Assembly: GCA_964607485.1 (NCBI GenBank)
Contig: CAZSKP010000024.1
Span: 1 to 64,000, forward strand
Reading direction: 5' to 3'
DNA length: 64,000 bases
DNA from: an uncultured bacterium
Lineage (GTDB): Bacteria > Abyssobacteria > SURF-5
Position numbers and translations under genes: made by a program. Every line of letters begins with the position of its first letter. The first letter of the stretch is position 1. This document shows, piece after piece, positions 1 through 64,000 of the stretch. The notes under the pieces were generated by a model that was not told where the DNA came from, did not search any database, and saw only the letters and a program-made list of their open reading frames with translations.

Positions 1-1
1 C

Positions 2-529
2 AATTGCATCGAGATGCATCACTTCACCGACGCCCAGATAGAGGCCCAGATTGACGCCATCCTTGAGGAAGACCCGGCGGAACGAATCGTGGTGTTCGCC
101 TGCAATTGGTGCTCCTATGCCGGCGCCGATTTTGCAGGGGTGTCCCGGCTTCAATACCCCTCGACCGGCCGCCTGATCCGCACCATGTGCTCGGGCAGGG
201 TACACGAGAAGTTCGTCTGGCGCGCCTTCGAGAAGGGAGCGCCGGTCGTGCTGGTCTCCGGCTGCCATATCGGAGATTGCCACTACATCGATGCCAACCA
301 CTGGACCGAGCGCCGCATTGGCAAAATATGGAAGAAGATGGAAAAGCTCGGCCTGCGGACTCAGCGGCTGGCGCTCGAGTGGATCAGCGCGGCGGAGGGC
401 GTACGCTTTCAGGAGGTCATGGAGCGCATGGAACGCCTCAGGCAGAGCGTCACTCTCGAGGAGATCGCCGAGACTCAGCGCATCCTCTCCGAACAAAAGA
501 ACAAGGCTGCCGCGAAGACTCCGGCATGA
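2..529 (+). CDS. C-terminal part of an HdrA-like protein fused to an MvhD/FlpD [2Fe-2S] domain (5' truncated by window edge)
   Basis: Frame is open from base 2 (NCIEMHHFTDAQIEAQIDA, typical HdrA C-terminus), followed by MvhD motifs FACNWCSYAGAD, MCSGRV and GCHIGDCHY. Confidence 0.8.
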   Translation, partial: NCIEMHHFTDAQIEAQIDAILEEDPAERIVVFACNWCSYAGADFAGVSRLQYPSTGRLIRTMCSGRVHEKFVWRAFEKGAPVVLVSGCHIGDCHYIDANHWTERRIGKIWKKMEKLGLRTQRLALEWISAAEGVRFQEVMERMERLRQSVTLEEIAETQRILSEQKNKAAAKTPA

Positions 530-618
530 CCTTCCATCACGGATTCGACGCATAAGAAGCCGCTGGATGAACTGACGCCTCATCCGCGGTTGCCCCAATC
601 CCATCCCACCCACCTCCC

Positions 619-647
619 TTGACAAACAACGGAAATGCTGTTAATTT
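619..647 (+). promoter_or_regulatory. sigma-70-type promoter upstream of citrate synthase
   Basis: TTGACA-17bp-TAATTT with extended TG. Confidence 0.55.
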
Positions 648-693
648 GAGCTAGTTAGCATTGAATCTCACGCATAACAAGAAGGGCCTGAAG

Positions 694-2013
694 ATGGCAA
701 GAAAAGCGCGAGAAAATAAGAAGGTCGGGAAAAACAGAACACCTGAGTTAAGAATTGGCGACGAGGTGTTGCAACTGCCCGTACACGAGAGCACTGACGG
801 TTCCCTCTCCATCGACATATCCGGACTCTTCAGCAAGACGGGCATAAAGGTTTTCAATCCCGGCTTGGCCGATGTGTCAACCTGCAGAAGTTCCATCAGC
901 TTTGTGGACGGAGAGAGGGGCATACTCCTGTATCGTGGCTATTCCATAGAGGAGTTGGCGGCGAAGACCACGTTTGTCGAAACAGCGTACCTGCTGATCA
1001 ACGGACATCTTCCCACCCTGGAGGAAAGAGAATTCTTCTCCCGAAAACTCACGTACCTTTCAAACATTCATGAAGACATGAAACACTATTTCGATGGTTT
1101 TCCCTCCACCGCCGACCCCATGGCGATGCTGTCATCGATGATAATCGCCCTTTCAACCTTTCATCAGGAAGACCTGAAGAGAGAAGACTCCTTCGAGATA
1201 ACGAGCACGAGCCTCTTGGCGAAGATAAAAACGATCGCGGCCTTTTCTTACAAGCGGAAAAGGGGTGAACCGTACGAATATCCTCAGGATGACCTCAGTT
1301 ATTGCGCCAACCTGCTGTACATGCTGTTCGACAGGCCTAACAAGCGGTATGATATCAATGACCGGCTGGTGAGCGTCCTGAACAAGATATTGATTCTTCA
1401 CGCCGACCACGAACAGAACTGCTCCACCACAACGGTGAGGGTGGTCGGAAGCAGCGGAGCGAATATTTTCGCCTCCATATCATCCGGAGTGGACGCTTTG
1501 TCGGGACCTCGTCACGGCGGCGCGAATCAAGATGTGTTGAGGTTGCTGCAGCGAATTCAGACAGACGGCGGCGATATCAATAAATATATCAAGATGGCGA
1601 AAGATTCGCAGAAAAGATTTCTCCTGCCCGGCTTCGGGCACAGGGTGTATAAGAACTACGATCCTCGCGCGAGAATTTGCAAGGAAGCCTGCGACCAGGT
1701 GCTCGCAATACTCGGAATTCACGACCCGCTGCTGGATATCGCCAAGAGATTGGAAGAGGCAGCGCTGAAAGACGACTATTTCAAGGAGAGGCGGCTGTAT
1801 CCGAACGTCGATTTCTATAGCTGCATCATTTTCTCGGCCCTGGGGCTGCCGCCGGAAATGTTCCCGGTGATGTTCGCCATCGGCCGACTGCCCGGCTGGA
1901 TAGCGCATTGGAAAGAGGCGTTCGATGACCCCGAACACAGGATCATCCGTCCGGGTCAGATATATGTAGGAACTACGAAAAGACGCTTCATCCCTATCGA
2001 AAAGCGGCGGTGA
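694..2013 (+). CDS. gltA: citrate synthase
   Basis: Motifs DGERGILLYRGY, HADHEQNCST, HGGAN, GFGHRVYKNYDPRA and YPNVDFY; ATG at 694 chosen as start. Confidence 0.93.
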   Translation: MARKARENKKVGKNRTPELRIGDEVLQLPVHESTDGSLSIDISGLFSKTGIKVFNPGLADVSTCRSSISFVDGERGILLYRGYSIEELAAKTTFVETAYLLINGHLPTLEEREFFSRKLTYLSNIHEDMKHYFDGFPSTADPMAMLSSMIIALSTFHQEDLKREDSFEITSTSLLAKIKTIAAFSYKRKRGEPYEYPQDDLSYCANLLYMLFDRPNKRYDINDRLVSVLNKILILHADHEQNCSTTTVRVVGSSGANIFASISSGVDALSGPRHGGANQDVLRLLQRIQTDGGDINKYIKMAKDSQKRFLLPGFGHRVYKNYDPRARICKEACDQVLAILGIHDPLLDIAKRLEEAALKDDYFKERRLYPNVDFYSCIIFSALGLPPEMFPVMFAIGRLPGWIAHWKEAFDDPEHRIIRPGQIYVGTTKRRFIPIEKRR

Positions 2014-2269
2014 TATTCCCTCGCGTCCGACGCAGTCCGCCGTCGGCCGAATCCCATCTCGCTTTTCTGGCACGCTCCAGACGAACATTCTCCCAGAGAC
2101 AAAGCGGCCTGCGGAAAGGATGTCCTCCTGCATGCACTTTCTCGAGATCTTGCCTGAGTGTATTCTTCAGCTATGAAAAGCGATTCAAGAGTGCGGCGCC
2201 CGCTGCCGGCTCGAAGGGATTCCGACTCGTCTTTCCGCAATTCGCTTCGAATAGGTGTCTGCTCGCGGC

Positions 2270-2797
2270 TCAGAGCAGAATCTGAGCAACCTCGTGGAGG
2301 ACGTCTACCGAGCGGACCACTCCGACAACCTTTCCCTCGTTGAGCACCGGAATCAAGCTCAGGTTGTTGTCCACCATCTCATAGATCACCTTCACGATGT
2401 GGTCGGCGTGGTCCACCTTCACTGCGATAGGAAGCATCACGTCGCTCACGGGTCGCTCGGCCCTCTTTTGGATGCCTTCCAGGACCCTGTCATACGTGAG
2501 CTCAGCCAAGTTCGGGTCCACCTTCACATCGAACAGTTTCTTGCGATACTCCATCGGCCTGCTCGACAGGAAGTCCGGCTCCAATGCGCGCAGGATGTCC
2601 CGCCTCCGTACCACACCCATGAGCTCGTTTGCGGCATCGAATACCAGAACGACTCGCGGCAGCGACGTGCGGCTTTCAATGTTTATCTGCGACTCCTCCA
2701 TCAACGCTACGACTTCCCGAATCGTGCACGTGAGCAGAACATGGGGATACTTGTCCAACGGAATCATTATCTCTCCAGCTCTCTTCGCGGTTATCAT
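2270..2797 (-). CDS. CBS-domain pair protein
   Basis: Two CBS repeats (AGEIMIPL...LMGVVRRRDIL and VSDVMLP...IPVLNEGKVVGVVRSVDVL). Confidence 0.8.
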   Translation of the reverse strand: MITAKRAGEIMIPLDKYPHVLLTCTIREVVALMEESQINIESRTSLPRVVLVFDAANELMGVVRRRDILRALEPDFLSSRPMEYRKKLFDVKVDPNLAELTYDRVLEGIQKRAERPVSDVMLPIAVKVDHADHIVKVIYEMVDNNLSLIPVLNEGKVVGVVRSVDVLHEVAQILL

Positions 2798-3146
2798 TGC
2801 AAGACCCTCCTGTCGAGTTCCGGCATTTTGGAGTCCTCTTTCTCTGGTTCTTTTCCACTGTGCCGGAATTGCGGACGAGCAAAGCCCCGAATGAACACGC
2901 CTCTCCCCACGTCGATAAAGCGGGAAGATGCGGCAGATGCGTTGCGAGGCTATCTTATCCAGCCCCCGCCAAACCTGTCAAATCGGTAAGAGGTGAAAGC
3001 GGAACGGAGAAAGCTGAGAGAAGGGGCTCCTCCCTTCGGAAACGGTGTTATCGGGCTTCCCCCGGGGAATGACGGTGGCGCAAAGCTCCCGAATCCCGGA
3101 CGCGGACCAGCGAAAGATCATTCCCGCATTTCGGATGAGATCCTTC

Positions 3147-3176
3147 TTGAAAACATGAAAAGACAACAATTATAAT
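3147..3176 (+). promoter_or_regulatory. sigma-70-type promoter upstream of the Mo/W oxidoreductase
   Basis: TTGAAA-18bp-TATAAT. Confidence 0.5.
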
Positions 3177-3275
3177 CGAATACGGCTCGTTGGAGGATAT
3201 CCGAAGGCCATGTCGGCCTCGACCCGCAAAGAGGATGGCCAAAATGAAAGACGCCGTTTGGAGGGAGATGGGAAG

Positions 3276-5393
3276 GTGACATCAGGGAAAGAAAAAGTCG
3301 TGAAGTCCATCTGTCGCATGTGTCATGGCGTGTGCGGCGTGCTTGTGCACATGAGAGACGGCAAGGTTGTCAAGGTGACCGGCGACCCGGAAAGCCCGTT
3401 GAGCAGCGGTTTCATCTGCTCGAAGGGCCGCGCATCCGTGGAATACCTCTACCGTCCTGACCGACTGCGCCATCCTCTCAAACGCGTGGGAGCAAAGGGC
3501 GAAAACAGATGGGAGCGGATAAGCTGGGAAGAGGCCCTGGACACCATCGCTCAGAAACTGCTTGCGTACAAGAAGGAGTGCGGTCCCGAGTCGGTCGGAC
3601 TCGCGCTCGGCACCGGCCGCCCGTATCAAGCGTTTGCGCTCAGATTCGCCAATGCCTTCGGCACGCCCAACGTAGTGAGCTATGCTCACATCTGCTACCT
3701 TCCACGGGTGGTCGCCTCTATCATCACCTGCGGGCAGCTTCCCGTCTGTGATTTCTACGGATTTGGCGGTGTGCATCCGCGCTGTGTCGTGGTCTGGGGA
3801 TGCAACATAGGGGAAACCGGTGCGGCCGACGGTATGTGCGGCTATCAGCTCTCACTTGCTCGACACAAAGGCGCGAAGTTCATCGTCATCGACCCTCGCC
3901 GCACGAAGCTAGCCTCGAAGGCGAATGTCTGGGCACAGATAAGGCCCGGCACCGATGTCGCGCTTGCCATGGCCATGCTCCATGTCATCATCCGCGAAAA
4001 GCTCTATGACAAGCAATTCGTCGAGCAATACACGGAAGGATTTGACCGGCTCGTGGAACACGTGAAGAGCTATCTGCCGTCGAAAGTGGCGGAAATCACC
4101 TGGGTGCCGGCACAGACTATCCGAAAAATGGCGCGCCTGTATGCCAAGACAAAGCCGGCCTGCATGCTCTGGGGCAACGGCCTCGATCAGAGCGTCAATT
4201 GCTTCCAGACCGCTCGCGCCCTTCTGATTCTCAGAGCTGTCACCGGCAATATAGACGTTCCGGGCGGCGATGTCTTCTGGGTTCCGCCAAAGGGCGTTGT
4301 TCAGACATCGCCGTTCGTGGACCCCTCAATTATACTTCCGGAGAAGGTTACTGCCGAGGCGAGCGCAAGAAAACTGAGTGAGGGACAGTCGTTGATGAAT
4401 CTTGTCCTGCGCCATTCCACGTTCTGGGACGCGGTGCTCACCGGCACGCCCTATTCTCCCAAGGCCCTCATAATCGTCGGAACCAATCCGTTGCTGACCG
4501 CAAGCGATTGCGTGAAGGCCAAGAAAGCCCTCAAGAAGCTTGAGTTCACGGTTGCACTCGACCTCTTCATGACACCCACTACCCAACTTGCAGATATCGT
4601 ACTCCCCGCGGCCACATGGCTCGAGCAAGATGACGTCGCCGACCTGCACTTCATCTGGTGTGTGGCAGCCAGGCGGAAAGTGGTCGAGATTGAGGAGTGC
4701 TGGGACGACAAGAAAATCTTCATCGGACTCGCAAGGCGAATCGGATTGAGAGATTGTTTCCCATGGAATGATGTCAGGGAATACTGCGATTTCGTTCTGA
4801 AGGATACCGGACTCGATTTCGAGGAGTTCACAAAGATGGGCATCCTCAAGGGCGAAATGCAGTACGGGAAATATGAGGCGAACGGGTTCCCGACTCCGTC
4901 GGGGAAATTTGAGCTAGCATCCTCTATTCTCGATTCCTTCGGCTACGACGCGCTGCCCGACTACATCGAGCCTCCCGAAAGCCCATACGGCTCACCCGAA
5001 CTTGCCGGGGATTATCCGCTTATTGCCATCACCGGTTGCAAGGTCGAGCCGTTCTTCCATACGGAGTATCGGCAACTCAAATCACAGCGAAAGAAACATC
5101 CCGAGCCACTCGTTGAAATCAATCCTGCGACTGCATCAGAACTCGGAGTTGAAGACGGCGATTGGGTCTGGGTCGAATCGCCTCGCGCTCGGATAAGACA
5201 GCGGGCGAAGGTCACTCCCGACATCCACCCCCGAATGGTCGCCATACAGCATGCGTGGTGGTTTCCCGAAGAGGAGCCACCGGAGTACGGTTGGAAGAGG
5301 TCGAACGCCAACCTGTTGCTCGACCCTCGTCCCGCCGACCCTGTCTGGGGATCCGAATCGTGGAAGGGATTTCTCTGCAGAATTTATAAGTGA
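3276..5393 (+). CDS. molybdopterin (Mo/W-bisPGD) oxidoreductase, acetylene-hydratase-like subfamily, cytoplasmic
   Basis: N-terminal [4Fe-4S] motif CRMCHGVC...CSKG, RPGTDVAL, ADIVLPAATWLE and C-terminal molydop-binding EINPATA; no Tat signal; start codon uncertain. Confidence 0.85.
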   Translation: MTSGKEKVVKSICRMCHGVCGVLVHMRDGKVVKVTGDPESPLSSGFICSKGRASVEYLYRPDRLRHPLKRVGAKGENRWERISWEEALDTIAQKLLAYKKECGPESVGLALGTGRPYQAFALRFANAFGTPNVVSYAHICYLPRVVASIITCGQLPVCDFYGFGGVHPRCVVVWGCNIGETGAADGMCGYQLSLARHKGAKFIVIDPRRTKLASKANVWAQIRPGTDVALAMAMLHVIIREKLYDKQFVEQYTEGFDRLVEHVKSYLPSKVAEITWVPAQTIRKMARLYAKTKPACMLWGNGLDQSVNCFQTARALLILRAVTGNIDVPGGDVFWVPPKGVVQTSPFVDPSIILPEKVTAEASARKLSEGQSLMNLVLRHSTFWDAVLTGTPYSPKALIIVGTNPLLTASDCVKAKKALKKLEFTVALDLFMTPTTQLADIVLPAATWLEQDDVADLHFIWCVAARRKVVEIEECWDDKKIFIGLARRIGLRDCFPWNDVREYCDFVLKDTGLDFEEFTKMGILKGEMQYGKYEANGFPTPSGKFELASSILDSFGYDALPDYIEPPESPYGSPELAGDYPLIAITGCKVEPFFHTEYRQLKSQRKKHPEPLVEINPATASELGVEDGDWVWVESPRARIRQRAKVTPDIHPRMVAIQHAWWFPEEEPPEYGWKRSNANLLLDPRPADPVWGSESWKGFLCRIYK

Positions 5394-5454
5394 AGCAATA
5401 GGGGTTCTCGTACCCTCTCTTTCCTGATAACTCGAAGGGGATGCAAATATCTGC

Positions 5455-5892
5455 TCAGCCGGGGAAAACAACCTCGGTTCGGCAAACGGCTAGGTCTCTT
5501 CCTTCCTGGTTCTGGGCCTTGAGGTCGACGACGACGTAGCTCTTTCCCGGACTGATCACGTGTTTCTCCGTCACGACGCCGGAGCACGTCACGGTCCAGC
5601 CAGCCAGAACCGGCCAGAAGAATTTCGAGGTCATCTTCGTTATCTTCAACCCGGCGGGATAGGCCCAGTTCGACACGACGCTGAGCATGAACGACATGGT
5701 CATCATGCCGTGCGCCACCGTATGGGGTATTCCAAACGGCTGGGCGGTCGCGACCCAGTCGGGGTCGCAATGAACCGGATTATAATCCAGCGAGGCCACC
5801 GCATATTTCCAGAAGGTTTCCTGGCTGACCGTACGGCTGACGGACGGAAGCTCATATCCGACCTGAACAGAGTCAAAAGCTATTTTCTGCAC
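5455..5892 (-). CDS. MaoC-family dehydratase (hot-dog fold)
   Basis: YAVASLDYNPVH...VAHGM motif. Confidence 0.85.
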   Translation of the reverse strand: MQKIAFDSVQVGYELPSVSRTVSQETFWKYAVASLDYNPVHCDPDWVATAQPFGIPHTVAHGMMTMSFMLSVVSNWAYPAGLKITKMTSKFFWPVLAGWTVTCSGVVTEKHVISPGKSYVVVDLKAQNQEGRDLAVCRTEVVFPG

Positions 5893-5911
5893 GATGCCTG
5901 CCCTCCGAACG

Positions 5912-6493
5912 TCACACCTCGACGCCGCGCATGCCTTCGAGGAATTTCCTGATGTCCGCCTTTGTCTTTGGAAGAATCAAGGTGACGATGCAACTCGCCT
6001 TTTTCACGGCATCTTGATTATAGAAGTCGGCCTTGTACTGAAGGTAGTACTTCCCTCTCTTGATATATCGATCATGCGGCCGCATCATCACGCGGATGGT
6101 TTCGCCGACCCGAAAAGGCTCATAGAGCTCGATATGCTGCCCCGGGTTCCGCGCGCCCGGCGTTCTGACCCAGTTCCCGCGGCCCTTGACGCCGATACAC
6201 CAGAATCCCATCTGCGTGAGGAACATCGGGTGAGGAACCAGCCCTCCATATGGAGAATTCTTCGCATACTCCTCGTCGTTCATCAGGGGATTGTCGTCAA
6301 GAGCCGCCTCGGCGTAGAACTTCACGTCTTCCGCTTTGATCGTAAAGGTCCGTTCCCCCGGAATCTCCTCCTGCGACTCAAAATCTATCTCGTCCCAGGT
6401 CTCATACTGCTCTGCATCCTTGAAAAAGTCGGTGTCAAACTGTCTCTGTTTTTCCGTCCGAAAGAACCGCTCGAAATTCTGCCGACTCATCAC
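5912..6493 (-). CDS. MaoC-like dehydratase, N-terminal-type partner subunit
   Basis: FYAEAALDDNPLMNDEEYAKNSPYGGLVPHP motif. Confidence 0.75.
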   Translation of the reverse strand: MMSRQNFERFFRTEKQRQFDTDFFKDAEQYETWDEIDFESQEEIPGERTFTIKAEDVKFYAEAALDDNPLMNDEEYAKNSPYGGLVPHPMFLTQMGFWCIGVKGRGNWVRTPGARNPGQHIELYEPFRVGETIRVMMRPHDRYIKRGKYYLQYKADFYNQDAVKKASCIVTLILPKTKADIRKFLEGMRGVEV

Positions 6494-6518
6494 CTTTCTC
6501 CTTCGCGATGGCCTCTGC

Positions 6519-8219
6519 TCATGGCTTGCGGAGCGCCTTCTTGTCCACCTTTCCGACCGCCGTCAGCGGCAACTCATCGACGAACTCGATCTTCTTGGGC
6601 CTCTTGTAGGGAGCCATGTTTTCGCGGCAATACTCGATAAGCTCTTTCTCGAGTTCATGACGGTCTTTATCTCTGTGAGACGGCGCGAGCTGGACCATTG
6701 CCTTCACGATCTCGCTGCCCGGTCTCTCGGGATTAGGCGTCCCGACGATGGCGCAGAACTGAATCGCCGGGTGTTCGTAAAGCGTTTCCTCGACTTCCTT
6801 GGAGAAGACCTTGAAACCGCCTACGTTGAGCATGTCTTTCGCACGGTCAACGATCGTGAAGTAACCGTCTTCATCCATCTTCGCCACGTCGCCGGTGTAC
6901 AACCACTTCTCCCCCTGCAACTCGCGCAGGGCGTGCGCAGTTTCTTCGGGTTTTTTGTAATAACCCTTCATGATCTGCGGTCCGCGTGCAACGATCTCTC
7001 CCTCTTCCCCCACCGGCACTTGTTTCGTCCCGGTATCCAAATCCATCAGCCTGATGAAGGTGCTTTGTATTGGCACGCCGACCGTCCCGACTTTTTTGAG
7101 GCCCTTGTACGGGTTGACGGTCAGCAGAGGGCTGGCCTCGGTCATACCGTACACCTCGACGACTTTGCCCTCGCCCACCAACGTCTCGAGAGCCCTGAAG
7201 GCTTCCACGGGGAATGGGGCGGCTCCCGACAGGCACGATTTGATCTGGGTGAAGTTAAGAGTCTTGAACATCGGCTCCGCGAGAAGCATTTGATACAGCG
7301 ACGGCACGTTCGCCATGGCGGTGGGCAGGTAGCGTGCAAATTCCTCGCAGATATGCCTCGTGTTCCTCGGATCGGGAATGAGGATCTGTGTGTTGCCCAG
7401 CATCATTCCGCTCATACCGTACACCAGCCCGGCGAGGTGAAAAAACGGGAAGCCGGAGATGTAGATCTCCGCGCCGCGTCCCGTGTCGAGCCACTGCTTA
7501 CTCTGGAGCAGGTTGGCGACGATATTTCTGTGGGTAAGCTCGGTGCCCTTGGGCATGCCCGTCGTGCCGCCCGTGTACTGGATGAGGCAATTGTGCTCCG
7601 GCTTGATATCGACCTTCGGTCTCGTGGGAGGATAGCTGCCGAGAAGCTGCTTCATCGGGAGAACCGTCTTCCCCGGTATCGGGTCGATCCTTCCGACGGG
7701 AAATTTCTTGAGAAGCCTGCCGAGGGTACGCTTGGGCCAGGGGAGAAAATCCGCAATGCTCGTGGGTACGATGTGGGTGAGAGCCGGGACCTTGTCCACA
7801 ATCTTCGCCACCCTTTGTTCGAAGATTGCGTCCAGGGTCACCAACACCCGTGCGCCGCAATCGTTGAGCTGGTAGCTCATCTCCTTGGCGGTGAGCAGCG
7901 GCGAAACCCCGGTGGCGGCGCATCCGGCTCTGAGAGTGCCGGCGTGCGCGATCAAATACTGGGGAGTATTGGGCAAGTTTATGCCCACGACGTTCCCGGG
8001 ACCGCAACCGATCTCAGCAAGAAACATGGCGAATCGACGGGAAAGCAGGTCCAGTTGCCGGAACGTCAGGGTGGTTCCCATGAAGTGGATGGCCGCGCGA
8101 TCCGCAAAATCAGAAAAGCTTTCCTCGAACTGCTCGACAAACGTGACATCGGGAGTTGTGAGATCAGAGCTTACATGTTCGTCATAGAACTTGAGCCAAG
8201 GTCTTTCATCGTAGGTCAT
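6519..8219 (-). CDS. long-chain fatty-acid--CoA ligase (AMP-binding)
   Basis: QYTGGTTGMPKG, YGMTEASP, LYTGD and terminal LPLTAVGKVDK. Confidence 0.92.
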   Translation of the reverse strand: MTYDERPWLKFYDEHVSSDLTTPDVTFVEQFEESFSDFADRAAIHFMGTTLTFRQLDLLSRRFAMFLAEIGCGPGNVVGINLPNTPQYLIAHAGTLRAGCAATGVSPLLTAKEMSYQLNDCGARVLVTLDAIFEQRVAKIVDKVPALTHIVPTSIADFLPWPKRTLGRLLKKFPVGRIDPIPGKTVLPMKQLLGSYPPTRPKVDIKPEHNCLIQYTGGTTGMPKGTELTHRNIVANLLQSKQWLDTGRGAEIYISGFPFFHLAGLVYGMSGMMLGNTQILIPDPRNTRHICEEFARYLPTAMANVPSLYQMLLAEPMFKTLNFTQIKSCLSGAAPFPVEAFRALETLVGEGKVVEVYGMTEASPLLTVNPYKGLKKVGTVGVPIQSTFIRLMDLDTGTKQVPVGEEGEIVARGPQIMKGYYKKPEETAHALRELQGEKWLYTGDVAKMDEDGYFTIVDRAKDMLNVGGFKVFSKEVEETLYEHPAIQFCAIVGTPNPERPGSEIVKAMVQLAPSHRDKDRHELEKELIEYCRENMAPYKRPKKIEFVDELPLTAVGKVDKKALRKP

Positions 8220-8394
8220 GGCCATCCCCCAGCAGAACACATTCCCGCGGCCCTTGTTCGGAGGTCGGTTTCAGCGTAGCAAAACAAGAATATCCGAAGA
8301 GAAGTGTCGTGTCAAGGAAGTAAGACTTCCTCTTGCAGCAATAAAACTCTGAGGGCAACGATGTTTCCGCAGGAGTGGATACGCAACGCGAGGT

Positions 8395-9747
8395 TCAGGA
8401 AGGGGGACTGGAAGCGACGAACTGTGGTGTCCGAAAGACGAAGTCGCCATGGGTCTCCTTACTCAACGGCGGTTTGGCCTGCATTCCCCCATCGTCCTTC
8501 ATGTTGCCGCCGACGCTGTAGAGCAGGTAACCGTCATCTGTCCTTCTGTAGATGAATTGACCGGTGGAGAACGGGTCGATTAGCGCTTCCTTTGGCATCA
8601 GAGCGGCCAGCTCATCGAGTTTCTCGGGATAAGTTCCACTTTTCAGGAGGTGCAGATGCAGTGCAACGCGTATGATATTCGCGCGCTGAGCTGTCTGTTG
8701 CCGTGTGACTAAGAAAAGGAAATCGGGAATGAGTCCAAATGCCAGTTGTGACAACTCATTCTCCGGAATTTTTTCATTCAATTTCTCGCGATGAATCTCG
8801 GGGTAAGGAGTTTTTGACAACTCGATGATATATCGGCCGAATCTTTGGGTTTCCTGCAAATATCTTCTCTTGAAAAGGCGAAACATCAGATAGTTGCGCA
8901 CTCGTCTCATGGGACAGACAAAGAATTCCACGATTTTTGGTCTGTCAAGTAATTGACGAGAGAAACGGTCATAATAAAGAAAGACCCGTCCACTCTCCTT
9001 TTGATACCTTTTTAGACGGTGGGCAAAGTCCTTCTCAAGTATCTGGTAGAGAGGGACCCTGCGTGACTCAATGTCAATCATTTGACCCAGTAGAGCATTG
9101 CAGACGGCCTCGTCATTCAACTGAGCAAGAAACGACTCCCCACCTTTATAGGCAAGACCCTCAATGGCCATTCCAACAAGTGAGTGAAGAATGATTCCAC
9201 TGTCCGATACGTCGGCAGAGAAACGAAGCAGGTCTGAATATACACGCCCCGCCTCAGCGTACTTCTCGCGCCATACCAGTAATCCTCCCTTGATGACCAT
9301 GATCCGGGCGATCTCGCGAAAACCCGCGAAATAGGGAACATCCTGACCGGAATCAACAATTGGCATCGAACAGAATCTCTGTTGCGTCCCTTTGTGAACA
9401 AGCTCCAGCGCCGGCTCATTCTTCTTGAGGTAACTTTCCACAGCAGGGTCCTCTCGCCGCCATCCGTTTTCCAATACATCGTCGTAACGCTTGAACAATG
9501 ATTCGTTAAAGCCGGAATCATCCAGGACCTCGCACGCTTGCAGATAGTATTTCGCAGCGTTGTCATCCTTAAGCTCTGCCATGACCGATTTCCACGGCTT
9601 TTCGTCCACCTTTTGGCGAAAGCGGGATGGACGGAAATACCAATGGAATGCAACAGTGAACAGGCAAAAGAGAATCAGGATAGAGCAGGCTGTGACTAAG
9701 AACTTTTTCATGCAGAAAGGACTCTTTTCGATAAAATTATTCTCCAT
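8395..9747 (-). CDS. hypothetical membrane-anchored protein with pseudopilin-G-like C-terminal motif
   Basis: 450-aa ORF with an N-terminal TM helix and C-terminal GTYPEKLDEL...DPFSTGQFIYRRTDDGYLLYSVGGNMKDDGG. Confidence 0.65.
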   Translation of the reverse strand: MENNFIEKSPFCMKKFLVTACSILILFCLFTVAFHWYFRPSRFRQKVDEKPWKSVMAELKDDNAAKYYLQACEVLDDSGFNESLFKRYDDVLENGWRREDPAVESYLKKNEPALELVHKGTQQRFCSMPIVDSGQDVPYFAGFREIARIMVIKGGLLVWREKYAEAGRVYSDLLRFSADVSDSGIILHSLVGMAIEGLAYKGGESFLAQLNDEAVCNALLGQMIDIESRRVPLYQILEKDFAHRLKRYQKESGRVFLYYDRFSRQLLDRPKIVEFFVCPMRRVRNYLMFRLFKRRYLQETQRFGRYIIELSKTPYPEIHREKLNEKIPENELSQLAFGLIPDFLFLVTRQQTAQRANIIRVALHLHLLKSGTYPEKLDELAALMPKEALIDPFSTGQFIYRRTDDGYLLYSVGGNMKDDGGMQAKPPLSKETHGDFVFRTPQFVASSPPS

Positions 9748-10037
9748 TTCCTCAACTTATTGTATATCCTGGAGTGCTGCGGAGTCAAGATCCTGAACAA
9801 TGAGAGATTCCAGAGTCAGCAGGTCGAGAGGGGCGACGGATGCAGAAGACCATGAATCGGGAGCATGGCTCCATAAACAAAGGAGCGAAAGATGAGCAGG
9901 GCTTGACACCTTCTTACTGTCTGCAGACTCGTGTTATGTCTGGGAATCTTGATGTTGCCGAACCGTATGGTATATACTCGCGAAAGAGTGAATGTTGTCC
10001 AGAAATTAGGACTGAAGGGAGCCCCGGGAAAGACGTC

Positions 10038-11897
10038 ATGCTTCATGGATACAAAGGGAAACTCTTATGGATTGACCTGTCTAAGGAGACTTCCGCAGCA
10101 ATAGAAATACCCGAAGAGGTTCTCAGGAAATACATAGGAGGACGCGGCCTCGGTGCGAAGCTTTACTGGGACCTCCTTCCGCCGGATGCCGACCCTCTGG
10201 GGCCTGAGAATATCTTCATGGTGCTCACCGGCCCTCTCAGCGGCACCATGGCGCCCGGTGCCGGAAAGCACGTTATTGTGACCAAGTCTCCCGCGACCGG
10301 AGCGTGGTTGGACGCTTATTCGAGCGGACGTGTGGCTCCTGAGATGAAGTTTTCGGGCTACGATGGAATCGTCATAACGGGTAAAGCCAGGAGGCCAATC
10401 TACCTTCTGATTGAAGACAATAAGGTGGAGTTCCGCGATGCGAGTCATCTGTGGGGCAAGGGCGCATTCGCGGCAGAGACATACGTGAGAGAGAATTTTC
10501 ATCCCGATTGCGGCTCGCTCGCCATCGGTCCTGCGGGTGAGAACCTGGTTCATTTTGCCTGCGTGGGGAGTGATTATTTCAGACAAGCCGGTCGGGGTGG
10601 CGCCGGCGCGGTGATGGGGTCCAAGAACCTCAAATTGGTTGCCGTAAAGGGAAGCGGCGGCATAAGCTGCGCGAACATACAAGGCGTACATGACCTCGTG
10701 CTAAAGCATTACAAGACCTATCAGGACAGCCCCGCCGGTTCCGCGCACCGCAGGTATGGCACCCCTCTGACTTTGACCGTCACGCACTCGGCGGGAATGC
10801 TGCCCACGCGCAATTTCCAAAAGGGCCAGTTCGACCCTGGCATCGGCAAAATCGACAAGGACGCCGTGGAGGAAGCCACGATTGCGACCCGCGCATGCTA
10901 TGCCTGCTTTGACTCGTGCGGCAAGTTGACTCGGGTCAAGGATGGTGTTTTCAAAGGACTCACCGTCGAAGGGCCCGAATACGAAACTCTCGCTCTGCTC
11001 GGCAGCAACCTGGAGATAGACTATTTACCGGCAATTATGAGGGGGAACTATCTCTGCGACGACCTGGGAATGGATACCATTTCAGCCGGTGGAGTTATTG
11101 GCTTCGTCATGGAATGTTTCGAGCGCGGTATCCTGACGAAAGAAGATACCGGCGGGTTGGAGCTCAGGTTCGGGAATTATGAGACCGCATTGAAACTGCT
11201 GGAACTCATCGCGCACAGAAAAGGCTTTGGAGATTTCTGCGCCCGCGGAGTCAGGGAGATGGCCAGGGAGCTCGGCAAAGGAACCGAGAACTTCGCCATG
11301 CACTCGAAGGGGCTCGAACTTCCGGCCTATGACCCCCGGGCAGGATGGGGAGCGGCGATAACCTATTCCGTCACCCCAAGAGGTGGCTGTCACCGCCGCG
11401 CCTGGCCCCCTTTGAAGGAAGTGCTCGGAGGAGTGGAGCCCTTTACTACCGAGCAGAAGGCTGAGCTCGTGCGGGAGATGATGCACGAGACGTGCGTGAT
11501 GCACTCGCTCTTGGTCTGCGATGTTCCTCCCAAAACCATTCCCGCCGGCATTCCCGGATTCTGCGAGTATCTCAACCTTGTCACCGGCTTGGACTACTCA
11601 GTGGAGGACTTGATAGACCGCGCGGAAATCATTGAGACGCTCATCCGCCGAATCAATGTCAGGCAAGGAATCACCTCCAGTGAAGATTTCCTGCCAAGAC
11701 GAATATTGGAGGAAGCGCTCTCGAATGGGCCTGCCGAGGGAAAAATCATAGGCACGGAAAATTTTCTCAAGATGCGCTCCGAATACTATTCTCTGCGAGG
11801 CTGGGACAGCGAAGGAGTGCCCACAGCAGAGACCATCGCTAAGTATGGCTTCAATGAAGAGCCGGACTTTGGGGACCGGATAAGGATCGAACATTGA
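10038..11897 (+). CDS. aldehyde:ferredoxin oxidoreductase family (tungsten cofactor)
   Basis: GYKGKLLWIDLS, YIGGRGLG, KSPATG, AGRGGAGAVMGSKNLK, GPEYET, CDDLGMDTIS and YYSLRGWD. Confidence 0.93.
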   Translation: MLHGYKGKLLWIDLSKETSAAIEIPEEVLRKYIGGRGLGAKLYWDLLPPDADPLGPENIFMVLTGPLSGTMAPGAGKHVIVTKSPATGAWLDAYSSGRVAPEMKFSGYDGIVITGKARRPIYLLIEDNKVEFRDASHLWGKGAFAAETYVRENFHPDCGSLAIGPAGENLVHFACVGSDYFRQAGRGGAGAVMGSKNLKLVAVKGSGGISCANIQGVHDLVLKHYKTYQDSPAGSAHRRYGTPLTLTVTHSAGMLPTRNFQKGQFDPGIGKIDKDAVEEATIATRACYACFDSCGKLTRVKDGVFKGLTVEGPEYETLALLGSNLEIDYLPAIMRGNYLCDDLGMDTISAGGVIGFVMECFERGILTKEDTGGLELRFGNYETALKLLELIAHRKGFGDFCARGVREMARELGKGTENFAMHSKGLELPAYDPRAGWGAAITYSVTPRGGCHRRAWPPLKEVLGGVEPFTTEQKAELVREMMHETCVMHSLLVCDVPPKTIPAGIPGFCEYLNLVTGLDYSVEDLIDRAEIIETLIRRINVRQGITSSEDFLPRRILEEALSNGPAEGKIIGTENFLKMRSEYYSLRGWDSEGVPTAETIAKYGFNEEPDFGDRIRIEH

Positions 11898-12175
11898 AAG
11901 TCAACATTTCAATTGTCGGTCTTCTCGAGGGCCTTTTCCCTGAAGGCAAGGGCGTCATCGAAGCGGAAAGCATGACCGTCAGCGGCATATTGGATGCCGT
12001 CGCGGCCAAGTCCGGCAAAGATGCGGCGGGAAAGCTCCGCGGCGACAAAGACCTTCGGGAAGGATTGTCTCTGTTGGTTAATGGACGAAATGTGCTTTCG
12101 TTGCCCGATAAGTTTCAAACGAAATTGCAGGATGGGGATGAGGTAGTTATAACTGTCCAGGTCAGTGGCGGCTGA
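11894..12175 (+). CDS. MoaD/ThiS-family sulfur carrier
   Basis: Ubiquitin-like size, LVNGRNV motif and C-terminal SGG. Confidence 0.85.
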   Translation: MKVNISIVGLLEGLFPEGKGVIEAESMTVSGILDAVAAKSGKDAAGKLRGDKDLREGLSLLVNGRNVLSLPDKFQTKLQDGDEVVITVQVSGG

Positions 12176-12189
12176 AAAGAGACGCGAGC

Positions 12190-12765
12190 ATGGCAAGAGT
12201 ATTGGAGATCGAAGCAGACAAGTGCACGGGGTGCCGGATGTGCGAGCTTGCCTGCTCCAGCATCAAGGAAGGGGAATTTATTCCGGAACACTCCCGGATC
12301 CGAGTCATCGACAATCGACTCGAAGGGTGGTCGAGGCCCACGGTCTGCCTCCAATGCGACGAGCCGATGTGTATGGCTGTCTGTCCGGTCCAAGCTATTT
12401 CAAAGACAAAAACCGTTCAAGGCGATTCGGTCATAGCAGTTGACCCGGAAAAGTGCACCGGTTGCCACAGCTGTCTGGTGGCGTGCCCATTCGGAGCAAT
12501 GAATTTCTTCCCAAAACAGAAAGCCACCAAGTGCGACCTCTGCGATGGTTCACCCAAGTGCGTGGAATTCTGCTTCTATGACTGCTTGCACTTTGTGGAG
12601 CTTTCCGAGCAGGAGAGGACAGACCGAGCCAGGAAATTGAAGGCCTTGACCGTGAAAACGTGTCGAGAAATCAGCAGGCATGAGGTCCTGCGCCGTCGTG
12701 CCGCCTTTTCTCTTCCGGCATCTCAGGTCACACCCTCCCCGTCACCCAAAAGTGACAACGAATGA
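12190..12765 (+). CDS. 4Fe-4S dicluster electron-transfer subunit (AOR partner)
   Basis: Four cysteine clusters: CTGCRMCELAC, CLQC..C...CP, CTGCHSCLVACP and KCDLC. Confidence 0.9.
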   Translation: MARVLEIEADKCTGCRMCELACSSIKEGEFIPEHSRIRVIDNRLEGWSRPTVCLQCDEPMCMAVCPVQAISKTKTVQGDSVIAVDPEKCTGCHSCLVACPFGAMNFFPKQKATKCDLCDGSPKCVEFCFYDCLHFVELSEQERTDRARKLKALTVKTCREISRHEVLRRRAAFSLPASQVTPSPSPKSDNE

Positions 12766-12807
12766 ACTCAATTCTATTTCGATAGCCTGCTTCGGAGACT
12801 ATCGTCA

Positions 12808-13827
12808 ATGACGACATTGATAATCGACGGCCATCGTCACCTCATGTGTCTTGGAGCTCACACCCTCGCCAGTCAACTGGACCCGGCAAAAGCGAATTCT
12901 ATGGCGGGCGTCAACCAGGCTTCCGCCATGGTCAACATGGAGAGAGCGCCGACATGGGTGCGCAAGATGACGGATTTCGACGAGCATGTCGCCGACCTCA
13001 ATTCGGCGGGCATAGATATCGGCGTTGCCTGGCCTCCTCCTCCGGGATTCTACTACTGGGCAGAGCCTTCTGCCGGCGTCGAATTGTCCCGAATGGTGAA
13101 TGAGAACACCGCAAGTGTGACTCGGTCAAAGCGTAATCGTCTTGTAGGACTGGCCTCAGTACCTCTCCAGGACGTCGGCCGTGCCATCGAAGAGTTAAAA
13201 TATGCCGTGCAAACCTTGGGGCTCAGCGGGGTGGCCATCGCATCCAATGTAAACGGACGTGGCCTTGATGAAGAACAGTTCCTTCCATTCTTTGAGCAGG
13301 CGGAGCTGCTGGACGTGCCGGTCTTTATCCATCCCGATGTTCCTCTTGAGTCTGAGCGGATGAGTAGCTGTTACCTCGTAAACTTTCTGGGTTATCCATT
13401 GGATTCGACAGTGGCGGCATCTCATTTGGTTTTCGGAGGTGTTCTCGACCGTTACCCAAATTTGAAAATCTGCCTGGTTCATGCGGGCGGAGTCTTGCCC
13501 TTCCTGCTCGGTCGCCTTGAGCATGGACAATCAGTCCGTCCCGAGGCGCGGGAAAGATGCGAGCACCCTTTTCCCCACTACTTGAAGAACTTTTATGTGG
13601 ACAGCGTAACGTTTCGCGTAGAGATCCTTCGCTTCGTACTCACCGTAATGCCACGGGGCCATGTATTCATGGGTACGGACTATCCCTTCGATATGGCCGA
13701 TCCCGATCCCGTATCCACGGTGACATCGGCGGCGGAAGATGACCGGGCCATGCTCGAAGAGGTACTCGGTGGAAATCTCCGGCGTCTATTGAAACTTCCA
13801 GGAGATTCTTCAAACCCCGTGCGTTAA
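12808..13827 (+). CDS. amidohydrolase-2 family protein (ACMSD-like decarboxylase)
   Basis: IDGHRH, VPVFIHP, HAGGVLPF and GTDYPFD. Confidence 0.85.
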   Translation: MTTLIIDGHRHLMCLGAHTLASQLDPAKANSMAGVNQASAMVNMERAPTWVRKMTDFDEHVADLNSAGIDIGVAWPPPPGFYYWAEPSAGVELSRMVNENTASVTRSKRNRLVGLASVPLQDVGRAIEELKYAVQTLGLSGVAIASNVNGRGLDEEQFLPFFEQAELLDVPVFIHPDVPLESERMSSCYLVNFLGYPLDSTVAASHLVFGGVLDRYPNLKICLVHAGGVLPFLLGRLEHGQSVRPEARERCEHPFPHYLKNFYVDSVTFRVEILRFVLTVMPRGHVFMGTDYPFDMADPDPVSTVTSAAEDDRAMLEEVLGGNLRRLLKLPGDSSNPVR

Positions 13828-13981
13828 CGCCAGCCATTTGTTGGAAGGAATTCTGTGACCAAATAAGTACAATTTTCGCCCCTACCCATTGGAACCTCAA
13901 AGAGACAATTGACACATGATCGGGGCGGGGGTCCATCCCGGCTGAATCCGGTTCGGTTGCGCGCAGACGGCGCCCGGTAAG

Positions 13982-14923
13982 CTATTCTTTCGCACCGGCC
14001 TGTTCGAGCATGTCCGCGATCTGGGGATGCTTTGCGAATTTCGCAACTTTGAGTGCCGTCATGCTGTATGCGCCAACCGCATCCACGTCGGCCTCATGGT
14101 CTAACAAAGTCCTGACGATGTCGATGTGCCCTCTATATGCGGCGGCCATCAGAGCGGTGTTGCCGTCGTCATTCCTCAAATTCACATCGGCTCCCCTGTT
14201 CAGGAGCGTCTCAACGATGGCTTCGCGGCCTGCGAAAGCGGCTATCGTCAGTGCCGGTGTGCCATCGGTCGATTGCGCGTTAGGATCCTCTCCCTTGTCG
14301 AGCAAGGCCTTAACGATATCCTCGTGGCCAAGGTCTGACGCTATCATCAGCGCCGTCATACCCAGCCCTGCGTTTCTTATGCCTGTGTCGGCCCCGCCAT
14401 CCAGGAGGGCCGTCACGACCGCAGTGTGGCCCGCCCTTGTGGCATACATCAAGGCCGTCTCGCCCAAGACATTGTCCTTTGCATTCAAATCGGCGTCGTT
14501 GTCCAGCAGGATTTGCACGATGCCGGTATGACCATGCCCTGCCGAAGCCATTAACGCCGTGGCGCCAAGATTGTTTGTCGAGTTCACGTCAGCGCCGCTG
14601 TTCAGCAGAGCCTTCACAACCTCGGCGTGGCCATTCAGCGCCGCATACGAAAGCGCTGTCACACTGCCTCTGCTTTTCGCATTCGGGTCCATCCCCGCGG
14701 CCAAAAACAATTCCACCACCTTAAGGTTCCCCTGTTCTGCACTTCTCAGGAATTGTTCCGAGGTATACGCGATTTTCAATCGCTCCAATTCCCGGCCTGC
14801 AGCACTCTCGCCCTCGCTCAATTGTGGCGACTCTTCGCCTAGATCTCTTTCGGGACTCTTGGAACACGCTGCATGAGAGAACAGCAGGGCAAAGGCCAAG
14901 ACCACGGTCAAGATGAATGGCAC
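13982..14923 (-). CDS. ankyrin-repeat lipoprotein
   Basis: About 7 ankyrin repeats (GxTALMxAA.GH..IV..LL..GADVN); AAGGAGG SD before GTG at 14923; signal peptide ending in HAAC lipobox. Confidence 0.85.
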   Translation of the reverse strand: MPFILTVVLAFALLFSHAACSKSPERDLGEESPQLSEGESAAGRELERLKIAYTSEQFLRSAEQGNLKVVELFLAAGMDPNAKSRGSVTALSYAALNGHAEVVKALLNSGADVNSTNNLGATALMASAGHGHTGIVQILLDNDADLNAKDNVLGETALMYATRAGHTAVVTALLDGGADTGIRNAGLGMTALMIASDLGHEDIVKALLDKGEDPNAQSTDGTPALTIAAFAGREAIVETLLNRGADVNLRNDDGNTALMAAAYRGHIDIVRTLLDHEADVDAVGAYSMTALKVAKFAKHPQIADMLEQAGAKE

Positions 14924-15355
14924 GGCGTTAAGCCTCCTTGCGCAGGCATCCGGGAACAGTAAACCTGAGACAGGTAGCTGTTCAGAGAGTATCGCAGGGC
15001 AAAGGCGGAGCGCAATGGAGCGCTCACGGCCCATGGCAACATTGAAATTCATCGATATGGATAATGGTCGGCCAGTCATTGTTTCAAGACCTCTTTCTTC
15101 ATGCGGAAGTATACATCATCAGGGCATCGCCTTTCCAACAGCTTCATGATGGCAGTCGGCATTGTAGCACTCCACGAAACCGCTGATATCGCCTGCTTCA
15201 ACTCTTCGTAGCCCGCACAGGCTCTTTGGGCCAAGCTCAGGGGATAACCGCGAAACTTAAAATCCTATTCAACAACATTCCGGATCTTCTTTAAGAAAAC
15301 GAATAATGTCATCCGTTCCCTCTCAACAAGAACGCCTCAAACATCTTCATTATAG

Positions 15356-15388
15356 AAAAGGACTCACGCAAAAACGCGCAAGTCCTTT
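15356..15388 (-). terminator. hairpin terminator downstream of tRNA-Leu
   Basis: AAAGGACT...AGTCCTTT inverted repeat ending in a U-tract on the minus strand. Confidence 0.6.
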
Positions 15389-15399
15389 CATACCAACTG

Positions 15400-15484
15400 T
15401 GCCGGAGGAGGGAATCGAACCCTCATGGTGCCAAGCACCGGGGGATTTTGAGTCCCCTGCGTCTACCAATTCCACCACTCCGGC
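15400..15484 (-). tRNA. tRNA-Leu(CAA)
   Basis: Cloverleaf GCCGGAG...CTCCGGC-A, anticodon arm GGGGA-CT-CAA-AA-TCCCC, long variable arm and GGTTCGATTCC; CCA not encoded. Confidence 0.95.
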
Positions 15485-15500
15485 TTCCCAAGGCGCTTCA

Positions 15501-15529
15501 AAAATAGCAAATCCACCTCTCTTTGTCAA
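15501..15529 (-). promoter_or_regulatory. sigma-70 promoter of tRNA-Leu
   Basis: TTGACA-17bp-TATTTT with extended TG on the minus strand. Confidence 0.65.
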
Positions 15530-15744
15530 TGCGCGGGGCGCAATCCCGACTTCGGAAATCTCAACCCCAGCTTTCTTGCCGGCTTTTCCCCATCGCTCCT
15601 TTATGCAAAAATGGGGGAAAAGTTGACTGGCACATGGCGCGACGTCCTTCCCCAGTCCGCCGCGTTCCCGGACGAAAAATGAGGCCAGCCGGGCACGGGC
15701 GACCGTCTCCGGATTGCCAAAATTTGCAATTTGGGCGATTTTTC

Positions 15745-15774
15745 TTGACATTTCGGCATATTCTATGTTATTAT
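15745..15774 (+). promoter_or_regulatory. sigma-70 promoter of the carD-family gene
   Basis: TTGACA-18bp-TATTAT with extended TG. Confidence 0.55.
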
Positions 15775-15821
15775 GCCCATACCCGCGGCGGGGCGGGTTC
15801 GTGGGAAAATGGGTCAAGAGG

Positions 15822-16310
15822 ATGCTGTCTCAAATCAAGAAGGGCGACATCGTCATTCATCCTGCCCACGGCGCTTCCGAGGTTGTCGCAATCGAGAAGA
15901 AGGAATTCTCGGGCCAAAAGCGGAAGTTCCTCGTCCTGAAACCCATAATGTTCGACATGACGGTGTATATTCCCGAGGAAAACGCCGATCATGCCGGGCT
16001 AAGGCGGCCAGTGAAGCGCGAGCACTTCGGCGAAGTCGTCAAAGTGCTCAAGCAGAAGGAGACCAGAAGCTCCGACAACTGGCAGCGTAGGTTCAGGGCC
16101 TACAACCGCAAGATCCAGAGCGGCGATCTTTGCCAGGTGGCCGAGGTCGTTCGCAACCTGGACCGAAAAAACCGCACCAAAGGCCTTTCGACAACCGAGA
16201 ACGTTTTGCTGGAACGGGCGTTCATAATCTTGGCCAGCGAATATGTCTGCGTCAAGAATGTGGACAAGGAAGCCGCCTACGGGTTCTTCACCAGGGCGCT
16301 GACCAGGTAA
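15822..16310 (+). CDS. carD: CarD/CdnL-family RNA-polymerase-binding regulator
   Basis: GDIVIHPAHG, VYIP...GLRRP, NWQRRFR and SGDLCQVAEVVRNL. Confidence 0.88.
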   Translation: MLSQIKKGDIVIHPAHGASEVVAIEKKEFSGQKRKFLVLKPIMFDMTVYIPEENADHAGLRRPVKREHFGEVVKVLKQKETRSSDNWQRRFRAYNRKIQSGDLCQVAEVVRNLDRKNRTKGLSTTENVLLERAFIILASEYVCVKNVDKEAAYGFFTRALTR

Positions 16311-16523
16311 ATCCGCACCAAGCCTGGTCTCTGATTCTCAAGCACTGAGCAGAGTGCTTCGTGTGAAAGTGGCGTCGTGGTTGAAAATTGTCGCGTGCGG
16401 AGATCATTATCCCTATGTCTAGTGGCGAAATAACGACGGAGAAAAGCTGCACGAAGCGACGCCGCCCTGTGTCTGTTCGGGAGGTTGTTATAGAGTAGTT
16501 GCGACAAAATAGCAGAATCCCCC

Positions 16524-16556
16524 ACAGGGCCCCCGAAAGGCGGGCCTGTTTTTTTT
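16524..16556 (+). terminator. intrinsic terminator or attenuator hairpin
   Basis: ACAGGGCCCCC-GAAA-GGCGGGCCTG followed by a T8 run. Confidence 0.75.
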
Positions 16557-16642
16557 GGGGCCCTAGCTCCGTGGGTCGCAGATCGGCATGCAACGCGCCG
16601 CGGGCCGTCAAAAAAGAGAGGGTGAGGGAGCGGCCGCAGAAC

Positions 16643-17605
16643 ATGCAGGAGGAAAAACACACACTGAGCGTTGACGTTGAGCGTGCGGGAACCCGGCTCG
16701 ACCAGTTTCTGGCCGCGCATCTTCCCAGTCTCTCCCGCGCCCGCGTCCAGACGCTCATCCATTCGGGCAACGTGCTTGTGGACGGACGAACCGTCAAGCC
16801 GAGCCATCGGGTTCGCGAGGGCGAATCGGTCTGGATCGCAATCGAAGGGGCCGGGCCGCCGTCGTGCGAAGCCGAAGACATACCGCTCAATATCGTGTTT
16901 GAGGACGAGCACATCATCGTGGTGGACAAGCCTGCCGGCATGATCGTGCATCCGGCGGCGGGCGTGAGAACGGGCACCCTGGTGAACGCGCTGATGGCGC
17001 ACTCGCGCCGCCTCTCCACGGCCAGCGGCCCTCAGAGGCCGGGGATAGTTCACCGGCTGGACAAGAACACATCGGGATTGCTCGTCGTCGCGAAGACCGA
17101 GGCTGTGCATCGCTCGCTCGCCCGCAGCCTCGGCCGGCGCGACGTGAGGAGGCAATATCGAGCATTGGCCTATGGCAACTTCGCCGAGTCGGACGGAACG
17201 ATCGATGCGCCCATCGGGCGCAGTCCCTCCGACAGGAAGAAGATGGCGGTGACCGGCGTGCGCAGCCGCGAGGCCGAGACGCATTTCACCGTGCAGGAGA
17301 GCTTCCCCGGCGCGTCATGCCTTGCGGTGCAGCTCTCGACCGGCAGGACCCACCAGATTCGGGTGCACATGGCCTACATCGGACATCCGATAATCGGAGA
17401 TTCTGTTTACGGAGTAAGGGTGAAGCGCTTCCACGAGAAGATGAAGCCGGCGGTGGTGGAGGCTGTATCGGGGCTTCGGAGCCATATGCTCCATGCCGAG
17501 TCGCTGGAATTCAACCACCCGGCCTCGGGCGAACTGATGCATTTCACTGCGCCTCTGCCGGAGGAATTTGCCGGACTGCTCCGGCTGTTGCAAGATAGCA
17601 AGTAG
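16643..17605 (+). CDS. rluD: 23S rRNA pseudouridine synthase, RluA/RluD family
   Basis: S4 domain RLDQFLA, VDKPAGMIVHP, GIVHRLDKNTSG and TGRTHQIRVH. Confidence 0.9.
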   Translation: MQEEKHTLSVDVERAGTRLDQFLAAHLPSLSRARVQTLIHSGNVLVDGRTVKPSHRVREGESVWIAIEGAGPPSCEAEDIPLNIVFEDEHIIVVDKPAGMIVHPAAGVRTGTLVNALMAHSRRLSTASGPQRPGIVHRLDKNTSGLLVVAKTEAVHRSLARSLGRRDVRRQYRALAYGNFAESDGTIDAPIGRSPSDRKKMAVTGVRSREAETHFTVQESFPGASCLAVQLSTGRTHQIRVHMAYIGHPIIGDSVYGVRVKRFHEKMKPAVVEAVSGLRSHMLHAESLEFNHPASGELMHFTAPLPEEFAGLLRLLQDSK

Positions 17606-17651
17606 GGGCGGTCAACGGCAGGGTTTGATACAGGCTGAAAGAGGACGAACA

Positions 17652-18641
17652 ATGGCTGGAAAAATTGCACTGAAATCAATGGCGAACTTCTCGAAGCAAG
17701 CTGCTGTTTCGATAAAGTCTGGGCTGACCATCTCACGGGCGTTTCCGCTCATCGCGCGGGAGTCCAGGGATCGACGATTGAAGCGAACGCTCAAAGAGAT
17801 CAACGCGGACATAGCCAGGGGAGAAACCCTTGCCGAAGCTCTTCGCAGCCGTGCCAAGAGGTTTCCGCCGATGTTCGTGGAGATGGTACACGTCGGCGAG
17901 CGCAGCGGGCATCTCGAAGACATCTTCGCTCGGCTGGCCACCTATTTCGATACCCGGGTGATGCTCAGGCGCGCGACCGTCCGCGCGTCCATCTATCCGA
18001 TGATTCAACTTGTTATGGCATACGCCGTGTTTTGCCTGATCATGATAATATTCAGCCCCGACATGATGGCCACGGCCGAAGAGATAATCTCTTACACAAT
18101 AATGGCCTTCGTCGGTCTCGTCCTCGTCGTCGTCTTCTTCTCGCGCACCTCGATAGGCCGCGCGATCTGGGACCGACTGCTCCTTTCGGTGCCGTTCTTA
18201 CGGTCGGTCATCATCAAGCTGTGCATGGCGAGGTTCACTCGAACTCTGGCAATGCAGTTGGAAAGCGCAATCCCGATAGCCGAGGCGATCGAGAGGGCGG
18301 CCGCTGTCACCGGCAACGGAGCGGTGGCAAACAATCTCAGGCGGATGGTCGACCCAATCCGGAACGGGGCCAGCCTCGCCGAGGCGGTGAACTGGTCGCC
18401 TCTGGTGCCTCCGATGATTCGCGAAGTGCTCGCCGTCGGAGAGGAGACGGGAAGCTTCACGGAGTCGCTCGACAGGGTGGCCGACATTTACGAAGAAGAA
18501 TCGGTGCTCGTGCTCGAATCGCTCCCGAAGTTCATCGGGCCCGTTGTCGCAATAATCGTCGGAATTGTTGTGGTTTATCTCTTTTACACCGTTTACTTCG
18601 TCCACTACCTCAAACCGTTGCTTGAGATGATCGGCGCGTGA
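17652..18641 (+). CDS. type II secretion system F / PilC-family platform protein
   Basis: Two T2SSF repeats (VGERSGHL, VGEETGSF) with TM segments. Confidence 0.88.
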   Translation: MAGKIALKSMANFSKQAAVSIKSGLTISRAFPLIARESRDRRLKRTLKEINADIARGETLAEALRSRAKRFPPMFVEMVHVGERSGHLEDIFARLATYFDTRVMLRRATVRASIYPMIQLVMAYAVFCLIMIIFSPDMMATAEEIISYTIMAFVGLVLVVVFFSRTSIGRAIWDRLLLSVPFLRSVIIKLCMARFTRTLAMQLESAIPIAEAIERAAAVTGNGAVANNLRRMVDPIRNGASLAEAVNWSPLVPPMIREVLAVGEETGSFTESLDRVADIYEEESVLVLESLPKFIGPVVAIIVGIVVVYLFYTVYFVHYLKPLLEMIGA

Positions 18642-18679
18642 AAATGGACTGGTCAGCCCCCAAGGCAAAATCGGAATGC

Positions 18680-18708
18680 TTGAAAAAAGGAAGACCATCC
18701 GTTATAAT
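18680..18708 (+). promoter_or_regulatory. sigma-70 promoter of leuD-leuB-asd
   Basis: TTGAAA-17bp-TATAAT. Confidence 0.65.
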
Positions 18709-18749
18709 CTGCGCAATTTTATTTTGAGCAATAAAGGAAAATCACCGCA

Positions 18750-19280
18750 ATGACCGCAAATCTTGTCCTTCGCGCAAAGGCATGGAAATACGGCGATAAC
18801 ATCGACACCGACGGCATCATCCCGGCCCGATACCTCGTGTCGAGCGACCCTCAATTCTTAGCCCAGCACTGTATGGAGGATGTCGATGCGGAATTCGTAA
18901 AGAAAGCGGTAGAGGGCGATTTCATCGTCGGCGGCAAGAACTTCGGCTGCGGCTCGTCGCGCGAACATGCCCCGATCGCGATAAAGGCGGCGGGCATATC
19001 CTGCGTCATCGCGAAAAGCTTCGCCCGCATCTTCTACCGCAACGCCTTCAACATGGGGCTGCCCATACTCGAGTGTCCCGACGCGGTCGATGGAATCGAC
19101 GACGGCGACGAGATAGACGTCAATTTATCGACGGGCGTGATACGAAATCTAAGGTCCGGCGCCGAGTTCCGCGCAAATCCGATTCCCCCCTTCATGCAGG
19201 AGCTGATTGAAGCCGGCGGGCTCATAGGTTACGCGCGCTCCCGAATTGCCAAGAAGGCAGAAAGCGAGGCGGAGCGATAA
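18750..19280 (+). CDS. leuD: 3-isopropylmalate dehydratase small subunit
   Basis: [26 protein letters not shown] and SFARIFYRN. Confidence 0.95.
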
Positions 19281-20335
19281 TGCACAAAATCGCGGTCATT
19301 CCGGGCGACGGCACAGGGCCGGAAGTGGTCGCCGAAGGGATGAAGGTCCTCAGGGCGGCGGCCGGGAAATTCGGGTTCAAATACGAGACGGCTGAGTTCG
19401 ATTTCGGGGGTGAGCGATACCTGAAGACGGGCGAAACCTTGCCGCCCGAGGCCATCGAGGAGCTGCGCTCTTTCAACGCGATCTTCTTGGGGGCCATCGG
19501 TCATCCGAAGGTCAGGCCGGGCATACTTGAGCAGGGAATACTGCTCAGACTGCGCTTCGCGCTCGATCAATACATAAACCTGAGGCCCGTCAAACTGCTG
19601 TCCGGCGTCGAAACGCCCGTCAGGGGAAAGGGGCCGGACGACATCGACTTCGTCGTCGTTCGTGAGAACACGGAGGGACTCTATGCCGGGGCGGGCGGAT
19701 TTCTGCGGCGCGGAACGCTCGACGAGGTTGCCATTCAGGAATCTATAAACACTCGTCGGGGCGCCGAGCGCTGCATCCGATATGCGTTTGAGTTCTGCCG
19801 CAAGCGAGGCAAAAGGAAAAAGCTGACTTTGTGCGGGAAGACCAACGTGCTCACGTACGCATTCGACCTGTGGGAGAGGACGTTCAACGAAGTGGCCGCT
19901 GAATATCCCGACATAAAGACCGACTACGCCCACGTCGACGCCATCTGCATGTGGATGGTCAAGAATCCCGAATGGTTCGACGTGATCGTGACCGACAACA
20001 TGTTCGGCGACATAATCACCGACCTTGGCGCGATGATTCAGGGGGGAATGGGCATCGCCGCCGGGGGCAACATCAACCCGTCGGGCGCGTCGATGTTCGA
20101 GCCGATAGGCGGCTCGGCGCCTAAGTATACCGGCAAGGGAATGATAAACCCCCTGGCTGCTATATGCGCATGTCAGATGATGCTCGAATTTCTGGGCGAG
20201 GCCGAGGCCGCGGCGAAAATCGAGGAGGCGGTCGTCAACACGATAACGAACCGTCTCAAGGGCATGAGCGCAGGCGAGATGGGATACACCACGAGCGAGG
20301 TCGGCGACCTCGTGGCGAAACACGTAGCAGAATAA
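19280..20335 (+). CDS. leuB: 3-isopropylmalate dehydrogenase
   Basis: [22 protein letters not shown] and [10 protein letters not shown]; adjacent to leuD. Confidence 0.9.
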
Positions 20336-20406
20336 CCGCTCGTTTGATCAGCGGATATACGGGGGCACGACCCCAAGAACACAAGATGGGAAGGTGATTC
20401 TTCAAC

Positions 20407-21411
20407 ATGGCCAGACAATACAGCGTTGCAATAGCAGGGGCGACCGGCGCGGTCGGAGTGGAAATGCGCCAAATCGTCGAACAGCGCAATTTCCCCGTCG
20501 GCAACCTGAAGCTGCTCGCCTCTAACCGTTCCGTCGGAAAAGAGCTTGAGTTCAGGGGCGAAAAGATCAAGGTCGAAGAACTCAAGCCCGAGCGCTTCGA
20601 CGGCGTCGAGATAGTGCTCTCATCGCCGGGCGCGACCGTCAGCAAGTGGTATGTCCCCGAGGCCGTGAAGCGCGGATGCGTGATTGTTGACAACACCAGC
20701 GCGTTCCGGATGGACCCCGACGTGCCGCTCGTCGTGCCCGAGGTCAACGCGCACGCCATCAAGCGGCACAAGGGAATCATCGCAAACCCCAACTGCTCGA
20801 CCATCCAGATGGTCGTCGTTCTGAAACCCCTCCACGACGCGGCGAAGATCAGGCGCGTCGTCGTCTCGACCTATCAGTCGGTCTCGGGCACCGGCCAGAA
20901 GGCGATAGTGGAACTGCGCGAGCAGACCCGCGCGTTGATGAACGGCAAGCAGTACCCGCCCAAGGTATATCCTCACCAGATAGCGTTCAACGCGTTGCCG
21001 CACATCGACGTGTTCCTCGAGAACGCCTATACCAAGGAAGAGATGAAAATGGTCAACGAGACCAAGAAGATCATGGAGGACGACTCCATAAAGGTCACCG
21101 CGACTACCGTGCGGGTGCCCGTCTACCGTGCGCATTCGGAGTCGGTCAACATCGAGTTTGAGTCGGAAATGACTCCGGAGAGCGCGCGCGAAATTCTTTC
21201 CAAAGCGCCCGGACTGAAGGTTGTGGACGACCCGTCCAAGGCGCTCTATCCGCTCGCGACCGAGTGTGAGGGGCTGGACGACACGTTTGTGGGCCGCATC
21301 CGCGTTGACGACACCGTCGAGCACGGCCTCAATATGTGGATCGTCTCCGACAACCTCCGCAAGGGAGCCGCGCTCAACGCCGTCCAGATAGCCGAGCGCC
21401 TGATCGCCTGA
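20407..21411 (+). CDS. asd: aspartate-semialdehyde dehydrogenase
   Basis: GATGAVG, IANPNCSTIQ, TYQSVSGTG and DNLRKGAALNAVQIAE. Confidence 0.96.
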   Translation: MARQYSVAIAGATGAVGVEMRQIVEQRNFPVGNLKLLASNRSVGKELEFRGEKIKVEELKPERFDGVEIVLSSPGATVSKWYVPEAVKRGCVIVDNTSAFRMDPDVPLVVPEVNAHAIKRHKGIIANPNCSTIQMVVVLKPLHDAAKIRRVVVSTYQSVSGTGQKAIVELREQTRALMNGKQYPPKVYPHQIAFNALPHIDVFLENAYTKEEMKMVNETKKIMEDDSIKVTATTVRVPVYRAHSESVNIEFESEMTPESAREILSKAPGLKVVDDPSKALYPLATECEGLDDTFVGRIRVDDTVEHGLNMWIVSDNLRKGAALNAVQIAERLIA

Positions 21412-21503
21412 GCTTCGGCGCTCGCCCCCGGGGGTGCGGACGGAACACGGCGTCTCACTCGCGTCGGCCACCGCTGAGTCGGGATAGAGACTGGGATATT
21501 GTC

Positions 21504-22106
21504 TTGGACTACTCCTCGCATCTAGCCTATTTCTATGTCGGACTGCTCCTCTTTCTAGGTAGCCTGGGCCTTCCCTTTCCCGAAGAGATTATTCTGCTTT
21601 CAGCCGGTTACCTGGCCGGCACGGGAGTGGTGCGCCTGTGGCTGATGCTGCCCTATACCATGGGCATTCTGATAATCAGCGATAACGTGACATATTACGT
21701 CAGCAGAAGACTCGGGAGAGGGTTCATACTAAAGTGGGGGCATTACGTTTTTTTCCCGGTTCATCGGCTGGAAAAACTCGAGGACTATTATCGAAAACAC
21801 GGGAACAAGACGGTATTTTTCTCGCGTCTGCTCATTGGCTTCCGCTTTGTCGGCATAATGGTTGCCGGAATTACCAAGATGCCGTGGAAAAAATTCTTCG
21901 GATACGACTTGTTGAGCATCATAATTTATCTGCCAATAGTCTTAGGTTTGGGTTATTTGTTTTGTTACCATTTGGATTTGGTCTTAAAAGACTTTCGACT
22001 TCTCAGACATGCGATCTTTGTAATTGTCGTAATATTGATTCTCGTTTGGTTCATCAAGAAATTATCCGCCGGCGCAGCCGACCCGCCTGATAAGAGTGAC
22101 CCCTGA
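21504..22106 (+). CDS. DedA-family membrane protein
   Basis: GLPFPEEIIL..AGYL, DNVTYY and FFSRLLIGFR; start (TTG) uncertain. Confidence 0.85.
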   Translation: MDYSSHLAYFYVGLLLFLGSLGLPFPEEIILLSAGYLAGTGVVRLWLMLPYTMGILIISDNVTYYVSRRLGRGFILKWGHYVFFPVHRLEKLEDYYRKHGNKTVFFSRLLIGFRFVGIMVAGITKMPWKKFFGYDLLSIIIYLPIVLGLGYLFCYHLDLVLKDFRLLRHAIFVIVVILILVWFIKKLSAGAADPPDKSDP

Positions 22107-22149
22107 TACTTTGGGTATAACATCGCCAAGCCGCGCAGCGTGGCCACAT

Positions 22150-22734
22150 TCAGGCTGTACCTGCGCTCTCGCCGCCACGGTCGCCGGCCTTATCCCCGTC
22201 ATTCAACAGTTGTGTTAGCATCGCGATCTGCTCGCGCTGCAGATTGAGCAGGTCCGCCCACTGCGATTCACGCAGACTGTCGAGCTTCTGGTGCAACGCC
22301 GAAATCTCCAGTTCGGCCTTCAGGTTCACCTCAAAGTCGTGCGCCGCGTCCAGGCGATCCTTTGCCGCTTGCCGATTCTGCGACATCATAATGACGGGCG
22401 CCTGCAGCGCGGCAAGCATGGACAGGAAAAGGTTGAGCAAGATGTACGGGTAAGGATCGAACGCCCGTCGCGCCAAAAGGAAGGAATTAAGCAGCACCCA
22501 CGCGAGCAGGAATGTGCAGGAAATGAAGATAAACGGCCACGACCCCCCGAACACCGCGACGCGATCCGCAAGACGCTGGCCGAAGGTCAGCCGTTCATCG
22601 AATTCACGGTTGGTGTCCCGACTGATATGCCTGCCCTCTGCGATCCGCCGAATGATTCCCTGCTCATGCTTTGACAATTCCTCAAAGCTGGTATGGAACA
22701 GCTTCTTGGCTATTTCCCGTAAATGATTGGTCAT
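22150..22734 (-). CDS. DUF1003-domain membrane protein
   Basis: ADRVAVFGGSW, FDPYPYILLNLFLS and QAPVIMMSQNRQ. Confidence 0.88.
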   Translation of the reverse strand: MTNHLREIAKKLFHTSFEELSKHEQGIIRRIAEGRHISRDTNREFDERLTFGQRLADRVAVFGGSWPFIFISCTFLLAWVLLNSFLLARRAFDPYPYILLNLFLSMLAALQAPVIMMSQNRQAAKDRLDAAHDFEVNLKAELEISALHQKLDSLRESQWADLLNLQREQIAMLTQLLNDGDKAGDRGGESAGTA

Positions 22735-22803
22735 GTCATTCTCCCTTTTGAAGGGCCTTCGGTCTCTGCTCGGCGGGCGCGGAGCAAACGGAGAAACGCC
22801 TTA

Positions 22804-23466
22804 TTACTGCTTGGCAGGTTCGACCTTCTTCCCGATCTCATCGATTTCCTCGCCGAGCGCCGCGATAACCTTCTCAGCCTCTTCCGCCACCCAGCCGGTG
22901 CCTCCCAGAAGCTTTCCGGACAGAAGGTTAATGTCTTCCACTACCTTGTCAACATACTCTTTCCGTTCATAACCGGGCCAGATGACCGCACGCTGAAGAT
23001 GGATTGCCGCGACTTTGAAAGCCTGGGCTGCGGTATCGACATCTTTTGCCTCCCATGCTTTTACGCCGTAGGCATAGTGGCTCTTTGCCAGGGCATAATG
23101 GGCGTGCGAAAAAGCTTTATCAAGTCTCTCGACGGAAGCCACGTTACCTTTTTCCACGTTGTCCGCCAACCCTCTTAGTTCACGCGCCGAAGCCATGAGT
23201 GTTTTCGTCTCTTTGTCCCTGGCGCGCTCGGCTTCCACCATCAAGAGCGCCGCGCCTTGTCGAATATTCTCAGCCGAAGCGGCGGCCTTGCCGTCCAGAA
23301 AAGCCGCACGAGCGTCGTCGAAATGGCGCTCCACATCGTGCACCAGGTAGATTCCAACGTCGTCGTACCAATCGATCTTTTGCTCTCCCTCTTCCTGGGC
23401 CAATGACCTCGTCGCGGACAGCACGATTGCAAGCGCGACCACCAAGCCGAAAGCTGTATGACGCAT
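22804..23466 (-). CDS. exported helical hypothetical protein
   Basis: AAGGAGG SD, Sec-type signal peptide MRHTAFGLVVALAIVLSATRSLA and amphipathic helices. Confidence 0.65.
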   Translation of the reverse strand: MRHTAFGLVVALAIVLSATRSLAQEEGEQKIDWYDDVGIYLVHDVERHFDDARAAFLDGKAAASAENIRQGAALLMVEAERARDKETKTLMASARELRGLADNVEKGNVASVERLDKAFSHAHYALAKSHYAYGVKAWEAKDVDTAAQAFKVAAIHLQRAVIWPGYERKEYVDKVVEDINLLSGKLLGGTGWVAEEAEKVIAALGEEIDEIGKKVEPAKQ

Positions 23467-23707
23467 GGTTTTGTCCTCCTTTTGAGTGCCGTTAGCGGGA
23501 AAGTGACCCTCAGTGATTTCGATAGAAACTGTATCAACGAACCGTTCATTTGGCAAGAGCCGGTTCCGCGACATGGAGTTCATAATGAAGCTTGATTTCT
23601 CCCCGATTCTACCGGTATAGTTACACTGACGGGGTGACATCTGAATTGCTGCTTGCGCAAGAGGCAAGCATCCAACGAATATCCGTCGGAGCGTATGTGG
23701 CTGGTAG

Positions 23708-24487
23708 GTGCTTCACGGGGTCCTTCAGGTGCGCGGCATCAAGCTTGTTCTCCAATATGACGGTACCAACTACGCCGGCTGGCAGGTGCAGAACAACGCC
23801 GTCACTGTGCAGGAACTTGTCGAGAAAGCGCTTGCCACCGTGCTGCGGGAGGAGGTTCGCGTTGCCGGAGCGAGCCGAACGGACTCGGGCGTACACGCGC
23901 TCGGTCAGGTGGCGGCGTTCAAGACATCGAACCCCTTTTCCACAAAGAGACTGTTTCGCGCGCTGAACGGAATCCTTCCGCCCGACATCCGCGTGACCGA
24001 GGTCGCCGAAGTCGAGGAAGGCTTCGTGCCCCGGTTCGCCAAGGAGAAAACCTATCGCTACGCCATTGCGTCTGGAGAAGCGCTCAGCCCCTTCCAGAGC
24101 CGCTACGCATGGCACGTGCGCAGGCCGCTCGACTTCGACGCGATGCAGGAGGCGGCGGAACCTCTCGTCGGCGAGCACGACTTCACATCGTTCACCGCCT
24201 CCGGCGGCGGCGAGAAGACGCGCGTTCGAAACATTTTCGGAGTGACTTTCGGCAAGGGCGGAATCGTGAACACGTGCCTGGACGACGAGGGAATCTATCA
24301 CTTTGACATCTCCGCGAACGGGTTCCTGTATAAAATGGCTCGAAACATTGTAGGGACTCTGGTTGAGGTGGGCCGGGGCAAGGTCGCTCCGAAGGAGATA
24401 CCCGGAATAATCGAGGCAAAGGACCGCTCGCTTGCGGGTCCAACCGCCCCCGCGCACGGTCTGTGCCTTGTGTCGGTTACGTATTGA
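23708..24487 (+). CDS. truA: tRNA pseudouridine(38-40) synthase
   Basis: YDGTNYAGWQ, SRTDSGVHALGQ, GEHDFTSF, NGFLYKMARNIVG and TAPAHGLCL. Confidence 0.95.
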   Translation: MLHGVLQVRGIKLVLQYDGTNYAGWQVQNNAVTVQELVEKALATVLREEVRVAGASRTDSGVHALGQVAAFKTSNPFSTKRLFRALNGILPPDIRVTEVAEVEEGFVPRFAKEKTYRYAIASGEALSPFQSRYAWHVRRPLDFDAMQEAAEPLVGEHDFTSFTASGGGEKTRVRNIFGVTFGKGGIVNTCLDDEGIYHFDISANGFLYKMARNIVGTLVEVGRGKVAPKEIPGIIEAKDRSLAGPTAPAHGLCLVSVTY

Positions 24488-24510
24488 GGCGCACGAGAGG
24501 ACTACTGAAC

Positions 24511-25242
24511 ATGGTTGAGCACGCGAACATGCCGCTCATAGGAATTTCCACCTGCATCGACGTCGGCAACAGGATCAACCCGGATCGCACCTACCAGTTC
24601 CTGGAGATTTCCTATGCCGACTCCGTCGCCGAGGCGAACGGCATTCCATTCATCGTTCCCTATCTTCGCGACGCGTCGCTTTACGACGCCGTCCTTGCAA
24701 GGCTCAAGGGGCTGATAATATCGGGCGGCGAGGACCTGCCCTCGAACGTGCCCGGCGAAACGCCCGAGCTGCCACTGGCGCTTACGCCTGAATGCCGCCT
24801 CTCACAGGACCGCGTCCTGCTCGAGGGGGCGCTCGCGCGCGGCATACCCGTACTCGGGATTTGCTATGGCATGCAGTTCATCAACCTGCACTTTGGCGGG
24901 ACCCTTTTCTACGACATTTCTCACCAGCTCCCAGGCAAGCACAACCATAAGCCGGGCGACATGACGCGCCGGCATATTGTCCGAATCGAGAAGAACAGCC
25001 GCCTCGAGTCGATCATCGGAAGCGCCGAGATTGATGTGAACTCGAGCCATCATCAGGCGGTTCGCGACGTGGGCAGCGGCCTGAAAATAGCTGGTGTCTG
25101 CGAGGACGGCGTCATTGAAGCCATCGAGACGGAGGGGGAAGGCTTTGTCGTCGGGATACAGTGGCATCCCGAGAAAGCAGCCGACGAAAACCGTCGAAAG
25201 ATTTTCTCTGCGTTCGTCGAAGCATGCAAGGCGCGAGGGTGA
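24511..25242 (+). CDS. gamma-glutamyl-gamma-aminobutyrate hydrolase family (peptidase C26, class I glutamine amidotransferase)
   Basis: SGGED, PVLGICYGMQ, VNSSHHQAV and GIQWHPE. Confidence 0.88.
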   Translation: MVEHANMPLIGISTCIDVGNRINPDRTYQFLEISYADSVAEANGIPFIVPYLRDASLYDAVLARLKGLIISGGEDLPSNVPGETPELPLALTPECRLSQDRVLLEGALARGIPVLGICYGMQFINLHFGGTLFYDISHQLPGKHNHKPGDMTRRHIVRIEKNSRLESIIGSAEIDVNSSHHQAVRDVGSGLKIAGVCEDGVIEAIETEGEGFVVGIQWHPEKAADENRRKIFSAFVEACKARG

Positions 25243-25293
25243 GCTAAGGGGATCCTACGCGGAAGGTCCGCCCCCGTCTTACCGAAAGATATT

Positions 25294-27903
25294 ATGAATT
25301 GGCGGCGTTCAATACCTCTACTCCTGACCGCATTTTTGACGATATCGTCGCTTTCCTGCGGCCGCGCTGAGAGAGATTTCTCCGCCCTGGAGCTGAGCAT
25401 CGTCCAGGACCCCACGAGTCTCGACCCGGCGATGATAGTCGACGTCACCGGCGGCTCCGTCGCCGCAAAGCTTTTCAACGGGCTTGTGAGGTTCGACGAA
25501 CGCATGAACGTCGCGCCCGATGTCGCCGCGAGTTGGCGCATTTCTGCCGATGGCCGAACCTACACGTTCTTCCTCAGGCGCGATGTCCTCTTCCATAATG
25601 GCCGCCGTCTCACGGCGCAGGACGTCAAGTATTCTTTCGAGCGAGTGCTCTCGCCCCTGTCGGGGTCGCGCCGCAAGTGGCTTTTCGAGCCGATTGCGGG
25701 AGCCCGGGAATTCACGGAGGGACGGGCCGAGGAGGTGGCCGGCATCGTCGTTGCCGACGACCACACACTCCGAATCACGCTCGAGCGGCCGCTTTCCGTT
25801 TTCCTCGGATTCCTTGCAATGCCCAACGCCTACATTGTCCCCCGCGAAGAGGTCGAACGCTGGGGAAAGGATTTCTCCGACCATGTCATCGGCACCGGCC
25901 CGTTCGTCCTAAAGGAATGGAGGCACGACGACTTTCTGAAGCTCGCGCGCAACGAACGATATTTCGGCGACCGCGCTCGCGTGGAGGCGATAGATTACCG
26001 TGTGCTTCCCGAAGACTTCACGCGAGTGGCCGAGTTCGAGGCAGGCAATCTCGACGTAATCGAGGTGCCGGCGGCAGAGTTCGCGAGGCTTTCGAGCGAC
26101 CCCTTCTGGCGCAAGCACATGAAATCGCGGGTAGGGCTCAACACGTACTACCTGGGCTTCAACTGTCAGAAGGCTCCGATGAGCGACCCGGCCTTTCGTC
26201 GGGCCGTGAGCCTCGCTATCGACCGGCGGAAGATCGTGGACGTGACGCTCCAGGGGCGCGCTCGCCTGGCCAACGGCCCCATTCCGCCCGAACTGCCCGG
26301 CCACAACGCCGAGCTGTCCGGATACGGGTATGAGCCCGAACGCGCGCGACAGGCGCTGTCGTCGCTCGGCGAGGAAGCACGACGGCCGCTGAAGCTCTAT
26401 CAGAGCGCCGACCGACGCACCCTCGAGATCACCGAGGCCGTGCAGTATTACCTCCGGAAGGCGGGGCTGGAGGTGGAAATAGTGCAGCTCGAATGGACGG
26501 CGTTCAAACAGGCGCTGAACGACGGCCAGGCCGACATGTTCCTGCTATCCTGGTACGCCGATTATCCCGACGCCGAAAATTTTCTCTTCCCCGTATTTCA
26601 TTCGTCCAACTGGGGCGCAGCCGGCAACCGCGCCTTCTACCGGAACCCCGCGTTCGACTCGCTCATCGAGCGGGCGCAGCGCGAGCCCGACCCGAACAAA
26701 CGTTCTTCGCTGTATCAAAAGGCGGAGGCGATGGTGGTCGGCGACGCTCCATGGGTTTTCCTGTGGCATCGAACCGATTTCTTCCTCGCACAGCCGTGGG
26801 TGACCGACTTCGAGCCCGTGGCGATATACAACGCCGACAAGGGAATCGACGTGGGAATCGCCCGCTCGGGAAGGGCGGAAACGGCGCGGGCCGGCGTGGC
26901 CGGCTGGCTTCTGCTGGCGCCGATTGCGGCGGTGTTCGTGCTCGGGCTGGGTTACCTCGTGCTGAGGCCGACGCTCCTTCGTTTTGCCGGCCGCAGGTTG
27001 CTCTTCGCCGTTCCGACGCTCGTCGGGGTGGCGGTCGTCGTCTTTGCGATTCTGAAGATGGTGCCGGGAGACCCGGCGCTGGCAATGGTGGGCGAGCGTG
27101 CCGACTCGGCGACAATCGAGCAGATACGCAGCAACCTCGGCTTGGACGAACCCCTGCCTGCCCAGTTCCTGAGATATCTGGTTCTTGTGGGGAGAGGAGA
27201 GCTGGGGCGTTCCTACTACACGAACAGGCCGGTCGCGGTCAGCCTCATCGAGAAATTTCCCAACACCTTGAGGCTGGCTGGAGCGGCCATAGTAATATCA
27301 ATACTCTTTGGAATGACGCTTGGGATAATCTCCGCGATAAAACACAATACTCTCGCCGACAGACTGTTCGGAGTAGTTTCCGTCTTGGGGATATCGACGC
27401 CCGTGTTCTGGCTTGCGCTCCTGTTGGTGCTCGTATTTGCCTACAAGCTCGGCTGGCTTCCGCCCTCCGGCATGGGCAACGGTGCACTCGCATATCTCGT
27501 GCTTCCCGCTATCGCGCTCGGCACGAACTCGGCCGCGTTCATCGCACGCATCACGCGGTCGAGCATGCTCGAGGTGATGTCGCAGCCGTTCATCACCGCG
27601 GTGAAGGCGAAGGGAGTATCTCCAATTGCCGCAGCGATGAAGCATGCGCTCCGCAACGCGCTGATACCGGTCACGACGCTTATCGGAATCGATATGGGCA
27701 GCTATCTGAACGGGTCGGTTCTCACGGAGACGATTTTCGGGTGGGACGGCATCGGCCGGTACGCAATGACGGCGATCTTGAAACATGACTATCCCGTGAT
27801 TCTCGGCACGGTCCTTTTCGGGTCGGTCGTGTTTGTGCTTGTCAACCTGTTTGTCGATTTGTTCTATGCGGCGATAGATCCGCGCATCAGCCTCGGGGAG
27901 TAA
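25294..27903 (+). CDS. peptide ABC transporter: DppA/OppA-like substrate-binding lipoprotein fused to DppB-like permease
   Basis: Lipobox LSC; SBP family 5 motifs SLDPA, FHNGRRLTAQDVKYS and IGTGPF; a TM linker; then PGDPA...AKG...KHALRNAL...DLFYAAIDPRI. Confidence 0.88.
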   Translation: MNWRRSIPLLLTAFLTISSLSCGRAERDFSALELSIVQDPTSLDPAMIVDVTGGSVAAKLFNGLVRFDERMNVAPDVAASWRISADGRTYTFFLRRDVLFHNGRRLTAQDVKYSFERVLSPLSGSRRKWLFEPIAGAREFTEGRAEEVAGIVVADDHTLRITLERPLSVFLGFLAMPNAYIVPREEVERWGKDFSDHVIGTGPFVLKEWRHDDFLKLARNERYFGDRARVEAIDYRVLPEDFTRVAEFEAGNLDVIEVPAAEFARLSSDPFWRKHMKSRVGLNTYYLGFNCQKAPMSDPAFRRAVSLAIDRRKIVDVTLQGRARLANGPIPPELPGHNAELSGYGYEPERARQALSSLGEEARRPLKLYQSADRRTLEITEAVQYYLRKAGLEVEIVQLEWTAFKQALNDGQADMFLLSWYADYPDAENFLFPVFHSSNWGAAGNRAFYRNPAFDSLIERAQREPDPNKRSSLYQKAEAMVVGDAPWVFLWHRTDFFLAQPWVTDFEPVAIYNADKGIDVGIARSGRAETARAGVAGWLLLAPIAAVFVLGLGYLVLRPTLLRFAGRRLLFAVPTLVGVAVVVFAILKMVPGDPALAMVGERADSATIEQIRSNLGLDEPLPAQFLRYLVLVGRGELGRSYYTNRPVAVSLIEKFPNTLRLAGAAIVISILFGMTLGIISAIKHNTLADRLFGVVSVLGISTPVFWLALLLVLVFAYKLGWLPPSGMGNGALAYLVLPAIALGTNSAAFIARITRSSMLEVMSQPFITAVKAKGVSPIAAAMKHALRNALIPVTTLIGIDMGSYLNGSVLTETIFGWDGIGRYAMTAILKHDYPVILGTVLFGSVVFVLVNLFVDLFYAAIDPRISLGE

Positions 27904-27914
27904 TTTCTTCCGGC

Positions 27915-28793
27915 ATGCGCGCCGCCGCAGTGGCTAGAAAGGCCGAATCAACCATGTTGCGTCTCAACGTCTGGCAAAGATTCTTCCGGCAAAACAAGCT
28001 CAGCGCTCTTGCCGCCGCCATGCTCGTCGTCATCGTCGTTGCGGCGGCGGTCGGCCCGCTCATCTGGCCGTACTCGCCCGACGAAATCAATCTCGACGAA
28101 GCTCTCCTGCCGCCGAGCATTTCCCATCCCTTCGGCACGGACAACCATGGCCGCGACGTGCTGGCGCGCTCGCTCGCGGGCGCGCGCATTTCGCTGGGCA
28201 TCGGGATCAGCGCGACCGCGCTGTCGCTGGTACTGGGCACTGCCCTGGGCCTGCTGGGAGGTTTTTTCGGGCGGCCGATGGATTCGCTCGCCATCGGCCT
28301 CACCGACGTCACGCTCGCCTTTCCGAGCCTTCTCTTGGCGATTGCAATCAGCGTGATCATCCCGCCGGGCATGGCATCGGTTTTCATCGCCCTGTCGCTC
28401 GTCGGTTGGCCGACGTTCGCCCGGCTCAGTCGGAGCGTGGTACTGTCGATAAAGCAGACCGAATATTTCTCCGCCGCTGCGGCCACCGGTTGCCCGAACG
28501 GACGCCTCATCCTCAAGCACGTGCTCCCCAATTGCATGGCTCTATTGATAGTGGCGGCCAGCCTGCGGCTGGGAGCGTTCATGCTGGGCGAGGCGGCGCT
28601 CAGCTTCCTGGGGCTCGGGGTTCAGCCGCCCACGGCCTCGTGGGGTTCGATGATAAGCCACGGCCGCGATTTTCTGCACTCGGCTCCGTGGATTACAATC
28701 TTTCCTGGCATAGCACTTGCACTCACGATTGTATCGATGAACATTCTCGGCGATTCGCTCCGGGATTATCTGGACCCGAAGATGAGGGTTTGA
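27915..28793 (+). CDS. peptide ABC transporter permease, DppC/OppC-like
   Basis: HPFGTDNHGRDV, KHVLPN, EAALSFLGLG and GDSLRDYLDP. Confidence 0.92.
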   Translation: MRAAAVARKAESTMLRLNVWQRFFRQNKLSALAAAMLVVIVVAAAVGPLIWPYSPDEINLDEALLPPSISHPFGTDNHGRDVLARSLAGARISLGIGISATALSLVLGTALGLLGGFFGRPMDSLAIGLTDVTLAFPSLLLAIAISVIIPPGMASVFIALSLVGWPTFARLSRSVVLSIKQTEYFSAAAATGCPNGRLILKHVLPNCMALLIVAASLRLGAFMLGEAALSFLGLGVQPPTASWGSMISHGRDFLHSAPWITIFPGIALALTIVSMNILGDSLRDYLDPKMRV

Positions 28794-29208
28794 CGGCCTG
28801 CCGCATTGCCGAATATGCGAGCGTATCTCGTTTTATCATTGGGACTTAGGACGCTCGGCGGGCTTACGGCGAGGCGGGTCGGGTGATGGGTTTTCGGTCA
28901 ACACGGATGGAGCGGACAAGTCTAATTTCGTAACTGGCTATCCGAAAAGTGTCGGCATGTCGTCGCATCTGAGGCCCGAAGAGAGGGACGAGCGGTTGAA
29001 GTGCATTTTTCTCGAGCCTGATTCCATCTCGTCCGACGCGGTCTCCGAGCGCAGGAGAGGAGAAAAGAACAGCAAACGAGCGCTTTGCCGGCACGCGAGG
29101 CGCAAGAAAAGGGAGAGTCTTTTCGCAGAGAGGCGAAGTCGCGAACGACGAAAGAAGCAGTATCTTGCACGTCGGCTTCGCAGGAAGCGCGCTTGAGGAG
29201 ATCAGGAA

Positions 29209-29427
29209 ATGAACAGAATCCGCCAGCCGGGTTTTTGGATTTTACTTGCAATCGGCCTTGTCGATATGGTAGTTTTGGTATTGCCTCTTACCTCGCTGGC
29301 AATCATTTTCTGTCTATTGTTTTATCCCGCCGGAATAGGGCATGCCGGCCGGTGGCTCAGCAAGCTATATGAGGACATGAGCCGCGGAAAGACGTCCGGC
29401 GGGCACGCCGAGAGGTCCGATCTCTAG
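29209..29427 (+). CDS. small hypothetical membrane protein
   Basis: 72-aa ORF with a long hydrophobic stretch and GAGGAG SD upstream. Confidence 0.5.
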   Translation: MNRIRQPGFWILLAIGLVDMVVLVLPLTSLAIIFCLLFYPAGIGHAGRWLSKLYEDMSRGKTSGGHAERSDL

Positions 29428-29445
29428 CTCGGCCGGAGGTATTCG

Positions 29446-29817
29446 ATGCCAAAAGGAAAAGTCCTGGTTGTCGAAGACCAGGGCACATTCAGAGAGTTTC
29501 TCCAGGTAAGCCTCACGAAGCTTGGCCTGGAGGTGTTCACTGCGCTCACGGGCAAGGTCGCCCTCAATCGAGCAAAGGAGCATCAGCCCGATCTCATACT
29601 GCTCGACGTGATGCTTCCCGACATGGACGGCTATGAAGTCTGTCGCCAACTGCGCGAAGAGTCGGAGACTTCGCTGACCCCCATCATATTCGTTTCTGCT
29701 GTGAGTTCGGAGAAACACGTTCAGAGAGCGATGGCGGCGGGAGCTACCGATTACCTTGTCAAGCCGCTGAGCATGGAAGACATCAAAACGCTTATCGCCC
29801 ACTACCTGGGTGAATAG
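29446..29817 (+). CDS. single-domain response regulator (receiver)
   Basis: VLVVED, PDLILLDVMLPDMDG and DYLVKP. Confidence 0.92.
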   Translation: MPKGKVLVVEDQGTFREFLQVSLTKLGLEVFTALTGKVALNRAKEHQPDLILLDVMLPDMDGYEVCRQLREESETSLTPIIFVSAVSSEKHVQRAMAAGATDYLVKPLSMEDIKTLIAHYLGE

Positions 29818-29822
29818 TCCTT

Positions 29823-32231
29823 GTGAGACGACCTCTCGTATGGATTACGGCTGCCCTCATCGGCGGGGCAGCGTTTTCCTCCGCATTCAAGCCACCTTTC
29901 ACTTATTTTCTTGCCGCATTTCTAGCCGCGTGGCTTCTCACCATCCTGTTCACAATCTTTAGGAAACGAGCCCCCGCCGCGACGTTTGCAGTGGCCGCAT
30001 TCTTCCTTCTCGGCGCCTCCGCCTACCTCCTGAAAGCATACGTGGCGGAGACTCCTGACGAACTGGCCGCGCATCGTGCCTGCCGTGCGCCGGGGCCAAC
30101 AACGTTGTTTGGAGTTGTCACCGAATGCCCTCCCGCAACTGAAGGCTCGCGCCTCACCTTCATCGTCGATGTCGATGGCGTCGAGACTCAAGGTGAGCGG
30201 TCTTCCGTGAGCGGGCGCACCCGGGTCAACTGGTATCGACCATCCGGCTGCATCGAACCGGGCGATGTCGTGGAGGTGACGGGCAGGCTGAAGCCTCTCA
30301 CGGGATTCAAGAACCCGCACACCTTCGACTATGAACGATACATGCACCGCCGCGGAATATTCACGAGGATGCAAGCACGGGGGCCTGAATCGGTCATCGT
30401 GCGGAGCAAGGGCGGCCTCGGGTGGCCGGCGCGCTTGAGGGAATTCTTCCGCCGGAGAGGCCTCGAGATAATCTCGAGTTCCACCCGAACGGATGAGACT
30501 CGCGCTTTCCTTTCGGCCATTCTGCTGGGCGAACGCGGCCTCCTGACGAGGGAGATGAAAGACTGGTTCAAACGGACGGGCACGTTTCACGTCCTTGCGA
30601 TATCGGGGTTGCACGTCGGGCTTGTTTACCTCATCGCATCTCTCGCGCTCACGCCGCTCTCGCTGGGCGCGAGGACGCGCGTCGCACTGGCGATTCTGGT
30701 CGTGTGGCTGTATGCGTTCGCAACCGGTGGAAGGGTGCCGGTGACGAGGGCCTCGATAATGCTCACGCTGGTGCTGGCCGAATACTACCTGAGCCGCGAA
30801 GGCGACTTCCTGACGGCGGTCGCGTTCGCTGCGCTTGTGATTGTCGGCCTGAATCCGTTGGTGATAGATGAGGCGAGCTTTCAGCTTTCATTCACTGCCG
30901 TGTTGCTTCTGTGCACGTTCGAGCCGCTTTTCAGCGACAGAATCTATCCGGCGGTGCGGCAGAGGCTTCAACGAATTCCTTCTCCGATTCTGCATAAGCT
31001 TGCCCTAACGCTCTTCGCCTCGTTCGTACTTGGTATCGGGATGCTCCCCCTGGTCGCCTATCACTTCAATCTGGTCTCGCTCGTGTTTCCCATTGCCAAT
31101 CTCGTCGTCGTTCCCATTCTGTCGCTTGTGCTGGCATCGGGGTTTGCCTGCCTGCTCGTGGGCTTCCTCTGGATCAAGGCGGCGGCTGTGTTTGGGCTCG
31201 CAGCCGAGGCGTTCGCCTGGACAATCTTCGCAACCGTGAAACTCTGCTCTCTGCTACCCGCAAGCTCGATGCGCGTCGGCTCGCCGCCCGTGTGGACATT
31301 CGGACTGGGGGCGGTGGGAATAACGCTCGTGTGGTGGAGAGGCCGGCTGAGCCGCAAGCTCACGATCTTTGCGGCCGTGGCCGGCGTCTTGGTCGCGACG
31401 GCGTTCGCCGGAAACCGTCTCTCCGGGAATGTCCTCCGCGCGACGTTTCTCGACGTAGGCGACGCCGACTCCTGTCTCATAGAGTTCCCCGGCGGCGAGA
31501 CGATGCTCGTTGACACGGGCTTTGCGGCGCCCTCGTTCGACTGCGGCGAACAGGTCGTCGCGCCTTTTCTCTGGAGGCAGGGGATAACGAAGATAGGCGC
31601 ACTCGTGCTCACCCATCCCGACAGCGACCACATCGGAGGTGCTCTCTTTCTCGCGAAGAATTTCAAAATCGACCGGCTGTTTGTCGCCGACCTTGCGGAG
31701 ACGCCGCCCGAGTACTCGGAAATTCTGCGCGTTGCGGATGAAAGAGGATTTCGCGTGGAAGCCGTAGGCGCGGGCGATGTCATCCCGGGCATTGAGAACG
31801 TTCGCGTTGAGGTGCTCAATCCACCGCGTGAGGTCTCCCGCAGCATCTTTTCGGATAATGAAACCTCCGTTGTCCTGCGAGTCACGTACGGCGAGACAAG
31901 CCTCCTGCTCACCGGCGATGCGGAGAAGAGGGCGCTCCGGCTGCTGACCGACCTCGGCGAAAAAATCGGCAGCCGGATCCTGAAGGCGCCCCATCATGGC
32001 TTGGCGAACAGTTTCAGCAAGAGATTCGTCAAGACGGTCGGGCCGGAGATGGTAGTGATCTCGGGCAGGCCATATCGGATCCATGAAAGCATCGAGGACC
32101 GAACCGCCCGGTATGCCCCTCTGTGCGGACGTGTGTTGTCCACGCAGGACTCCGGCGGGATCACCATCGAAAGCGACGGGCGCTCCCTCAAAACGGTGAC
32201 GACTCGAAAGCAGCCCGCGGAGCTTTTCTGA
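29823..32231 (+). CDS. comEC: DNA uptake competence protein ComEC/Rec2
   Basis: NPHTFDY, HVLAISGLHVG, SFQLSF, MBL domain THPDSDHIGG and KAPHHG. Confidence 0.92.
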   Translation: MRRPLVWITAALIGGAAFSSAFKPPFTYFLAAFLAAWLLTILFTIFRKRAPAATFAVAAFFLLGASAYLLKAYVAETPDELAAHRACRAPGPTTLFGVVTECPPATEGSRLTFIVDVDGVETQGERSSVSGRTRVNWYRPSGCIEPGDVVEVTGRLKPLTGFKNPHTFDYERYMHRRGIFTRMQARGPESVIVRSKGGLGWPARLREFFRRRGLEIISSSTRTDETRAFLSAILLGERGLLTREMKDWFKRTGTFHVLAISGLHVGLVYLIASLALTPLSLGARTRVALAILVVWLYAFATGGRVPVTRASIMLTLVLAEYYLSREGDFLTAVAFAALVIVGLNPLVIDEASFQLSFTAVLLLCTFEPLFSDRIYPAVRQRLQRIPSPILHKLALTLFASFVLGIGMLPLVAYHFNLVSLVFPIANLVVVPILSLVLASGFACLLVGFLWIKAAAVFGLAAEAFAWTIFATVKLCSLLPASSMRVGSPPVWTFGLGAVGITLVWWRGRLSRKLTIFAAVAGVLVATAFAGNRLSGNVLRATFLDVGDADSCLIEFPGGETMLVDTGFAAPSFDCGEQVVAPFLWRQGITKIGALVLTHPDSDHIGGALFLAKNFKIDRLFVADLAETPPEYSEILRVADERGFRVEAVGAGDVIPGIENVRVEVLNPPREVSRSIFSDNETSVVLRVTYGETSLLLTGDAEKRALRLLTDLGEKIGSRILKAPHHGLANSFSKRFVKTVGPEMVVISGRPYRIHESIEDRTARYAPLCGRVLSTQDSGGITIESDGRSLKTVTTRKQPAELF

Positions 32232-32326
32232 CTCGCGCGCATTCGGGAGTGCCGATGTCGCGGCCTGCCTCAACAGGCTGGAGCACAGCTCGGCACGGGC
32301 GAACATTGCGCTCACTCGAAAATAGT

Positions 32327-32355
32327 TTGCAAAGCCGCCAACCTGTTGATATAAT
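32327..32355 (+). promoter_or_regulatory. sigma-70 promoter upstream of sppA-sigma-apt
   Basis: TTGCAA-17bp-TATAAT with extended TG. Confidence 0.6.
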
Positions 32356-32463
32356 GTGTTTGCATTAGCGGGTGCGATGACGCTGCGGAGGCAGCGACAT
32401 CTTCGTTGTGGCAATGCCGCCGACATTTCTCGATACGGAAGAGCAAACCAGCGGGAGACACCC

Positions 32464-33351
32464 ATGAAGCAGGGATGCCGAACAAGTCTGCTTATTGTTC
32501 TCCTTGTCGGCCTGGTCTTCGCGATGGGCGTGATGGCGATCCTTCTTTTCATGACCCAAGGCCGGAGCCAGGCGTGGGTGTTCCCCACGCGCGAGAGCGT
32601 CGCGGTCATCGAGGTCGAGGGAGCCATCTTCAATGTCGATGATCAACTGAAGCAGTTGAAGTCGTATGTGGACAATTCATCCGTCAAGGCGATCGTCGTG
32701 CACATGAACAGCCCCGGCGGCTCGGTGGCGCCCTCTCAGGAGATGTTTGAGGAACTGAAGAAGGCGAAGGAAGAAGGGAAAAAAATCGTAGTTTCCATGT
32801 CCTCGGTCGCGGCGTCGGGCGCATACTATATCGCCTGCGCGGCCGACGAGATATATGCGAATCCCGGCACGATAACCGGCAGCATCGGTGTGATTGCCGA
32901 ATTCCCGAACATAGAGGGTTTGATGGGCAAGATAGGGATAAGGTTCGAAACCATAAAGACCGGCCAGTTCAAGGATACCGGCTCTGCCTTCAGGCCCATG
33001 ACACCCGAAGAACAGCAACTCCTTCAGGAAATGCTCATGGATGTGTATGAGCAATTCGTCGAGTCTGTGGCCGAAAGCCGAAACATGCCGATTGATGAGG
33101 TCAGGAAATATGCCGACGGCCGCGTGTTCAGCGGACGCCAGGCTCTGGAATATGGGTTTGTAGACGCACTGGGCACCGAGAGCGACGCCATCAAGCGCGC
33201 GGCGGAGTTGGCCGGTATCAGGGGTGAACCCCACGTGATTAGGAAATCCAAGAGGCGCTTCCCCTTCGGCGAATACGCGGAGAACATTCTGCGCCAATGG
33301 TTGCCGGCAACCCAGCAGAGCTACACCCCAGTGCTGTATCTACTTCGTTGA
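32464..33351 (+). CDS. sppA: signal peptide peptidase SppA (36K type)
   Basis: NSPGGSV, AASGAYYIA, TGSIGVI and DGRVFSGRQA. Confidence 0.92.
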   Translation: MKQGCRTSLLIVLLVGLVFAMGVMAILLFMTQGRSQAWVFPTRESVAVIEVEGAIFNVDDQLKQLKSYVDNSSVKAIVVHMNSPGGSVAPSQEMFEELKKAKEEGKKIVVSMSSVAASGAYYIACAADEIYANPGTITGSIGVIAEFPNIEGLMGKIGIRFETIKTGQFKDTGSAFRPMTPEEQQLLQEMLMDVYEQFVESVAESRNMPIDEVRKYADGRVFSGRQALEYGFVDALGTESDAIKRAAELAGIRGEPHVIRKSKRRFPFGEYAENILRQWLPATQQSYTPVLYLLR

Positions 33352-33364
33352 TGTGGATGCTTCT

Positions 33365-34261
<897 letters not shown>

Positions 34262-34277
34262 CACCCCGGGAGGAACG

Positions 34278-34796
34278 ATGGACGAGAAATTGAAAAAGAC
34301 GATACGCAGCATCCCCGACTTTCCGAAAAAAGGTATCCTGTTCAGGGACATCACCACACTGCTGAAGGATAAGGCCGCCTTCGCGAATGCCGTCGACTCG
34401 CTCGTATCCAGGCATAAAGGCAAGGGCATCGCCAAGGTGGTGGGAATGGAATCACGAGGGTTCATACTCGGAACCCCGATGGCCTATCTCCTGGGGGCGG
34501 GCTTCATTCCGGTACGCAAGAGGGGTAAGCTGCCCGCCGACACTTACAGCGCCACTTACGAGCTCGAATACGGAATCGACCATCTCGAAATTCACAAGGA
34601 CGCCATCGAGCCGGGCGAGAACGTGCTTATCGTCGACGACCTCCTCGCCACGGGCGGAACCGCCGCCGCAACAATCGAGCTCGTGAAGAACTTCGACGCG
34701 AAGATTGTGGGAATAGATTTCCTGATAGAACTCACTGAGCTCGACGGACGCGAGAAACTGAAGGGCTACGACGTCTTTTCTTTGATACAGTTTTGA
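34278..34796 (+). CDS. apt: adenine phosphoribosyltransferase
   Basis: IPDFPKKGILFRDITTLL, ESRGF and VDDLLATGGT. Confidence 0.96.
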   Translation: MDEKLKKTIRSIPDFPKKGILFRDITTLLKDKAAFANAVDSLVSRHKGKGIAKVVGMESRGFILGTPMAYLLGAGFIPVRKRGKLPADTYSATYELEYGIDHLEIHKDAIEPGENVLIVDDLLATGGTAAATIELVKNFDAKIVGIDFLIELTELDGREKLKGYDVFSLIQF

Positions 34797-34869
34797 GATA
34801 TAATGGAAAATCCGGGCAAGGTGCGGAATACGCACACCCGTGAGTCACACGCATCAACTCAGCAAGAAT

Positions 34870-34943
34870 GCGCCCGTAGCTCAGGCGGATAGAGCAGCGG
34901 TTTCCTAAACCGCGGGTCGGGAGTTCGAGTCTCCCCGGGCGCT
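34870..34943 (+). tRNA. tRNA-Arg(CCT), integration target
   Basis: Acceptor stem GCGCCCG/CGGGCGC, anticodon arm GCGGT-TT-CCT-AA-ACCGC and T-arm GGGAG-TTCGAGT-CTCCC. Confidence 0.95.
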
Positions 34944-34946
34944 CTC
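34899..34946 (+). repeat. attL, 48-bp direct repeat (3' half of tRNA-Arg)
   Basis: GGTTTCCTAAACCGCGGGTCGGGAGTTCGAGTCTCCCCGGGCGCTCTC, identical at 43733-43780. Confidence 0.95.
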
Positions 34947-34960
34947 ATTTTTTGCCCGTT

Positions 34961-36136
34961 TTATGGGCTTTGTTGAGCGCGCCGGAGTTCCTTCTTGAAG
35001 GGCAAAATGTTGGGTAGGGCAGTTGCTATGGCAGTTGTCGGCATGGCGTCCAGATATTCCGCCTGTCTTTCCGCAGCCTCTCTCAGGTCCGCCTCCGAGA
35101 CGATGTTGTAGCGGTCAAAGATCGACCGGGTCTTGTGGCCGGAAACCTGCATGGCCACGCGCTCCGGGATTCCCGCCCTGACCATGTTCCTGATAGCGGT
35201 CCGCCTGAAGTCGTGAAACAGCCGGTCGCCGACTCCCGCCTTCCTACAGGCCGTTCTCCAGGTTTTCCCGAACTGTTTTATGCGGTCGGTTCCGCGCTCG
35301 TTCTGAAAGACGAAAGCCCTCGGGTCGCCCTTACCGCGCCCGCACTCTCCCAAGAACAAATCTCTCAGAAGGTCGTAAAGCTCGTGGTCCAGCGCAAGCG
35401 TCCGGCCTTCGTCGTTTTTGCTCTTGCCCGGGCTCAGCGTAACCGTCCGTTGAATCAAATCAACGTGGTCCCAGGTGAGCGATGCGATCTCTTCCCGGCG
35501 CCAACCTGTGCGATAGGCGAACGTGACAAGTCCCCGTAGATATTCCGGGAGGGCGTTCCTGAGCGCCAGGAACTCATGATGCTCAAAGAACCCCGTCCGT
35601 GGGCTGCTCTCTCGAAGCATCGGAAAATGCGGGAGCCGGTCCACCTTCGGCGGCGTGCAGTTCCTGCCCAAGTTGAGCATTCTCTTGAGTGCGGCGAGCT
35701 CGCGGTTGATTGTGCTGTCCTTCACCTTCCTCTCGCCGTTCTTATCTCCCTGTTCGTGCCGTTCGCTCTGGCGAGCCTCGATGTAGGCCTTCAGGCGCAT
35801 CGTGTCGATTTTGCAGGCCCGGACCCCTTTGAAATGTCTCTTGAGGTTGGCCACGTGTTGACGGGCCCGCCGCGAGCTCTTCTTGTTCTTCATGTCTGCG
35901 AGGTAGAGCTCCGCGAGCTCCTCGAATGTCGTCTTGTCGAAGTAGTAGCCCGGGAGCCTGCCCTGAGCCACTTCCGCCTTGCGCTGAGTGAGAAGCTTCT
36001 GAGCGTCCGTCTTTCTCGTGCTCTTTGAGTTTTCCCGGATGCGCCGCCCCTCTGAGAAATAGACAATCCACCACGTCTGGCCTTCTCGATATTCGCCGGT
36101 TTTCCTGTCACGGTACTTCGGTTTGTACACTCCCAT
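34961..36136 (-). CDS. int: tyrosine recombinase / phage integrase
   Basis: Catalytic TGWRREE, K (SKNDEGR), FHDFRRT, GHKT...DRY; N-terminal arm-binding domain. Confidence 0.95.
   Translation of the reverse strand: MGVYKPKYRDRKTGEYREGQTWWIVYFSEGRRIRENSKSTRKTDAQKLLTQRKAEVAQGRLPGYYFDKTTFEELAELYLADMKNKKSSRRARQHVANLKRHFKGVRACKIDTMRLKAYIEARQSERHEQGDKNGERKVKDSTINRELAALKRMLNLGRNCTPPKVDRLPHFPMLRESSPRTGFFEHHEFLALRNALPEYLRGLVTFAYRTGWRREEIASLTWDHVDLIQRTVTLSPGKSKNDEGRTLALDHELYDLLRDLFLGECGRGKGDPRAFVFQNERGTDRIKQFGKTWRTACRKAGVGDRLFHDFRRTAIRNMVRAGIPERVAMQVSGHKTRSIFDRYNIVSEADLREAAERQAEYLDAMPTTAIATALPNILPFKKELRRAQQSP
35013..35036. repeat. putative integrase arm-type sites (tandem 12-mers) inside the 3' end of int
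   Basis: GGTAGGGCAGTT GCTATGGCAGTT; matching pair at 43590-43613. Confidence 0.6.
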
Positions 36137-36434
36137 GCTTTGATTTCCCCTCGCCGATTAACAGCGCCAACTCACCGGGCCTTCTTCGCCCGCTCGAGCG
36201 CAGGGCGACAAATCTCAGGATGTTGTCGAGCTCGTAGATAAACTTTTTGGAACTCAACCGCGAAGGTCTGAGGATATCGTTGATATCCGGGTCCGAGCGC
36301 CATTGCCGGAGCGTTTCTGTCGATACCCGAAGTAATGCGGCCGCCTCGCCCTGGTCCAAGAACCGTGGCAGCTCCTTCAGTTCCCTCTTGCTTGGCTTTC
36401 CTACGGCTCTCATTCCTTTCCTCGGAGTCCTCAT
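36108..36434 (-). CDS. excisionase-like winged-HTH protein
   Basis: FLDQGEAAALLRVSTETLRQWR (MerR/HTH_17-like); overlaps the int start. Confidence 0.7.
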   Translation of the reverse strand: MRTPRKGMRAVGKPSKRELKELPRFLDQGEAAALLRVSTETLRQWRSDPDINDILRPSRLSSKKFIYELDNILRFVALRSSGRRRPGELALLIGEGKSKHGSVQTEVP

Positions 36435-36446
36435 TCCATCACCCCC

Positions 36447-36749
36447 TCAGCACCAAAAGGGAAACTGCTCGCGAAATTTCTCCAGGTTGATCGGCCGGCC
36501 GGCGATGGTATCCGCGATCGCGCAGACACGGTAAAGGATTATCGCCGGAAAGTGCTCCCGGTCAAAAGCGAGTTTATACTCTGCTCTCTTTCCCCGTCCG
36601 ACCCGAAACAGTCCTTGTTGTTTCGGGTCCCATACGAGGTCCCCGGGCTTCACTTCCGCCGCCCTGTCCAGAATCAGTGCTGGCTGATTGTTGCCGTCCC
36701 CACTGACGTAGACGTAATCCAGCCGTCCGTCTCGTTGTTTCTTTTTCAT
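36447..36749 (-). CDS. hypothetical protein (first gene after the structured leader)
   Basis: 100-aa ORF with GGAGGG SD region, co-oriented with xis-int. Confidence 0.6.
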   Translation of the reverse strand: MKKKQRDGRLDYVYVSGDGNNQPALILDRAAEVKPGDLVWDPKQQGLFRVGRGKRAEYKLAFDREHFPAIILYRVCAIADTIAGRPINLEKFREQFPFWC

Positions 36750-36765
36750 CTCTCATCCCTCCATG

Positions 36766-36908
36766 AAAAAAGCCCGTTCGGGCGGGGATGGTGAGTCACG
36801 ATGTCGCGAGCGGCATACGTGAAACGCCCCGACAGAACGGGCAAAGGTTTCTGTTGGCCAAAAACAGAAAAGGCCGCGTCGCTTTCATCATCGTGACTCA
36901 CCGGGGAT
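36766..36908 (-). ncRNA. structured leader RNA resembling C4/CI-type antisense attenuators
   Basis: 14-bp perfect complementarity 36790-36803/36889-36902, 8-bp stem 36772-36779/36835-36842, and terminator GCCC-GAAC-GGGC-U6. Confidence 0.55.
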
Positions 36909-36938
36909 AGTGTAGCAGCCGGCGGGCAGCCCTGTCAA
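36909..36938 (-). promoter_or_regulatory. sigma-70 promoter for the leader-ORF-xis-int transcript
   Basis: TTGACA-18bp-TACACT on the minus strand. Confidence 0.6.
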
Positions 36939-37065
36939 GGGAAAAATGCAGCCGGACTCTAAAAATCCTTGTAGCATCCCAAGAAGCTCCAGGACGCCCT
37001 GAGAGAGGCAAAGGCGGTGTGAGCGGTATCATAGAGGTTCAGCTCCGGGTTCTCACAGGGAAGCC

Positions 37066-37449
37066 TCAGCCAGCGTGGTTGTCCGTTGGATTTGGAGGTC
37101 TCTCCAGGTCCTGCTCCGCCCGGTCAACATAGTCGGCGCACATGTCGCAGATTTTCCCGCCCATTATCCAAGCCGCCCCGGACGGCTTCTTCCCGAAGAC
37201 CTCCAGCACCGTTTCGGTAATCAGGTTCCAAAGGTCAGCTATCCCGGCGATGACTCTGCTTTGCGCCTTCTCTGCGGAATGCGCTTTCTTGGCGTACGTC
37301 TCGAGCTCGGAGAAATACCAATCCATGAGCGCTTCCACTTCTCCCCGGAGCTCCGCCTTTTCCTCTTTTGAGAGAGGATATCGAGGGAGATAGTCTCTTG
37401 CCAGCTCCTCCAGGGTGCGGCGAAACTTTTTCTTCGCTTTTCTGTTCAT
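37066..37449 (-). CDS. hypothetical helical protein coupled to the tape-measure gene
   Basis: ATG overlaps the TMP stop (ATGA); 127 aa starting MNRKAKKKFRRTLEEL. Confidence 0.6.
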   Translation of the reverse strand: MNRKAKKKFRRTLEELARDYLPRYPLSKEEKAELRGEVEALMDWYFSELETYAKKAHSAEKAQSRVIAGIADLWNLITETVLEVFGKKPSGAAWIMGGKICDMCADYVDRAEQDLERPPNPTDNHAG

Positions 37450-39212
37450 CTCAGGATGCCCCGCCGCCGGCCGCGTTCGATCGCAGGGAGGAACTCGTCG
37501 CGCATGAGCCGCCGCCATGACTGTTGTTGCTCCGGCGCCGTGCCCGGGAAATGGAAATGATTGACCATGCCCCCGCCGCCTGCCGCCGCCACGCTCAACT
37601 GGAGTGGCGAGACGTTCATGCTCGAGATGAACGCGTCGTACTCCCTGCGCATCGCCTTGAGGCCTGTCGTCCAGTTTTCCAGCGGGCTGGGGGACTTTCC
37701 CGTGAGCGGGTTCAGCCAATCGAATGCCTTCGCCGCTCCCGCGATGATTGCCCCGATGGTGCGATTCCACAAGTCTCTGATATAGTCCGTGAAGGACCTC
37801 CACAGGCCTTTCAGCCGCTCCCACGACGAGGAGAGGAAGTCCTTGATCTCGCCCCATCCGTCCATGAACGGCCAGTACACGTAATTCCAGAACCCGAGCT
37901 CTATCTCCGTCCACAGCCTGTCGAGCCCTTCCTTGATGTCCTCCCAGTAGATAATTGTGGTCGCGATGATGGTTCCCCACAGCGCGATCCCCGCCGCGAC
38001 CGCTGCAATGATGCCCGCTGTCGTGACGCCGATCGTTGCGACCACCGCTGCGAGCGTTGACACCACCACCAACGCCGGTCCGATGATGGCGACGATCCCC
38101 ACTATTGCAAGGACTATCGCCTGAACGTTGGGGGAGAGCTCTGTGAACCAGTCCACAACCTTCCCTATGTACTCGATCAACTTCTCCAGGCCCGGTTTCA
38201 TTTTGTCGAACATGTCCAAGAGCTTGTCGCCGAGCGGCTCCAGGGCCGACATGAGCCTGTTCTTCAGCTCCCTCATGCGCCGGGAGAAATTGTCCGTGTC
38301 CTCATAGGTCCGATTGATTGTCTCCTGGCTGTTCTTCAGAGAGTTCAGGAGCTCGTCTATCGCGAACCGCCCCTCGCGGATCGCCGCCGCCATGTCGGGC
38401 CCGGCCCGGGCGCCGAACATCTCCAGCGCTTTCGCGTTCGCCTCCCCGACGGAGCCGGCCCGCTCGATGTCCGTGAGAAGGTCTTTGAATGCCTGCGCCG
38501 GCTCGCCGCCCGCCTGGGCTATTTGCGTGAGCGCCTGGCGGAGGCCTCCGAGCACGAGCTCCGTGTTGACGCCTTCCTTCTCCCACTTTCCCATGAGCGC
38601 CGCCGCTTCCTCGAAGCTGTAGCCGACCTGTCTGAGCGGCGCGCCGTATTGAACGAGCTTGCGCGAGAGGTCCTCGACGGAGATTCCGGTCTGCTGGCTG
38701 ACTTTGTGCAGGTAGTCGAGCGCCCCGGCCTGGTCGTCGGTCGTGATGCTCCAGTCGCCGAACAGCCGTGTGACGGCCGCGATGAGGCTCTTCACGTTGC
38801 CGCCGCCGATCTCCTGCAGCTTGAGAAACTGTGAGGAGAGCTTCTGGAGCGGCTCGCCCGAGAGGCCGAGTCGGGTGTTCAGGTCCGCGATCGCCGTCGC
38901 CACGTCGTCCGTGATAGAGGGGAGCCTCGTGAAGACAGCCTTGAAATCTTCGTCCAACTTCTTCAGCGCCTCGCCCGTGGCGCCTGTGCCGGCGCGTATC
39001 TTGTTCATGGCCTGGTCAAACCTATCCGCGCTCGCGGCGGCCGCCGCGCCGATGCCGAGGATGGGGACGGTTAGCAGCGCCGAGAGCTTCGTGCCGACGT
39101 TCCGAAAATTCTGGCTCATCTTGTTCAGGTCTTTCTCGATTTGCTTCACGGCGCGCTGAAAGCCCGTCGTGTCCGCGCCGATGACGGTTATCAACGATCT
39201 GAGGGTTGCCAT
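37446..39212 (-). CDS. phage tail tape measure protein (TP901-like core), short at 588 aa
   Basis: N-terminal LITVIGADTTGF, core FDQAMNKIRAGTGATGEAL...GYSFEEAAALMGKWEKEG, TM segment, Trp-periodic repeats and SPSP motif. Confidence 0.85.
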   Translation of the reverse strand: MATLRSLITVIGADTTGFQRAVKQIEKDLNKMSQNFRNVGTKLSALLTVPILGIGAAAAASADRFDQAMNKIRAGTGATGEALKKLDEDFKAVFTRLPSITDDVATAIADLNTRLGLSGEPLQKLSSQFLKLQEIGGGNVKSLIAAVTRLFGDWSITTDDQAGALDYLHKVSQQTGISVEDLSRKLVQYGAPLRQVGYSFEEAAALMGKWEKEGVNTELVLGGLRQALTQIAQAGGEPAQAFKDLLTDIERAGSVGEANAKALEMFGARAGPDMAAAIREGRFAIDELLNSLKNSQETINRTYEDTDNFSRRMRELKNRLMSALEPLGDKLLDMFDKMKPGLEKLIEYIGKVVDWFTELSPNVQAIVLAIVGIVAIIGPALVVVSTLAAVVATIGVTTAGIIAAVAAGIALWGTIIATTIIYWEDIKEGLDRLWTEIELGFWNYVYWPFMDGWGEIKDFLSSSWERLKGLWRSFTDYIRDLWNRTIGAIIAGAAKAFDWLNPLTGKSPSPLENWTTGLKAMRREYDAFISSMNVSPLQLSVAAAGGGGMVNHFHFPGTAPEQQQSWRRLMRDEFLPAIERGRRRGILR

Positions 39213-39241
39213 CGCTTTTTTTCCTTAGTTCCCCGCAAGAT

Positions 39242-39301
39242 GCGGCGGCCGGGAAAGGAGGCCCCCTGCCTGATTGAGGGCGAAAACAGCCCGGCCGCCG
39301 C
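39242..39301. repeat. 12-bp perfect inverted repeat between the decoration-like and TMP genes
   Basis: GCGGCGGCCGGG (39242-39253) and CCCGGCCGCCGC (39290-39301). Confidence 0.8.
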
Positions 39302-39334
39302 GCCTGCGGTCAACGGAGGTTGTTGTGGACCCGG

Positions 39335-40036
39335 CTATATCGACGCGCTGGCTCCCACCTTTTGGGTGACGCCTTCCCGAGGATCCCCTCGAAGGAGCAT
39401 CGCCGATACGACCGAATTCGCTGTAGTCGTGACTTTGCACGCGATGTGAGTGAATCCGTTCTCATGGTCCAGGGCGTGGCCGTCGAGCTCGACGTAGGCC
39501 TGGGCCTTCGTGGTCGCGAGTGTGATCGTTCCCGCATTCTCCGTCTTGTCCGTCGTGATGACCGTGGCGCCCGGGTTCGTGCTCACCAACGTCACGAGAG
39601 TTCCGTTGGCCGACGCCGTGACACCCGGAGCGCCGTAGGTGGCGTGATTGACGCAGGTCACGAGCCCGGCCGCGTCGGCGAACTCACGGGCCGTTGCGTC
39701 CGTGGCCGCAGCCTTCGTGAAGTCGATTCCGTTGATGGTGACCACGTCGGTGTTGGCCACAGATGCGAGCTCCACGGTGGCCTCTGTCACCAGCGTATTC
39801 GCTGTCACCGTGGCCGAAGCGCTCGTGATAGCCTTCGCGTCTGTCGCCTCTGCGTCCTTTGCCTGGAGCAGCTCGATCTTCGTTGTCTTCGTCGCGGCCA
39901 TTGCGCCGCCGTTCAAGAGCGCCAACGCTTTGCGGAACGGGCGCATGTCGTAGTAAGGCCCCGTCGCGTTGGTGTTATTCAGGGCCTGTGAGACAAGCCC
40001 GATGTCCATCTTTGCACCTTCGTAGAGTTTCTGCAT
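39335..40036 (-). CDS. virion structural protein, probable capsid decoration/cement protein
   Basis: Directly after the MCP with AGGAGG SD; Thr/Ala-rich beta composition; inserted Ig-like segment DVVTINGIDFT...VTASANGTLVTL. Confidence 0.55.
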   Translation of the reverse strand: MQKLYEGAKMDIGLVSQALNNTNATGPYYDMRPFRKALALLNGGAMAATKTTKIELLQAKDAEATDAKAITSASATVTANTLVTEATVELASVANTDVVTINGIDFTKAAATDATAREFADAAGLVTCVNHATYGAPGVTASANGTLVTLVSTNPGATVITTDKTENAGTITLATTKAQAYVELDGHALDHENGFTHIACKVTTTANSVVSAMLLRGDPREGVTQKVGASASI

Positions 40037-40059
40037 TTTCAGACCTCCTGTCCCGGCAC

Positions 40060-41349
40060 CTATGCCGGGATGATTCCCGTGATAACGTTCAAGTGGGCCG
40101 GTCTCAGCACCGCCACGTCCACCCGGAGGTAGCCGCGGACCAGCACCTGCATCTTCTCAAACGTCTTCTCGTCGCCCGCCTTCGACACGTCCAATTGCAG
40201 CTGCGTCCGCATCCCGAACAGTAGGTTTTTGAAGCCTCCCATGAATGCGGAGCTCGCGTTGGTTGCCGAGCCCTGCGTCTGATCTATGGGCACCTGGTTG
40301 GTGACCAGCCGCTTGAGCGCGAGAAAATCGTCCGGAGGCTTGAGAGGTGTGTTGTCGCTAGTAATTCCGGTTTTCAAGCCGGCCAGGGCGCGCTTGGTCC
40401 GCGGCGCGTAGATGACCGCGGTAGCCTCCCCGTTGCTCGTCTCGATGTCCTCTATGGCGTCCAGGAACGGGTCGTAGTTTGTGAAGGCGGCGCCGTTCGT
40501 GCCCATCGAAACGGAGCCGACGCCGTCAGTGTTCCAAATGCCGCGAGGCTCTCCGACGCCCGAGCCGAGAAGACCGACGCGGTCAACCTCGAGCGCGAGA
40601 GCCGAGGCGATCATCTCTTCAAGTGTCCCGGTGAAGGATTGCACGTCCTCGATGAGCTGCAGCGAGACCCGGCAGAGGCAGGCGACGGCTACCGCGACCA
40701 GCTTGATCGGTGTGAACGTGGCGTCCGACTCGGTGATCTCTTCGTTTTCGGCGACCCAGTACGGCGTCGGCTCGGTGACCACCTTCGCGATCGTGACTTC
40801 CGGGGTCTCCATCGGCAGGGTCAGTGCCCCCGCCTGGACGCACCGCGCCTTGTTACGCGCCAGGTCGATGATGGTCCCGCTCAAGGTCGTCGGAAGCAGC
40901 ACCCCGCCCAGGGCGCCCGTGCCTTCTCCCATAGCCCGCCGCTCTGCCTCGGCCCCTTTCCAATCCTTCAGGACAAGTCCGCGAAACGCCCGGCCCAGGT
41001 TGAGCTCACTGGGAAGGATTCCATCGGGCAGGTCGCTCCGGACGAAATCTATCATCCGCTCTTCGGGCCTGAGCAGCCAGCGCCTGTCTCTATCCTCCAA
41101 GCCGTGAGAGCCGGCGCCGTCAATGATACGGCTGCCTATGTCGGTCCGCTGCGAGAGCGCGTCAACCGAATTGAGCCGGGTGGCGTCATCGAGGCGCTGC
41201 TTCAAGTCGCCCACCTCTTCCTCCAATGTGTCGAACTCCCTGCGTTCCGCCGCCGTGAGCGTGCGGTTCTCCTTCTCTGCCGCTTCTCGGATTGCCTTCA
41301 TTCGCGCGATCTTTTCCTCGCGCTGCTTCATCAATTCTCGTAGGTCCAT
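40060..41349 (-). CDS. HK97-fold major capsid protein with N-terminal coiled-coil delta (scaffold) domain
   Basis: Charged coiled-coil N-terminus, GGVLLP...IIDLAR, WVAENEEITES...F, VSLQLIED, GSGVGEPRGI and C-terminal RVDVAVLRP. Confidence 0.9.
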   Translation of the reverse strand: MDLRELMKQREEKIARMKAIREAAEKENRTLTAAERREFDTLEEEVGDLKQRLDDATRLNSVDALSQRTDIGSRIIDGAGSHGLEDRDRRWLLRPEERMIDFVRSDLPDGILPSELNLGRAFRGLVLKDWKGAEAERRAMGEGTGALGGVLLPTTLSGTIIDLARNKARCVQAGALTLPMETPEVTIAKVVTEPTPYWVAENEEITESDATFTPIKLVAVAVACLCRVSLQLIEDVQSFTGTLEEMIASALALEVDRVGLLGSGVGEPRGIWNTDGVGSVSMGTNGAAFTNYDPFLDAIEDIETSNGEATAVIYAPRTKRALAGLKTGITSDNTPLKPPDDFLALKRLVTNQVPIDQTQGSATNASSAFMGGFKNLLFGMRTQLQLDVSKAGDEKTFEKMQVLVRGYLRVDVAVLRPAHLNVITGIIPA

Positions 41350-41421
41350 TTCTTGTTTCCTTTCCTCTTTTTTTCCGTTCCGGTTGCGCGGGCAGAGGAG
41401 CGATCCCGCTCCGCGTTGTGG

Positions 41422-41712
41422 TCATCCGACCAGGGACGCACCCTGTTCTCTTGCACGTTTCGCTTTTCGCCGATCTCTCCATCGGCGGTGTTGGGCTTTG
41501 ACGTTTCCCTTCCGGCCTCGGCGTGGTGAGACACCCTGCCGATCAGTCCAACATTCATGAGAGCAGAACCGTCGCTTTTCCTGATAGAGCGGAACGCTGT
41601 AGGACCGGCCGCACTGTTCGCATATCTTTGTCAGGCGACGGCCATTGAACCGCAGACGGTCCGGTTCCCTCGATTGATGCCGCCAACGGCAACCCATCAT
41701 TTTCTTCTCCAT
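41422..41712 (-). CDS. small basic C4 zinc-finger protein
   Basis: CEQCGRSY...RRFCSHEC motif. Confidence 0.55.
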   Translation of the reverse strand: MEKKMMGCRWRHQSREPDRLRFNGRRLTKICEQCGRSYSVPLYQEKRRFCSHECWTDRQGVSPRRGRKGNVKAQHRRWRDRRKAKRAREQGASLVG

Positions 41713-41840
41713 TTGCAGACGTATGCAAAGTCAAACCTCGCCCAGGGGGGGGCTATTGCAATTTCGCGGCATCTTGCGGAAGCCTGCCATACCGGTTTCA
41801 GAGCTCAGAGGCTCCAGTGATTTTCTGCCCCCTCCCCTTG

Positions 41841-42476
41841 TCACGTCGGAACCTCCGACAATCTCTCCACTTCGCCTTCCGCTTCGGCCAACTGCCTCAC
41901 CGTTTCTTGATAGCCGCGGTTCGATTCAGGGGCGCCCAGGTGCCGGAGTGTCTCGAGAGAGCGTTTCAGGCGCGCCACCTTTTCCTGCGGTTTTTCTTCT
42001 TCGGCGGTTGACCCGCCCTGAGTTCCCTTCCGAGTTAAATTAGGAGTTAGGGGCCCACCGGCTAGCCCCCCGGTTCGTGCATCCCTTAGCCCCCCGCTAC
42101 CTCTCCGTTGTACCCCCGCACGCGGACGCGGAGGTCTATCGGTTGTATCCCCGCCTACACCTTGCGGGGGGCTACTGCCTGCACCCCCGCTCGCATGAGT
42201 CCATTGAATGATGATGTGATAGCCGCCCAGTCTCCGGGGACGTGGATAGCGCTCGATGATTCCCAAGGTTTCGAGTTCCCGCACCGCTTTGTGGTAAGAT
42301 GCCTTGTGCTTGATTCCGGCCTCTGTCTGCAAGGTTCTGGCACTTGGGAAACACTCGTTGCTCTCCCGATTCATGAAGACGCCGATCGCAATGAGGAGCC
42401 TGAGCGTGGCCGGCCTCTGTATCTCGGGGAGTCTTTCGACAACAAACGACGGGAGCACAGAGGTACCTCTGTCCAT
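41841..42476 (-). CDS. phage replication-initiator-like protein (N-terminal winged HTH)
   Basis: CFPSARTLQTEAG...KAVRELETLGIIER...Y (HTH_36-like), followed by a low-complexity linker encoded by GC repeats. Confidence 0.65.
   Translation of the reverse strand: MDRGTSVLPSFVVERLPEIQRPATLRLLIAIGVFMNRESNECFPSARTLQTEAGIKHKASYHKAVRELETLGIIERYPRPRRLGGYHIIIQWTHASGGAGSSPPQGVGGDTTDRPPRPRAGVQRRGSGGLRDARTGGLAGGPLTPNLTRKGTQGGSTAEEEKPQEKVARLKRSLETLRHLGAPESNRGYQETVRQLAEAEGEVERLSEVPT
42063..42190. repeat. iteron-like repeats inside the rep gene
   Basis: TAGCCCCCCG, TAGCCCCCCGC, TGTACCCCCGC, TGTATCCCCGC, inverted GCGGGGGGCTA and TGCACCCCCGC. Confidence 0.55.
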
Positions 42477-42667
42477 TACCTGCCTCTCTTCGGCTGCCGC
42501 TGCTTCCGAGGAACATACACGGCAGACCCGAGCTCCACGTTGTCGTGGCGTATGATGATCTTAGTCGACGTCGTCACGACGACGGTCTCTCCCGCCTCCA
42601 AAACTCTTTCTATGAAGCGAAAGTCTTCCTCCGCCTCCGTCAATTCTTTCCCCCCCTCCTCACGCAT
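42476..42667 (-). CDS. small hypothetical protein
   Basis: 63-aa ORF abutting the rep start and overlapping the upstream HTH gene. Confidence 0.45.
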   Translation of the reverse strand: MREEGGKELTEAEEDFRFIERVLEAGETVVVTTSTKIIIRHDNVELGSAVYVPRKQRQPKRGR

Positions 42668-42864
42668 CGGTCTATGAAATCCTGGAGGTCCTCATTTCGG
42701 ACGTACTGCTTCCGTGAGCCCGGGAACACCACTACGGGAAGATGCCCGCTCCACACGTGCTTGCGGAGCGATCGCAGCGGGCAGCCTATGAGCGCCGCCG
42801 CCTCCGCGAGCGTGTAGCAGAAGCGCTTTCTAGGCTCTGGACTCTCCTTCAACTCGTCGGTCAT
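42640..42864 (-). CDS. HTH_17/excisionase-type DNA-binding protein (AlpA/Xis-like)
   Basis: YTLAEAAALIGCPLRSLRKHVWSGHLP...VRNEDLQDFI; ATGA overlap with the upstream gene. Confidence 0.75.
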   Translation of the reverse strand: MTDELKESPEPRKRFCYTLAEAAALIGCPLRSLRKHVWSGHLPVVVFPGSRKQYVRNEDLQDFIDRCVRRGGKN

Positions 42865-43436
42865 CTATCTGTGGCCATTTTCAAGATTGTTATGAGGATT
42901 GGACCCCATTGCTCTCTGAGTTTCATCCGCCGGGCCGGTTCCTCAAATTTCTTCTTTTCCTCTTCTGCCAGCCACGCCGACTGGTTCGGCCCATACACCT
43001 TCTCAGCTTCCCTCCAGAGGGTTGAATCTACTCCGTAGAGCTCCTCTTCCAAGTCCAGCTTTAGACGGAGCCATTTTAAAGCCGCGAAGGCAACCAGATC
43101 CTGGTTCTTCACAAGCCTCTTGAGAGTTCGGTCATTTTGGAGCGATTCTTCGTCCAGCGCGATATCCGGTCTTTCCAGATGTTTTGCGATCGCTCTCGCC
43201 CTTGCGACGCCTTCCGCAGAGAGTCCGTCCTCGTTCAACAAACGAAAAGACGCCCCCACCTCCGCCGCCATATTGAAGGGATAGCTTGCTTCCATTGCAC
43301 GTCCGCCGCCTTTGCGAACCTGACGCGGCGCCAACCCCTTTTTCCAGTAATTCCGTAGTGTGGCCGGGCCTATTTCTATCGGGTGCTTCAGCGACTTGAG
43401 CTCCTTGAGTACCTCGCTTAGGGCTTTCTGGCTCAT
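42861..43436 (-). CDS. MerR-like HTH regulator (probable element repressor)
   Basis: IGPATLRNYWKKGLAP...GGG...Y; AGGAGG SD and a consensus promoter upstream. Confidence 0.6.
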   Translation of the reverse strand: MSQKALSEVLKELKSLKHPIEIGPATLRNYWKKGLAPRQVRKGGGRAMEASYPFNMAAEVGASFRLLNEDGLSAEGVARARAIAKHLERPDIALDEESLQNDRTLKRLVKNQDLVAFAALKWLRLKLDLEEELYGVDSTLWREAEKVYGPNQSAWLAEEEKKKFEEPARRMKLREQWGPILITILKMATDR

Positions 43437-43477
43437 TGGCTCCTCCTTCAGAAAACTATCAATCTATCTTTCATAGT

Positions 43478-43506
43478 ATTATACAATCGAGTCTTCATTC
43501 TGTCAA
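43478..43506 (-). promoter_or_regulatory. perfect-consensus sigma-70 promoter driving the element's main operon
   Basis: TTGACA-17bp-TATAAT on the minus strand. Confidence 0.8.
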
Positions 43507-43589
43507 GTCCTCGCTACTGCCAGCGGGTGAGAACAACAGCACGTCGCCCGGGCGCCATGGCTCAAATAAGAGCGAATCCCAAGTCTTTT

Positions 43590-43613
43590 GCTAGGGCAGT
43601 TGGTAGGGCACGA
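43590..43613. repeat. putative integrase arm-type sites near attR
   Basis: GCTAGGGCAGTT GGTAGGGCACGA, same orientation as 35013-35036. Confidence 0.6.
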
Positions 43614-43688
43614 AGCGGAGAACACAAGCGGAAAAAAGGCTGTCAAATCAGGTCACAAGAGGACACATACAAGAAATCTTATAAAGGA

Positions 43689-43717
43689 TTGCAAACCCTT
43701 GACACGTCGTATATAAT
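43689..43717 (+). promoter_or_regulatory. element-borne promoter firing outward through attR
   Basis: TTGCAA-17bp-TATAAT. Confidence 0.55.
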
Positions 43718-43732
43718 GAGACCCGCGGTTCA

Positions 43733-43780
43733 GGTTTCCTAAACCGCGGGTCGGGAGTTCGAGTCTCCCCGGGCGCTCTC
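43733..43780 (+). repeat. attR, 48-bp direct repeat (displaced tRNA-Arg 3' half)
   Basis: Identical to 34899-34946. Confidence 0.95.
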
Positions 43781-43823
43781 GTTTTTTCCGGCCTTGGAGC
43801 TCAGGCACGGATGCGCAGGCGTT

Positions 43824-43852
43824 TTGACTATTTAGTGTCCTCGTGGTATAAT
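43824..43852 (+). promoter_or_regulatory. sigma-70 promoter of the PHP-lipoprotein-TPR genes
   Basis: TTGACT-17bp-TATAAT with extended TG. Confidence 0.65.
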
Positions 43853-43880
43853 CACCCCAAGGAATTGTGGTGTGCCCCCG

Positions 43881-44567
43881 ATGCAATCGGAAAAATCGCT
43901 TGTTGACCTTCATATGCACACGCTGCTGAGCGATGGCGAACTTCTGCCGTCGGAACTGGTGCAGCGGTGTGTTGCCGCCGGCTATGGAGCCATGGCGCTG
44001 ACCGACCACGCCGACTCGTCGAACCTGGAGCCCCTCGTGAAGGCGGCGTGCAGGGTGGCGGAGGACTTCAACTCGAAAGGCGATTCTCCCATATGCGTCG
44101 TGCCCGGAGTGGAACTGACCCACGTCATCCCGGGGATGATCGCTGAGCTGACGGAGCGGGCTCGCTCGTTGGGAGCGCGCGTGGTCGTCGTCCACGGCGA
44201 GACCATCTCGGAACCGGTGCCCAAGGGGACCAACCGGGCCGCGATAGAGGCGGGCGTCGAAATCCTCGCGCATCCGGGTCTCATCACGACGGAGGAAGTC
44301 GAGCTTGCCCTCAAGCACGGGGTCGCTCTTGAGATCACCACGAGGAGAGCGCACGCGATGACGAATGGACACGTGGCCCTGCTGGCTCGCGAGGTGGGTG
44401 TGCCGATGGTGTTGAACTCGGACGCGCATTCGCCCGGAGATATTTTGAATCCGGATTTGAGGGAGCGCACGATATTGGGAGCAGGGCTCGAGCCAGGCTT
44501 CCTTGAGAAGCTGGCCGACAATTCACGCAAGCTCGTTCACAGGCTCATGGGCAAGGTCATAAGCTGA
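43881..44567 (+). CDS. PHP-domain phosphoesterase (histidinol-phosphatase-domain family)
   Basis: DLHMHTLLSDG, TDHAD, GVELTH, VHGET, LAHPG and NSDAH. Confidence 0.88.
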   Translation: MQSEKSLVDLHMHTLLSDGELLPSELVQRCVAAGYGAMALTDHADSSNLEPLVKAACRVAEDFNSKGDSPICVVPGVELTHVIPGMIAELTERARSLGARVVVVHGETISEPVPKGTNRAAIEAGVEILAHPGLITTEEVELALKHGVALEITTRRAHAMTNGHVALLAREVGVPMVLNSDAHSPGDILNPDLRERTILGAGLEPGFLEKLADNSRKLVHRLMGKVIS

Positions 44568-44579
44568 GGAGGTTTGGAA

Positions 44580-45053
44580 ATGAGGCTGAAGCTCGGTTGT
44601 ACGACACTGGTTTGTGTGCTTGTTCTCATCGCCACCGGATGTGCGCGGCAGAGGGCGACGACAGCCGCAGACGCGGAGGGGTCTCAGGAGATGACGACGG
44701 GCATTCCGCTCGCCCCCGATTTCCGGATACCGGACATCCCCGTCCCCGCTGGATTTGAGTTCGACCGGGATCACTCCTTCGTGTTCCAGAACAGCATGCT
44801 CGACGTCGGCAAAATTCAATACGCGGGCAAAGAGCCCATCACCGATGTGGCTCAGTTCTACATCGAAGAAATGCCCCGTTACAATTGGACCCTTCTCAAC
44901 GTGGCCGAACATCAGACCGTAGCGCTGTTTTTCGACAAGGAGAACAAATCCTGTCAAGTGCTGCTTACTCCCAAGGTGCGGGGCACAGAAATCCAGATTT
45001 CCTTCTTCCCCAAAGCGGTCCCGGCGCCGGAACAACAACAACAACAATACTGA
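44580..45053 (+). CDS. hypothetical lipoprotein
   Basis: Signal peptide with ATGC lipobox and DIPVPAGF motif. Confidence 0.7.
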   Translation: MRLKLGCTTLVCVLVLIATGCARQRATTAADAEGSQEMTTGIPLAPDFRIPDIPVPAGFEFDRDHSFVFQNSMLDVGKIQYAGKEPITDVAQFYIEEMPRYNWTLLNVAEHQTVALFFDKENKSCQVLLTPKVRGTEIQISFFPKAVPAPEQQQQQY

Positions 45054-45062
45054 GACACCGAG

Positions 45063-45764
45063 ATGCCGGCAGGCCCAAGAGTAACGAGAAGAGACCTCAA
45101 AGAAGACAAGGTCTACCTGACCCTGGCGGGCGTGGCCGCCTTCTTCGTACGCTACCGCTTGTGGATAGCCCTGGGCGCCCTCGCCGTGCTTCTGGCGTTC
45201 GCGGCCGGATACTACCGATATATGCGCCTGCAGCGGCTTGATGCCGAGGCCTCCTGGGCGCTCTATCTGGCCACTAACCAGGGACATTCTTCGGATAAGA
45301 CCGCCGCCCTCAAAGAGGTGGTGGCCGATTACGACGGCGCCTCCGCGGCGCGCACGGCGTCGTTCGAGCTGGCAAATTCACTTTACGACGACGGCCATTA
45401 CGAGGAAGCGCTGAAGGCGTTTCAGGAGTTTCTCAAGAAGAATCCCGGTCACCTGCTTGCCCCCGCAGCAATGGAGGCGGTGGGATACTGCTACGAATCT
45501 CTGGGCCAATGGAAGGAAGCGATAGCCGCCTACGAGACGCTCATGAAGAAACGGCCAGCTTCCCCGGCGGCCGCGCGCGCGAATTATCGGCTCGGACTCT
45601 GCTACGAGAACATCGGAGAGAAGGAGAAGGCCGTCGAGGCGTACAAAAAGACGATGGAACTTCTGCCAGGCAGCTTCTGGGCCGAATATTCGAGCGAACG
45701 CCTTGCCTCCCTCAGCCCCGAGGCTTCCGCCCCCGCCGAGGCTCTGCCACCGCCTGTCGAGTAA
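45063..45764 (+). CDS. membrane-anchored tetratricopeptide-repeat protein (YfgM-like)
   Basis: N-terminal TM helix followed by 3-4 TPR motifs. Confidence 0.8.
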   Translation: MPAGPRVTRRDLKEDKVYLTLAGVAAFFVRYRLWIALGALAVLLAFAAGYYRYMRLQRLDAEASWALYLATNQGHSSDKTAALKEVVADYDGASAARTASFELANSLYDDGHYEEALKAFQEFLKKNPGHLLAPAAMEAVGYCYESLGQWKEAIAAYETLMKKRPASPAAARANYRLGLCYENIGEKEKAVEAYKKTMELLPGSFWAEYSSERLASLSPEASAPAEALPPPVE

Positions 45765-45850
45765 AGGGCCGCCTCTTGCCCGCGTGAACCCAACAAACGA
45801 CAACTCCGCCTGAGACCGGCCGGCGGCTTCGTGTAATCAAGCGGACAGGT

Positions 45851-45879
45851 TTGACAATAGCGCATTTTTCTGGTATATT
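45851..45879 (+). promoter_or_regulatory. sigma-70 promoter of tRNA-Gln/tRNA-Glu/rplU operon
   Basis: TTGACA-17bp-TATATT with extended TG. Confidence 0.75.
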
Positions 45880-45916
45880 TGGGCGTCGGGTGAGGTGATG
45901 CCCGGCAGCTTCATAC

Positions 45917-45989
45917 TGGGGAGTCGTCGAATTGGTAAGACGCCTGACTCTGGATCAGGAAGCTGTAGGTTCGAGTCCTACCTCCCCAG
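45917..45989 (+). tRNA. tRNA-Gln(CTG)
   Basis: Acceptor stem TGGGGAG/CTCCCCA and anticodon arm CCTGA-CT-CTG-GA-TCAGG. Confidence 0.95.
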
Positions 45990-46039
45990 CCGAAAACTGA
46001 CCGTGCGGCAGGGCTAAATTGCCCCGGCGCTCAGCGTGT

Positions 46040-46115
46040 GGCCCCTTCGTCTAGTGGCCTAGGACGGGTGGTTCTCAGCCATCAAACGGGGGTTCGATTC
46101 CCCCAGGGGCTACCA
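46040..46115 (+). tRNA. tRNA-Glu(CTC)
   Basis: Acceptor stem GGCCCCT/AGGGGCT plus ACCA; anticodon arm GGTGG-TT-CTC-AG-CCATC. Confidence 0.95.
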
Positions 46116-46162
46116 ATTTTTTTGTAAATACGGTAAAATATGTGTGAAAGGAGCCGCAGGGC

Positions 46163-46474
46163 ATGTATGCCATAATAAAGACCGGTGGCAAGCAATATAA
46201 GGTCGCCGAGGGCGATACCATCCGAGTGGAGAAACTGAAAGCCGAGGTGGGCGAGACGGTCACGTTCGACGATGTGAAGTTGCTCGCGAAGGACGGAACC
46301 GCCGTCGTGGACGGGAAGAAGCTGGGCTCGGTAAAGGTAGAAGGCAAGGTGCTCGCCCTGGAGAAGGGCAAGAAGGTCATCGTCTTCAAGTTCAAGCGAC
46401 GCAAAGGATACAGGCGGAAGACCGGCCACCGCCAGCGGCAAACGAAACTTCAAATCACGAAGATAAAGGCTTGA
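46163..46474 (+). CDS. rplU: 50S ribosomal protein L21
   Basis: [14 protein letters not shown]...[14 protein letters not shown]. Confidence 0.97.
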
Positions 46475-46532
46475 CCCGCGCGGGCTGTCCCCGTTTTTCC
46501 GGGGAGAGACCGTTTTCAGGAGGTGAAATCAG

Positions 46533-46793
46533 TTGGCACATAAGAAAGCCGGCGGCAGTTCCCGCAACGGACGCGACAGCAACTCGCAGCGTCTGGGTGT
46601 GAAGAGATTCGGAGGACAAATAGTCAAGGCCGGCAACATACTCGTGCGTCAGCGTGGTACCGTTTTCCTTCCGGGACCGAATGTGGGTGTCGGCCGCGAC
46701 CACACCCTTTACGCGAAGATAGATGGCATAGTGAACTTCGTAAGGGCCGGAAAGGACAAGCGGAAGGTCTGCGTTTTGCCCGCGGGGCAATAG
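46533..46793 (+). CDS. rpmA: 50S ribosomal protein L27
   Basis: [18 protein letters not shown] start after GGAGGT. Confidence 0.97.
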
Positions 46794-46873
46794 CCCATCC
46801 TCCAGAGCCTCCTCCGCCGCAATTCCAGCCATTTACGGGCCGAGGGCGGGACACAAAGGCCGGCGCCTCGCCT

Positions 46874-48142
46874 ATGTTCGTCGACAGGGTTAAAATCAGC
46901 GTGCAGGGTGGTGACGGCGGCAACGGGTGCGTCAGTTTCCGGCGGGAGAAGTATGTGCCACGCGGAGGTCCAGACGGCGGCGACGGCGGTGACGGCGGCA
47001 GTGTGATCCTGCAAGTGGACCCCGCAATCTCTACCCTCCTCGACCTCAAGTATAATCCTCTTCAGCGCGCTCAGAAGGGCGTGCATGGCAAGGGAAAGAA
47101 TAAACACGGAAAGCGGGGAGATGACAGAAGCGTTCCTGTCCCGCCCGGCACCATCGTGATTGACGACGATACCGGCGAGCCCCTGGCCGACCTCGTCCGC
47201 GAGGGCGACCGGCTCGTGGCTGCGCGCGGAGGCAAGGGAGGCAAGGGAAACGCGAGCCTCGCCAGCTTTCACAATCGGCTCCCGCGCTTTGCCGAATTGG
47301 GCGCGCCCGGAGAACGACGCACACTCAGGCTCGAGCTGAAGATCATCGCCGACATCGCCATCGTCGGTCTGCCCAATTCCGGCAAATCGACGCTTCTTTC
47401 CAGAATCTCGCAGGCTCATCCGCGAATCGCAAGCTATCCGTTCACCACGCTGTCGCCCAACCTCGGCGTCGTGGACACGGACGATTACGCTCGGTTCGTC
47501 GTCGCCGACATTCCGGGTTTGATAGAAGGAGCCCACGAGGGCGTCGGGCTGGGCCACGACTTCTTGAGACACATAGAGCGCACGAAGGTGCTCGTCTTCC
47601 TCCTCGACGCCGGCGCGCCCGACCCTGCAAAAGATTACGAGACGCTCCGCAACGAACTGGAGCTTCACGACCCCGCGCTCGCTGAAAAGCCCCGGATAAT
47701 CGCTGCGAACAAGATGGACCTCCCGGCAGCCAGGGAAAATTGGACGACGGCCAAACGGCGGCTGCGAACCCGGAAGGCGCCGATGGCCGCGATATCTGCG
47801 CTCAAGGGAGAAGGGCTCGACGAGTTGCTCGAGTTAATGACAAAGGCGGTGGAGAAAGAGAAGGAACGCACTCCGGCCCCCGCCCCGCAGCCCGGGCTGA
47901 GCAAACGCTACACGTTCCGGCCCGAATTCGGCGTGCGAAGAGCGGGCCGTGTGTTCGAGCTCTGGGGCGAAAAGCCGGAAACATGGGCGTCGATGACGGA
48001 TTTCGAGAACAGCGAGGCCGTCGCGCATCTCAGGCACAAGCTCGATCACCTCGGCATAGACGCGGCGCTCAGGCGCGAGGGCGCCGACGGCTCGATTATC
48101 CTGAGAATCAAGGAGCAAGAATTTGAATATAAACTTGGATAA
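46874..48142 (+). CDS. obgE: GTPase ObgE/CgtA
   Basis: FRREKYVPRGGPDGGDGG, GLPNSGKS, YPFTT, DIPG and NKMD. Confidence 0.96.
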   Translation: MFVDRVKISVQGGDGGNGCVSFRREKYVPRGGPDGGDGGDGGSVILQVDPAISTLLDLKYNPLQRAQKGVHGKGKNKHGKRGDDRSVPVPPGTIVIDDDTGEPLADLVREGDRLVAARGGKGGKGNASLASFHNRLPRFAELGAPGERRTLRLELKIIADIAIVGLPNSGKSTLLSRISQAHPRIASYPFTTLSPNLGVVDTDDYARFVVADIPGLIEGAHEGVGLGHDFLRHIERTKVLVFLLDAGAPDPAKDYETLRNELELHDPALAEKPRIIAANKMDLPAARENWTTAKRRLRTRKAPMAAISALKGEGLDELLELMTKAVEKEKERTPAPAPQPGLSKRYTFRPEFGVRRAGRVFELWGEKPETWASMTDFENSEAVAHLRHKLDHLGIDAALRREGADGSIILRIKEQEFEYKLG

Positions 48143-49244
48143 CGTACGACTGCTTGTCGTGAAGGTCGGCACCACGCTGATATCCTCGTCGAGCGATTTC
48201 CTCAACAGAGAAAAAATGCAGCCCATAGTCGAGGACATCTCCGACTTCAGAAAACGCGGCACAAAGGTCATCCTCGTCTCCTCGGGAGCAATCGGCGCGG
48301 GCATGGCCGTGCTCGGCCTGAAGACGCGTCCCAAACTGCTGCCTCAAAAACAGGCAGCCGCCGCGATAGGCCAGAGCAAGCTCATGCATTTCTACAAGGA
48401 GCTTTTCAACGAATACGGCCTGCGCGTCGCCCAGATACTGCTCACCAAGGATGACCTCGATGACCGCACGAAGTATCTGAACGCGAGGAACACCCTCTGG
48501 ACGCTGCTTCAATACGAGAGCATCGTGCCCATCATAAACGAAAACGACACCGTGGCCGTGGATGAGATAAAGTTCGGCGACAACGACACGCTTGCGGCGG
48601 TGACCGCCTCCAAGATCCAGGCCGACCTGCTTGTCATTCTGTCCAACGTGGATGGGCTGTATGATTGCGACCCGCGAAAGTCCGCCGTCCCGAAACTAAT
48701 CGAGGAGGTGAAAGACCTCTCCGACGACTTGAAGAAGATGTGCGGCAGTCCCAGCGCGGAGACATCCGTCGGGGGAATGGCCGCCAAGCTTGAGGCGGCG
48801 CGCATCGCCACGCTCTCCGGCATCGGGATGGTGCTGGCCAACGGCGAGCACAAACATGTCCTCCGCGACATGTTCTCCGCCGGGTGCAGATGCACGTATT
48901 TCCATCCCAGGCGAGAATCGATTCACGGGCGCAAGCGGTGGATCGCGTTCGGCTCCGCTCCGCACGGAAGCGTTCAGATAGACGCGGGCGCCAGGCGCGC
49001 CATTCTGAAGCAAGGCCGCAGCCTGCTCCCATCGGGAATCACGGGTGTCAGCGGAAAATTCGACAGGGGCGACACCATCAGCATCGTCGATGAGGAGAAC
49101 AAGGAGCTGGCGCGGGGGCTGGCAAATTACTCGGCCAACGAAGTGAAGAAGATCAAGGGTTCTCATTCGAGCAAGATTGCCGAACTGCTCGGCCAGAAGG
49201 ATTACGACGAAGTGGTCCACAGGGACAACCTCGTCCTGTTATGA
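48123..49244 (+). CDS. proB: glutamate 5-kinase with PUA domain
   Basis: VVKVGT, VSSGAIGAG, INENDTV, FGDNDTL and VVHRDNL. Confidence 0.95.
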   Translation: MNINLDNVRLLVVKVGTTLISSSSDFLNREKMQPIVEDISDFRKRGTKVILVSSGAIGAGMAVLGLKTRPKLLPQKQAAAAIGQSKLMHFYKELFNEYGLRVAQILLTKDDLDDRTKYLNARNTLWTLLQYESIVPIINENDTVAVDEIKFGDNDTLAAVTASKIQADLLVILSNVDGLYDCDPRKSAVPKLIEEVKDLSDDLKKMCGSPSAETSVGGMAAKLEAARIATLSGIGMVLANGEHKHVLRDMFSAGCRCTYFHPRRESIHGRKRWIAFGSAPHGSVQIDAGARRAILKQGRSLLPSGITGVSGKFDRGDTISIVDEENKELARGLANYSANEVKKIKGSHSSKIAELLGQKDYDEVVHRDNLVLL

Positions 49245-49297
49245 TTCTCTCACATAAAGAATAGACCTCAACCCATGCAAATTCGGAGACGTCAAAA

Positions 49298-50566
49298 GTG
49301 ACAGAGAACGCACGACTGGAAAAATCGTTGCTCGACATCGCTCAACGCGCGCGCTCGGCCGCCCGAAAGCTCGCAACGCTGTCCTCCGGCCGGAAGGATG
49401 AAGCCCTCAGGCTGATGGCCGACAACCTGAGAGCTCGCACTGCGCTCATTCTGCAGAGAAACCTGGAGGATGTCGAGAAGGCGAGAAAGGCGGGACTCTC
49501 CGCCGCGATGATCGACCGGCTCACATTGACCGAAAGCCGCGTCGAGACGATGGCGGCCGGGCTGGAGGAAATCATAAAATTGCAGGATCCCGTCGGAGAG
49601 ATAGTAAAGATGTGGAAGCGCCCAAACGGGCTCCGTATAGGGAAGGTGCGCGTCCCCATCGGCGTGATAGGGTTCATCTACGAGTCGCGTCCCAACGTAA
49701 CGGTCGACGCAGCCGGGCTCTGCGTGAAGAGCGGAAACGCGATTATTCTTCGGGGCGGCTCCGAGGCCATCGAATCGAACTCGGCCATAGCCGACGTGAT
49801 CGCCGCCTCACTGGGGCGGGCCGGACTGCCCGAGGACTGCGTCCAGCTCCTTCGCACGACCGACCGCGCCGCCGTCGGAATGATGCTCAAGATGGACAAA
49901 TACATCGACCTCATCATCCCCCGAGGCGGCAAGCCGCTCATCAAGCTGGTCGTTGAAAGCTCGACGATTCCCGTCATCATGCACTACGAGGGAATATGTC
50001 ACACGTACGTGGACGAATTCGCCGACCTCGACATGGCCGAAAGCATCTGCATGAACGCAAAAGTGCAGAGGCCCGGCGTATGCAATGCGATGGAGACGCT
50101 CCTGGTACATTCGCGCGTGGCCGAGCAGTTTCTGCCGAGAATGTGGGATAAGTTCTCCGCCGTGGGAGTTGAGATTCGCGGCTGCGACAAGACTCGCAAG
50201 ATTCTGCCCGACGCGGCCGCCGCATCCGAAGAGGATTGGCGGACCGAATATCTCGACTTGATACTTTCCGTGAAGGTGGTCGAATCGATAGAAGAGGCCA
50301 TCGAGCATATCGACAGGTACGGCTCTGCTCATTCCGACGCTATCGTGACCGAAAACTACACCAGCGCCCAGAAATTCCTGGAGGAAGTTGACTCCTCGGC
50401 GGTGTTTGTGAACGCATCGACCCGCTTCAACGACGGCTTCGAGTTCGGCCTGGGAGCCGAGATAGGCATAAGCACGAACCGGCTCCACTGTCGCGGCCCG
50501 ATGGGGCTCGAGGAACTCACCACGACCAAGTACATCGTTTACGGAACCGGACAGGTAAGAGGATAG
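49298..50566 (+). CDS. proA: gamma-glutamyl phosphate reductase
   Basis: IYESRPNVT, CNAMETLL, NASTRFNDG and HCRGPMGL. Confidence 0.96.
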   Translation: MTENARLEKSLLDIAQRARSAARKLATLSSGRKDEALRLMADNLRARTALILQRNLEDVEKARKAGLSAAMIDRLTLTESRVETMAAGLEEIIKLQDPVGEIVKMWKRPNGLRIGKVRVPIGVIGFIYESRPNVTVDAAGLCVKSGNAIILRGGSEAIESNSAIADVIAASLGRAGLPEDCVQLLRTTDRAAVGMMLKMDKYIDLIIPRGGKPLIKLVVESSTIPVIMHYEGICHTYVDEFADLDMAESICMNAKVQRPGVCNAMETLLVHSRVAEQFLPRMWDKFSAVGVEIRGCDKTRKILPDAAAASEEDWRTEYLDLILSVKVVESIEEAIEHIDRYGSAHSDAIVTENYTSAQKFLEEVDSSAVFVNASTRFNDGFEFGLGAEIGISTNRLHCRGPMGLEELTTTKYIVYGTGQVRG

Positions 50567-50603
50567 GGCATAACAGCATTCCGCTGCACGGGTCGGACGC
50601 AAC

Positions 50604-51620
50604 ATGTCAACGCCTATAGTTGAAGCCATCGGGACGCGGCAGAACAACCTCGGAGAGCTGCTCGACGAGGCGAGGGCAATGGCGCGGGAGCGTTCGGGAT
50701 ATCGCGCGTCACGAGCACTGCTGAAGAGGTGGGAGTCCATGATAGCGGATGGGTCGGGTTTCGTGCTGCTCGACGATTCCGACTGTATCGGTTTGCTCCT
50801 GCATTCGACCGACTACGAGCTGGGGTTCTCATCGTTCTTGAGCGACACCGGCGCGCGCAAGCTTCCACAGAGCGCGACCATCTCGGTTTGCCACGTCCTC
50901 AAGAGGGCCAGAGATGCCTCCGCGTCGAACGAGCGATTTCTGCTGCGTTCGGCCGTCTCGCAACTGAGATCGGTCAAGTCGATCGAGACGGTCGCCGTGC
51001 AGCTATCACCCCTTTATGAACTGGACCTCGAAGGGACGCTCGCGAGAACGGGTTTCATGAGCTGCAAACGGGTGCGAATGGAGCGCAGGCTCTCCGGCCG
51101 CATTCCCAGGGTCGGCGCGCCTCCGGGCTGCAGGATCGAGGTTCCGACGCCGCAGGACGACGACGCCTTGAGGTCGGTCATCTACCACGGCTACTTCTCC
51201 GAAATCGACGGCTATCTGTTTCCCGACATAGGAGCTGTGTGCTCAGACCCCGCGCTCTTCCAGGAATTCCTGAGCAGCAATTCCATAGAGCCGGACGCTT
51301 CCGTCATAGCGCGGGTGCATGGACATCCGTGCGGATGCGTGATAGTGTTGTCCGACGAGGCGCGGCAGAGTGGCCTCATAGGGGTTGTCGCAGTAGTCCC
51401 GGGCATGCGGCGGCGGGGTGTCGGCCGCGCCATGCTTTTTCAGGTGATGGCGTGCCTTCAAGATCATCATCACAGCCACGCCGCTCTGGCCGTCACCGTG
51501 GAAAACCGCCCCGCGTTTTCGCTCTATTCGTCCCTCGGTTTTGAGGAGGTCGGGCCGAGGGTGGGCATCTCCGTGTGGCGCAGGAGCGTATCGCGCCCGC
51601 TGATGATTTTCCCGCGGTGA
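50604..51620 (+). CDS. GNAT-family acetyltransferase
   Basis: C-terminal VAVVPGMRRRGVGRAM...LAVTVENRPAFSLYSSLGF. Confidence 0.8.
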   Translation: MSTPIVEAIGTRQNNLGELLDEARAMARERSGYRASRALLKRWESMIADGSGFVLLDDSDCIGLLLHSTDYELGFSSFLSDTGARKLPQSATISVCHVLKRARDASASNERFLLRSAVSQLRSVKSIETVAVQLSPLYELDLEGTLARTGFMSCKRVRMERRLSGRIPRVGAPPGCRIEVPTPQDDDALRSVIYHGYFSEIDGYLFPDIGAVCSDPALFQEFLSSNSIEPDASVIARVHGHPCGCVIVLSDEARQSGLIGVVAVVPGMRRRGVGRAMLFQVMACLQDHHHSHAALAVTVENRPAFSLYSSLGFEEVGPRVGISVWRRSVSRPLMIFPR

Positions 51621-51780
51621 ATGCTCCTCGTCCGTCACTCTCCTTGCACAGAAGAACCTTTCCCCCTTATAATATGTCGAATTGCATTTCTCGACGGACG
51701 AGGGGCTGGCAATCGTAAAGAGGGCGGGGCCGTAGTGCGCTCGTTGAGTCATCCTTCCAGAATTGTAGGAGAAAAGCCCT

Positions 51781-54045
51781 GTGGCATCAAAGAGAGAATA
51801 TAAAGCCCACTTAAGCCGCGACCTGGGCCTTTTCTCAGTCACCATGATAGGTGTCGGCGCAATGATAGGCGCCGGCATCTTCGTGTTGACGGGCATGGCC
51901 GCAGGGGCGGCCGGGCCTGCGCTCGTGCTCGCCTTTTTCCTGAACGGGCTCGTGACGCTCTTGACCGCGATGGTCTACGCTGAGCTGGGCTCGTGTTTTC
52001 CCGATGCCGGCGGAGGATACCTCTGGACGAAAGAAGGGCTTCCACAACCGATGGGTTTCCTGAGCGGCTGGATGTCCTGGTTCGCCCACGCTGTGGCGTG
52101 CAGCCTCTACGCGCTCGGGTTCGGGGCCTATTTCGGACAGGTGCTCCACGAGCTCGGCCTGAACGTGTTCGGCTTGCATCCGGAGATGCTGATCAAGATC
52201 CTGGCTGTCCTCATGATAGCGATCTTCACCTTTATCAACTACAAGGGGGCCTCGGAGACCGGGCTGGCGGGCAACATCGTCACGGCCGCCAAGATATTGA
52301 TCATAGGGCTGTTCATCCTGTTCGGACTGAAGCGGATGTTGGGACAGCCCGAAAGCGTCGAGCACTTTTCCCCGTTTCTGCCCAAGGGCTATTCCGGCGT
52401 CTTTATCGCCATGGGACTCACGTTCATCGCGTTTGAGGGATACGAGATAATCGCGCAATGTGCGGAGGAAGTGGTGGATTACAAGCGCAACATCCCGCGC
52501 GCCGTCTTCCTTTCGCTTGCAATCGTCGTTCCCATCTATATATTGGTGGCCATCGTCGCCATCGGGGCGATCAGCGGCCATGGGATGTCCACCTGGCAAT
52601 ATCTCGGGTCGCACGAAGAAATAGCGATGGTCGAGGCCGCCCGGCAGTTCATGCCGTACGGCGCGCTGATACTGCTCGTCGGAGGTTTGCTTTCCACGAT
52701 GTCGGCGCTCAACGCGACCATTTATTCATCCTCACGGGTTTCGTTTGCGATGGCGCGCGACCACAATCTGCCCGATGTATTGAGCCTTGTTCACGAGACT
52801 CAACGAACTCCCCACGCCGCCATCATCGCCTCGGGAGTGATAATTGCGGCGATGGCCGTTTCGCTCCCCATCGAGGACGTGGCCAGCGCGGCCGACATCA
52901 TGTTTCTCTTGCTGTTCTTGCTCGTTAATATGACCGTCATCAACCTGAGGCGCAATCGGCCCGACCTCGACCGCTCGTTCACCGTGCCCCTGTTTCCCTA
53001 TATCCCCATCATCGCCATCGTGCTGCAACTGTTCCTCGCGCTGTACATGTTCAACATGAGCCCGATCGCGTGGTACACGGTCGTAGGGTGGATCGGGGGA
53101 GGGCTGGTGTTCTTCTTCGGCTATTCTTCCCGAAAGGAAACGGAGCGGGTGAAGACGCCGGTGGTGTTCGAGGAAAAAGAGATCGCGGCAAAGGAATACC
53201 ATATCCTCGTTCCCCTGTCCAAGCGGGAAGAGGTTGAGCCACTGATGATGGTTTCGAGCGCGATAGCGCGGGCTCACGAGGGTGACATTACCGCTCTCAG
53301 CGTCGTCGAGGTGCCTGAGCAATTGCCGATTTCGGAGGGGGCTCGTTTCGTGGCGGGCAAACGCCACGTTCTCGAGATTGCCGACAAATACGGCCTGGAG
53401 CACAACGTGCCGGTGAGCATCAAGGTGCGCGTGACGCACAAGCCACATCTCGCCATCCTGGACACGATTCGCGAAGAGAAACCCAACATGGTCGTGATGG
53501 GCTGGAAGGGTTACACGTTAACCAAAGACAAACTGCTCGGCGAGACTCTCGACCCGCTCACCAGAAATGCACCGTGCGACATCGCGGTAGTCAAGCTCCG
53601 GGAAATCGATAGGATCGAAAGCATCTTCGTTCCCACGGCCGGCGGGCCCCACGCGCGGTTCGCCCTTGCCCTGGGCGTTCAGATAGCGCGCTACTCGAGC
53701 GCCCGCCTGACGACAGGCACCATCATCCCGACGGCGGCCTCCGAAGAACGCAAGGCTCAAGCGCAAAAGCTCATGGAGGAAGCCGTCTCGGGGGCTGACC
53801 CGGAGAACACAATTGGCATCGAGCGCAAGGCAATCGCGTCCGATTCCACCGCGGCGGCGCTCATAAAGGAAAGTGAAGGATACTCGCTCACCCTCATCGG
53901 TGCCTCGAACCAGAGCATCTGGGAACAGTTGCGCCTCGGCTCCATCCCCGAGATGGTCTCGCGCCGCTCGCCCAGGACCGTGGTCATCGTACGCAAATAC
54001 GAGGGCCCGATCAAGTCGTGGGTCCGGCGTTTCTTCACGGGATAG
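51781..54045 (+). CDS. APC-family amino acid permease with C-terminal universal-stress-protein domains
   Basis: GAMIGAGIF, YAELGS...GGGY, FEGYEII, then PTAGGPHA and GSIPEMV USP-like repeats. Confidence 0.88.
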   Translation: MASKREYKAHLSRDLGLFSVTMIGVGAMIGAGIFVLTGMAAGAAGPALVLAFFLNGLVTLLTAMVYAELGSCFPDAGGGYLWTKEGLPQPMGFLSGWMSWFAHAVACSLYALGFGAYFGQVLHELGLNVFGLHPEMLIKILAVLMIAIFTFINYKGASETGLAGNIVTAAKILIIGLFILFGLKRMLGQPESVEHFSPFLPKGYSGVFIAMGLTFIAFEGYEIIAQCAEEVVDYKRNIPRAVFLSLAIVVPIYILVAIVAIGAISGHGMSTWQYLGSHEEIAMVEAARQFMPYGALILLVGGLLSTMSALNATIYSSSRVSFAMARDHNLPDVLSLVHETQRTPHAAIIASGVIIAAMAVSLPIEDVASAADIMFLLLFLLVNMTVINLRRNRPDLDRSFTVPLFPYIPIIAIVLQLFLALYMFNMSPIAWYTVVGWIGGGLVFFFGYSSRKETERVKTPVVFEEKEIAAKEYHILVPLSKREEVEPLMMVSSAIARAHEGDITALSVVEVPEQLPISEGARFVAGKRHVLEIADKYGLEHNVPVSIKVRVTHKPHLAILDTIREEKPNMVVMGWKGYTLTKDKLLGETLDPLTRNAPCDIAVVKLREIDRIESIFVPTAGGPHARFALALGVQIARYSSARLTTGTIIPTAASEERKAQAQKLMEEAVSGADPENTIGIERKAIASDSTAAALIKESEGYSLTLIGASNQSIWEQLRLGSIPEMVSRRSPRTVVIVRKYEGPIKSWVRRFFTG

Positions 54046-54178
54046 CGGTCTCGTCGGAAATGCTTACTATGAGGGGAACGGGCCGGCGAGAGACCTTAGG
54101 ATCTACCAGATATAGGCGCGGCGGGGGAGCAAAGAAAGGTAAGATCGCGGCGTGCTCCGCGCCTGCTTCCATTCGGAA

Positions 54179-55306
54179 TCAGCGCTTCTCTGAGGTTTCT
54201 CTGCTCATCTCCTTTTCGAGCATTCGTGTTCTCATCGACGAATCTTTCGAAAACGGGAAGACGCTCAACCAATGGGAAAATATGATAATACCGTATCCGA
54301 GAAACGGCCACTTAACCCAGAGATACCCAGGTCCTGTCATCAGGTTGATCATCAGGAGGAGAAAAATCACGGCCGCATAGAATGCCAGGTGTCGGTAGAA
54401 CCGCATCTTTGCTCTTACCCTCTTCGCCGCCCTCTGGTAGGCGTCCTGGCCGCTCGCAGGGATCTCACTTTTGACGGGGGCGCGGTATTCCGGCTGCAGG
54501 GTTTCGTAACCGAGGAGGTCCCTCAACATTTCAGAGACGCTCGCGTATCTGTCTTCCTTCCTTTTCGCCATCGCGCGCGACACAATCATGCTAAGACCCC
54601 GGGGCACATCCGGGTTGAGAGTTTCCACGCTGGCGGGCTCGTCATAGATGATCTTGTGAATCAGCGCCGCCTCGTGTGCCGCCGCGAACGGAATCCTTCC
54701 CGTCAGCATTTCATACAGCACGACGCCCAATGACCAGATGTCCGTGCGGTGATCCACAGATTCCCCAAGCGCCTGTTCGGGAGACATATAAGGCACGGTG
54801 CCCATGACGGTGGCCGTCTTGGTAAGCCGCGTTCGTCCGGTGAGCTTTGCCAGGCCGAAATCCATGATCTTCGCCTGGCCCTTCTTGTTCACCATGATGT
54901 TGGCGCTCTTGATGTCCCGGTGGACGATTCCTCGTTCGTGCGCTTCCTGCAACCCTTCCGCGACCTGGATGGCGAGGTCGGCCGCCTCTCGCACACTCGG
55001 CGGTTTCGATTTGATTCTTTCTTCGAGACTCTGGCCTTCTATATAAGCCATCGCGATGAACGTCTGGCCTTCGGCCTCATCGATCTCATATGTGGTGCAA
55101 ATGTTCGGATGGTCCAGCGCAGCCGCGGCCTGCGCTTCTCGGACGAATCGGGCCTGGTCTTCCTCGCTTCCCACAACTTGCGGGGAGAGAAACTTGAGGG
55201 CGACAGCCCTCCTGAGCCTCGTGTCCTCGGCCTTGTACACTACACCCATCCCACCTTGGCCGAGCTTCTTAGTGATACTATAGTGCGAGACAGTCTTGCC
55301 AATCAT
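54179..55306 (-). CDS. Hanks-type Ser/Thr protein kinase with C-terminal 2TM domain
   Basis: LGQGGMGVVYKA, HRDIKSAN, DFGLAK, YMSPEQ; C-terminal FYRHLAFY...WPFLGYG. Confidence 0.9.
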   Translation of the reverse strand: MIGKTVSHYSITKKLGQGGMGVVYKAEDTRLRRAVALKFLSPQVVGSEEDQARFVREAQAAAALDHPNICTTYEIDEAEGQTFIAMAYIEGQSLEERIKSKPPSVREAADLAIQVAEGLQEAHERGIVHRDIKSANIMVNKKGQAKIMDFGLAKLTGRTRLTKTATVMGTVPYMSPEQALGESVDHRTDIWSLGVVLYEMLTGRIPFAAAHEAALIHKIIYDEPASVETLNPDVPRGLSMIVSRAMAKRKEDRYASVSEMLRDLLGYETLQPEYRAPVKSEIPASGQDAYQRAAKRVRAKMRFYRHLAFYAAVIFLLLMINLMTGPGYLWVKWPFLGYGIIIFSHWLSVFPFSKDSSMRTRMLEKEMSRETSEKR

Positions 55307-55388
55307 ACGTATACTTTAGCATCAGGCCAGAAAGTCCGACAGTCGGGCGCAACCGTATGTATTGGGAGTTCCGTGCCGGCCAGTTCCC

Positions 55389-56162
55389 CTACGCCTCAAA
55401 AGCTCTCGGGCCGCCGTCGATGCAGATCGTCTCGCCCGTCATATAACTCGATGCGTCGGACGCGAGGAAGACGACCGGCCAGCCTATCTCTTCGGGATTT
55501 CCCCAGCGTCCGAGCGGCAATAGGGAAGAGCGCTCCCGTGTCGATTCGGGCGTGATGCCCATCTGTTTCTGGACGGCCTCGGTGACAATCATTCCCGGCG
55601 CGATGCAGTTCACACGGATATTGTACTGCGAGAATTCGACCGACAGCGCTTTCGTGAGGTTGATGACGGCGGCCTTGGCGGCGCCGTAGGGCGCCATCAT
55701 GGGCGCGCCGTCCCTGCCGGCTATCGAGGCTATGTTGATAATGACGCCTCCGCTCTGCTTCTTCATTTCCTGACATGCTGCCTTCGAGAACAGGAAGGTT
55801 CCCGTGACGTTGATGCCGAAGATGGCGTTCCAGCCGTTCAGGCTGACACCCTCGATGGGGCACACAAAGCTCGCGCCCGCATTGTTTACGAGTATGTCCA
55901 GCTTCCCAAACTTCTGGACCGTTTGCTCGACAACGCTCTTTACCTGGTCCTCCTTCCGAACGTCACAGGTTAAGGCCAGCGAGCGTCTGCCCATCTCTTC
56001 GATTTTCTTGGCCGTGGCCTCCAGATGCTCCATCTTGCGGCTGCAGATGACCACGTGAGAACCCGATTGCGCCAACGCTTCCGATATGGCCCTTCCGATT
56101 CCGGTGCCGCCGCCGGTGACGATGGCGACCCTATCCTGTAAGCCAAAGGGTGTTTCAGGCAT
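55389..56162 (-). CDS. short-chain dehydrogenase/reductase
   Basis: TGGGTGIG, NNAG, YGAAK and IDGG. Confidence 0.92.
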   Translation of the reverse strand: MPETPFGLQDRVAIVTGGGTGIGRAISEALAQSGSHVVICSRKMEHLEATAKKIEEMGRRSLALTCDVRKEDQVKSVVEQTVQKFGKLDILVNNAGASFVCPIEGVSLNGWNAIFGINVTGTFLFSKAACQEMKKQSGGVIINIASIAGRDGAPMMAPYGAAKAAVINLTKALSVEFSQYNIRVNCIAPGMIVTEAVQKQMGITPESTRERSSLLPLGRWGNPEEIGWPVVFLASDASSYMTGETICIDGGPRAFEA

Positions 56163-56395
56163 GGAATCATCTCCTTTCGTTTTGCCACAACCCCGTGTCT
56201 TCTCAAAACAGACCGAGATGAATGGCGTTTCTTTGAATGCCCCAAAGCCCGCAGTCGTGGGCAATCATAAGAAATCGGACCGGCACGTGTCAAGTACAAA
56301 AGTGCACACAAAGCGGGGCGTTTCGGTTTGCCCGAAGCTTCTCAAACCATTACGCGCCACTGGCTTATACTGGTCGGGCGCTCCGACCAGATGGC

Positions 56396-56411
56396 TGGCA
56401 CAGTTGTTGCT
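56396..56411 (+). promoter_or_regulatory. sigma-54 (-24/-12) promoter upstream of the sensor kinase
   Basis: TGGCAC-AGTTG-TTGCT matches TGGCAC-N5-TTGCW. Confidence 0.6.
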
Positions 56412-56500
56412 CCTGTTCAGAGGGGAGTATAGGTCTGTCCAAAGTCCATCAGAGCGAAGCACTTCGCGCATGACCGCTTCGTTCTGCGCGAAACAAGTCG

Positions 56501-59500
56501 ATGTGCCCTATATTATGTGGATGCACGGGAAGGGACGGGCATTTGGCCACGGAAAAGAGACGATTCGACTTCACGGTGCTCGTGTGGATGCTCGCGGGTG
56601 TTGTCATGGCAGTGGTCGTCATATCCACCGCGAAGTTCATGCATGTCACAAGGAAGCAGGCGCTGGAGCAACGCGGCCGCAGTCAGCTTATGCAGGCGGA
56701 GCAAGCCGCGGATTCTATAAGCCTGTATATGTCCTCTCTGCTTGGAACATTTGCCGACATGACTATTCTTGCGCATTCATCCGACGAATCCGCCGAATAT
56801 CCTCACGCAACCTTGCAGAAGCTGTATGAACGAGAGGGCGACAAGTTGCTGAACGTGGCAACGCTCGATGGCAATGGTGTCATCACTTCTCGCTATCCTC
56901 CCGACCCGCTTCTCCGCGACGAGGACATAAGCCAAAACAAACATGTGATGAGCGCATTGACCCGGCTCGACTCGACGGCAAGCGGAATCCTCACGACCAC
57001 CACGAGGGCTAAGACCGTTGCGCTCTTCGCGCCCATCTCGAGAAACGGCAGGTTTGACGGCGCAATCGGCGGATTGCTCGACTTCTCCACCATGAGGAAG
57101 CGGTTCCTCGGAAAGCTCGCCCATCAACACGAGTGCGAGGTTTTTCTCCTCGACGAGCGAGGAACTCCCATCATTGAGCTGCCGTCGGAATCCTTTTCCG
57201 GCAAACATGATGGCGGACGGCTCGGAGAGGATACATCGCCTGGGCTACAAAAGATCCTCGGAGAAATGGTTTCGGGCAAGAAGGGCTTCGAGCAGTATGA
57301 ACGGGTGAAAGAGAACGATGGGAAAAAGGTGCGAAAGAAGATGCTCGTCGCGTACGCTCCCGTCCATCTGCCGGGAGAGCGTTGGGCCCTCGGCATAGCC
57401 ATTCCCCGGGACGCCGCGACCGGGTATCTCGTTTACAGTCCCATGACGATCCTCTCGCTTGTCGGCACAAGAATCGTAGCGATCCTGCTCTGCGCGGTTC
57501 TCTTCCATATGCTCAACAAACAACGATTAGCCGCTCGCCATGAGGCCGCAAGGCTTCTGGAGGAGCGAAAACTCCTGGCACAGCTGGAGGAATCGGAAGA
57601 ACGCTACCGGACCCTCGTTGAAAATCACCTCAGCCCGGTCCTCATATTTCAGGATTCCCGCATAAAGTTCGCGAATCAGCTTTTCTACTCGCTTTCCGGC
57701 TACACACCGGAAGAGGTGGCGAGCGAAGATTTCGACATCTTCTGTCTCATCCATGAAGACGATCATCCCATTGCCGCAGAAAACATAGCGAGGTTGATGA
57801 GTGGAGAGGAAATCGATGACCCGCGGGAAGTCAAGTTTGTCAAGAAATCGGGAGAAATCATCAGCGGCCTCGCGTTCTCATCCATCGTTCATTTCGACGG
57901 CAAGCCCGCGGTGGAAACGATAGTGACGGATATAACTCCCCTGAAGGATATGGAGCGCGAGCTCCGGAGCACCAAGGAGAGACTGCAGTACTTGCTCGAT
58001 AACGCTCCCATCATGATTTTCTCTCTCGATACCGAAGGGAACATCTCCTATGCAAACACGGAATGCCTTCGGGTCACCGGCTACAGCTTCGATTGGGTGG
58101 GAAAATCATTTGCGCCCATCGTGCATCCGGACGACCTCGCTCTGGCAATGTCGAAATTCGAAGAGAGCCGTAACGGAGCTCCCAGAAGAGATTATAGATT
58201 GCGTATCAGAACAGCCGCCGGCGAGTCGAGGATGCTCCATATCGTTTCCAACACGATCCAGGACGACGGGCGGTTCGAAGGATCGCTGATCATCGCCCGC
58301 GACATCACCGAAAAGCAGCGACTTCAACAAGCCGTCAAAGAGGCGCGTGACCGTCTCGCCAACATCATTGAGAACGCGGGCGACGCCATAATCACCCTCG
58401 ACACAAGCGGCTGCATGGTTTCATGGAACAGGTCGGCCGAGGCCATGTTCCGTTTCACCGACACTCAGACCATCGGCAAATCCTTTTGTTCGCTCCTGCG
58501 AGCCGAATCCACCAACCTCTTGCAACTGCTCGAGCACGTCGCCGGCGGAGAAACCGTTCGCGACCGTGAAATCGAGCACACACTCGGGAACGGAACTCGA
58601 CTGACCGGCCTCTTCACCTTCTCTCCCATCAGGGACATCACGGGAGAGGTCGTTGGAATCTCCTGCTTCGCCAAGGACATCACGGAGAGGAGAAGGCTCG
58701 AGAAACAGCTCGAGATGGACAAAGAATTCATCGATCGACTCATCGAAAACGCAAACGCTCTCATCGCCGTCATAAATGAAGAAGAGAAAATTGCCGTTTT
58801 CAACAGACGTTTCGAGGAAGTGACCGGATTCAAGAAAGAGGAAGTCCTGGGCAAACATCCCATCGACATGTTCGTTCCGGCGGAATACCGGGAGATGGCC
58901 TACGCGGCCATGAACGGGGTGAAAGAACACGCGCCTGTCGTCGAAACTGAAATCCCCATAATTTCGAAGGAAGGGAAGGTGCTGACGGCCACATGGAGCG
59001 CCTCGGCTGTCAGTCTGATGGCTGGCCACGCCGCCATTGTCTTGGTCGGTCAAGACGTCACCGAGCAGAAACGGATGCACGAGGAATTGCTCCAGTCCAA
59101 GAAGCTCGCTTCCATCGGCGAGCTGGTATCCGGCGTCGCTCATGAACTGAATAATCCTCTCACCGTGGTGATGGGGTATTCCCAATTGCTGACCGCGGAA
59201 CAAAAGCTTTCCGACAAGCACCGGGAAATGGCCCGGAACATTCTCGATGCCGCCACACGCAGCAAGCGAATCGTGGAGAATCTGCTCGCTTTCGCCCGGA
59301 AGAAGAAGATGCAGAAGCACGAGGTGAATATCAACGAGATACTGGAGAACACGCTGTCGCTTCGGGAACACAACCTCATGGTCAACAACGTCAAGATAGT
59401 TCGGAAGTACGATGAAAAGCTTCCGACCGCCTACGCCGACGGGCACCAGCTTCAGCAAGTGTTTCTCAACCTGATTAACAACGCCTTCGACGCCATGTAT

Positions 59501-59791
59501 GAGGCGAATCAGGGAGGAACGCTCGAGGTGAAAACGTATAAGAGGAACGAGGACATTGTGGTGGAAGTCGCCGACGACGGGCCCGGAATACCCGAGTCGG
59601 CGCAAGATAAGATATTCGACCCCTTCTTCACCACCAAGGAGGTGGGAAAGGGAACGGGCCTTGGCATGAGCCTGACCTATGGAATCCTGAAGGAGCACGG
59701 AGGCAGGATTTACCTTGACAGGACCTACCGAAAGGGAGCCAAGTTCATCATCGAGCTGCCCCTGACGCACGCGCCCACCACGGCCGCCTGA
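56501..59791 (+). CDS. membrane sensor histidine kinase (Cache domain, four PAS domains, NtrB-like kinase core)
   Basis: Two TM helices, repeated PAS/PAC (DITE), [19 protein letters not shown] and [14 protein letters not shown]; true start may be about 56543. Confidence 0.9.
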
Positions 59792-59796
59792 ACCCT

Positions 59797-60789
59797 CTAT
59801 ATCCGCAGTTCGACAATGTCGCCGTCGGCGAGAACGTAATCCGACGACACGTACTGGCCGTCAAACGAGGCGCTGCCCCACACCTTCCCTTGCTTCAGCT
59901 TCTCGGCGAAATCCTTATGCACAACGCCCGCAAAGTCCAACAGCGTACTGCCCGCCTTGAGCGTGAACGGCGTATCTTTCCTCAACGACCTGCCGGGAGC
60001 CTTCGAGTACACGCGAATGATTTCGAGCCGCCTGAATATCTCCGCCCTCAATTGCTCCAGGTTCTGGCCGCTCGCCCCTGAGGCGGCAATGAGCGGAATA
60101 TCGCCCTCCCATAATTCCCTCATCAGCGACAGGGTGACGCCGTCTTCGTCGCGGTCGCTCTTGTTTGCCACCACGAGCGCCTTCTTCACGCTCCAGCCGA
60201 ATTCGAGTCCCTCGGCGGAGCCGCTGCCGGAAAGCCGTATCTTCACCTTTTCCAGCAGCCCCAGCGTCGTGGTCAGTTGTTCGAGCGGGTCCTTCGCCGA
60301 CAGGTCGACGACGACGAGCGCGAGGTCGGCGTTGCGCACGTTGTCGCCCGTGGCCGCCGGTTCGAAATGTTCGGGCGATAGGGCGGGCAGCTCCACGAGC
60401 TGAATCAGCACGTCCTCGAAAGGCATCATCGCGGGAACGGGCAGGCGCGTCGTGAACGGATAGGGGGCAACCTCGGGCCGCGCGTTCGTAAGCGAGCAGA
60501 TGAGCTGCGATTTACCAGTGTTGGGCGGGCCGACCAGCACGACCTTGCCCGCACCTTCGCGCTTCACCACGAGCGAAACGCCCCCGCGTTTGCGCGAACG
60601 CTCGCGCTCCATCCGCTCCTTGAGCTGGGCGATGCGGCGCTTGATGTCGCCCTGCATCTTCTCTGTGCCCTTGTGCTTCGGGATGGTGCTTAACATCCGC
60701 TCGAGGCACTCCATCCGCTCCGTCGATGTCTTGGCCTCCTTGTAAGCCTTCTCGGCTTCCATATATTCGGGCGTCAGATTCGCCGGCAT
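59797..60789 (-). CDS. DRG/OBG-like GTP-binding protein with TGS domain
   Basis: MPANLTPEY...PKHKGTEK, GPPNTGKS, YPFTT, NKSD and TGS IIRVYSK...LADGDIVEL. Confidence 0.88.
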   Translation of the reverse strand: MPANLTPEYMEAEKAYKEAKTSTERMECLERMLSTIPKHKGTEKMQGDIKRRIAQLKERMERERSRKRGGVSLVVKREGAGKVVLVGPPNTGKSQLICSLTNARPEVAPYPFTTRLPVPAMMPFEDVLIQLVELPALSPEHFEPAATGDNVRNADLALVVVDLSAKDPLEQLTTTLGLLEKVKIRLSGSGSAEGLEFGWSVKKALVVANKSDRDEDGVTLSLMRELWEGDIPLIAASGASGQNLEQLRAEIFRRLEIIRVYSKAPGRSLRKDTPFTLKAGSTLLDFAGVVHKDFAEKLKQGKVWGSASFDGQYVSSDYVLADGDIVELRI

Positions 60790-60966
60790 CTCTCATCCGC
60801 TCCCTGCAACGATCTACCCGCATAATTCTACCACATCTGAGGTCTCATTTGTGTCAGCCCGTCAGGGTATGATAGAGTATTCGCCGTCCCCAGCTTCTTG
60901 CCCGCGTTTTCCTACGACACTCATTGTCTGTGATGTGGCAGCGAATTCTGCCTGAGGAGGCGGCCC

Positions 60967-62379
60967 ATGAGCGATATCGAACTTTGCTACCTGAGCGCGA
61001 GAAAACTGGCTTCGGCCTATCGGCGCGGAAAACTCTCGCCCGTCGAGGTGGTCGATGCGATTCTCGCTCGAATCGAAAAACTGAATCCGAAGCTGAACGC
61101 CTTCTGTCTCCTCCTGCCCGAGGAGGCGCGCAGGGAGGCAAAAAAGGCGGAGGCCGCGTTTCGTCGGAAGAAGAAGGTCGGTCCGCTGCACGGAATCCCC
61201 GTCTCGATAAAAGACCTGATATTCACGAAGGGAATCCGCACCACGGGCGGCTCGAAGATGCTCGAGCAATTTGTTCCCGATGAGGATGAAACCTCCGTGG
61301 CGCGGCTCCGGGCGGCAGGCGCCATCATCGTGGGCAAGACGAACACGCCGGAGTTCGGCCATAAGGGCGTTACCGACAACCCTCTGTTCGGTATCACGCG
61401 AAACCCGTGGAACCTTGACACGACAGCCGGCGGCTCGAGCGGCGGCGCGGCGGCGGCCGTCGCGGCGGGGCTCTGTCCGCTCGCACTGGGCAACGACGGC
61501 GGCGGCTCGGTACGCATCCCGAGCTCGCTCTGCGGAATCTTTGGACTCAAGCCGTCTTTCGGCCGCATTCCGCGGTATCCCGCTTTTCTCGGCTGGGAAA
61601 CGTTGTCCCACACCGGCCCGATGACGAGGACCGTCGCCGATGCCGCGCTCATGATGGACGTGGTCGCCGGCCCCGACGACGGCGACAGATACTCGCTCCC
61701 GCCGAATAGCGGCACCTATTCCGGCGCTCTTCGGGGAAGCCTGAAGGGGACGCGGGTCGCGTGGAGCGCGGACCTGGGCTATGCGACCGTCGAGCCCGAA
61801 GTTCTCGAAATCACTTCCGAGGCCGCAAAAGCATTCCGAAAAGCGAGGTGCAAGGTGGAAGAATTGAATCCCGGCCTCGACTGTCCGGAAGAAGATTTTT
61901 CCACAATGGTCATGTGCGAATATCAGGCCGCGCTGGGCGAGTATCTGGATGAGTGGCGAGACAAGATGGACCCCTCGCTCGCGATCCTCATCGAGTTGGG
62001 AAAAGGGTTCTCCGCGAAGGACTATGTTCGGGCCACGTTCCGCCGACAGGACTTCCACGTGATGGTTCAGAAGATTTTCGAGAGATACGATTTCCTGCTG
62101 ACGCCCACGATAGCCGTGCCCGCTTTCGGGGTCGGCAAGGTTGCGCCCGACGAGGTCGCAGGAAAGCGACTGTCGCCGCTCGCATGGATGCCGTTTACCT
62201 ATCCGTTCAATATGACCGGCCAGCCGGCGGCCTCGGTTCCGTGCGGATTCACTAGGGAAGGCCTGCCCGTGGGTCTTCAGATCGTGGGACGCAGGCACGA
62301 CGATGCAGGCGTGCTCCGTATGGCCGCCGCTTTTGAGAAACTGCGGCCCTGGACAGACGCGAGGCCGCCCGTGGATTAA
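60967..62379 (+). CDS. amidase signature family protein
   Basis: GIPVSIKD, GKTNTPEFG, GGSSGGAAAAVAAG and DGGGSVRIP. Confidence 0.93.
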   Translation: MSDIELCYLSARKLASAYRRGKLSPVEVVDAILARIEKLNPKLNAFCLLLPEEARREAKKAEAAFRRKKKVGPLHGIPVSIKDLIFTKGIRTTGGSKMLEQFVPDEDETSVARLRAAGAIIVGKTNTPEFGHKGVTDNPLFGITRNPWNLDTTAGGSSGGAAAAVAAGLCPLALGNDGGGSVRIPSSLCGIFGLKPSFGRIPRYPAFLGWETLSHTGPMTRTVADAALMMDVVAGPDDGDRYSLPPNSGTYSGALRGSLKGTRVAWSADLGYATVEPEVLEITSEAAKAFRKARCKVEELNPGLDCPEEDFSTMVMCEYQAALGEYLDEWRDKMDPSLAILIELGKGFSAKDYVRATFRRQDFHVMVQKIFERYDFLLTPTIAVPAFGVGKVAPDEVAGKRLSPLAWMPFTYPFNMTGQPAASVPCGFTREGLPVGLQIVGRRHDDAGVLRMAAAFEKLRPWTDARPPVD

Positions 62380-62393
62380 GAAAAGGATATCCA

Positions 62394-63584
62394 ATGGAGC
62401 AAAAAGGTAAGCTTCTCAGACCGAACCAGCCGATAGGAAGCGGCCGCGTGCGCGAGTACCGGCTCGGCCGTCGTCGCCGCTTGTTTCAGATAACGACATT
62501 CTGTCCCGACATAATCGGGCCGGGCCCCACTCACCTCTACCTCATCGAGGATGAGGCGCTGATTCTGGTGGATACGGGCATGCCGACCGATATGGCGAAA
62601 AACCTGTTCTATTACTGGCGAAACCAGCGCATACCGAAGGAAGTCGAGGTCCTGCCCGACGATTACAGCGAGCAGGAGCTTCTGAGCGCCATCAAGGTCA
62701 CGGGACACGACGTCAAGGAAATAGATTTTCTGGTCATCACCCACGGCCATCCCGACCATTACCTGTTGGGCGGGAAGCTCGTGGAGATGTCCGGCGCCAA
62801 GGTGGCCGCGCACGTGTCGGACTCGGACCACATATGCAACCCGTGGGGAATGGTGAAGATGTGGGTCGAACGAAGGCCGATGCTCATGGCGATGGGGATG
62901 CCGCCGCCCAAGCCGGGCGGGCGCCCGCGGGCCACCGTAAATCCCGAGACGGCCGACCTCTCGCTCCGCATCGACTGTCCCATCGCGTTCGACGGGCGGC
63001 TCAGCCTCGATGGGTTCGAAAGGGACTCGCTCTGTGTGCGCCATTTTCCCGGCCACTCACCCGGCGGCATCGGCATCCTGGCCTACGACGATAAGGGCAA
63101 AGAGGCGATGATGCTCTGCGGCGACACGCTTCTCTATCCCATAACGCCCCATCCCGACGACCTCGTCGCATATCTACGGACGTTGAAGAGCATGAAGGAA
63201 TTGAAGGACGTCACCCTCGTGTTGCCCGCTCATGGCAAGGCGATGTCGAAACTGTCTCAGAGGCTCGAATTTCTGGAGAAGCATCACGAGCACAGGCTGC
63301 GACTCACGTACGAATCGTGCAAGCGTCCCCGGAGCATATGGCAGATAGCGACGATGCGCCGCTATTTCGACGTGTTTGTCGATCCCGCAAAGTTCAACCC
63401 GCTGGCGGGACAGGAGGCGTTTGTTCACGTCGAGCTGCTGCAGTTGGCCGGCGGGCTGCACAGGTCGCACGTGGACGGGATCGTCCATTACTTCCGCAAT
63501 TCCGGCGAACGATTTGAAGACGTGTATGATCGCGTCCGGAGCATCATAGACGATGAAAACATCACGATGCTGATGAGACGCTGA
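62394..63584 (+). CDS. metallo-beta-lactamase-fold hydrolase
   Basis: LVDTG, THGHPDH, PGHSPG, GDTL and PAHG. Confidence 0.85.
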   Translation: MEQKGKLLRPNQPIGSGRVREYRLGRRRRLFQITTFCPDIIGPGPTHLYLIEDEALILVDTGMPTDMAKNLFYYWRNQRIPKEVEVLPDDYSEQELLSAIKVTGHDVKEIDFLVITHGHPDHYLLGGKLVEMSGAKVAAHVSDSDHICNPWGMVKMWVERRPMLMAMGMPPPKPGGRPRATVNPETADLSLRIDCPIAFDGRLSLDGFERDSLCVRHFPGHSPGGIGILAYDDKGKEAMMLCGDTLLYPITPHPDDLVAYLRTLKSMKELKDVTLVLPAHGKAMSKLSQRLEFLEKHHEHRLRLTYESCKRPRSIWQIATMRRYFDVFVDPAKFNPLAGQEAFVHVELLQLAGGLHRSHVDGIVHYFRNSGERFEDVYDRVRSIIDDENITMLMRR

Positions 63585-63628
63585 TACTGTTTCCACGGAA
63601 AATTGTTTGAATCAGGAAGGAGCTGTTC

Positions 63629-64000
63629 ATGAAGCTTAGTGACAAAGTTGCGGTCGTGACGGGTGCGGCCTCGGGCATCGGCAGGGCGATAGCGCTCGCG
63701 TTCGCGAAGGAGGGCGCCAAGGTAGTCGTAGCCGACATCAACGTTGGGGGCGGGGAGGAGACCGTTCGCCTGATTGAAGACCTCAAGGGCACGGCGCTAT
63801 TCGTCGAGACCGACGTCGCCGAGTCGGAACCGGTCCGCAACCTTGTAGAGAAAACGGTCGAACGTTTCGGCACGTTGGACATCATGGTGAACAATGCAGG
63901 CATCGAGGTGTTCCAACGTCTGGCCGACACCGACGAGCAGACGTGGGACCGCGTGATTTCAATAAACCTGCGGGGTGTCTTCCTCGGGACGAAGTACGCC
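63629..64000 (+). CDS. short-chain dehydrogenase/reductase (3' truncated)
   Basis: MKLSDKVAVVTGAASGIGRA...LDIMVNNAG; AGGAAGGAG SD. Confidence 0.9.
   Translation, partial: MKLSDKVAVVTGAASGIGRAIALAFAKEGAKVVVADINVGGGEETVRLIEDLKGTALFVETDVAESEPVRNLVEKTVERFGTLDIMVNNAGIEVFQRLADTDEQTWDRVISINLRGVFLGTKYA

Follow-up and report, generated by a model that had tools for sequence, protein, structure and literature searches.

Small phage satellites and mini genomes that encode virion proteins of their own have been described in several bacterial groups. EPIPs of Mycolicibacterium aichiense are satellites of about 11 kb that encode both a major capsid protein (MCP) and a tape measure protein (TMP); they form smaller heads and altered tails, and a chimeric tail containing the satellite TMP has been proposed for them (PMC12822802). 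For PLEs of Vibrio cholerae, the accessible text of the report describes experiments showing that their own TMP is incorporated into chimeric tails, and for PLE11 it describes a TMP-targeting inhibitor, Rta, paired with the satellite's own resistant TMP (PMC11838301). In addition, the available part of a further report presents 'twilight-zone' mini HK97 genomes of about 8.75 kb, which carry integrase, Xis, Rep and MCP and for which it lists no terminase, portal or tail and discusses a non-canonical packaging route (PMC13669383). The preliminary description of the locus studied here considered that an MCP together with a TMP fits no known satellite. This claim cannot be maintained, because EPIPs encode both proteins and PLEs use their own TMP, and its novelty has also been overtaken by the integrase- and MCP-bearing mini genomes.

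We analyzed a 64-kb window, that is, the whole stretch of 64,000 nucleotides from an uncultured bacterium. A 48-nt string is present in exactly two copies in the window (34899-34946 and 43733-43780), against none expected in 100 shuffles, and the two copies are 8,834 bp apart. The attL copy corresponds to the 3' part of the tRNA-Arg(CCT) gene. The interval between the repeats is filled by 12 ORFs, which are all on the minus strand and intact, and several of their junctions overlap (Table 1). Promoter-like sites were observed six times in the region, compared with 1.9 expected. Accordingly, the two intact repeats with their 8,834-bp circle, the 12 co-oriented ORFs and, as a promoter-like site, a second promoter ahead of the ORF, xis and int genes, all of which had been proposed earlier, were borne out. 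The identities given to the HK97 MCP, TMP, int, xis, Rep, HTH and Zn-finger products also agree with profile matches in Pfam, PHROGs and NCBIfam.

Table 1. Features of the element and its integration site (positions in the window).
Feature	Position	Strand	Basis
tRNA-Arg(CCT), integration target	34870..34944	+	ARAGORN; Rfam RF00005, 63.4 bits
attL direct repeat	34899..34953	+	48 nt exact, 55 nt with one mismatch
O12, tyrosine integrase, 391 aa	34961..36136	-	PF00589 2.3e-22, phrog_1 1e-54
O11, Xis-like HTH protein, 108 aa	36108..36434	-	phrog_66 excisionase/regulator 7e-6
O10, 100 aa, no family	36447..36749	-	Pfam, PHROGs, NCBIfam, PADLOC blank
Promoter-like site ahead of O10/xis/int	36909..36938	-	TTGACA-18-TACACT with TG, 10/12 consensus positions
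O9, orphan, predicted helical, 127 aa	37066..37449	-	ATGA overlap with TMP; AF2 model
O8, TP901-type TMP, 588 aa	37446..39212	-	PF10145 2.6e-14, PF20155, TIGR01760 2e-22, phrog_991 8e-61
O7, conserved all-beta MCP partner, 233 aa	39335..40036	-	351 homologues; directly after MCP in 17/17 loci
O6, HK97-type MCP, 429 aa	40060..41349	-	PF05065 1.9e-31, TIGR01554 1.5e-43, phrog_10
O5, Cys4 zinc-ribbon protein with basic tail, 96 aa	41422..41712	-	weak zf-FCS match
O4, replication initiator-like (HTH_36), 211 aa	41841..42476	-	PF13730 5.3e-7, phrog_270 6.4e-8
O3, 63 aa, no family	42476..42667	-	Pfam, PHROGs, NCBIfam all blank
O2, HTH_17/excisionase-family DNA-binding protein, 74 aa	42640..42864	-	PF12728 6.5e-7
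O1, first gene, possible MerR-like regulator, 191 aa	42861..43436	-	PF00376 E=0.06, below curated cut-off
Consensus sigma-70 promoter-like site ahead of O1	43478..43506	-	TTGACA-17-TATAAT, 12/12 consensus positions
attR direct repeat	43733..43787	+	48 nt exact, 55 nt with one mismatch

Judging from the sequence, the best reading is that of a helper-dependent phage satellite. We consider it somewhat probable that the element is integrated, probably still mobile, and belongs to a lineage of 8.5-11 kb satellites that insert in tRNA or tmRNA genes in several phyla. The hallmark of this lineage is an own HK97-type MCP followed by the conserved O7, and its recurrent core, as far as gene content indicates, is int, rep, MCP and O7. 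The element shows the defining arrangement, with O7 right after an MCP of the small-element clade, an integrase, and att boundaries of the expected size at a tRNA gene. It does not appear to be a fresh prophage remnant.

The O6 capsid protein has an N-terminal delta-like domain, and its profile match to HK97 gp5 takes in the scaffolding domain of the latter (1.8e-13). Among Pfam capsid families it matched PF05065 alone, with no encapsulin domain. Its partner O7 matched no named family in Pfam, PHROGs or NCBIfam, and its predicted structure (AF2 model, pLDDT 95.7) matched no named fold. Identity to O7 ranges from 54 to 74% among the 120 matches listed of its 351 homologues. The preliminary description called O7 decoration-like; its adjacency to the MCP stands, and the decoration role, which had been drawn from gene position, was not confirmed. 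We consider O7 a probable head accessory protein.

Eight of the 17 related loci in which O7 follows the MCP are ordinary phage head modules, and the other nine are small integrase-bearing elements, two of them cf-PICI-like (L012 and L007). In six loci (L002, L003, L006, L008, L010 and L014) an integrase accompanies MCP and O7, and the sequence at hand shows neither TerL nor portal. Three of these, L003, L008 and L010, are att-bounded; the sizes of the three are 10,156, 9,106 and 8,563 bp. The MCPs of eight small or cf-PICI-like elements, including that of the window, form one clade (support 100/98), which lies apart from the eight phage-module MCPs. No MCP relative above 25% identity was found in 50,697 phage records. 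The preliminary description had named full prophages as the closest homologues that would speak against a satellite; the grouping of the MCP with small elements goes the other way. TerS is present in the closest complete relatives, clearly in L003 and weakly in L010.

The MerR-like assignment of O1, proposed earlier, finds a weak counterpart in the sub-threshold profile match and in an atlas lead, a cluster with MerR_1 in 64% of its members. O2 scored 30 bits against PF12728 (cut-off 27) and sits at the AlpA position, where the AlpA family itself gave no match. O5 weakly matches only the C-terminal Zn-ribbon parts of HNH PHROGs, and no similarity between it and the HNH protein of L012 was found. 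In the int-proximal operon, O10 is the first sizeable gene, and O11 overlaps the start of int and has weak HTH_17/MerR matches below the cut-off. An iteron-like origin was not found in the element; L003, L006 and L012 do have one.

Pfam, PHROGs and NCBIfam gave no match to a terminase, portal, protease, connector or tail tube in the element, in line with the preliminary description. By tblastn of 237 related-locus proteins against the whole window, none of these genes was found either, nor any pseudogene remains of packaging or tail genes. Lysis genes are also absent from the element, neither TerS nor another packaging-specificity gene was found in it, and the 64-kb window contains no helper prophage. 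Such a gene set could also result from decay of a cf-PICI-like element or prophage that has been stripped of terminase, portal and protease and has ceased to be packaged, with MCP, O7 and TMP as leftovers that have not yet acquired stop codons. On the one hand, the elements whose MCPs come closest in identity, L012 and L007 (49-51%, with the best non-self relative only 51% identical), retain HNH, TerL, protease and portal, and the lack of TerS, the orphan O9 and a TMP unique among the relatives would also fit decay. On the other hand, all 12 ORFs are intact with several overlapping junctions, the 48 nt of the att repeats are identical, and fragments of the missing functions were not found by tblastn of the window. 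Moreover, other phyla also have att-bounded elements with a comparably reduced gene set (L003, L008 and L010), and derivation from a phage would need three separate clean deletions. We regard decay as unlikely.

The TMP and O9 occupy the slot between O7 and the element end or integrase, whose content varies among the relatives. The TMP alignment starts at residue 1 with 114 of 120 homologues, its length is near that of short family members (594-666 aa), and hydropathy places a hydrophobic stretch, usual for TMPs, at about residues 365-420. The start ATG of O9 overlaps the TMP stop as ATGA, so that the two genes are translationally coupled. The AF2 model of O9 has four helices (pLDDT 61). Its only match among 1.84 billion representatives was itself, and Pfam, PHROGs and NCBIfam were blank. 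A tail-assembly chaperone gene was not found upstream of the TMP. Among the loci compared, the TMP and O9 are present in this element only: a TMP was seen in none of the nine related small loci, five of which are cut by contig ends, and there is thus no sign of selection keeping it in the lineage. The recurrent 'MCP and TMP only' type proposed earlier accordingly did not materialize. We regard the two genes as accessory to this member and as no feature of the lineage. The role of the TMP as a replacement of the tail ruler can only be inferred.

The pair could also be interference cargo, by which tail assembly of the helper or of competing phages is spoiled; it might act as a decoy tape measure, or combine a factor directed against TMPs with a TMP resistant to it. 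In favor of this, the contents of the variable slot include a Pycsar system (L009), a Panacea-domain gene together with an ERCC4 nuclease (L003) and a capP-like gene (L006); PLE11, as described in the accessible text (PMC11838301), offers a precedent, and the TMPs most closely related to this one are those of phages, on contigs with lengths other than those of the contigs bearing the MCP and O7 relatives. However, PADLOC yielded no matching model for O9, and for the TMP only coiled-coil matches below threshold. The TMP is also full length with the usual hydrophobic stretch, and its high GC3 (0.85) is shared with the MCP (0.80) and O7 (0.79). In L012 and L007 the same slot is occupied by virion genes (protease and portal). 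We consider such a cargo role rather improbable. A further alternative is an autonomous miniature virus of the HK97 fold, able to package and deliver its genome of 8.8 kb with neither portal nor terminase; the available part of the report on the mini genomes of about 8.75 kb raises this idea for them (PMC13669383). We consider it very improbable here, since a TMP makes sense only alongside a tail tube and portal, clade relatives with TerS (L003 and L010) or TerL and portal (L012 and L007) point to canonical packaging, and the MCP matches PF05065 with no encapsulin domain.

Returning to the helper-dependent satellite, we consider helper dependence likely because the element has its own MCP, O7 and TMP but no DNA-packaging genes. 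The trigger would be induction of, or infection by, a helper siphophage with an HK97-like head. The element would then excise as the 8,834-bp circle and replicate via O4, and its MCP, with O7, would assemble onto the portal of the helper. Considering that the MCP keeps a delta-like domain and that the element has no protease, the helper protease would mature this MCP. A small capsid would result (for T=4, about 10 kbp is projected in published work), and the helper terminase would package the element DNA. The TMP would be built with helper tail parts into a chimeric tail of about 90 nm. O9 might assist the TMP or, alternatively, inhibit that of the helper.

More tentatively, we propose that satellites of up to 10 kb in tRNA or tmRNA genes, in at least seven phyla by MAG labels, keep the two head genes MCP and O7 and take the rest from helpers, with a modular gain of single virion genes in different members (TerS, protease, portal with TerL, or, here, TMP). 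This member would customize the head and tail core of a hijacked siphophage by three structural genes, itself lacking any gene for packaging specificity. Should the element be active, the gene sets of these satellites would form a continuum from complete head and packaging modules (L012 and L007) through MCP, O7 and TerS to MCP and O7 alone, which single tail genes can join. The range of TMP-encoding satellites would then no longer end at Vibrio PLEs and mycobacterial EPIPs but take in an uncultured anaerobe. O7 exceeds the MCP in conservation, and its 120 listed relatives come from MAGs labelled as different phyla. Its confident yet unmatched predicted fold recommends it for structural studies of capsid accessory proteins, and O7 can serve as a practical marker for finding such elements.

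Among known satellites, SaPIbov5 resembles this element in that its Ccm is a satellite-encoded MCP homologue building small capsids with helper parts; SaPIbov5 is a classical staphylococcal PICI, and the rest of its gene content differs from that of this element. By described gene content rather than sequence, EPIPs resemble the element in their small genome, their MCP and TMP, and the lack of TerL, portal, tail tube and lysis genes (PMC12822802). However, EPIPs have a serine integrase, whereas that of this element is a tyrosine recombinase, and they have TerS, a head-to-tail adaptor, a stopper and a scaffolding protein, none of which was detected here (PMC12822802). The only scaffolding candidate in this element is the delta-like domain of the MCP itself.

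According to the accessible text on PLEs, their TMP, which replaces that of the helper, has 582 aa, against 588 aa here; in PLEs it is accompanied by a tail assembly chaperone and a baseplate hub, neither of which was found in this element, and their helper is a lytic myophage (PMC11838301). For their heads, PLEs rely on helper capsid protein combined with a PLE scaffold, whereas this element encodes its own MCP. As for cf-PICIs, the available part of their description shares with the element an integrative lifestyle, int, an HTH gene at the AlpA position, rep and an own HK97-type MCP, and cf-PICI MCPs likewise form clades separate from phage MCPs (10.1101/2022.09.08.507074). In it, cf-PICIs have every gene for head and packaging functions, namely protease, portal, connectors, HNH, TerS and TerL, and no tail genes, whereas this element has none of these six and does have a TMP; the gene content of its relatives L012 and L007 is cf-PICI-like. 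Like the mini HK97 genomes, as far as their report is available, the element is below 11.6 kb and has an HK97-fold MCP and lysogeny genes with no terminase or portal (PMC13669383). In those genomes the MCP is nearly the sole structural gene, with a tape-measure-annotated ORF in one of them. The dominant group of about 8.75 kb comes from the human gut and its MCPs have encapsulin Pfam domains, whereas the MCP here has plain PF05065. The MCP here also has the O7 partner, and the element is seen integrated in a chromosome.

An intact element of 8,834 bp, the spacing of its two att repeats, is present in the window; it is very probably a satellite, of a kind already known and not a new category. 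The 48-nt repeat is identical at both ends, has no other copy in the window, gave 0 matches in 100 shuffles, and extends to 55 nt with one mismatch. Its left copy forms the 3' part of a tRNA gene. Between the repeats, every credible gene is encoded on the minus strand (O1-O12 in transcription order), and the families of these genes were searched in Pfam, PHROGs and NCBIfam. In the same searches, terminase, portal, protease, connector, tube and lysis families were all undetected in the element. In these respects, the gene-by-gene picture of the preliminary description was accurate. Most of its ORF labels also stood; the exceptions were "MerR-like" for O1, whose match is below the cut-off, and "decoration-like" for O7, which came from gene position only. 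O5 was tried as a degenerate HNH and rejected, with no similarity to the HNH of L012, a cf-PICI-like relative.

Features of the element, its window and related loci (L, loci from the genome scan; window positions unless a locus is named)
Feature	Location	Strand	Length	Match or remark
Left att repeat	34899-34946		48 nt	
Right att repeat	43733-43780		48 nt	
tRNA-Arg(CCT)	34870-34944			
O1		minus	191 aa	weak MerR match, E=0.06; atlas search: MerR_1-like cluster, lead only
O2		minus	74 aa	HTH_17, 6.5e-7
O3		minus	63 aa	no family match
O4		minus	211 aa	HTH_36; phrog_270 replication initiator
O5		minus	96 aa	Cys4 zinc ribbon; atlas search: small Zn-finger clusters, lead only
O6 (MCP)		minus	429 aa	PF05065 1.9e-31; TIGR01554 1.5e-43
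O7		minus	233 aa	no named family
O8 (TMP)		minus	588 aa	PF10145; PF20155; TIGR01760; phrog_991 8e-61
O9		minus	127 aa	ATG overlaps TMP stop as ATGA
O10		minus	100 aa	no family match
O11		minus	108 aa	Xis-like, phrog_66 7e-6
O12		minus	391 aa	tyrosine integrase, PF00589 2.3e-22
TAGGGCAGTTG-core motif, left	35010-35033		24 nt	
TAGGGCAGTTG-core motif, right	43587-43610		24 nt	
Ankyrin-repeat protein	13982-15079	minus	365 aa	beside tRNA-Leu
Element L003			10,156 bp	tRNA-Pro; perfect repeats at ends
Element L008			9,106 bp	perfect repeats at ends
Element L010	L010:5281-13871		8,563 bp	tmRNA; perfect repeats at ends
Second integrase gene	L010:4004-5326			
O7 homologue	L009:758-1462			
Pycsar pair	L009:1503-3006	minus		PycC 1.4e-33; PycTM/2TM effector 2.3e-41
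tRNA-Asp	L009:3211-3287			
Iteron-like array	L003:6983-7165			
Iteron-like array	L006:6478-6585			
Iteron-like array	L012:3708-3833			
phrog_6480 gene	L001:6429-6734			
phrog_6480 gene	L005:10749-11030			
phrog_6480 gene	L015:10742-11137			
Protein sharing O7 domain	L004:11433-12320		295 aa	

Upstream of O1 there is a perfect TTGACA-17-TATAAT site, and upstream of O10, xis and int a second promoter-like site; the region holds six such sites vs 1.9 expected. The iteron search of the element gave no convincing array. The TAGGGCAGTTG-core motif occurs just inside both ends in copies 83% identical, the right one also forming a 12-nt tandem of 1.9 copies, and these copies may be arm-type binding sites for the integrase. 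The remainder of the 64 kb is ordinary anaerobe chromosome (FlpD, aldehyde:ferredoxin oxidoreductase, ComEC, SppA, Obg, ProB and others) with no prophage, and this bacterial chromosome also encodes a protein made almost wholly of ankyrin repeats.

The relatives of the major capsid protein (MCP, O6) and of its partner O7 place the element in a lineage. The MCP search gave 181 matches among 8,000 scored candidates, the best non-self match at ~51% identity, and the longest contigs of 8 of the 12 best non-self matches measured 7.8-13.1 kb. The O7 search gave 351 matches, and the 120 listed, at 54-74% identity, include MAGs labelled Archaeoglobus, Spirochaetes, Dehalococcoides, Hydrogenedentes and Thermoanaerobacteraceae; among the matches listed, O7 is much better conserved than the MCP. 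When species-representative genomes were scanned with the O7 alignment, 17 loci were obtained from 352 pattern matches, and in all 17 the O7 homologue is directly downstream of the MCP gene. Eight of them (L001, L004, L005, L011, L013, L015, L016, L017) are canonical head modules with the order (HNH)-TerS-TerL-portal-protease-MCP-O7-connectors, followed by tail tube genes where the contig is long enough. Accordingly, O7 belongs to the normal head-module genes of a phage group, which fits a capsid accessory role. Six loci (L002, L003, L006, L008, L010, L014) are small elements with an integrase and usually a replication gene beside MCP-O7, and TerL and portal are absent from the DNA available. 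L012 and L007 are cf-PICI-like (Rep-HNH-TerL ... MCP-O7-protease-portal-int), and L009 is a fragment in which MCP-O7 is followed by a Pycsar system and then a tRNA.

Several features of these loci were observed in addition. The Pycsar pair of L009 is complete, directly follows the O7 homologue and apparently lies inside the element; it would be a defence system borne by a satellite, in a MAG of Bdellovibrionales. In L010, the end of a second integrase gene coincides with the left att repeat of the tmRNA element, which suggests two islands in tandem at one tmRNA site. L003, L006 and L012 have iteron-like arrays (repeats of 21-24 nt) within or next to their replication genes; these arrays are probably origins. 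The closest O7 homologue among the matches listed (74% identity) is in L001, a 7.5-kb contig from a MAG labelled Archaeoglobus sp.; its module is of bacterial type (TerS-TerL-portal-ClpP-MCP-O7), and either the archaeal bin is an artefact or the phage belongs to another host. In the full phage modules, O7 is directly followed by a gene that matches the "Arc-like repressor" phrog_6480 (down to 2e-16), an odd label inside a head module; small elements have unrelated small ORFs there.

We considered whether the element is what is left of a full prophage after a recent deletion. The MCP tree comprised 16 full-length sequences, L002 and L009 being omitted as their MCPs are cut by the contig end, and eight MCPs of small or cf-PICI-like elements, including that of the window, formed one clade with 100/98 support, the eight phage-module MCPs falling outside it. 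The MCP matched 45 of 50,697 phage records, none of them above 25% identity. When 237 proteins of the 17 loci were compared with the whole window by tblastn, only int, MCP and O7 matched besides spurious (chance, antisense and host-kinase) matches. Taken together, these three results indicate that the closest homologues are not in full prophages; homologues in full prophages were what the preliminary description had named as its refutation. On these sequence comparisons, we consider that the element did not arise from a phage by recent deletion.

The recurrent type with MCP and tape measure protein (TMP, O8) only, as originally proposed, was not borne out. The TMP was found in none of the nine related small loci (tblastn; Pfam and PHROGs on selected ORFs); contig ends truncate five of these loci (L002, L006, L007, L009 and L014). 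What recurs is a unit of int, rep, MCP and O7, and TMP and O9 are an accessory of the window element. Between O7 and the integrase, or the end of the element, gene content varies among relatives: L012 and L007 have protease and portal there, L003 an ERCC4 nuclease and a Panacea-domain gene, L009 Pycsar, L006 a capP-like gene, and L002, L008 and L010 small genes of no known function. By eye, many MCP and O7 matches are on contigs of equal size, judged from the longest contigs, and none of the 120 listed TMP matches shares a longest-contig size with listed MCP or O7 matches.

The TMP can be aligned from residue 1 onwards with 114 of the 120 homologues listed and has the long hydrophobic stretch usual for TMPs. 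Compared with its family (median 716 aa) it is short, and its alignment with members of 594-666 aa is almost full-length. Phage-type TMPs at 46% identity are its best relatives, many of those listed being from Bacillota, and 424 phage-database records match it at up to 37% identity. The best of these, MT836305.1 (11.2 kb), was rejected as a mini-element on ORF layout alone, from which it appears to be an ordinary-phage fragment with its TMP running off the contig end. GC3 is high in MCP (0.80), O7 (0.79) and TMP (0.85), exceeding the other element genes, and thus the TMP is not an obviously recent import. In the protein collection, the window's own MCP and O7 were found as 100% matches, and its own TMP was missing although within the searched size range, possibly through a different gene call in the source. 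O9 had no homologue among 1.84 billion representatives, and its single-sequence structure model was of low confidence.

The AlphaFold2 model of O7 (42 sequences) is all-beta and confident (pLDDT 95.7). Foldseek gave only weak matches in the PDB (a Bas63 baseplate chain, TMq 0.32-0.39, and TNF-like lectins) and, in BFVD, unnamed proteins of 130-160 aa from uncultured tailed phages (TMt 0.59-0.69); no PDB sequence was matched in a profile search. Because the fold and profile matches were weak, unnamed or absent, the label "decoration protein" stays positional, and a decoration or cement function is inferred from gene position only. A shuffled surface domain is suggested by the middle domain of O7 (residues 83-177), which shares 45-47% identity with part of a second protein in the full phage module L004; the gene of this L004 protein is the second one downstream of the O7 homologue. 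With its profile, the MCP was matched to HK97 gp5 (1.8e-13), scaffolding delta domain included, and also to the capsid protein of RcGTA and the head protein of 80-alpha. The delta-like domain points to maturation by a prohead protease, a gene absent from the element and present in L014, L012 and L007.

In the mechanism that we propose, a helper siphophage with an HK97-type head would supply terminase, portal, protease and connectors, the tail tube and tip, and lysis. Int and Xis would excise the element as a circle of 8,834 bp, which would replicate through O4, and capsids would form from the element's own MCP with O7. In PMC13669383, published projections put a T=4 HK97-fold shell at ~10 kbp, and P4 packages 11.6 kb in a T=4 capsid; the element monomer would fit a T=4 shell. 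For PLE and ICP1 tails, PMC11838301 gives 1.6 Å per TMP residue, at which the TMP of the element would predict a tail of ~94 nm. In that work, a satellite TMP can replace the helper TMP in chimeric tails, the purpose being escape from the PLE's own TMP-targeting inhibitor; O9 might, speculatively, be an analogous inhibitor or a chaperone. The weak points are that the element has no TerS, chaperone or recognisable origin, and that no helper is in view.

Literature searches gave no description of the MCP and O7 lineage, or of an element with MCP, O7 and TMP but without TerS, and supplements of the papers compared here could hold such cases; TMP-related content in the Tai paper (PMC11364771) is limited to reference-list mentions. 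We consider that the lineage-level picture and O7 are the parts worth following up. The idea of a first satellite with capsid and tape measure has been overtaken by EPIPs, elements of ~11 kb that encode TerS, adaptor, stopper, serine integrase and scaffold along with MCP and TMP, and that give smaller heads and altered tails (PMC12822802). PLEs encode TMP, chaperone and baseplate hub (PMC11838301), and cf-PICIs encode head and packaging genes as a complete set, with tail genes absent (10.1101/2022.09.08.507074). The element departs from defining features of each of these three systems. On the other hand, PMC13669383 catalogues mini genomes of ~8.75 kb with integrase, excisionase, Rep and MCP and without terminase, portal and tail, one of which has an ORF annotated as tape measure; the element fits this general description, though not the encapsulin-like group described there.

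Follow-up and report, generated by a model that had tools for sequence, protein, structure and literature searches.

Within the 64,000-nt stretch of contig CAZSKP010000024.1 analysed here (the window), which belongs to an uncultured bacterium, two identical 48-bp repeats lie 8,834 bp apart from start to start, with an identity that extends over exactly 48 bp, and this 48-mer is found only twice across the 4.70-Mb genome. The left copy constitutes the 3' part of a tRNA-Arg(CCT) gene. The repeats enclose 12 co-oriented ORFs, all of which translate from the minus strand without internal stops and sum to 7,869 nt, overlaps included (Table 1). ATGA overlaps are seen at two junctions (ORF1/2 and that linking the tape measure protein (TMP) to ORF9), ORF3 and rep share 1 bp, and overlaps of 28-29 bp join ORF2/3 and xis/int, the gaps between genes inside the element being of 316, 128, 122, 72, 23 and 12 bp. 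Promoter-like sites number 6 in the region vs 1.9 +/- 1.5 in shuffles.

Table 1. Features of the element and its left junction, in window coordinates
Feature	Position	Strand	Basis
tRNA-Arg(CCT), integration target, intact at left junction	34870..34944	+	ARAGORN
att core, left copy, 48 bp	34899..34946	.	repeat identity
Tyrosine integrase (int), 391 aa	34961..36136	-	PF00589 E=2e-22, phrog_1 E=1e-54
Excisionase-like HTH protein (xis), 108 aa, start uncertain	36108..36434	-	phrog_66 E=7e-6
ORF10, 100 aa, no family	36447..36749	-	Pfam, PHROG, NCBIfam without match
Putative promoter-like site P2 for ORF10-xis-int	36909..36938	-	10/12 consensus match with TG
ORF9, 127 aa, four predicted helices, ATGA-coupled to TMP	37066..37449	-	low-confidence model
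Tail TMP, 588 aa, TP901 type	37446..39212	-	PF10145, phrog_991 E=8e-61, TIGR01760
Long hairpin between decoration and TMP genes	39233..39309	-	folding energy
Capsid decoration/cement-like protein, 233 aa	39335..40036	-	structure model, homologue context
HK97-fold major capsid protein (MCP), 429 aa, N-terminal delta-like extension	40060..41349	-	PF05065, TIGR01554
Zinc-finger ORF, 96 aa, basic C-terminus	41422..41712	-	HNH-family PHROG zinc-finger segments, E ~1e-4
Phage pre-terS (cos-region-like) motif, candidate packaging site	41753..41854	-	phage profiles
HTH_36 replication initiator (rep), 211 aa	41841..42476	-	PF13730 E=5e-7, phrog_270 E=6e-8
ORF3, 63 aa, no family	42476..42667	-	Pfam, PHROG, NCBIfam searched
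HTH_17 (AlpA/excisionase-like) regulator (ORF2), 74 aa	42640..42864	-	PF12728 E=6e-7
MerR-like regulator (ORF1), 191 aa	42861..43436	-	PF00376 E=0.06; Atlas 0.91-0.93
Promoter-like site P1, TTGACA-17-TATAAT	43478..43506	-	12/12 consensus match
att core, right copy, 48 bp	43733..43780	.	repeat identity

This is the architecture described by the original prediction, i.e., two intact att repeats giving an 8,834-bp circle, 12 uninterrupted ORFs on one strand, overlapping junctions and a second promoter before ORF10-xis-int, for which P2 is a putative candidate. Its labels for int, HK97 MCP, TMP, HTH, Rep and xis are likewise backed by Pfam, PHROG and NCBIfam matches, and 3 of the 12 ORFs have no assignment. 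Two labels stand in part: the MerR assignment of ORF1 has a weak Pfam match together with an Atlas lead (0.91) to a cluster with MerR_1 on 64% of its members, and that of the zinc finger goes as far as the HNH-family PHROG match. The zinc-finger ORF occupies the slot where relatives have TerS in the gene maps. No primase or helicase was found in the element with Pfam, PHROG or six-frame profiles, the HTH_36/phrog_270 initiator being present.

The absence of terminase, portal and protease genes was borne out as well, since a six-frame search of the element with profiles from related islands (portal, TerL, protease, two TerS clusters, HNH and head-tail adaptor) gave no credible match. Its top match, at E=0.0012 to one TerS profile, was a plus-strand segment of 30 codons (36823-36912), which was not counted as a gene. 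Neck, tube and lysis genes were not found in the island either, a six-frame profile search detected no gene stubs or fragments at the junctions, and the space left is insufficient for portal, TerL, protease and head-tail genes.

Virion genes and a candidate packaging site

The MCP shares at most 27% identity with any phage record among the matches listed (40 of 45), and in the MCP tree it belongs to a satellite capsid lineage. The model of the decoration protein (pLDDT 95.6) is a jelly roll into which a beta domain is inserted, similar to the phage 7-7-1 capsid chain (Z 8.1) and the KHP40 cement protein (Z 6.8), although it scores higher against XepA/YomS (Z ~10). Its homologues come after the MCP in full siphophages, and the protein itself clusters with full siphophages (L118, L120, L117 and L122), not with the main satellite branch. 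The TMP retains both termini and a normal length when aligned with its homologues. No tail chaperone (TAC) was recognised in the element, where the TMP is followed by ORF9, for which no relative but itself was found among 1.84 billion representatives. A small helical ORF also comes after the TMP in the related islands L043, L211, L271 and L275. Between the decoration and TMP genes, the 141-nt stretch that contains the hairpin folds at -63.6 kcal/mol (z=-3.0, with 0 of 200 shuffles equally stable), and it might possibly be an attenuator or a processing site.

A pre-terS motif, which may correspond to the cos region, precedes the late genes. The 15-phage profile detects it with E=2e-5 over the window (17.7 bits vs a best of 2.8 in 100 shuffles), and the 9-phage profile gives a weak match (E=0.07, 8.7 vs 8.1 bits in shuffles). 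The motif lies directly upstream of TerS in L090, L007, L205 and L009, and the profile search did not detect it in L043, L211, L325 or within the island of L275. No genome-end match for it was found in phage records.

Recurrence of islands with a capsid and a tape measure

The capsid lineage is one of 6-11-kb PICI/cf-PICI-like islands: 73 of the 79 IMG/VR contigs that carry it are shorter than 14 kb and none exceeds 33 kb, while 27 of the 66 contigs found with the decoration protein are above 14 kb. The complete relatives are 33 (32 kept from the relative set plus L325), and portal and TerL are both missing in 23 of them. A TMP is found in four of these 23 vs none of the 10 with portal or TerL, numbers that are too small to test. 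The islands combining capsid and TMP without portal or TerL are thus four complete (L043, L211, L275, L325) and two partial (L215, L271), so that such elements do recur. L325 shares the virion set (43% identity in the MCP, 48% in the decoration protein, 20% in a different TMP), has none of the genes missing here and is bounded by a degenerate 51-bp att pair 9,859 bp apart; L275 carries a tail chaperone. TerS is present in 14 of 22 portal-less complete relatives and absent in the other 8, and seven complete islands without a portal, this one among them, have the decoration gene immediately after the MCP.

The TMP-bearing islands fall at four separate places of the MCP tree (from which L325 and L271 were left out), and identity between their TMPs does not exceed 30% except in short patches. 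Given that these proteins have little relationship to each other and occur on distinct branches of the capsid tree, TMP capture by capsid islands has, judging from the sequences, occurred repeatedly. The closest relatives in the tree (support 0.97) are 9-11-kb islands with portal and TerL, and also with protease, for which reason a recent loss of portal and TerL in the lineage of this element is possible. A search of 60 other genomes, of which 9 belong to the same family, did not recover the capsid lineage, and no homologue was close enough for dN/dS.

A probable helper-dependent satellite and its alternatives

The reading that best accounts for these data, to which we assign a probability of around 70%, is that of a PICI-like satellite of an HK97-type cos siphophage, TerS-less as SaPIbov5, that would place its own TMP into helper tails in the manner of PLEs. 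The element is an intact island, not a decayed prophage, and its genomic features are those of a helper-dependent satellite. The original prediction of a satellite of a helper phage is favoured by the intact att-bounded island and by the recurrence of portal/TerL-less capsid and TMP islands, and the HK97-like siphophage that it proposed as helper fits the grouping of the decoration protein with full siphophages and the phage pre-terS motif.

In such a cycle, helper infection would turn on P1, after which the island would excise and replicate. The MCP would form a small head on the helper portal, either alone or co-assembled with the helper capsid protein as Ccm does, the helper protease would cut off its delta domain and the decoration protein would stabilise the head. 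The helper terminase would then cut and package from the cos-like site, as for SaPIbov5. In tails made of helper tube and chaperone, the island TMP would take the place of the helper TMP, as in PLEs, and at 10-15 nm per 95 aa, the ratio given in PMC12987554, its 588 aa would result in a tail of ~60-95 nm; the hairpin ahead of its gene may reduce TMP output relative to capsid. Small heads would keep the helper genome out, so that the island would also suppress its helper. Counting against this model are the helper prophage, tail tube and chaperone that searches of the genome did not detect, the failure to see attP or attB joints in contigs, a TMP unaccompanied by a recognisable chaperone (which PLEs and L275 possess), the weak match of the second motif profile and the position of the MCP next to portal and TerL islands in the tree.

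Could the MCP and the TMP instead be mainly decoys? A satellite or defence island might use them to poison head and tail assembly of the helper and thereby protect the host, and would move in normal helper particles, if it moves at all. The TMP without an accompanying chaperone or hub and the small helical ORF behind it, here and in four related islands, would agree with this, as would the interference of Ccm with its own helper (PMC5052747) and tail assembly being a known defence target, as described for Rta (PMC12987554). Nonetheless, a TMP with both termini and normal length, and a decoration gene kept directly behind the MCP in seven islands, suit real particles, and we consider the decoy function unlikely.

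It is very unlikely that the element is a non-functional or dying cf-PICI from which portal, protease and terminase disappeared and into which illegitimate recombination brought the TMP. Its MCP is indeed sister to those of portal and TerL islands, it has no TerS although most of its portal-less relatives possess one, and neither attP nor attB joints, and thus no excision, were seen in the contigs of four runs from one study; contigs drop rare forms, and in the likely source run the depth is 9.3-9.9 for the element vs 8-9.8 for the flanks. However, none of the 12 frames and neither att copy is disrupted, the genes overlap tightly and no gene fragments were found, most complete relatives have no portal (8 of 22 such islands are also without TerS) and L325 repeats the virion set.

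No helper prophage and no P27-type TerL were found in the 97.5%-complete genome of 4.70 Mb. It does contain a scattered phage-derived kit, with a portal on contig C52, protease-MCP-adaptor-hub-fibre on C11 and a TerL-like gene on C40, which raises the question of whether the island acts as satellite to a GTA-like system, parasitising this kit instead of, or besides, an incoming phage. Portal, protease, TerL and adaptor, all missing from the island, are present in the kit, the kit MCP is 65-86% identical in 8/8 same-family genomes searched, and a PF10145 TMP is missing in these 8/8, that of the island being the only one in the host. If this were true, the chromosome would give portal, protease, terminase, adaptor and hub, the island would contribute the absent tape measure together with a small capsid and decoration, and the satellite would spread without a free helper virus. 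Yet such a conserved host head and packaging kit as helper is a long shot: 45 siphophage profiles (tube and chaperone clusters included) detected neither tail tube nor chaperone in the genome, so that the TMP would have nothing to measure, the kit TerL is phrog_38 and not of the phrog_9 type of the phages with the pre-terS motif, the decoration gene derives from free siphophages, and the capsid lineage did not appear in the other genomes, same-family ones included.

Finally, a deletion remnant of a 35-50-kb prophage is largely refuted, as the closest TMP and decoration homologues do belong to full siphophages but the MCP lies apart from the MCPs of those phages in the tree (with at most 27% identity to cultured-phage MCPs among the matches listed), no phage was seen with close matches to all three genes and the junctions hold zero gene stubs.

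Possible tail tailoring and known satellites

The first reports of tape measures encoded by satellites date from 2025-2026 (PLEs, EPIPs and F5). What this island and its relatives add is that one widespread small-island capsid lineage, in unrelated uncultured bacteria, appears to have acquired TMPs several times independently, with or without TerS, chaperone and decoration. Such repeated capture suggests that satellites commonly tailor tails, non-contractile ones included, and that this strategy has evolved repeatedly. The complete islands L043 and L275 come from apparently culturable or isolate-derived contexts, which, with only three virion genes involved, makes the question of an own ruler testable in a minimal system.

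The claim that a set of MCP and TMP fits no known satellite family is not supported, given that capsid-only PICIs, PLE TMPs and capsid and TMP EPIPs are published, and the element is not a new satellite type. The PICI core components listed in PMC10085698 include a capsid gene in the absence of portal and TerL, which is also the Ccm strategy of SaPIbov5 (PMC5052747, PMC8569155), Ccm alone being reported as unable to make capsids (PMC5052747). Among PICI components, the island has an integrase (PF00589, phrog_1), an AlpA-type regulator (HTH_17, E=6e-7) and a capsid gene (HK97 MCP, of predicted function); no TerS was counted with Pfam, PHROG or local profiles, and some type B PICIs are described without a small terminase (PMC10085698). 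A full-length TMP lies between its att sites, and the PICI model of SatelliteFinder, as given in PMC10085698, forbids tail genes, so that such a finder would probably reject these islands.

With cos-type SaPIs (SaPIbov5, Ccm) and capsid PICIs the island shares integrase, regulator, replication gene and a capsid of HK97 fold whose N-terminal domain is helical (PMC5052747, PMC8569155, PMC6092414, PMC10085698), as well as the lack of an own TerS and, as proposed here, the use of helper portal, protease and terminase via a helper-type cos site; unlike the island, these are described in those sources with no TMP or decoration gene, and their replication gene is a primase-helicase instead of an HTH_36 initiator. 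The capsid lineage is of a like kind in cf-PICIs, 9-11-kb islands with portal, TerL and protease being the nearest relatives of the MCP, whereas in this island portal, TerL, TerS, protease and head-tail genes are missing and a tail gene is present (PMC10085698); putative tmp genes are noted in some cf-PICIs (PMC12987554, Extended Data Fig. 10 legend). PLEs of Vibrio cholerae encode TMPs, as here, which enter chimeric tails and are needed for efficient transfer, but they also encode TAC (PLE11 also BhuB), take their capsid protein from the helper, which is a lytic phage with a contractile tail (PMC12987554). In F5 satellites of coliphage SUSP1 the TMP is likewise among very few structural genes, although F5 is defined by the lack of capsid and packaging genes and has a baseplate gene, whereas this island has an MCP (bioRxiv 10.64898/2026.10.15.759431).

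The EPIPs of Mycolicibacterium aichiense (Alyssa1, OR387110; JSGardenL2, OR387117) measure ~11 kb and depend on a helper, as proposed for the island, and have in common with it an HTH replication/regulatory gene and an MCP standing before the TMP (directly so in EPIPs) in the absence of portal and TerL (PMC12822802). Their members share high similarity, whereas identity with the island is 23% for the MCPs and 21% for the TMPs, and EPIP proteins match the frames of the element in that of the MCP only. EPIPs additionally encode TerS, head-tail adaptor, stopper, often a scaffold, and a serine integrase, with an MCP of 274 aa, while this island, TerS-less, combines a 429-aa delta-domain MCP with a decoration gene and a tyrosine integrase.

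Anatomy and insertion of the island

The island is, as originally predicted, an att-bounded element: its two repeats (Table), of which the left is the 3' part of a tRNA-Arg(CCT), enclose 12 minus-strand ORFs that all translate intact. Matches in Pfam, PHROG and NCBIfam agree with the labels tyrosine integrase, xis-like HTH protein, TP901-type tape-measure protein (TMP, 588 aa), HK97 major capsid protein (MCP, 429 aa), HTH_36 replication initiator and HTH_17 regulator, while ORF1 is weakly MerR-like and ORF5 is a zinc finger. The claimed lack of packaging and portal genes was borne out, since no credible portal, TerL, protease, TerS, HNH or adaptor gene was found in the six frames of the element with profiles from related islands; the best match was a 30-codon segment on the opposite strand (E=0.0012) that is not credible. 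The biggest internal gap measures 316 bp, and the GC content is 59.4% in the element vs 57.4% in the genome. No empty attB could be demonstrated, because neither tRNA-Arg nor apt occurs up to 1.5 kb upstream of the right-hand PHP gene in the seven of seven same-family genomes that have this gene. Just beyond the right att and upstream of the PHP gene lies a host promoter region, conserved in six of the seven family genomes, which to judge by this conservation marks the host side of the junction. Elsewhere in the genome, next to tRNA-Sec, is a possible remnant of another island, an integrase segment of 103 aa with 43% identity to the island integrase.

The decoration label of ORF7 relies on gene position more than on structural scores: homologues with 59-67% identity sit directly after the MCP in full siphophages, and the scores obtained with the predicted structure are by themselves middling. 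The AlphaFold model (pLDDT 95.6) shows a jelly-roll fold into which a beta domain is inserted. In a wide structural search it aligned with XepA and YomS (Z 10.6 and 9.9, rmsd 2.1-2.7, 100 aligned), with one capsid chain of phage 7-7-1 (Z 8.1, rmsd 3.2, 114 aligned) and with the KHP40 cement protein (Z 6.8, rmsd 2.9, 103 aligned), and the insert with tail-sheath insertion domains (Z 9.9, rmsd 2.3, 83 aligned); Foldseek against the PDB gave nothing clear apart from domain-level matches. The nearest homologue shares ~74% identity (protein only). The protein clusters with those of full siphophages, at support 0.76 in its immediate group and 0.94 in the wider one, and not with the main satellite branch, which suggests a recent exchange of the gene with the helper family. 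No relative was found for the coupled ORF9 (best Atlas score 0.82), whose model (pLDDT 61) had no BFVD match with E<0.1. A small ORF of 58-127 aa, belonging to no family, stands close behind the TMP gene in five islands, the window included, and no similarity was detected between ORF9 and the other four.

Capsid lineage and recurrence of the tape measure

By its sequence relationships, the MCP belongs to a satellite lineage. Its nearest homologue is about 52% identical, and the best cultured-phage match reaches 27% among the matches listed (best 40 of 45). When IMG/VR was searched with a 70-sequence alignment (best 80 of 286 stretches), 73 of the 79 contigs carrying the lineage were shorter than 14 kb and none exceeded 33 kb; 27 of the 66 contigs found via the decoration protein were longer than 14 kb. 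The 168 loci of the lineage (L-numbers), many of which are fragments, include 69 with a portal and 53 with TerL. A repeat search gave 38 bounded elements, the window included, of which 32 relatives were kept; L052, L055, L062, L063 and L286 were dropped before the tally because their repeats did not surround the whole island. The kept relatives span 6.3-11.2 kb and have a portal (9), TerL (8) or neither (22). In a FastTree tree of 204 MCP sequences, that of the window is sister (0.97) to portal+TerL islands, the pair lies within a decoration-carrying branch whose other members are mostly devoid of portal and TerL, and the MCPs of full phages with a decoration protein group apart. Sampling of whole genomes by capsid alignment had a low yield, at 1/401, 1/401 and 2/135 genomes, each count including the centre genome. 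Within the lineage, L015 and L208 are low-GC islands with MCP, decoration protein and TerL and no portal, L208 having a second copy in tandem (90-94% identical). A conserved 77-aa ORF without PHROG family precedes the MCP directly in L231 and, with 11 similar ORFs, forms cluster c9, which occurs in one sub-branch, L043, L211 and L271 among its members.

A TMP profile built from the homologues of the window missed the TMP of L043, and later TMP calls were therefore made with PHROGs, scanned against all 46 unassigned ORFs of at least 250 aa within the 32 kept elements. Att-bounded islands with MCP and TMP but neither portal nor TerL do recur, as the original prediction required, L043, L211, L275 and L325 being complete. 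L325, from a genome in the phylum of a Hydrogenedentota record, resembles the window in MCP (43%) and decoration protein (48%), and portal, protease, TerL and TerS are all absent from it. In the partial contigs L271 and L215 the MCP is likewise followed by a TMP, weakly matched in L215 (7e-5); the MCP of L271 has one in-frame stop, due to decay or sequencing error. A TMP is present in 4 of 23 complete relatives without portal and TerL vs none of 10 others, numbers too small to test. Outside short patches the TMPs of the islands are at most 30% identical, they match different PHROGs and they come from four distinct MCP branches, all of which suggests that capture within the lineage was repeated. 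The TMP of the window keeps both termini and is short relative to the median of 716 aa in 120 homologues; the nearest of these is 46% identical, and in the 12 homologue loci examined, out of 23, the gene sits in an ordinary tail module. The 9.4-kb capsid, chaperone and TMP island of L275, with a 19-bp repeat at each end, splits a ClpP-type head protease gene that belongs to an HK97-like prophage. Immediately beyond the L043 island there is a second TMP, of phage type and on the opposite strand, which suggests that this island adjoins a prophage.

Coordinates and contents of the islands and associated features (G000, genome of the window; G003, a related genome)
Feature	Location	att and span	Content
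att repeats of the island	window 34899-34946; 43733-43780	two identical 48-bp repeats, 8,834 bp apart	
Host promoter region	window 43824-43852		
Cos-like candidate	window 41854-41753		
Integrase segment	G000:C19:41558-41863		
L043 island		49-bp att in tRNA-Arg, 9,853 bp	rep, antirepressor, TerS, MCP, TMP 777 aa
L211 island		47-bp att in tRNA-Arg, 9,429 bp	TerS not found; TMP 739 aa
L275 island	L275:6715-16175	19-bp att, 9,442 bp	TerS, MCP, 130-aa chaperone-like gene, TMP 699 aa
L325 island		51-bp att pair, 84% identical, 9,859 bp apart, at tRNA-Arg	integrase, TMP 722 aa, MCP, decoration
Post-TMP small ORF	window 37066-37449		
Post-TMP small ORF	L043:7627-7929		
Post-TMP small ORF	L211:9010-9183		
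Post-TMP small ORF	L271:4270-4515		
Post-TMP small ORF	L275:13655-13897		
Second TMP	L043:11907-14267		
MCP with stop	L271:1150-2454		
c9 ORF	L231:615-845		
Phage kit	G000:C11:53798-64145		protease, MCP, adaptor, hub, fibre-like genes
Phage kit	G000:C52:9854-11092		portal
Phage kit	G000:C40:22765-24559		TerL-like gene
Kit MCP near PHP gene	G003:C181:1186-6569		

Packaging, helper and proposed cycle

Unlike 14 of its 22 portal-less relatives, the island has no TerS. A DNA profile from 15 phages, made only of their regions upstream of TerS, matched one stretch of it with E=2e-5 across the 64-kb window (next best 3.3), scoring 17.7 bits vs a best of 2.8 in 100 shuffles; a tighter 9-phage profile again ranked this stretch first, but with E=0.07 and 8.7 vs 8.1 bits. 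The motif also precedes TerS in L090, L007, L205 and L009, and none of the other TMP islands yielded it. The region upstream of TerS we take to be the cos site, as in HK97-type phages, which makes the stretch a cos-like candidate; blastn of it against phage records gave chance matches only.

With anatomy, intactness, lineage and recurrence observed, the best model, to which we assign a probability of about 0.70, is a satellite with its own capsid and TMP that exploits a helper phage. The helper would trigger expression from the 12/12 promoter, with excision and replication following; the island MCP, by itself or as a partner in the manner of Ccm, would contribute to a small head on the helper portal, matured by the helper protease and decorated by ORF7; the helper terminase would work at the cos-like site, and a chimeric tail would contain the island TMP. 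A stable hairpin (z=-3.0) between the decoration and TMP genes may set a low TMP-to-capsid ratio. The genome yielded no helper prophage; PF03354, PF03237 and phrog_2 had no match and PF04860 and PF17289 matched kit genes alone. An attP junction, a check suggested in the original prediction, did not appear in the assembled contigs of four runs from one study, and in the likely source run the depth stays flat over the island; the island is thus either inactive or present in free form at levels too low for assembly.

Other readings fare worse. That MCP and TMP are used as a decoy or for defence is improbable, and a dying cf-PICI chimera somewhat more so. Less probable again is a helper within the host chromosome itself, which holds a scattered, integrase-less phage kit that provides several functions absent from the island; however, searches of the genome found neither tail tube nor chaperone, and the kit TerL comes from another family, so that the kit is rated low in this role. 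Its MCP, present with 65-86% identity in eight of eight family genomes searched, is distant from that of the island (31% over 201 aa, E=0.002), and no TMP was found by PF10145 in those eight. The PHP gene bordering the island in the window's genome is situated, in G003, ~3.4 kb away from the kit MCP gene. A deletion remnant of a full prophage, named in the original prediction as a refuting outcome, is the least tenable reading given the contig sizes, the tally of bounded small islands and the position in the MCP tree.

Relation to known satellites

In published descriptions, PICIs have a capsid gene and TerS as core components, in a model that forbids tail genes (PMC10085698); SaPIbov5 uses a cos site of helper type, and its HK97-fold Ccm, located at the pentamers, forms no capsids by itself (PMC5052747, PMC8569155); PmCI172, which has a homologue of the MCP, produces small heads (PMC6092414); the PLEs' own TMP enters chimeric tails, and some cf-PICIs have putative tmp genes (PMC12987554); F5 satellites have no more than a TMP and a baseplate gene (10.64898/2026.10.15.759431); and there are portal-less mini genomes, one with a TMP among them (PMC13669383). 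In EPIPs the MCP is followed by the TMP, and portal and TerL are lacking (PMC12822802; GenBank records); the EPIP preprint is inconsistent about capsid genes, and a search of its supplement for portal, terminase, capsid or protease gave nothing (PMC12822802). No description of the MCP lineage or of a TerS-less set of MCP, decoration protein and TMP was found in the literature searched, which mostly excludes subscription journals. The island falls outside the PICIs, having a tail gene and no TerS, and also outside the cf-PICIs and the EPIPs. Its proposal as a new satellite type was nevertheless not upheld: it would work like a cos-type PICI, with the addition of a PLE- or EPIP-like tail ruler. 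To those systems this case adds a place within a broad capsid lineage whose TMPs were apparently captured independently, a candidate packaging site and, in L325, a further island that shares all three virion genes.

Follow-up and report, generated by a model that had tools for sequence, protein, structure and literature searches.

The integrated element and its genes

The DNA analysed here (the window) is a stretch of 64,000 nucleotides from the genome of an uncultured sediment bacterium, whose phylum is represented by 11 species genomes in the collection searched. It contains an island of about 8.83 kb, located at a tRNA-Arg(CCT) gene and bounded by 55-nt direct repeats (98% identity), in which all the recognisable genes lie on the minus strand. 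An upstream operon encodes, in this order, a 191-aa ORF, a HTH_36 replication-initiator-like protein, a 96-aa HNH-like protein, an HK97-type capsid protein (429 aa), a 233-aa ORF, a 588-aa tape-measure-like protein and a 127-aa ORF with its stop codon at 37066. No portal or terminase gene was recognised in the island, which may be a satellite or a remnant prophage. The other features to which the text refers are the following:

34870-34944: tRNA-Arg(CCT) gene
34899-34953, plus strand: attL, 55-nt direct repeat in the 3' part of the tRNA-Arg(CCT) gene
36136-34961, minus strand: tyrosine integrase gene (int), overlapping the xis-like gene by 29 nt
36434-36108, minus strand: xis-like HTH protein of 108 aa, phrog_66 'excisionase and transcriptional regulator' (E 7e-6)
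36749-36447, minus strand: ORF100, first gene behind the leader, 100 codons, ATG at 36749, rare family
43506-43478, minus strand: promoter-like site ahead of the upstream operon, 12/12 to consensus
43733-43787, plus strand: attR, second copy of the 55-nt repeat (98%)

The ORF100 product gave no Pfam or PHROGs match and no usable match in the protein atlas. For the xis-like protein, the Pfam matches to MerR (E 8e-4) and HTH_17 (E 3e-3) are both under the cut-off. The integrase has one paralogue in the genome, which is partial. A second promoter-like site (36565-36538, 10/12 to consensus) was noticed within ORF100 and could drive xis-int independently of the leader described below.

Promoter and parts of the leader

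The 317-nt spacer upstream of ORF100 holds a leader of about 137 nt (from about 36902 to 36766). An initial annotation had read it as a C4/CI-like RNA switch acting on the ORF-xis-int transcript, and all the elements named there are present on the minus strand where they had been placed:

36938-36909, minus strand: sigma-70-like promoter, TTGACA (36938-36933), 18-nt spacer, TACACT (36914-36909), with TG before the -10 box
36902-36889, minus strand: P1 5' arm (X), 14-mer with which the predicted transcript begins, proposed role of antiterminator ('preemptor')
36882-36873, minus strand: P1b 5' strand, GCGA-C-GCGGC, paired with 36814-36806 in the minimum free energy (MFE) fold
36870-36848, minus strand: P2 hairpin, 8-bp stem and 7-nt loop, arms 100% complementary
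36842-36827, minus strand: T 5' arm, a local 4-bp hairpin when the P1 state forms
36814-36806, minus strand: P1b 3' strand, GCCGCUCGC, within the apical terminator part in the T state
36803-36790, minus strand: P1 3' arm (X'), perfect complement of 36902-36889, within the apical terminator part in the T state
36787-36772, minus strand: T 3' arm, 14/16 pairs with 36842-36827, its last 12 nt (36783-36772) alternatively forming a 4-bp hairpin
36783-36772, minus strand: 4-bp hairpin GCCC-GAAC-GGGC, separated from the P1 3' arm by a 6-nt linker
36771-36766, minus strand: U6 tract, adjoining both alternative hairpins
36762-36757, minus strand: Shine-Dalgarno (SD) sequence GGAGGG of ORF100, starting 4 nt past U6

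The promoter matches the consensus at 10 of 12 positions, and the region 34800-44000 contains six promoter-like sites, against 2.0 +/- 1.5 in shuffled sequences. From the spacing, transcription is predicted to start at about G36902, seven bases past the -10 box, and this predicted +1 coincides with the first base of P1. Between the stop codon of the upstream operon (37066) and the leader, no further terminator-like site was found, and ARAGORN detected no tRNA-like gene at the leader.

The SD sequence of ORF100 is predicted to be accessible (unpaired probability 0.87-0.99). Its masking by the CAUCCCC linker was considered and rejected, the pairing probability being 0.02-0.04, and 0.11 with the upstream copy. 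A 31-codon ORF was also observed in the leader, with its ATG at 36891 within the 14-mer and its stop codon at 36797-36795 within the P1 3' arm; the GGUGA at the 5' end of the leader is a possible SD for it.

Two mutually exclusive folds

In the MFE fold, P1 is extended by the nine further pairs of P1b across an asymmetric internal loop, and P1 and P1b together enclose three hairpins, the largest at 36870-36848. The leader forced into this P1 state has an energy of -68.2 kcal/mol, against -53.9 kcal/mol when it is forced into the T state. P1 and T are mutually exclusive: their 3' arms are only 2 nt apart, so that a pseudoknot containing both full helices is sterically excluded, as deduced from the geometry of H-type pseudoknots. 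The choice between the two folds depends on the 14-mer, the P1 and T pairing probabilities being 0.996 and 0.0 in its presence and 0 and 0.996 in its absence. The P1 value of 0.996 was obtained for RNAs with 5' ends at 37080, 37000, 36960, 36930 and 36903, and it fell to 0.973 for a 5' end at 36900 and to 0.724 for one at 36895. For an RNA starting at 36888, which is devoid of the 14-mer, the T probability was 0.996 and that of the 4-bp hairpin 0.001. When successive prefixes of the leader were folded, the P1 domain was complete at a prefix end of 36788, at which point the T 3' arm (36787-36772) has yet to be made.

T and the 4-bp hairpin both end at C36772, beside U6. Taken in isolation, T (71 nt) has an energy of -33.7 kcal/mol and the 4-bp hairpin one of -5.9 kcal/mol. 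Terminator hairpins of 4 bp are generally weak. The genome contains 1621 runs of T6 or longer, 507 of which abut a hairpin; 34.5% of these 507 hairpins are at -5.9 kcal/mol or weaker, 205 are at -10 or below and only 4 at -30 or below, in a distribution that carries no ground truth on termination. Since T and the 4-bp hairpin abut U6 at the same base, T should act as a terminator in its own right, and a much better one; if T is the terminator, the 5' 14-mer is the antiterminator. The initial annotation had given the opposite roles to these helices, taking the pairing of 36842-36827 with 36787-36772 as an alternative stem that displaces the terminator. This stem abuts U6 (-33.7 versus -5.9 kcal/mol for the 4-bp hairpin), and a helix abutting the U-tract cannot be an antiterminator, so the polarity is reversed in the present reading.

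The region thus laid out presents two generic features of an attenuator: a stable predicted hairpin that runs directly into a U-tract, located past the promoter and ahead of the first gene, and an alternative helix (P1) that excludes the terminator helix (T).

Non-random character of the structure

The MFE of the leader is -68.5 kcal/mol, compared with -51.05 +/- 4.04 kcal/mol for 200 dinucleotide shuffles, none of which was as low (z -4.32). A 14/14 complement of the 5' arm did not arise in any of 5000 dinucleotide shuffles of the partner region, the best complement being 12, reached once. Similarly, no shuffle out of 5000 produced a 14/16 complement of the T 3' arm that abuts U6; here the best was 13, obtained three times. 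In a looser test of T, the 14-mer was taken away and the 105 nt upstream were shuffled 500 times. In 133 of these 500 shuffles, some long-range helix displaced the 4-bp hairpin; the closed-domain energy was at or below -33.7 kcal/mol in 29 and the MFE at or below the observed one in 10, an outcome that is only marginal.

Across the whole 4.7-Mb genome, 48 perfect inverted repeats were counted that are 14 nt or longer and have 3-150 nt between their arms; in 22 of them the gap is 30 nt or more. Repeat families account for most of the 48, and the leader pair is single-copy. The leader is therefore confirmed as a real, non-random two-state RNA.

Relationship to the C4/CI RNAs

The kinship with C4/CI RNAs that had been proposed for the leader was analysed with cmscan against the 4227 families of Rfam 15, and no C4-type match was obtained at E<=10, the C4-type families in Rfam being C4, c4-2 and c4-a1b1. 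Across the window, four tRNAs were the only matches at gathering score, and in the interval 36400-37400 the only rows at E<=10 were GlsR4 (14.5 bits) and sR60 (12.7 bits), which are junk snoRNA rows.

The layout of the sites also differs from the one that had been put forward. The leader has one contiguous 14-nt pair, which is the closing stem, without paired loops or a target at the ribosome-binding site. In P4 CI, seqB of the small RNA is complementary to seqA (upstream) and to seqC (downstream) in the leader. Here, only one partner of the 14-mer was found. No extra copy of the 14-mer with up to three mismatches was detected near the genes of the element; eight such matches, for 6.0 expected, were counted in the 64 kb, and of these eight the only two without a mismatch are the P1 arms. 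Within the island, the exact complements of at least 9 nt amounted to 4, versus 4.56 in shuffles. RNAduplex energies of the leader were -60.5 with the upstream island transcripts (-63.2 +/- 2.9 in shuffles) and -56.5 with the downstream ones (-56.6 +/- 3.4 in shuffles).

Membership of the leader in the C4/CI family is thus not supported. From the proposal of an RNA switch on ORF-xis-int, what stands is a non-random leader with two exclusive foldings of the hairpin at the U-tract; the C4/CI kinship, the layout and the polarity do not. Given a structured, non-random leader with two exclusive folds, an RNA-level gate on the excision module is the most economical reading.

Search for relatives of the leader and its genes

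At the DNA level, the leader matched only itself in its own genome, and among 61 genomes only the source genome was matched. The two-arm pattern was found neither in IMG/VR nor in the JGI metagenomes. In the phage collection, blastn with the leader gave no match, and tblastn with the xis-like protein gave blank or chance results. Among the 11 genomes of the phylum, the xis-like gene was matched in the source genome only, and alignment of the xis-like protein, the integrase and ORF100 against IMG/VR gave no match. A capsid match in viral contigs (L006, 38%) was discarded, this contig having a serine recombinase and a different layout. ORF100 and the xis-like protein each retrieved only themselves from a word-indexed set of 5.8 billion proteins, and two weak partial matches of ORF100 in the genome contig collection, from unrelated phyla, were taken as spurious. 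An exhaustive HMMER search of 1.84 billion representatives with ORF100 revealed three distant relatives (P0125, P0126 and the repeat protein P0127); one relative of 101 aa is 33% identical over the full length, and one of 63 aa is 63% identical C-terminally.

In 3-4 DNA runs of the same study, only identical low-depth fragments were recovered, with no variant of the leader, and neither an empty site nor a circle joint was found in them. The leader is thus without detectable relatives in the collections searched.

Leaders upstream of related integrases

At E<=1e-20, more than 5500 relatives of the integrase were retrieved, of which the best is 57% identical. From these, 80 metagenome loci with related integrases were taken. 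ORF100, the xis-like gene, the other cargo and the leader were all absent from them by tblastn and blastn. The 58 loci with at least 700 nt upstream of int were scanned, and terminator-like hairpins directly before an SD sequence were found among them, three of which proved to be homologous. A covariance model built from these three leaders retrieved four more (E 2e-10 to 5e-7), so that this leader, called here the Y-leader, is present at 7 of the 80 loci; a second model (R2) added only two doubtful rows (E 0.24 and 0.42). The Y-leader places gave no match in Rfam.

The Y-leader opens with an A-rich 5' part, after which a stem closes around two hairpins; a U-run and an SD sequence follow, and then a small ORF or int itself starts. 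In its alignment, which was fitted to the model and so leans towards structure, 97.1% of the cells pair and changes on both sides occur in 17 of 25 pairs; none of 500 shuffles reached any of the five measures, and slid controls were 26-54% paired. A segment X in the Y-leader is complementary to a segment X' in the loop of the second hairpin, over an uninterrupted 7-10 bp in six of the seven members, with a different sequence in each. On inspection of the alignment, the X:X' pairing of the seventh is interrupted by a mismatch, and its longest uninterrupted helix is 4 bp. Cross-combinations of X and X' from different members are mostly shorter than the own pairs. With X shuffled 2000 times, the observed length was reached 4 to 101 times for the six members and 1998 times for the seventh. 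The core of X in one member (L021) consists of the same seven letters as a part of the window 14-mer.

The Rfam family int-alpA (RF02996, gathering score 35.8 bits) was found directly before int and above the gathering score at 2 of the 20 loci scanned (L010, 44.9 bits, and L023, 44.2 bits), and a third locus (L016) scored 32.2 bits, below the gathering score. The window leader gave no int-alpA row at E<=10 in 36400-37400; the best int-alpA score across the genome was 23.3 bits, on another contig (C6:31245-31319). The Y-leader models did not match the window leader either (first model R1 at E<=10, R2 at E<=5, default filters). With the filters off, a score of 0.6 bits (E 4.3) was obtained, the closing stem of the model falling on the outer part of T. 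The relation of the window leader to the Y-leader would thus be one of architectural likeness and not of membership. The occurrence of the same order of parts in a covarying leader, at 7 of 80 loci with related integrases, was counted as a supporting analogy, as was the presence of int-alpA RNAs directly before int at the two loci named.

Proposed mechanism and alternative readings

The reading that we prefer, tentatively and at a strength that falls a little short of probable, is that of an antiterminator/terminator leader, with read-through as the default and a stop once the 14-mer is masked. Acting in cis, the leader (about 137 nt) would set the level of transcription into ORF100-xis-int. 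In the T state, 36842-36827 and 36787-36772 would close the apical hairpin and give a strong intrinsic terminator before the ribosome-binding site. In the P1 state, the 5'-terminal 14-mer and the 9-bp P1b would pair with the apical part of this terminator hairpin, and the T 5' arm would be locked within a four-way junction. The P1 state leaves only the 4-bp hairpin before U6, so that most polymerases should read on. As P1 forms first in the course of transcription and is 14 kcal/mol more stable, read-through should be the default. If the 14-mer were occupied while the next ~90 nt are made, the leader would flip to T and xis and int would be switched off. That T followed by U6 terminates is suggested by the fold and its energy, and the 4-bp hairpin presumably terminates poorly. 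The masking factor is postulated, in its existence as well as in its identity. Candidates would be an antisense RNA, including the terminated leader RNA, which has the complement in its apical region, a protein, or a ribosome engaged on the short ORF whose ATG lies within the 14-mer.

Against this reading counts the fact that default read-through, combined with a near-consensus promoter, should lead to constant xis expression unless the promoter is repressed or the 14-mer is masked. Neither promoter repression nor a normally present masking factor was found at the locus, nor was any plus-strand promoter-like site for a countertranscript.

An alternative is a fixed and unregulated leader. P1 would then only protect the 5' end and shape the mRNA, the 4-bp hairpin with U6 would act as a leaky insulator that separates the long upstream operon from the excision module, and regulation would come from promoter repression or from a protein-loaded, termination-resistant polymerase of the Q/AlpA kind. 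P1 is indeed dominant for every 5' end that contains the 14-mer, and since it dominates the ensemble, the fold needs no switching as an explanation. The gene behind ORF100 encodes a small HTH protein of the Xis/AlpA kind, and bypass of a downstream intrinsic terminator by AlpA has been described (PMC7969949, PMC9371919). Terminator-like leaders placed right before an SD sequence and a start codon also recur in the loci of related integrases. A fixed leader, however, leaves unexplained both the non-random T (0/5000 shuffles) and the fact that the T 3' arm ends at U6, and the 108-aa xis-like protein matches the Pfam HTH families only below the cut-offs. On balance, a fixed leader appears unlikely.

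The model of the initial annotation, in which a small RNA derived from the leader (~36842-36766) acts in trans on the 14-mer and causes premature termination as an RNA-based immunity or induction switch, agrees with several of the observations made here. Masking of the 14-mer is precisely what flips the leader to the terminator fold, and the island is small and phage-like (capsid, tape-measure-like protein, replication initiator, int and xis within 8.8 kb). In the predicted T fold, the segment 36796-36788 is unpaired; a part of the complement being thus exposed, the terminated RNA could seed pairing with the 14-mer. In contrast, there is no C4-type match in Rfam, a single complementary pair and no site at the ribosome-binding site. 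In addition, the cis partner emerges only 85 nt later and forms a composite stem of 23 bp, so that an RNA acting in trans would have to be both abundant and fast. We consider this model improbable. A related possibility, in our opinion a long shot, is that the switch titrates itself, the terminated RNA (~77-137 nt) masking the nascent 14-mers in trans, ahead of the synthesis of their cis partner, and forcing the terminator fold. Such a device would be a protein-free bistable lock on excision, having the logic of P4 CI with an unrelated sequence and fold. The Y-leader, int-alpA and this device would then all be members of a broader class of X/X' terminator leaders, so far unrecognised, that gate integrase modules.

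It is also quite doubtful that the leader is a stand-alone small RNA gene of ~137 nt, acting on targets of the host or of a helper phage, with ORF100 expressed by leakage. The promoter, the 5' end buried in a stem, the four-way junction, the single-stranded linker and the GC hairpin with U6 would suit such a gene, and the analogous int-alpA is typed as 'Gene; sRNA' by Rfam. Nevertheless, the SD sequence of ORF100 lies 4 nt past U6 and leaves no space for a second promoter, the terminator of the P1 state has only 4 bp, and the complementarity to targets within the island is at chance level.

Finally, a DNA-level element, in which a repressor or a recombination directionality factor would use the 14-mers as operators, or in which they would be parts of a cruciform or single-strand origin, is very hard to credit. 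Each 14-mer does hold a 9-bp near-palindrome GTGA-N-TCAC, one of the two 14-mers overlaps +1, and an 11-nt direct repeat (10/11) flanks both arms. However, the pairing extends past the palindromes through an asymmetric loop into 9 bp, a feature more usual in RNA stems, and the centres lie 99 bp apart (~9.4 helical turns). In addition, the near-palindrome shows no enrichment (12 matches with at most one mismatch in the window, for 11.0 expected), and the end of T at U6 is left unexplained.

The silencing and the triggering of excision in small integrated elements are understood for few model phages and satellites. If the preferred reading, that of an antiterminator/terminator leader, is true, an RNA fold alone would gate xis and int by opposing a 5'-terminal antiterminator to a long terminator. 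The same order of parts, with covariation, before related integrases in many sediment metagenomes turns this into a testable hypothesis for integrase leaders, and the leader itself is a compact two-state RNA part which can be tested in vitro with few mutants.

Comparison with known systems

In the attenuation systems of pT181, pIP501 and pAMbeta1, a 5' 'preemptor' blocks a downstream terminator, and its masking by an RNA restores termination. The logic is the same as that of P1 versus T. In these plasmids, however, the antisense RNA comes from the opposite strand, and replication genes are controlled rather than xis and int.

With P4 CI, the outcome is premature termination. The likeness of the window leader to P4 CI and to the C4 RNA of P1/P7 lies in an RNA derived from the leader of the operon that it controls and in complementary segments within this leader. 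C4 has three stem-loops and is cut by RNase P to ~77 nt, and its loops a' and b' pair with two sites, one of which is at the ribosome-binding site (PMC5320573). In contrast, the complementarity in the window leader is limited to one contiguous 14-nt pair, by which a junction is closed, with no site at the ribosome-binding site and no second target.

The AlpA protein of P. aeruginosa binds a promoter element and thereby enables the polymerase to pass a downstream intrinsic terminator (PMC7969949, PMC9371919). The Q/AlpA systems resemble the present one by an intrinsic terminator within ~130 nt of the promoter and ahead of the regulated genes (PMC9371919). They differ in that they need a DNA-binding element at the promoter and a sigma-dependent pause, and not an alternative fold of the RNA.

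The int-alpA RNAs are located directly upstream of integrase genes or of genes of the xis/alpA type, as is the leader before ORF100-xis-int. In their consensus, two hairpins are enclosed by a closing stem, after which come a U-run and an SD sequence; the T state of the leader is a stem around one hairpin, followed by U6 and the SD sequence, and its P1 junction has no U-run after it. The leader is twice as long and has a four-way junction and a second, competing helix. We know of no test of the function of int-alpA (RF02996).

In position and order of parts, the leader resembles the Y-leader, which stands at the same place before a small ORF-int or int module of related integrases. Its parts follow each other as X, the closing 5' strand, X' inside the stem, the closing 3' strand, the U-run, the SD sequence and the start codon, and in the window the order is X, AUGAAA, the 5' strand of the stem that abuts the U-run, X' inside, the 3' strand, U6 and the SD sequence. 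The two differ in the relation of X:X' to the stem. In the Y-leader, X' is part of a hairpin loop, ~12 nt away from the closing strand, and X:X' and the stem can therefore form together as a pseudoknot; in the window, X:X' comprises 14 + 9 bp and ends 2 nt from the T 3' arm, and therefore P1 and T exclude each other. Most likely, the leader represents a new form of terminator/antiterminator control, with a design akin to that of the leaders that stand before integrases of the same family.

A covarying leader RNA family at loci with related integrases

The Y-leader, a structured RNA family, was detected at 7 of the 80 metagenome loci (L0xx) carrying integrases related to the tyrosine integrase of the window, and no Rfam family matches it. 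The window leader, the ~137-nt two-state RNA preceding ORF100-xis-int, is not a recognised member.

Y-leader members and additional rows:
L016:2406-2556, member
L021:505-648, member
L023:1072-1214, member
L011:2838-2979, member
L020:2159-2302, member
L027:1518-1653, member
L029:1359-1494, member
L035:1-64, doubtful additional row
L038:2770-2897, doubtful additional row

The Y-leader has a closing stem that encloses two hairpins; next come a U-run and an SD, after which either a small ORF or int begins. Compensatory changes were found in 17 of 25 pairs of the 7-member alignment, which was fitted to the model and leans towards structure. Furthermore, an additional covarying helix of 7-10 bp is formed by a 5' segment and the loop of hairpin 2 in 6/7 members; with respect to the closing stem, this helix makes a pseudoknot.

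A second RNA, int-alpA (Rfam RF02996), was located directly 5' of integrases of the same family at three loci:
L010:2903-2968, int-alpA, 44.9 bits, above the gathering score
L023:1697-1760, int-alpA, 44.2 bits, above the gathering score
L016:2904-2969, int-alpA, 32.2 bits, below the gathering score

L023 and L016 harbor both int-alpA and a Y-leader, one before a small ORF and the other before int.

Short open frames and a direct repeat in the leaders

Reading of the Y-leader sequences by eye (L029 was left out) revealed a putative open frame that starts at a conserved AUGA and spans the structure in all five of L016, L021, L023, L011 and L027. The L020 member is devoid of the conserved AUG and presents a later AUG instead. 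No SD accompanies these putative frames in the members read. Two short ORFs and an imperfect direct repeat were found at the window leader:
36795-36891, minus strand, ORF of 31 codons, ATG at 36891 to TGA at 36797-36795
36746-36901, minus strand, ORF of 51 codons, starting with GTG at 36901
36902-36912 and 36783-36793, 11-nt direct repeat, 10/11 identical, minus-strand CAC-U/C-AUCCCCG

The ATG of the 31-codon ORF lies within the 14-mer (the 5' arm of P1, the 14-bp helix of the leader) and its TGA within the P1 3' arm; a GGUGA at the predicted 5' end of the RNA precedes this ATG. The TGA of the 51-codon ORF overlaps the ATG of ORF100 (ATGA). The repeat copies flank the P1 arms at their outer ends. 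The copy at 36902-36912 overlaps the -10 hexamer; the one at 36783-36793 overlaps the linker as well as the end of the 3' arm.

ORF100, further promoter-like sites and island gene content

36447-36749, ORF100
36538-36565, minus strand, promoter-like site inside ORF100, TTGACC, 16 nt, GATAAT, 10/12
43478-43506, minus strand, perfect sigma-70 consensus site, TTGACA, 17 nt, TATAAT, 12/12
34954-43787, island of 8.83 kb at tRNA-Arg(CCT)

ORF100 belongs to a very rare family: 1.84 billion representatives include 3 distant relatives. P0125 and P0126, the two closest of these, have the C-terminal motif A-[IV]-ADT..G.P......F....PFW in common with it. The site inside ORF100 lies ~100 nt ahead of the xis start and could allow leader-independent expression of xis-int. 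The 12/12 site is situated just inside attR, ahead of the entire minus-strand gene row of the island, and no divergent repressor gene was recognised.

No portal, terminase, protease or tail tube gene is recognisable in the island (34954-43787). Besides xis, int and an HNH-like ORF, it has genes for a capsid protein of the HK97 type, a tape-measure-like protein of 588 aa and an HTH_36 replication initiator. Whether the island is taken as a satellite or as a remnant prophage, such a gene set is unusual.
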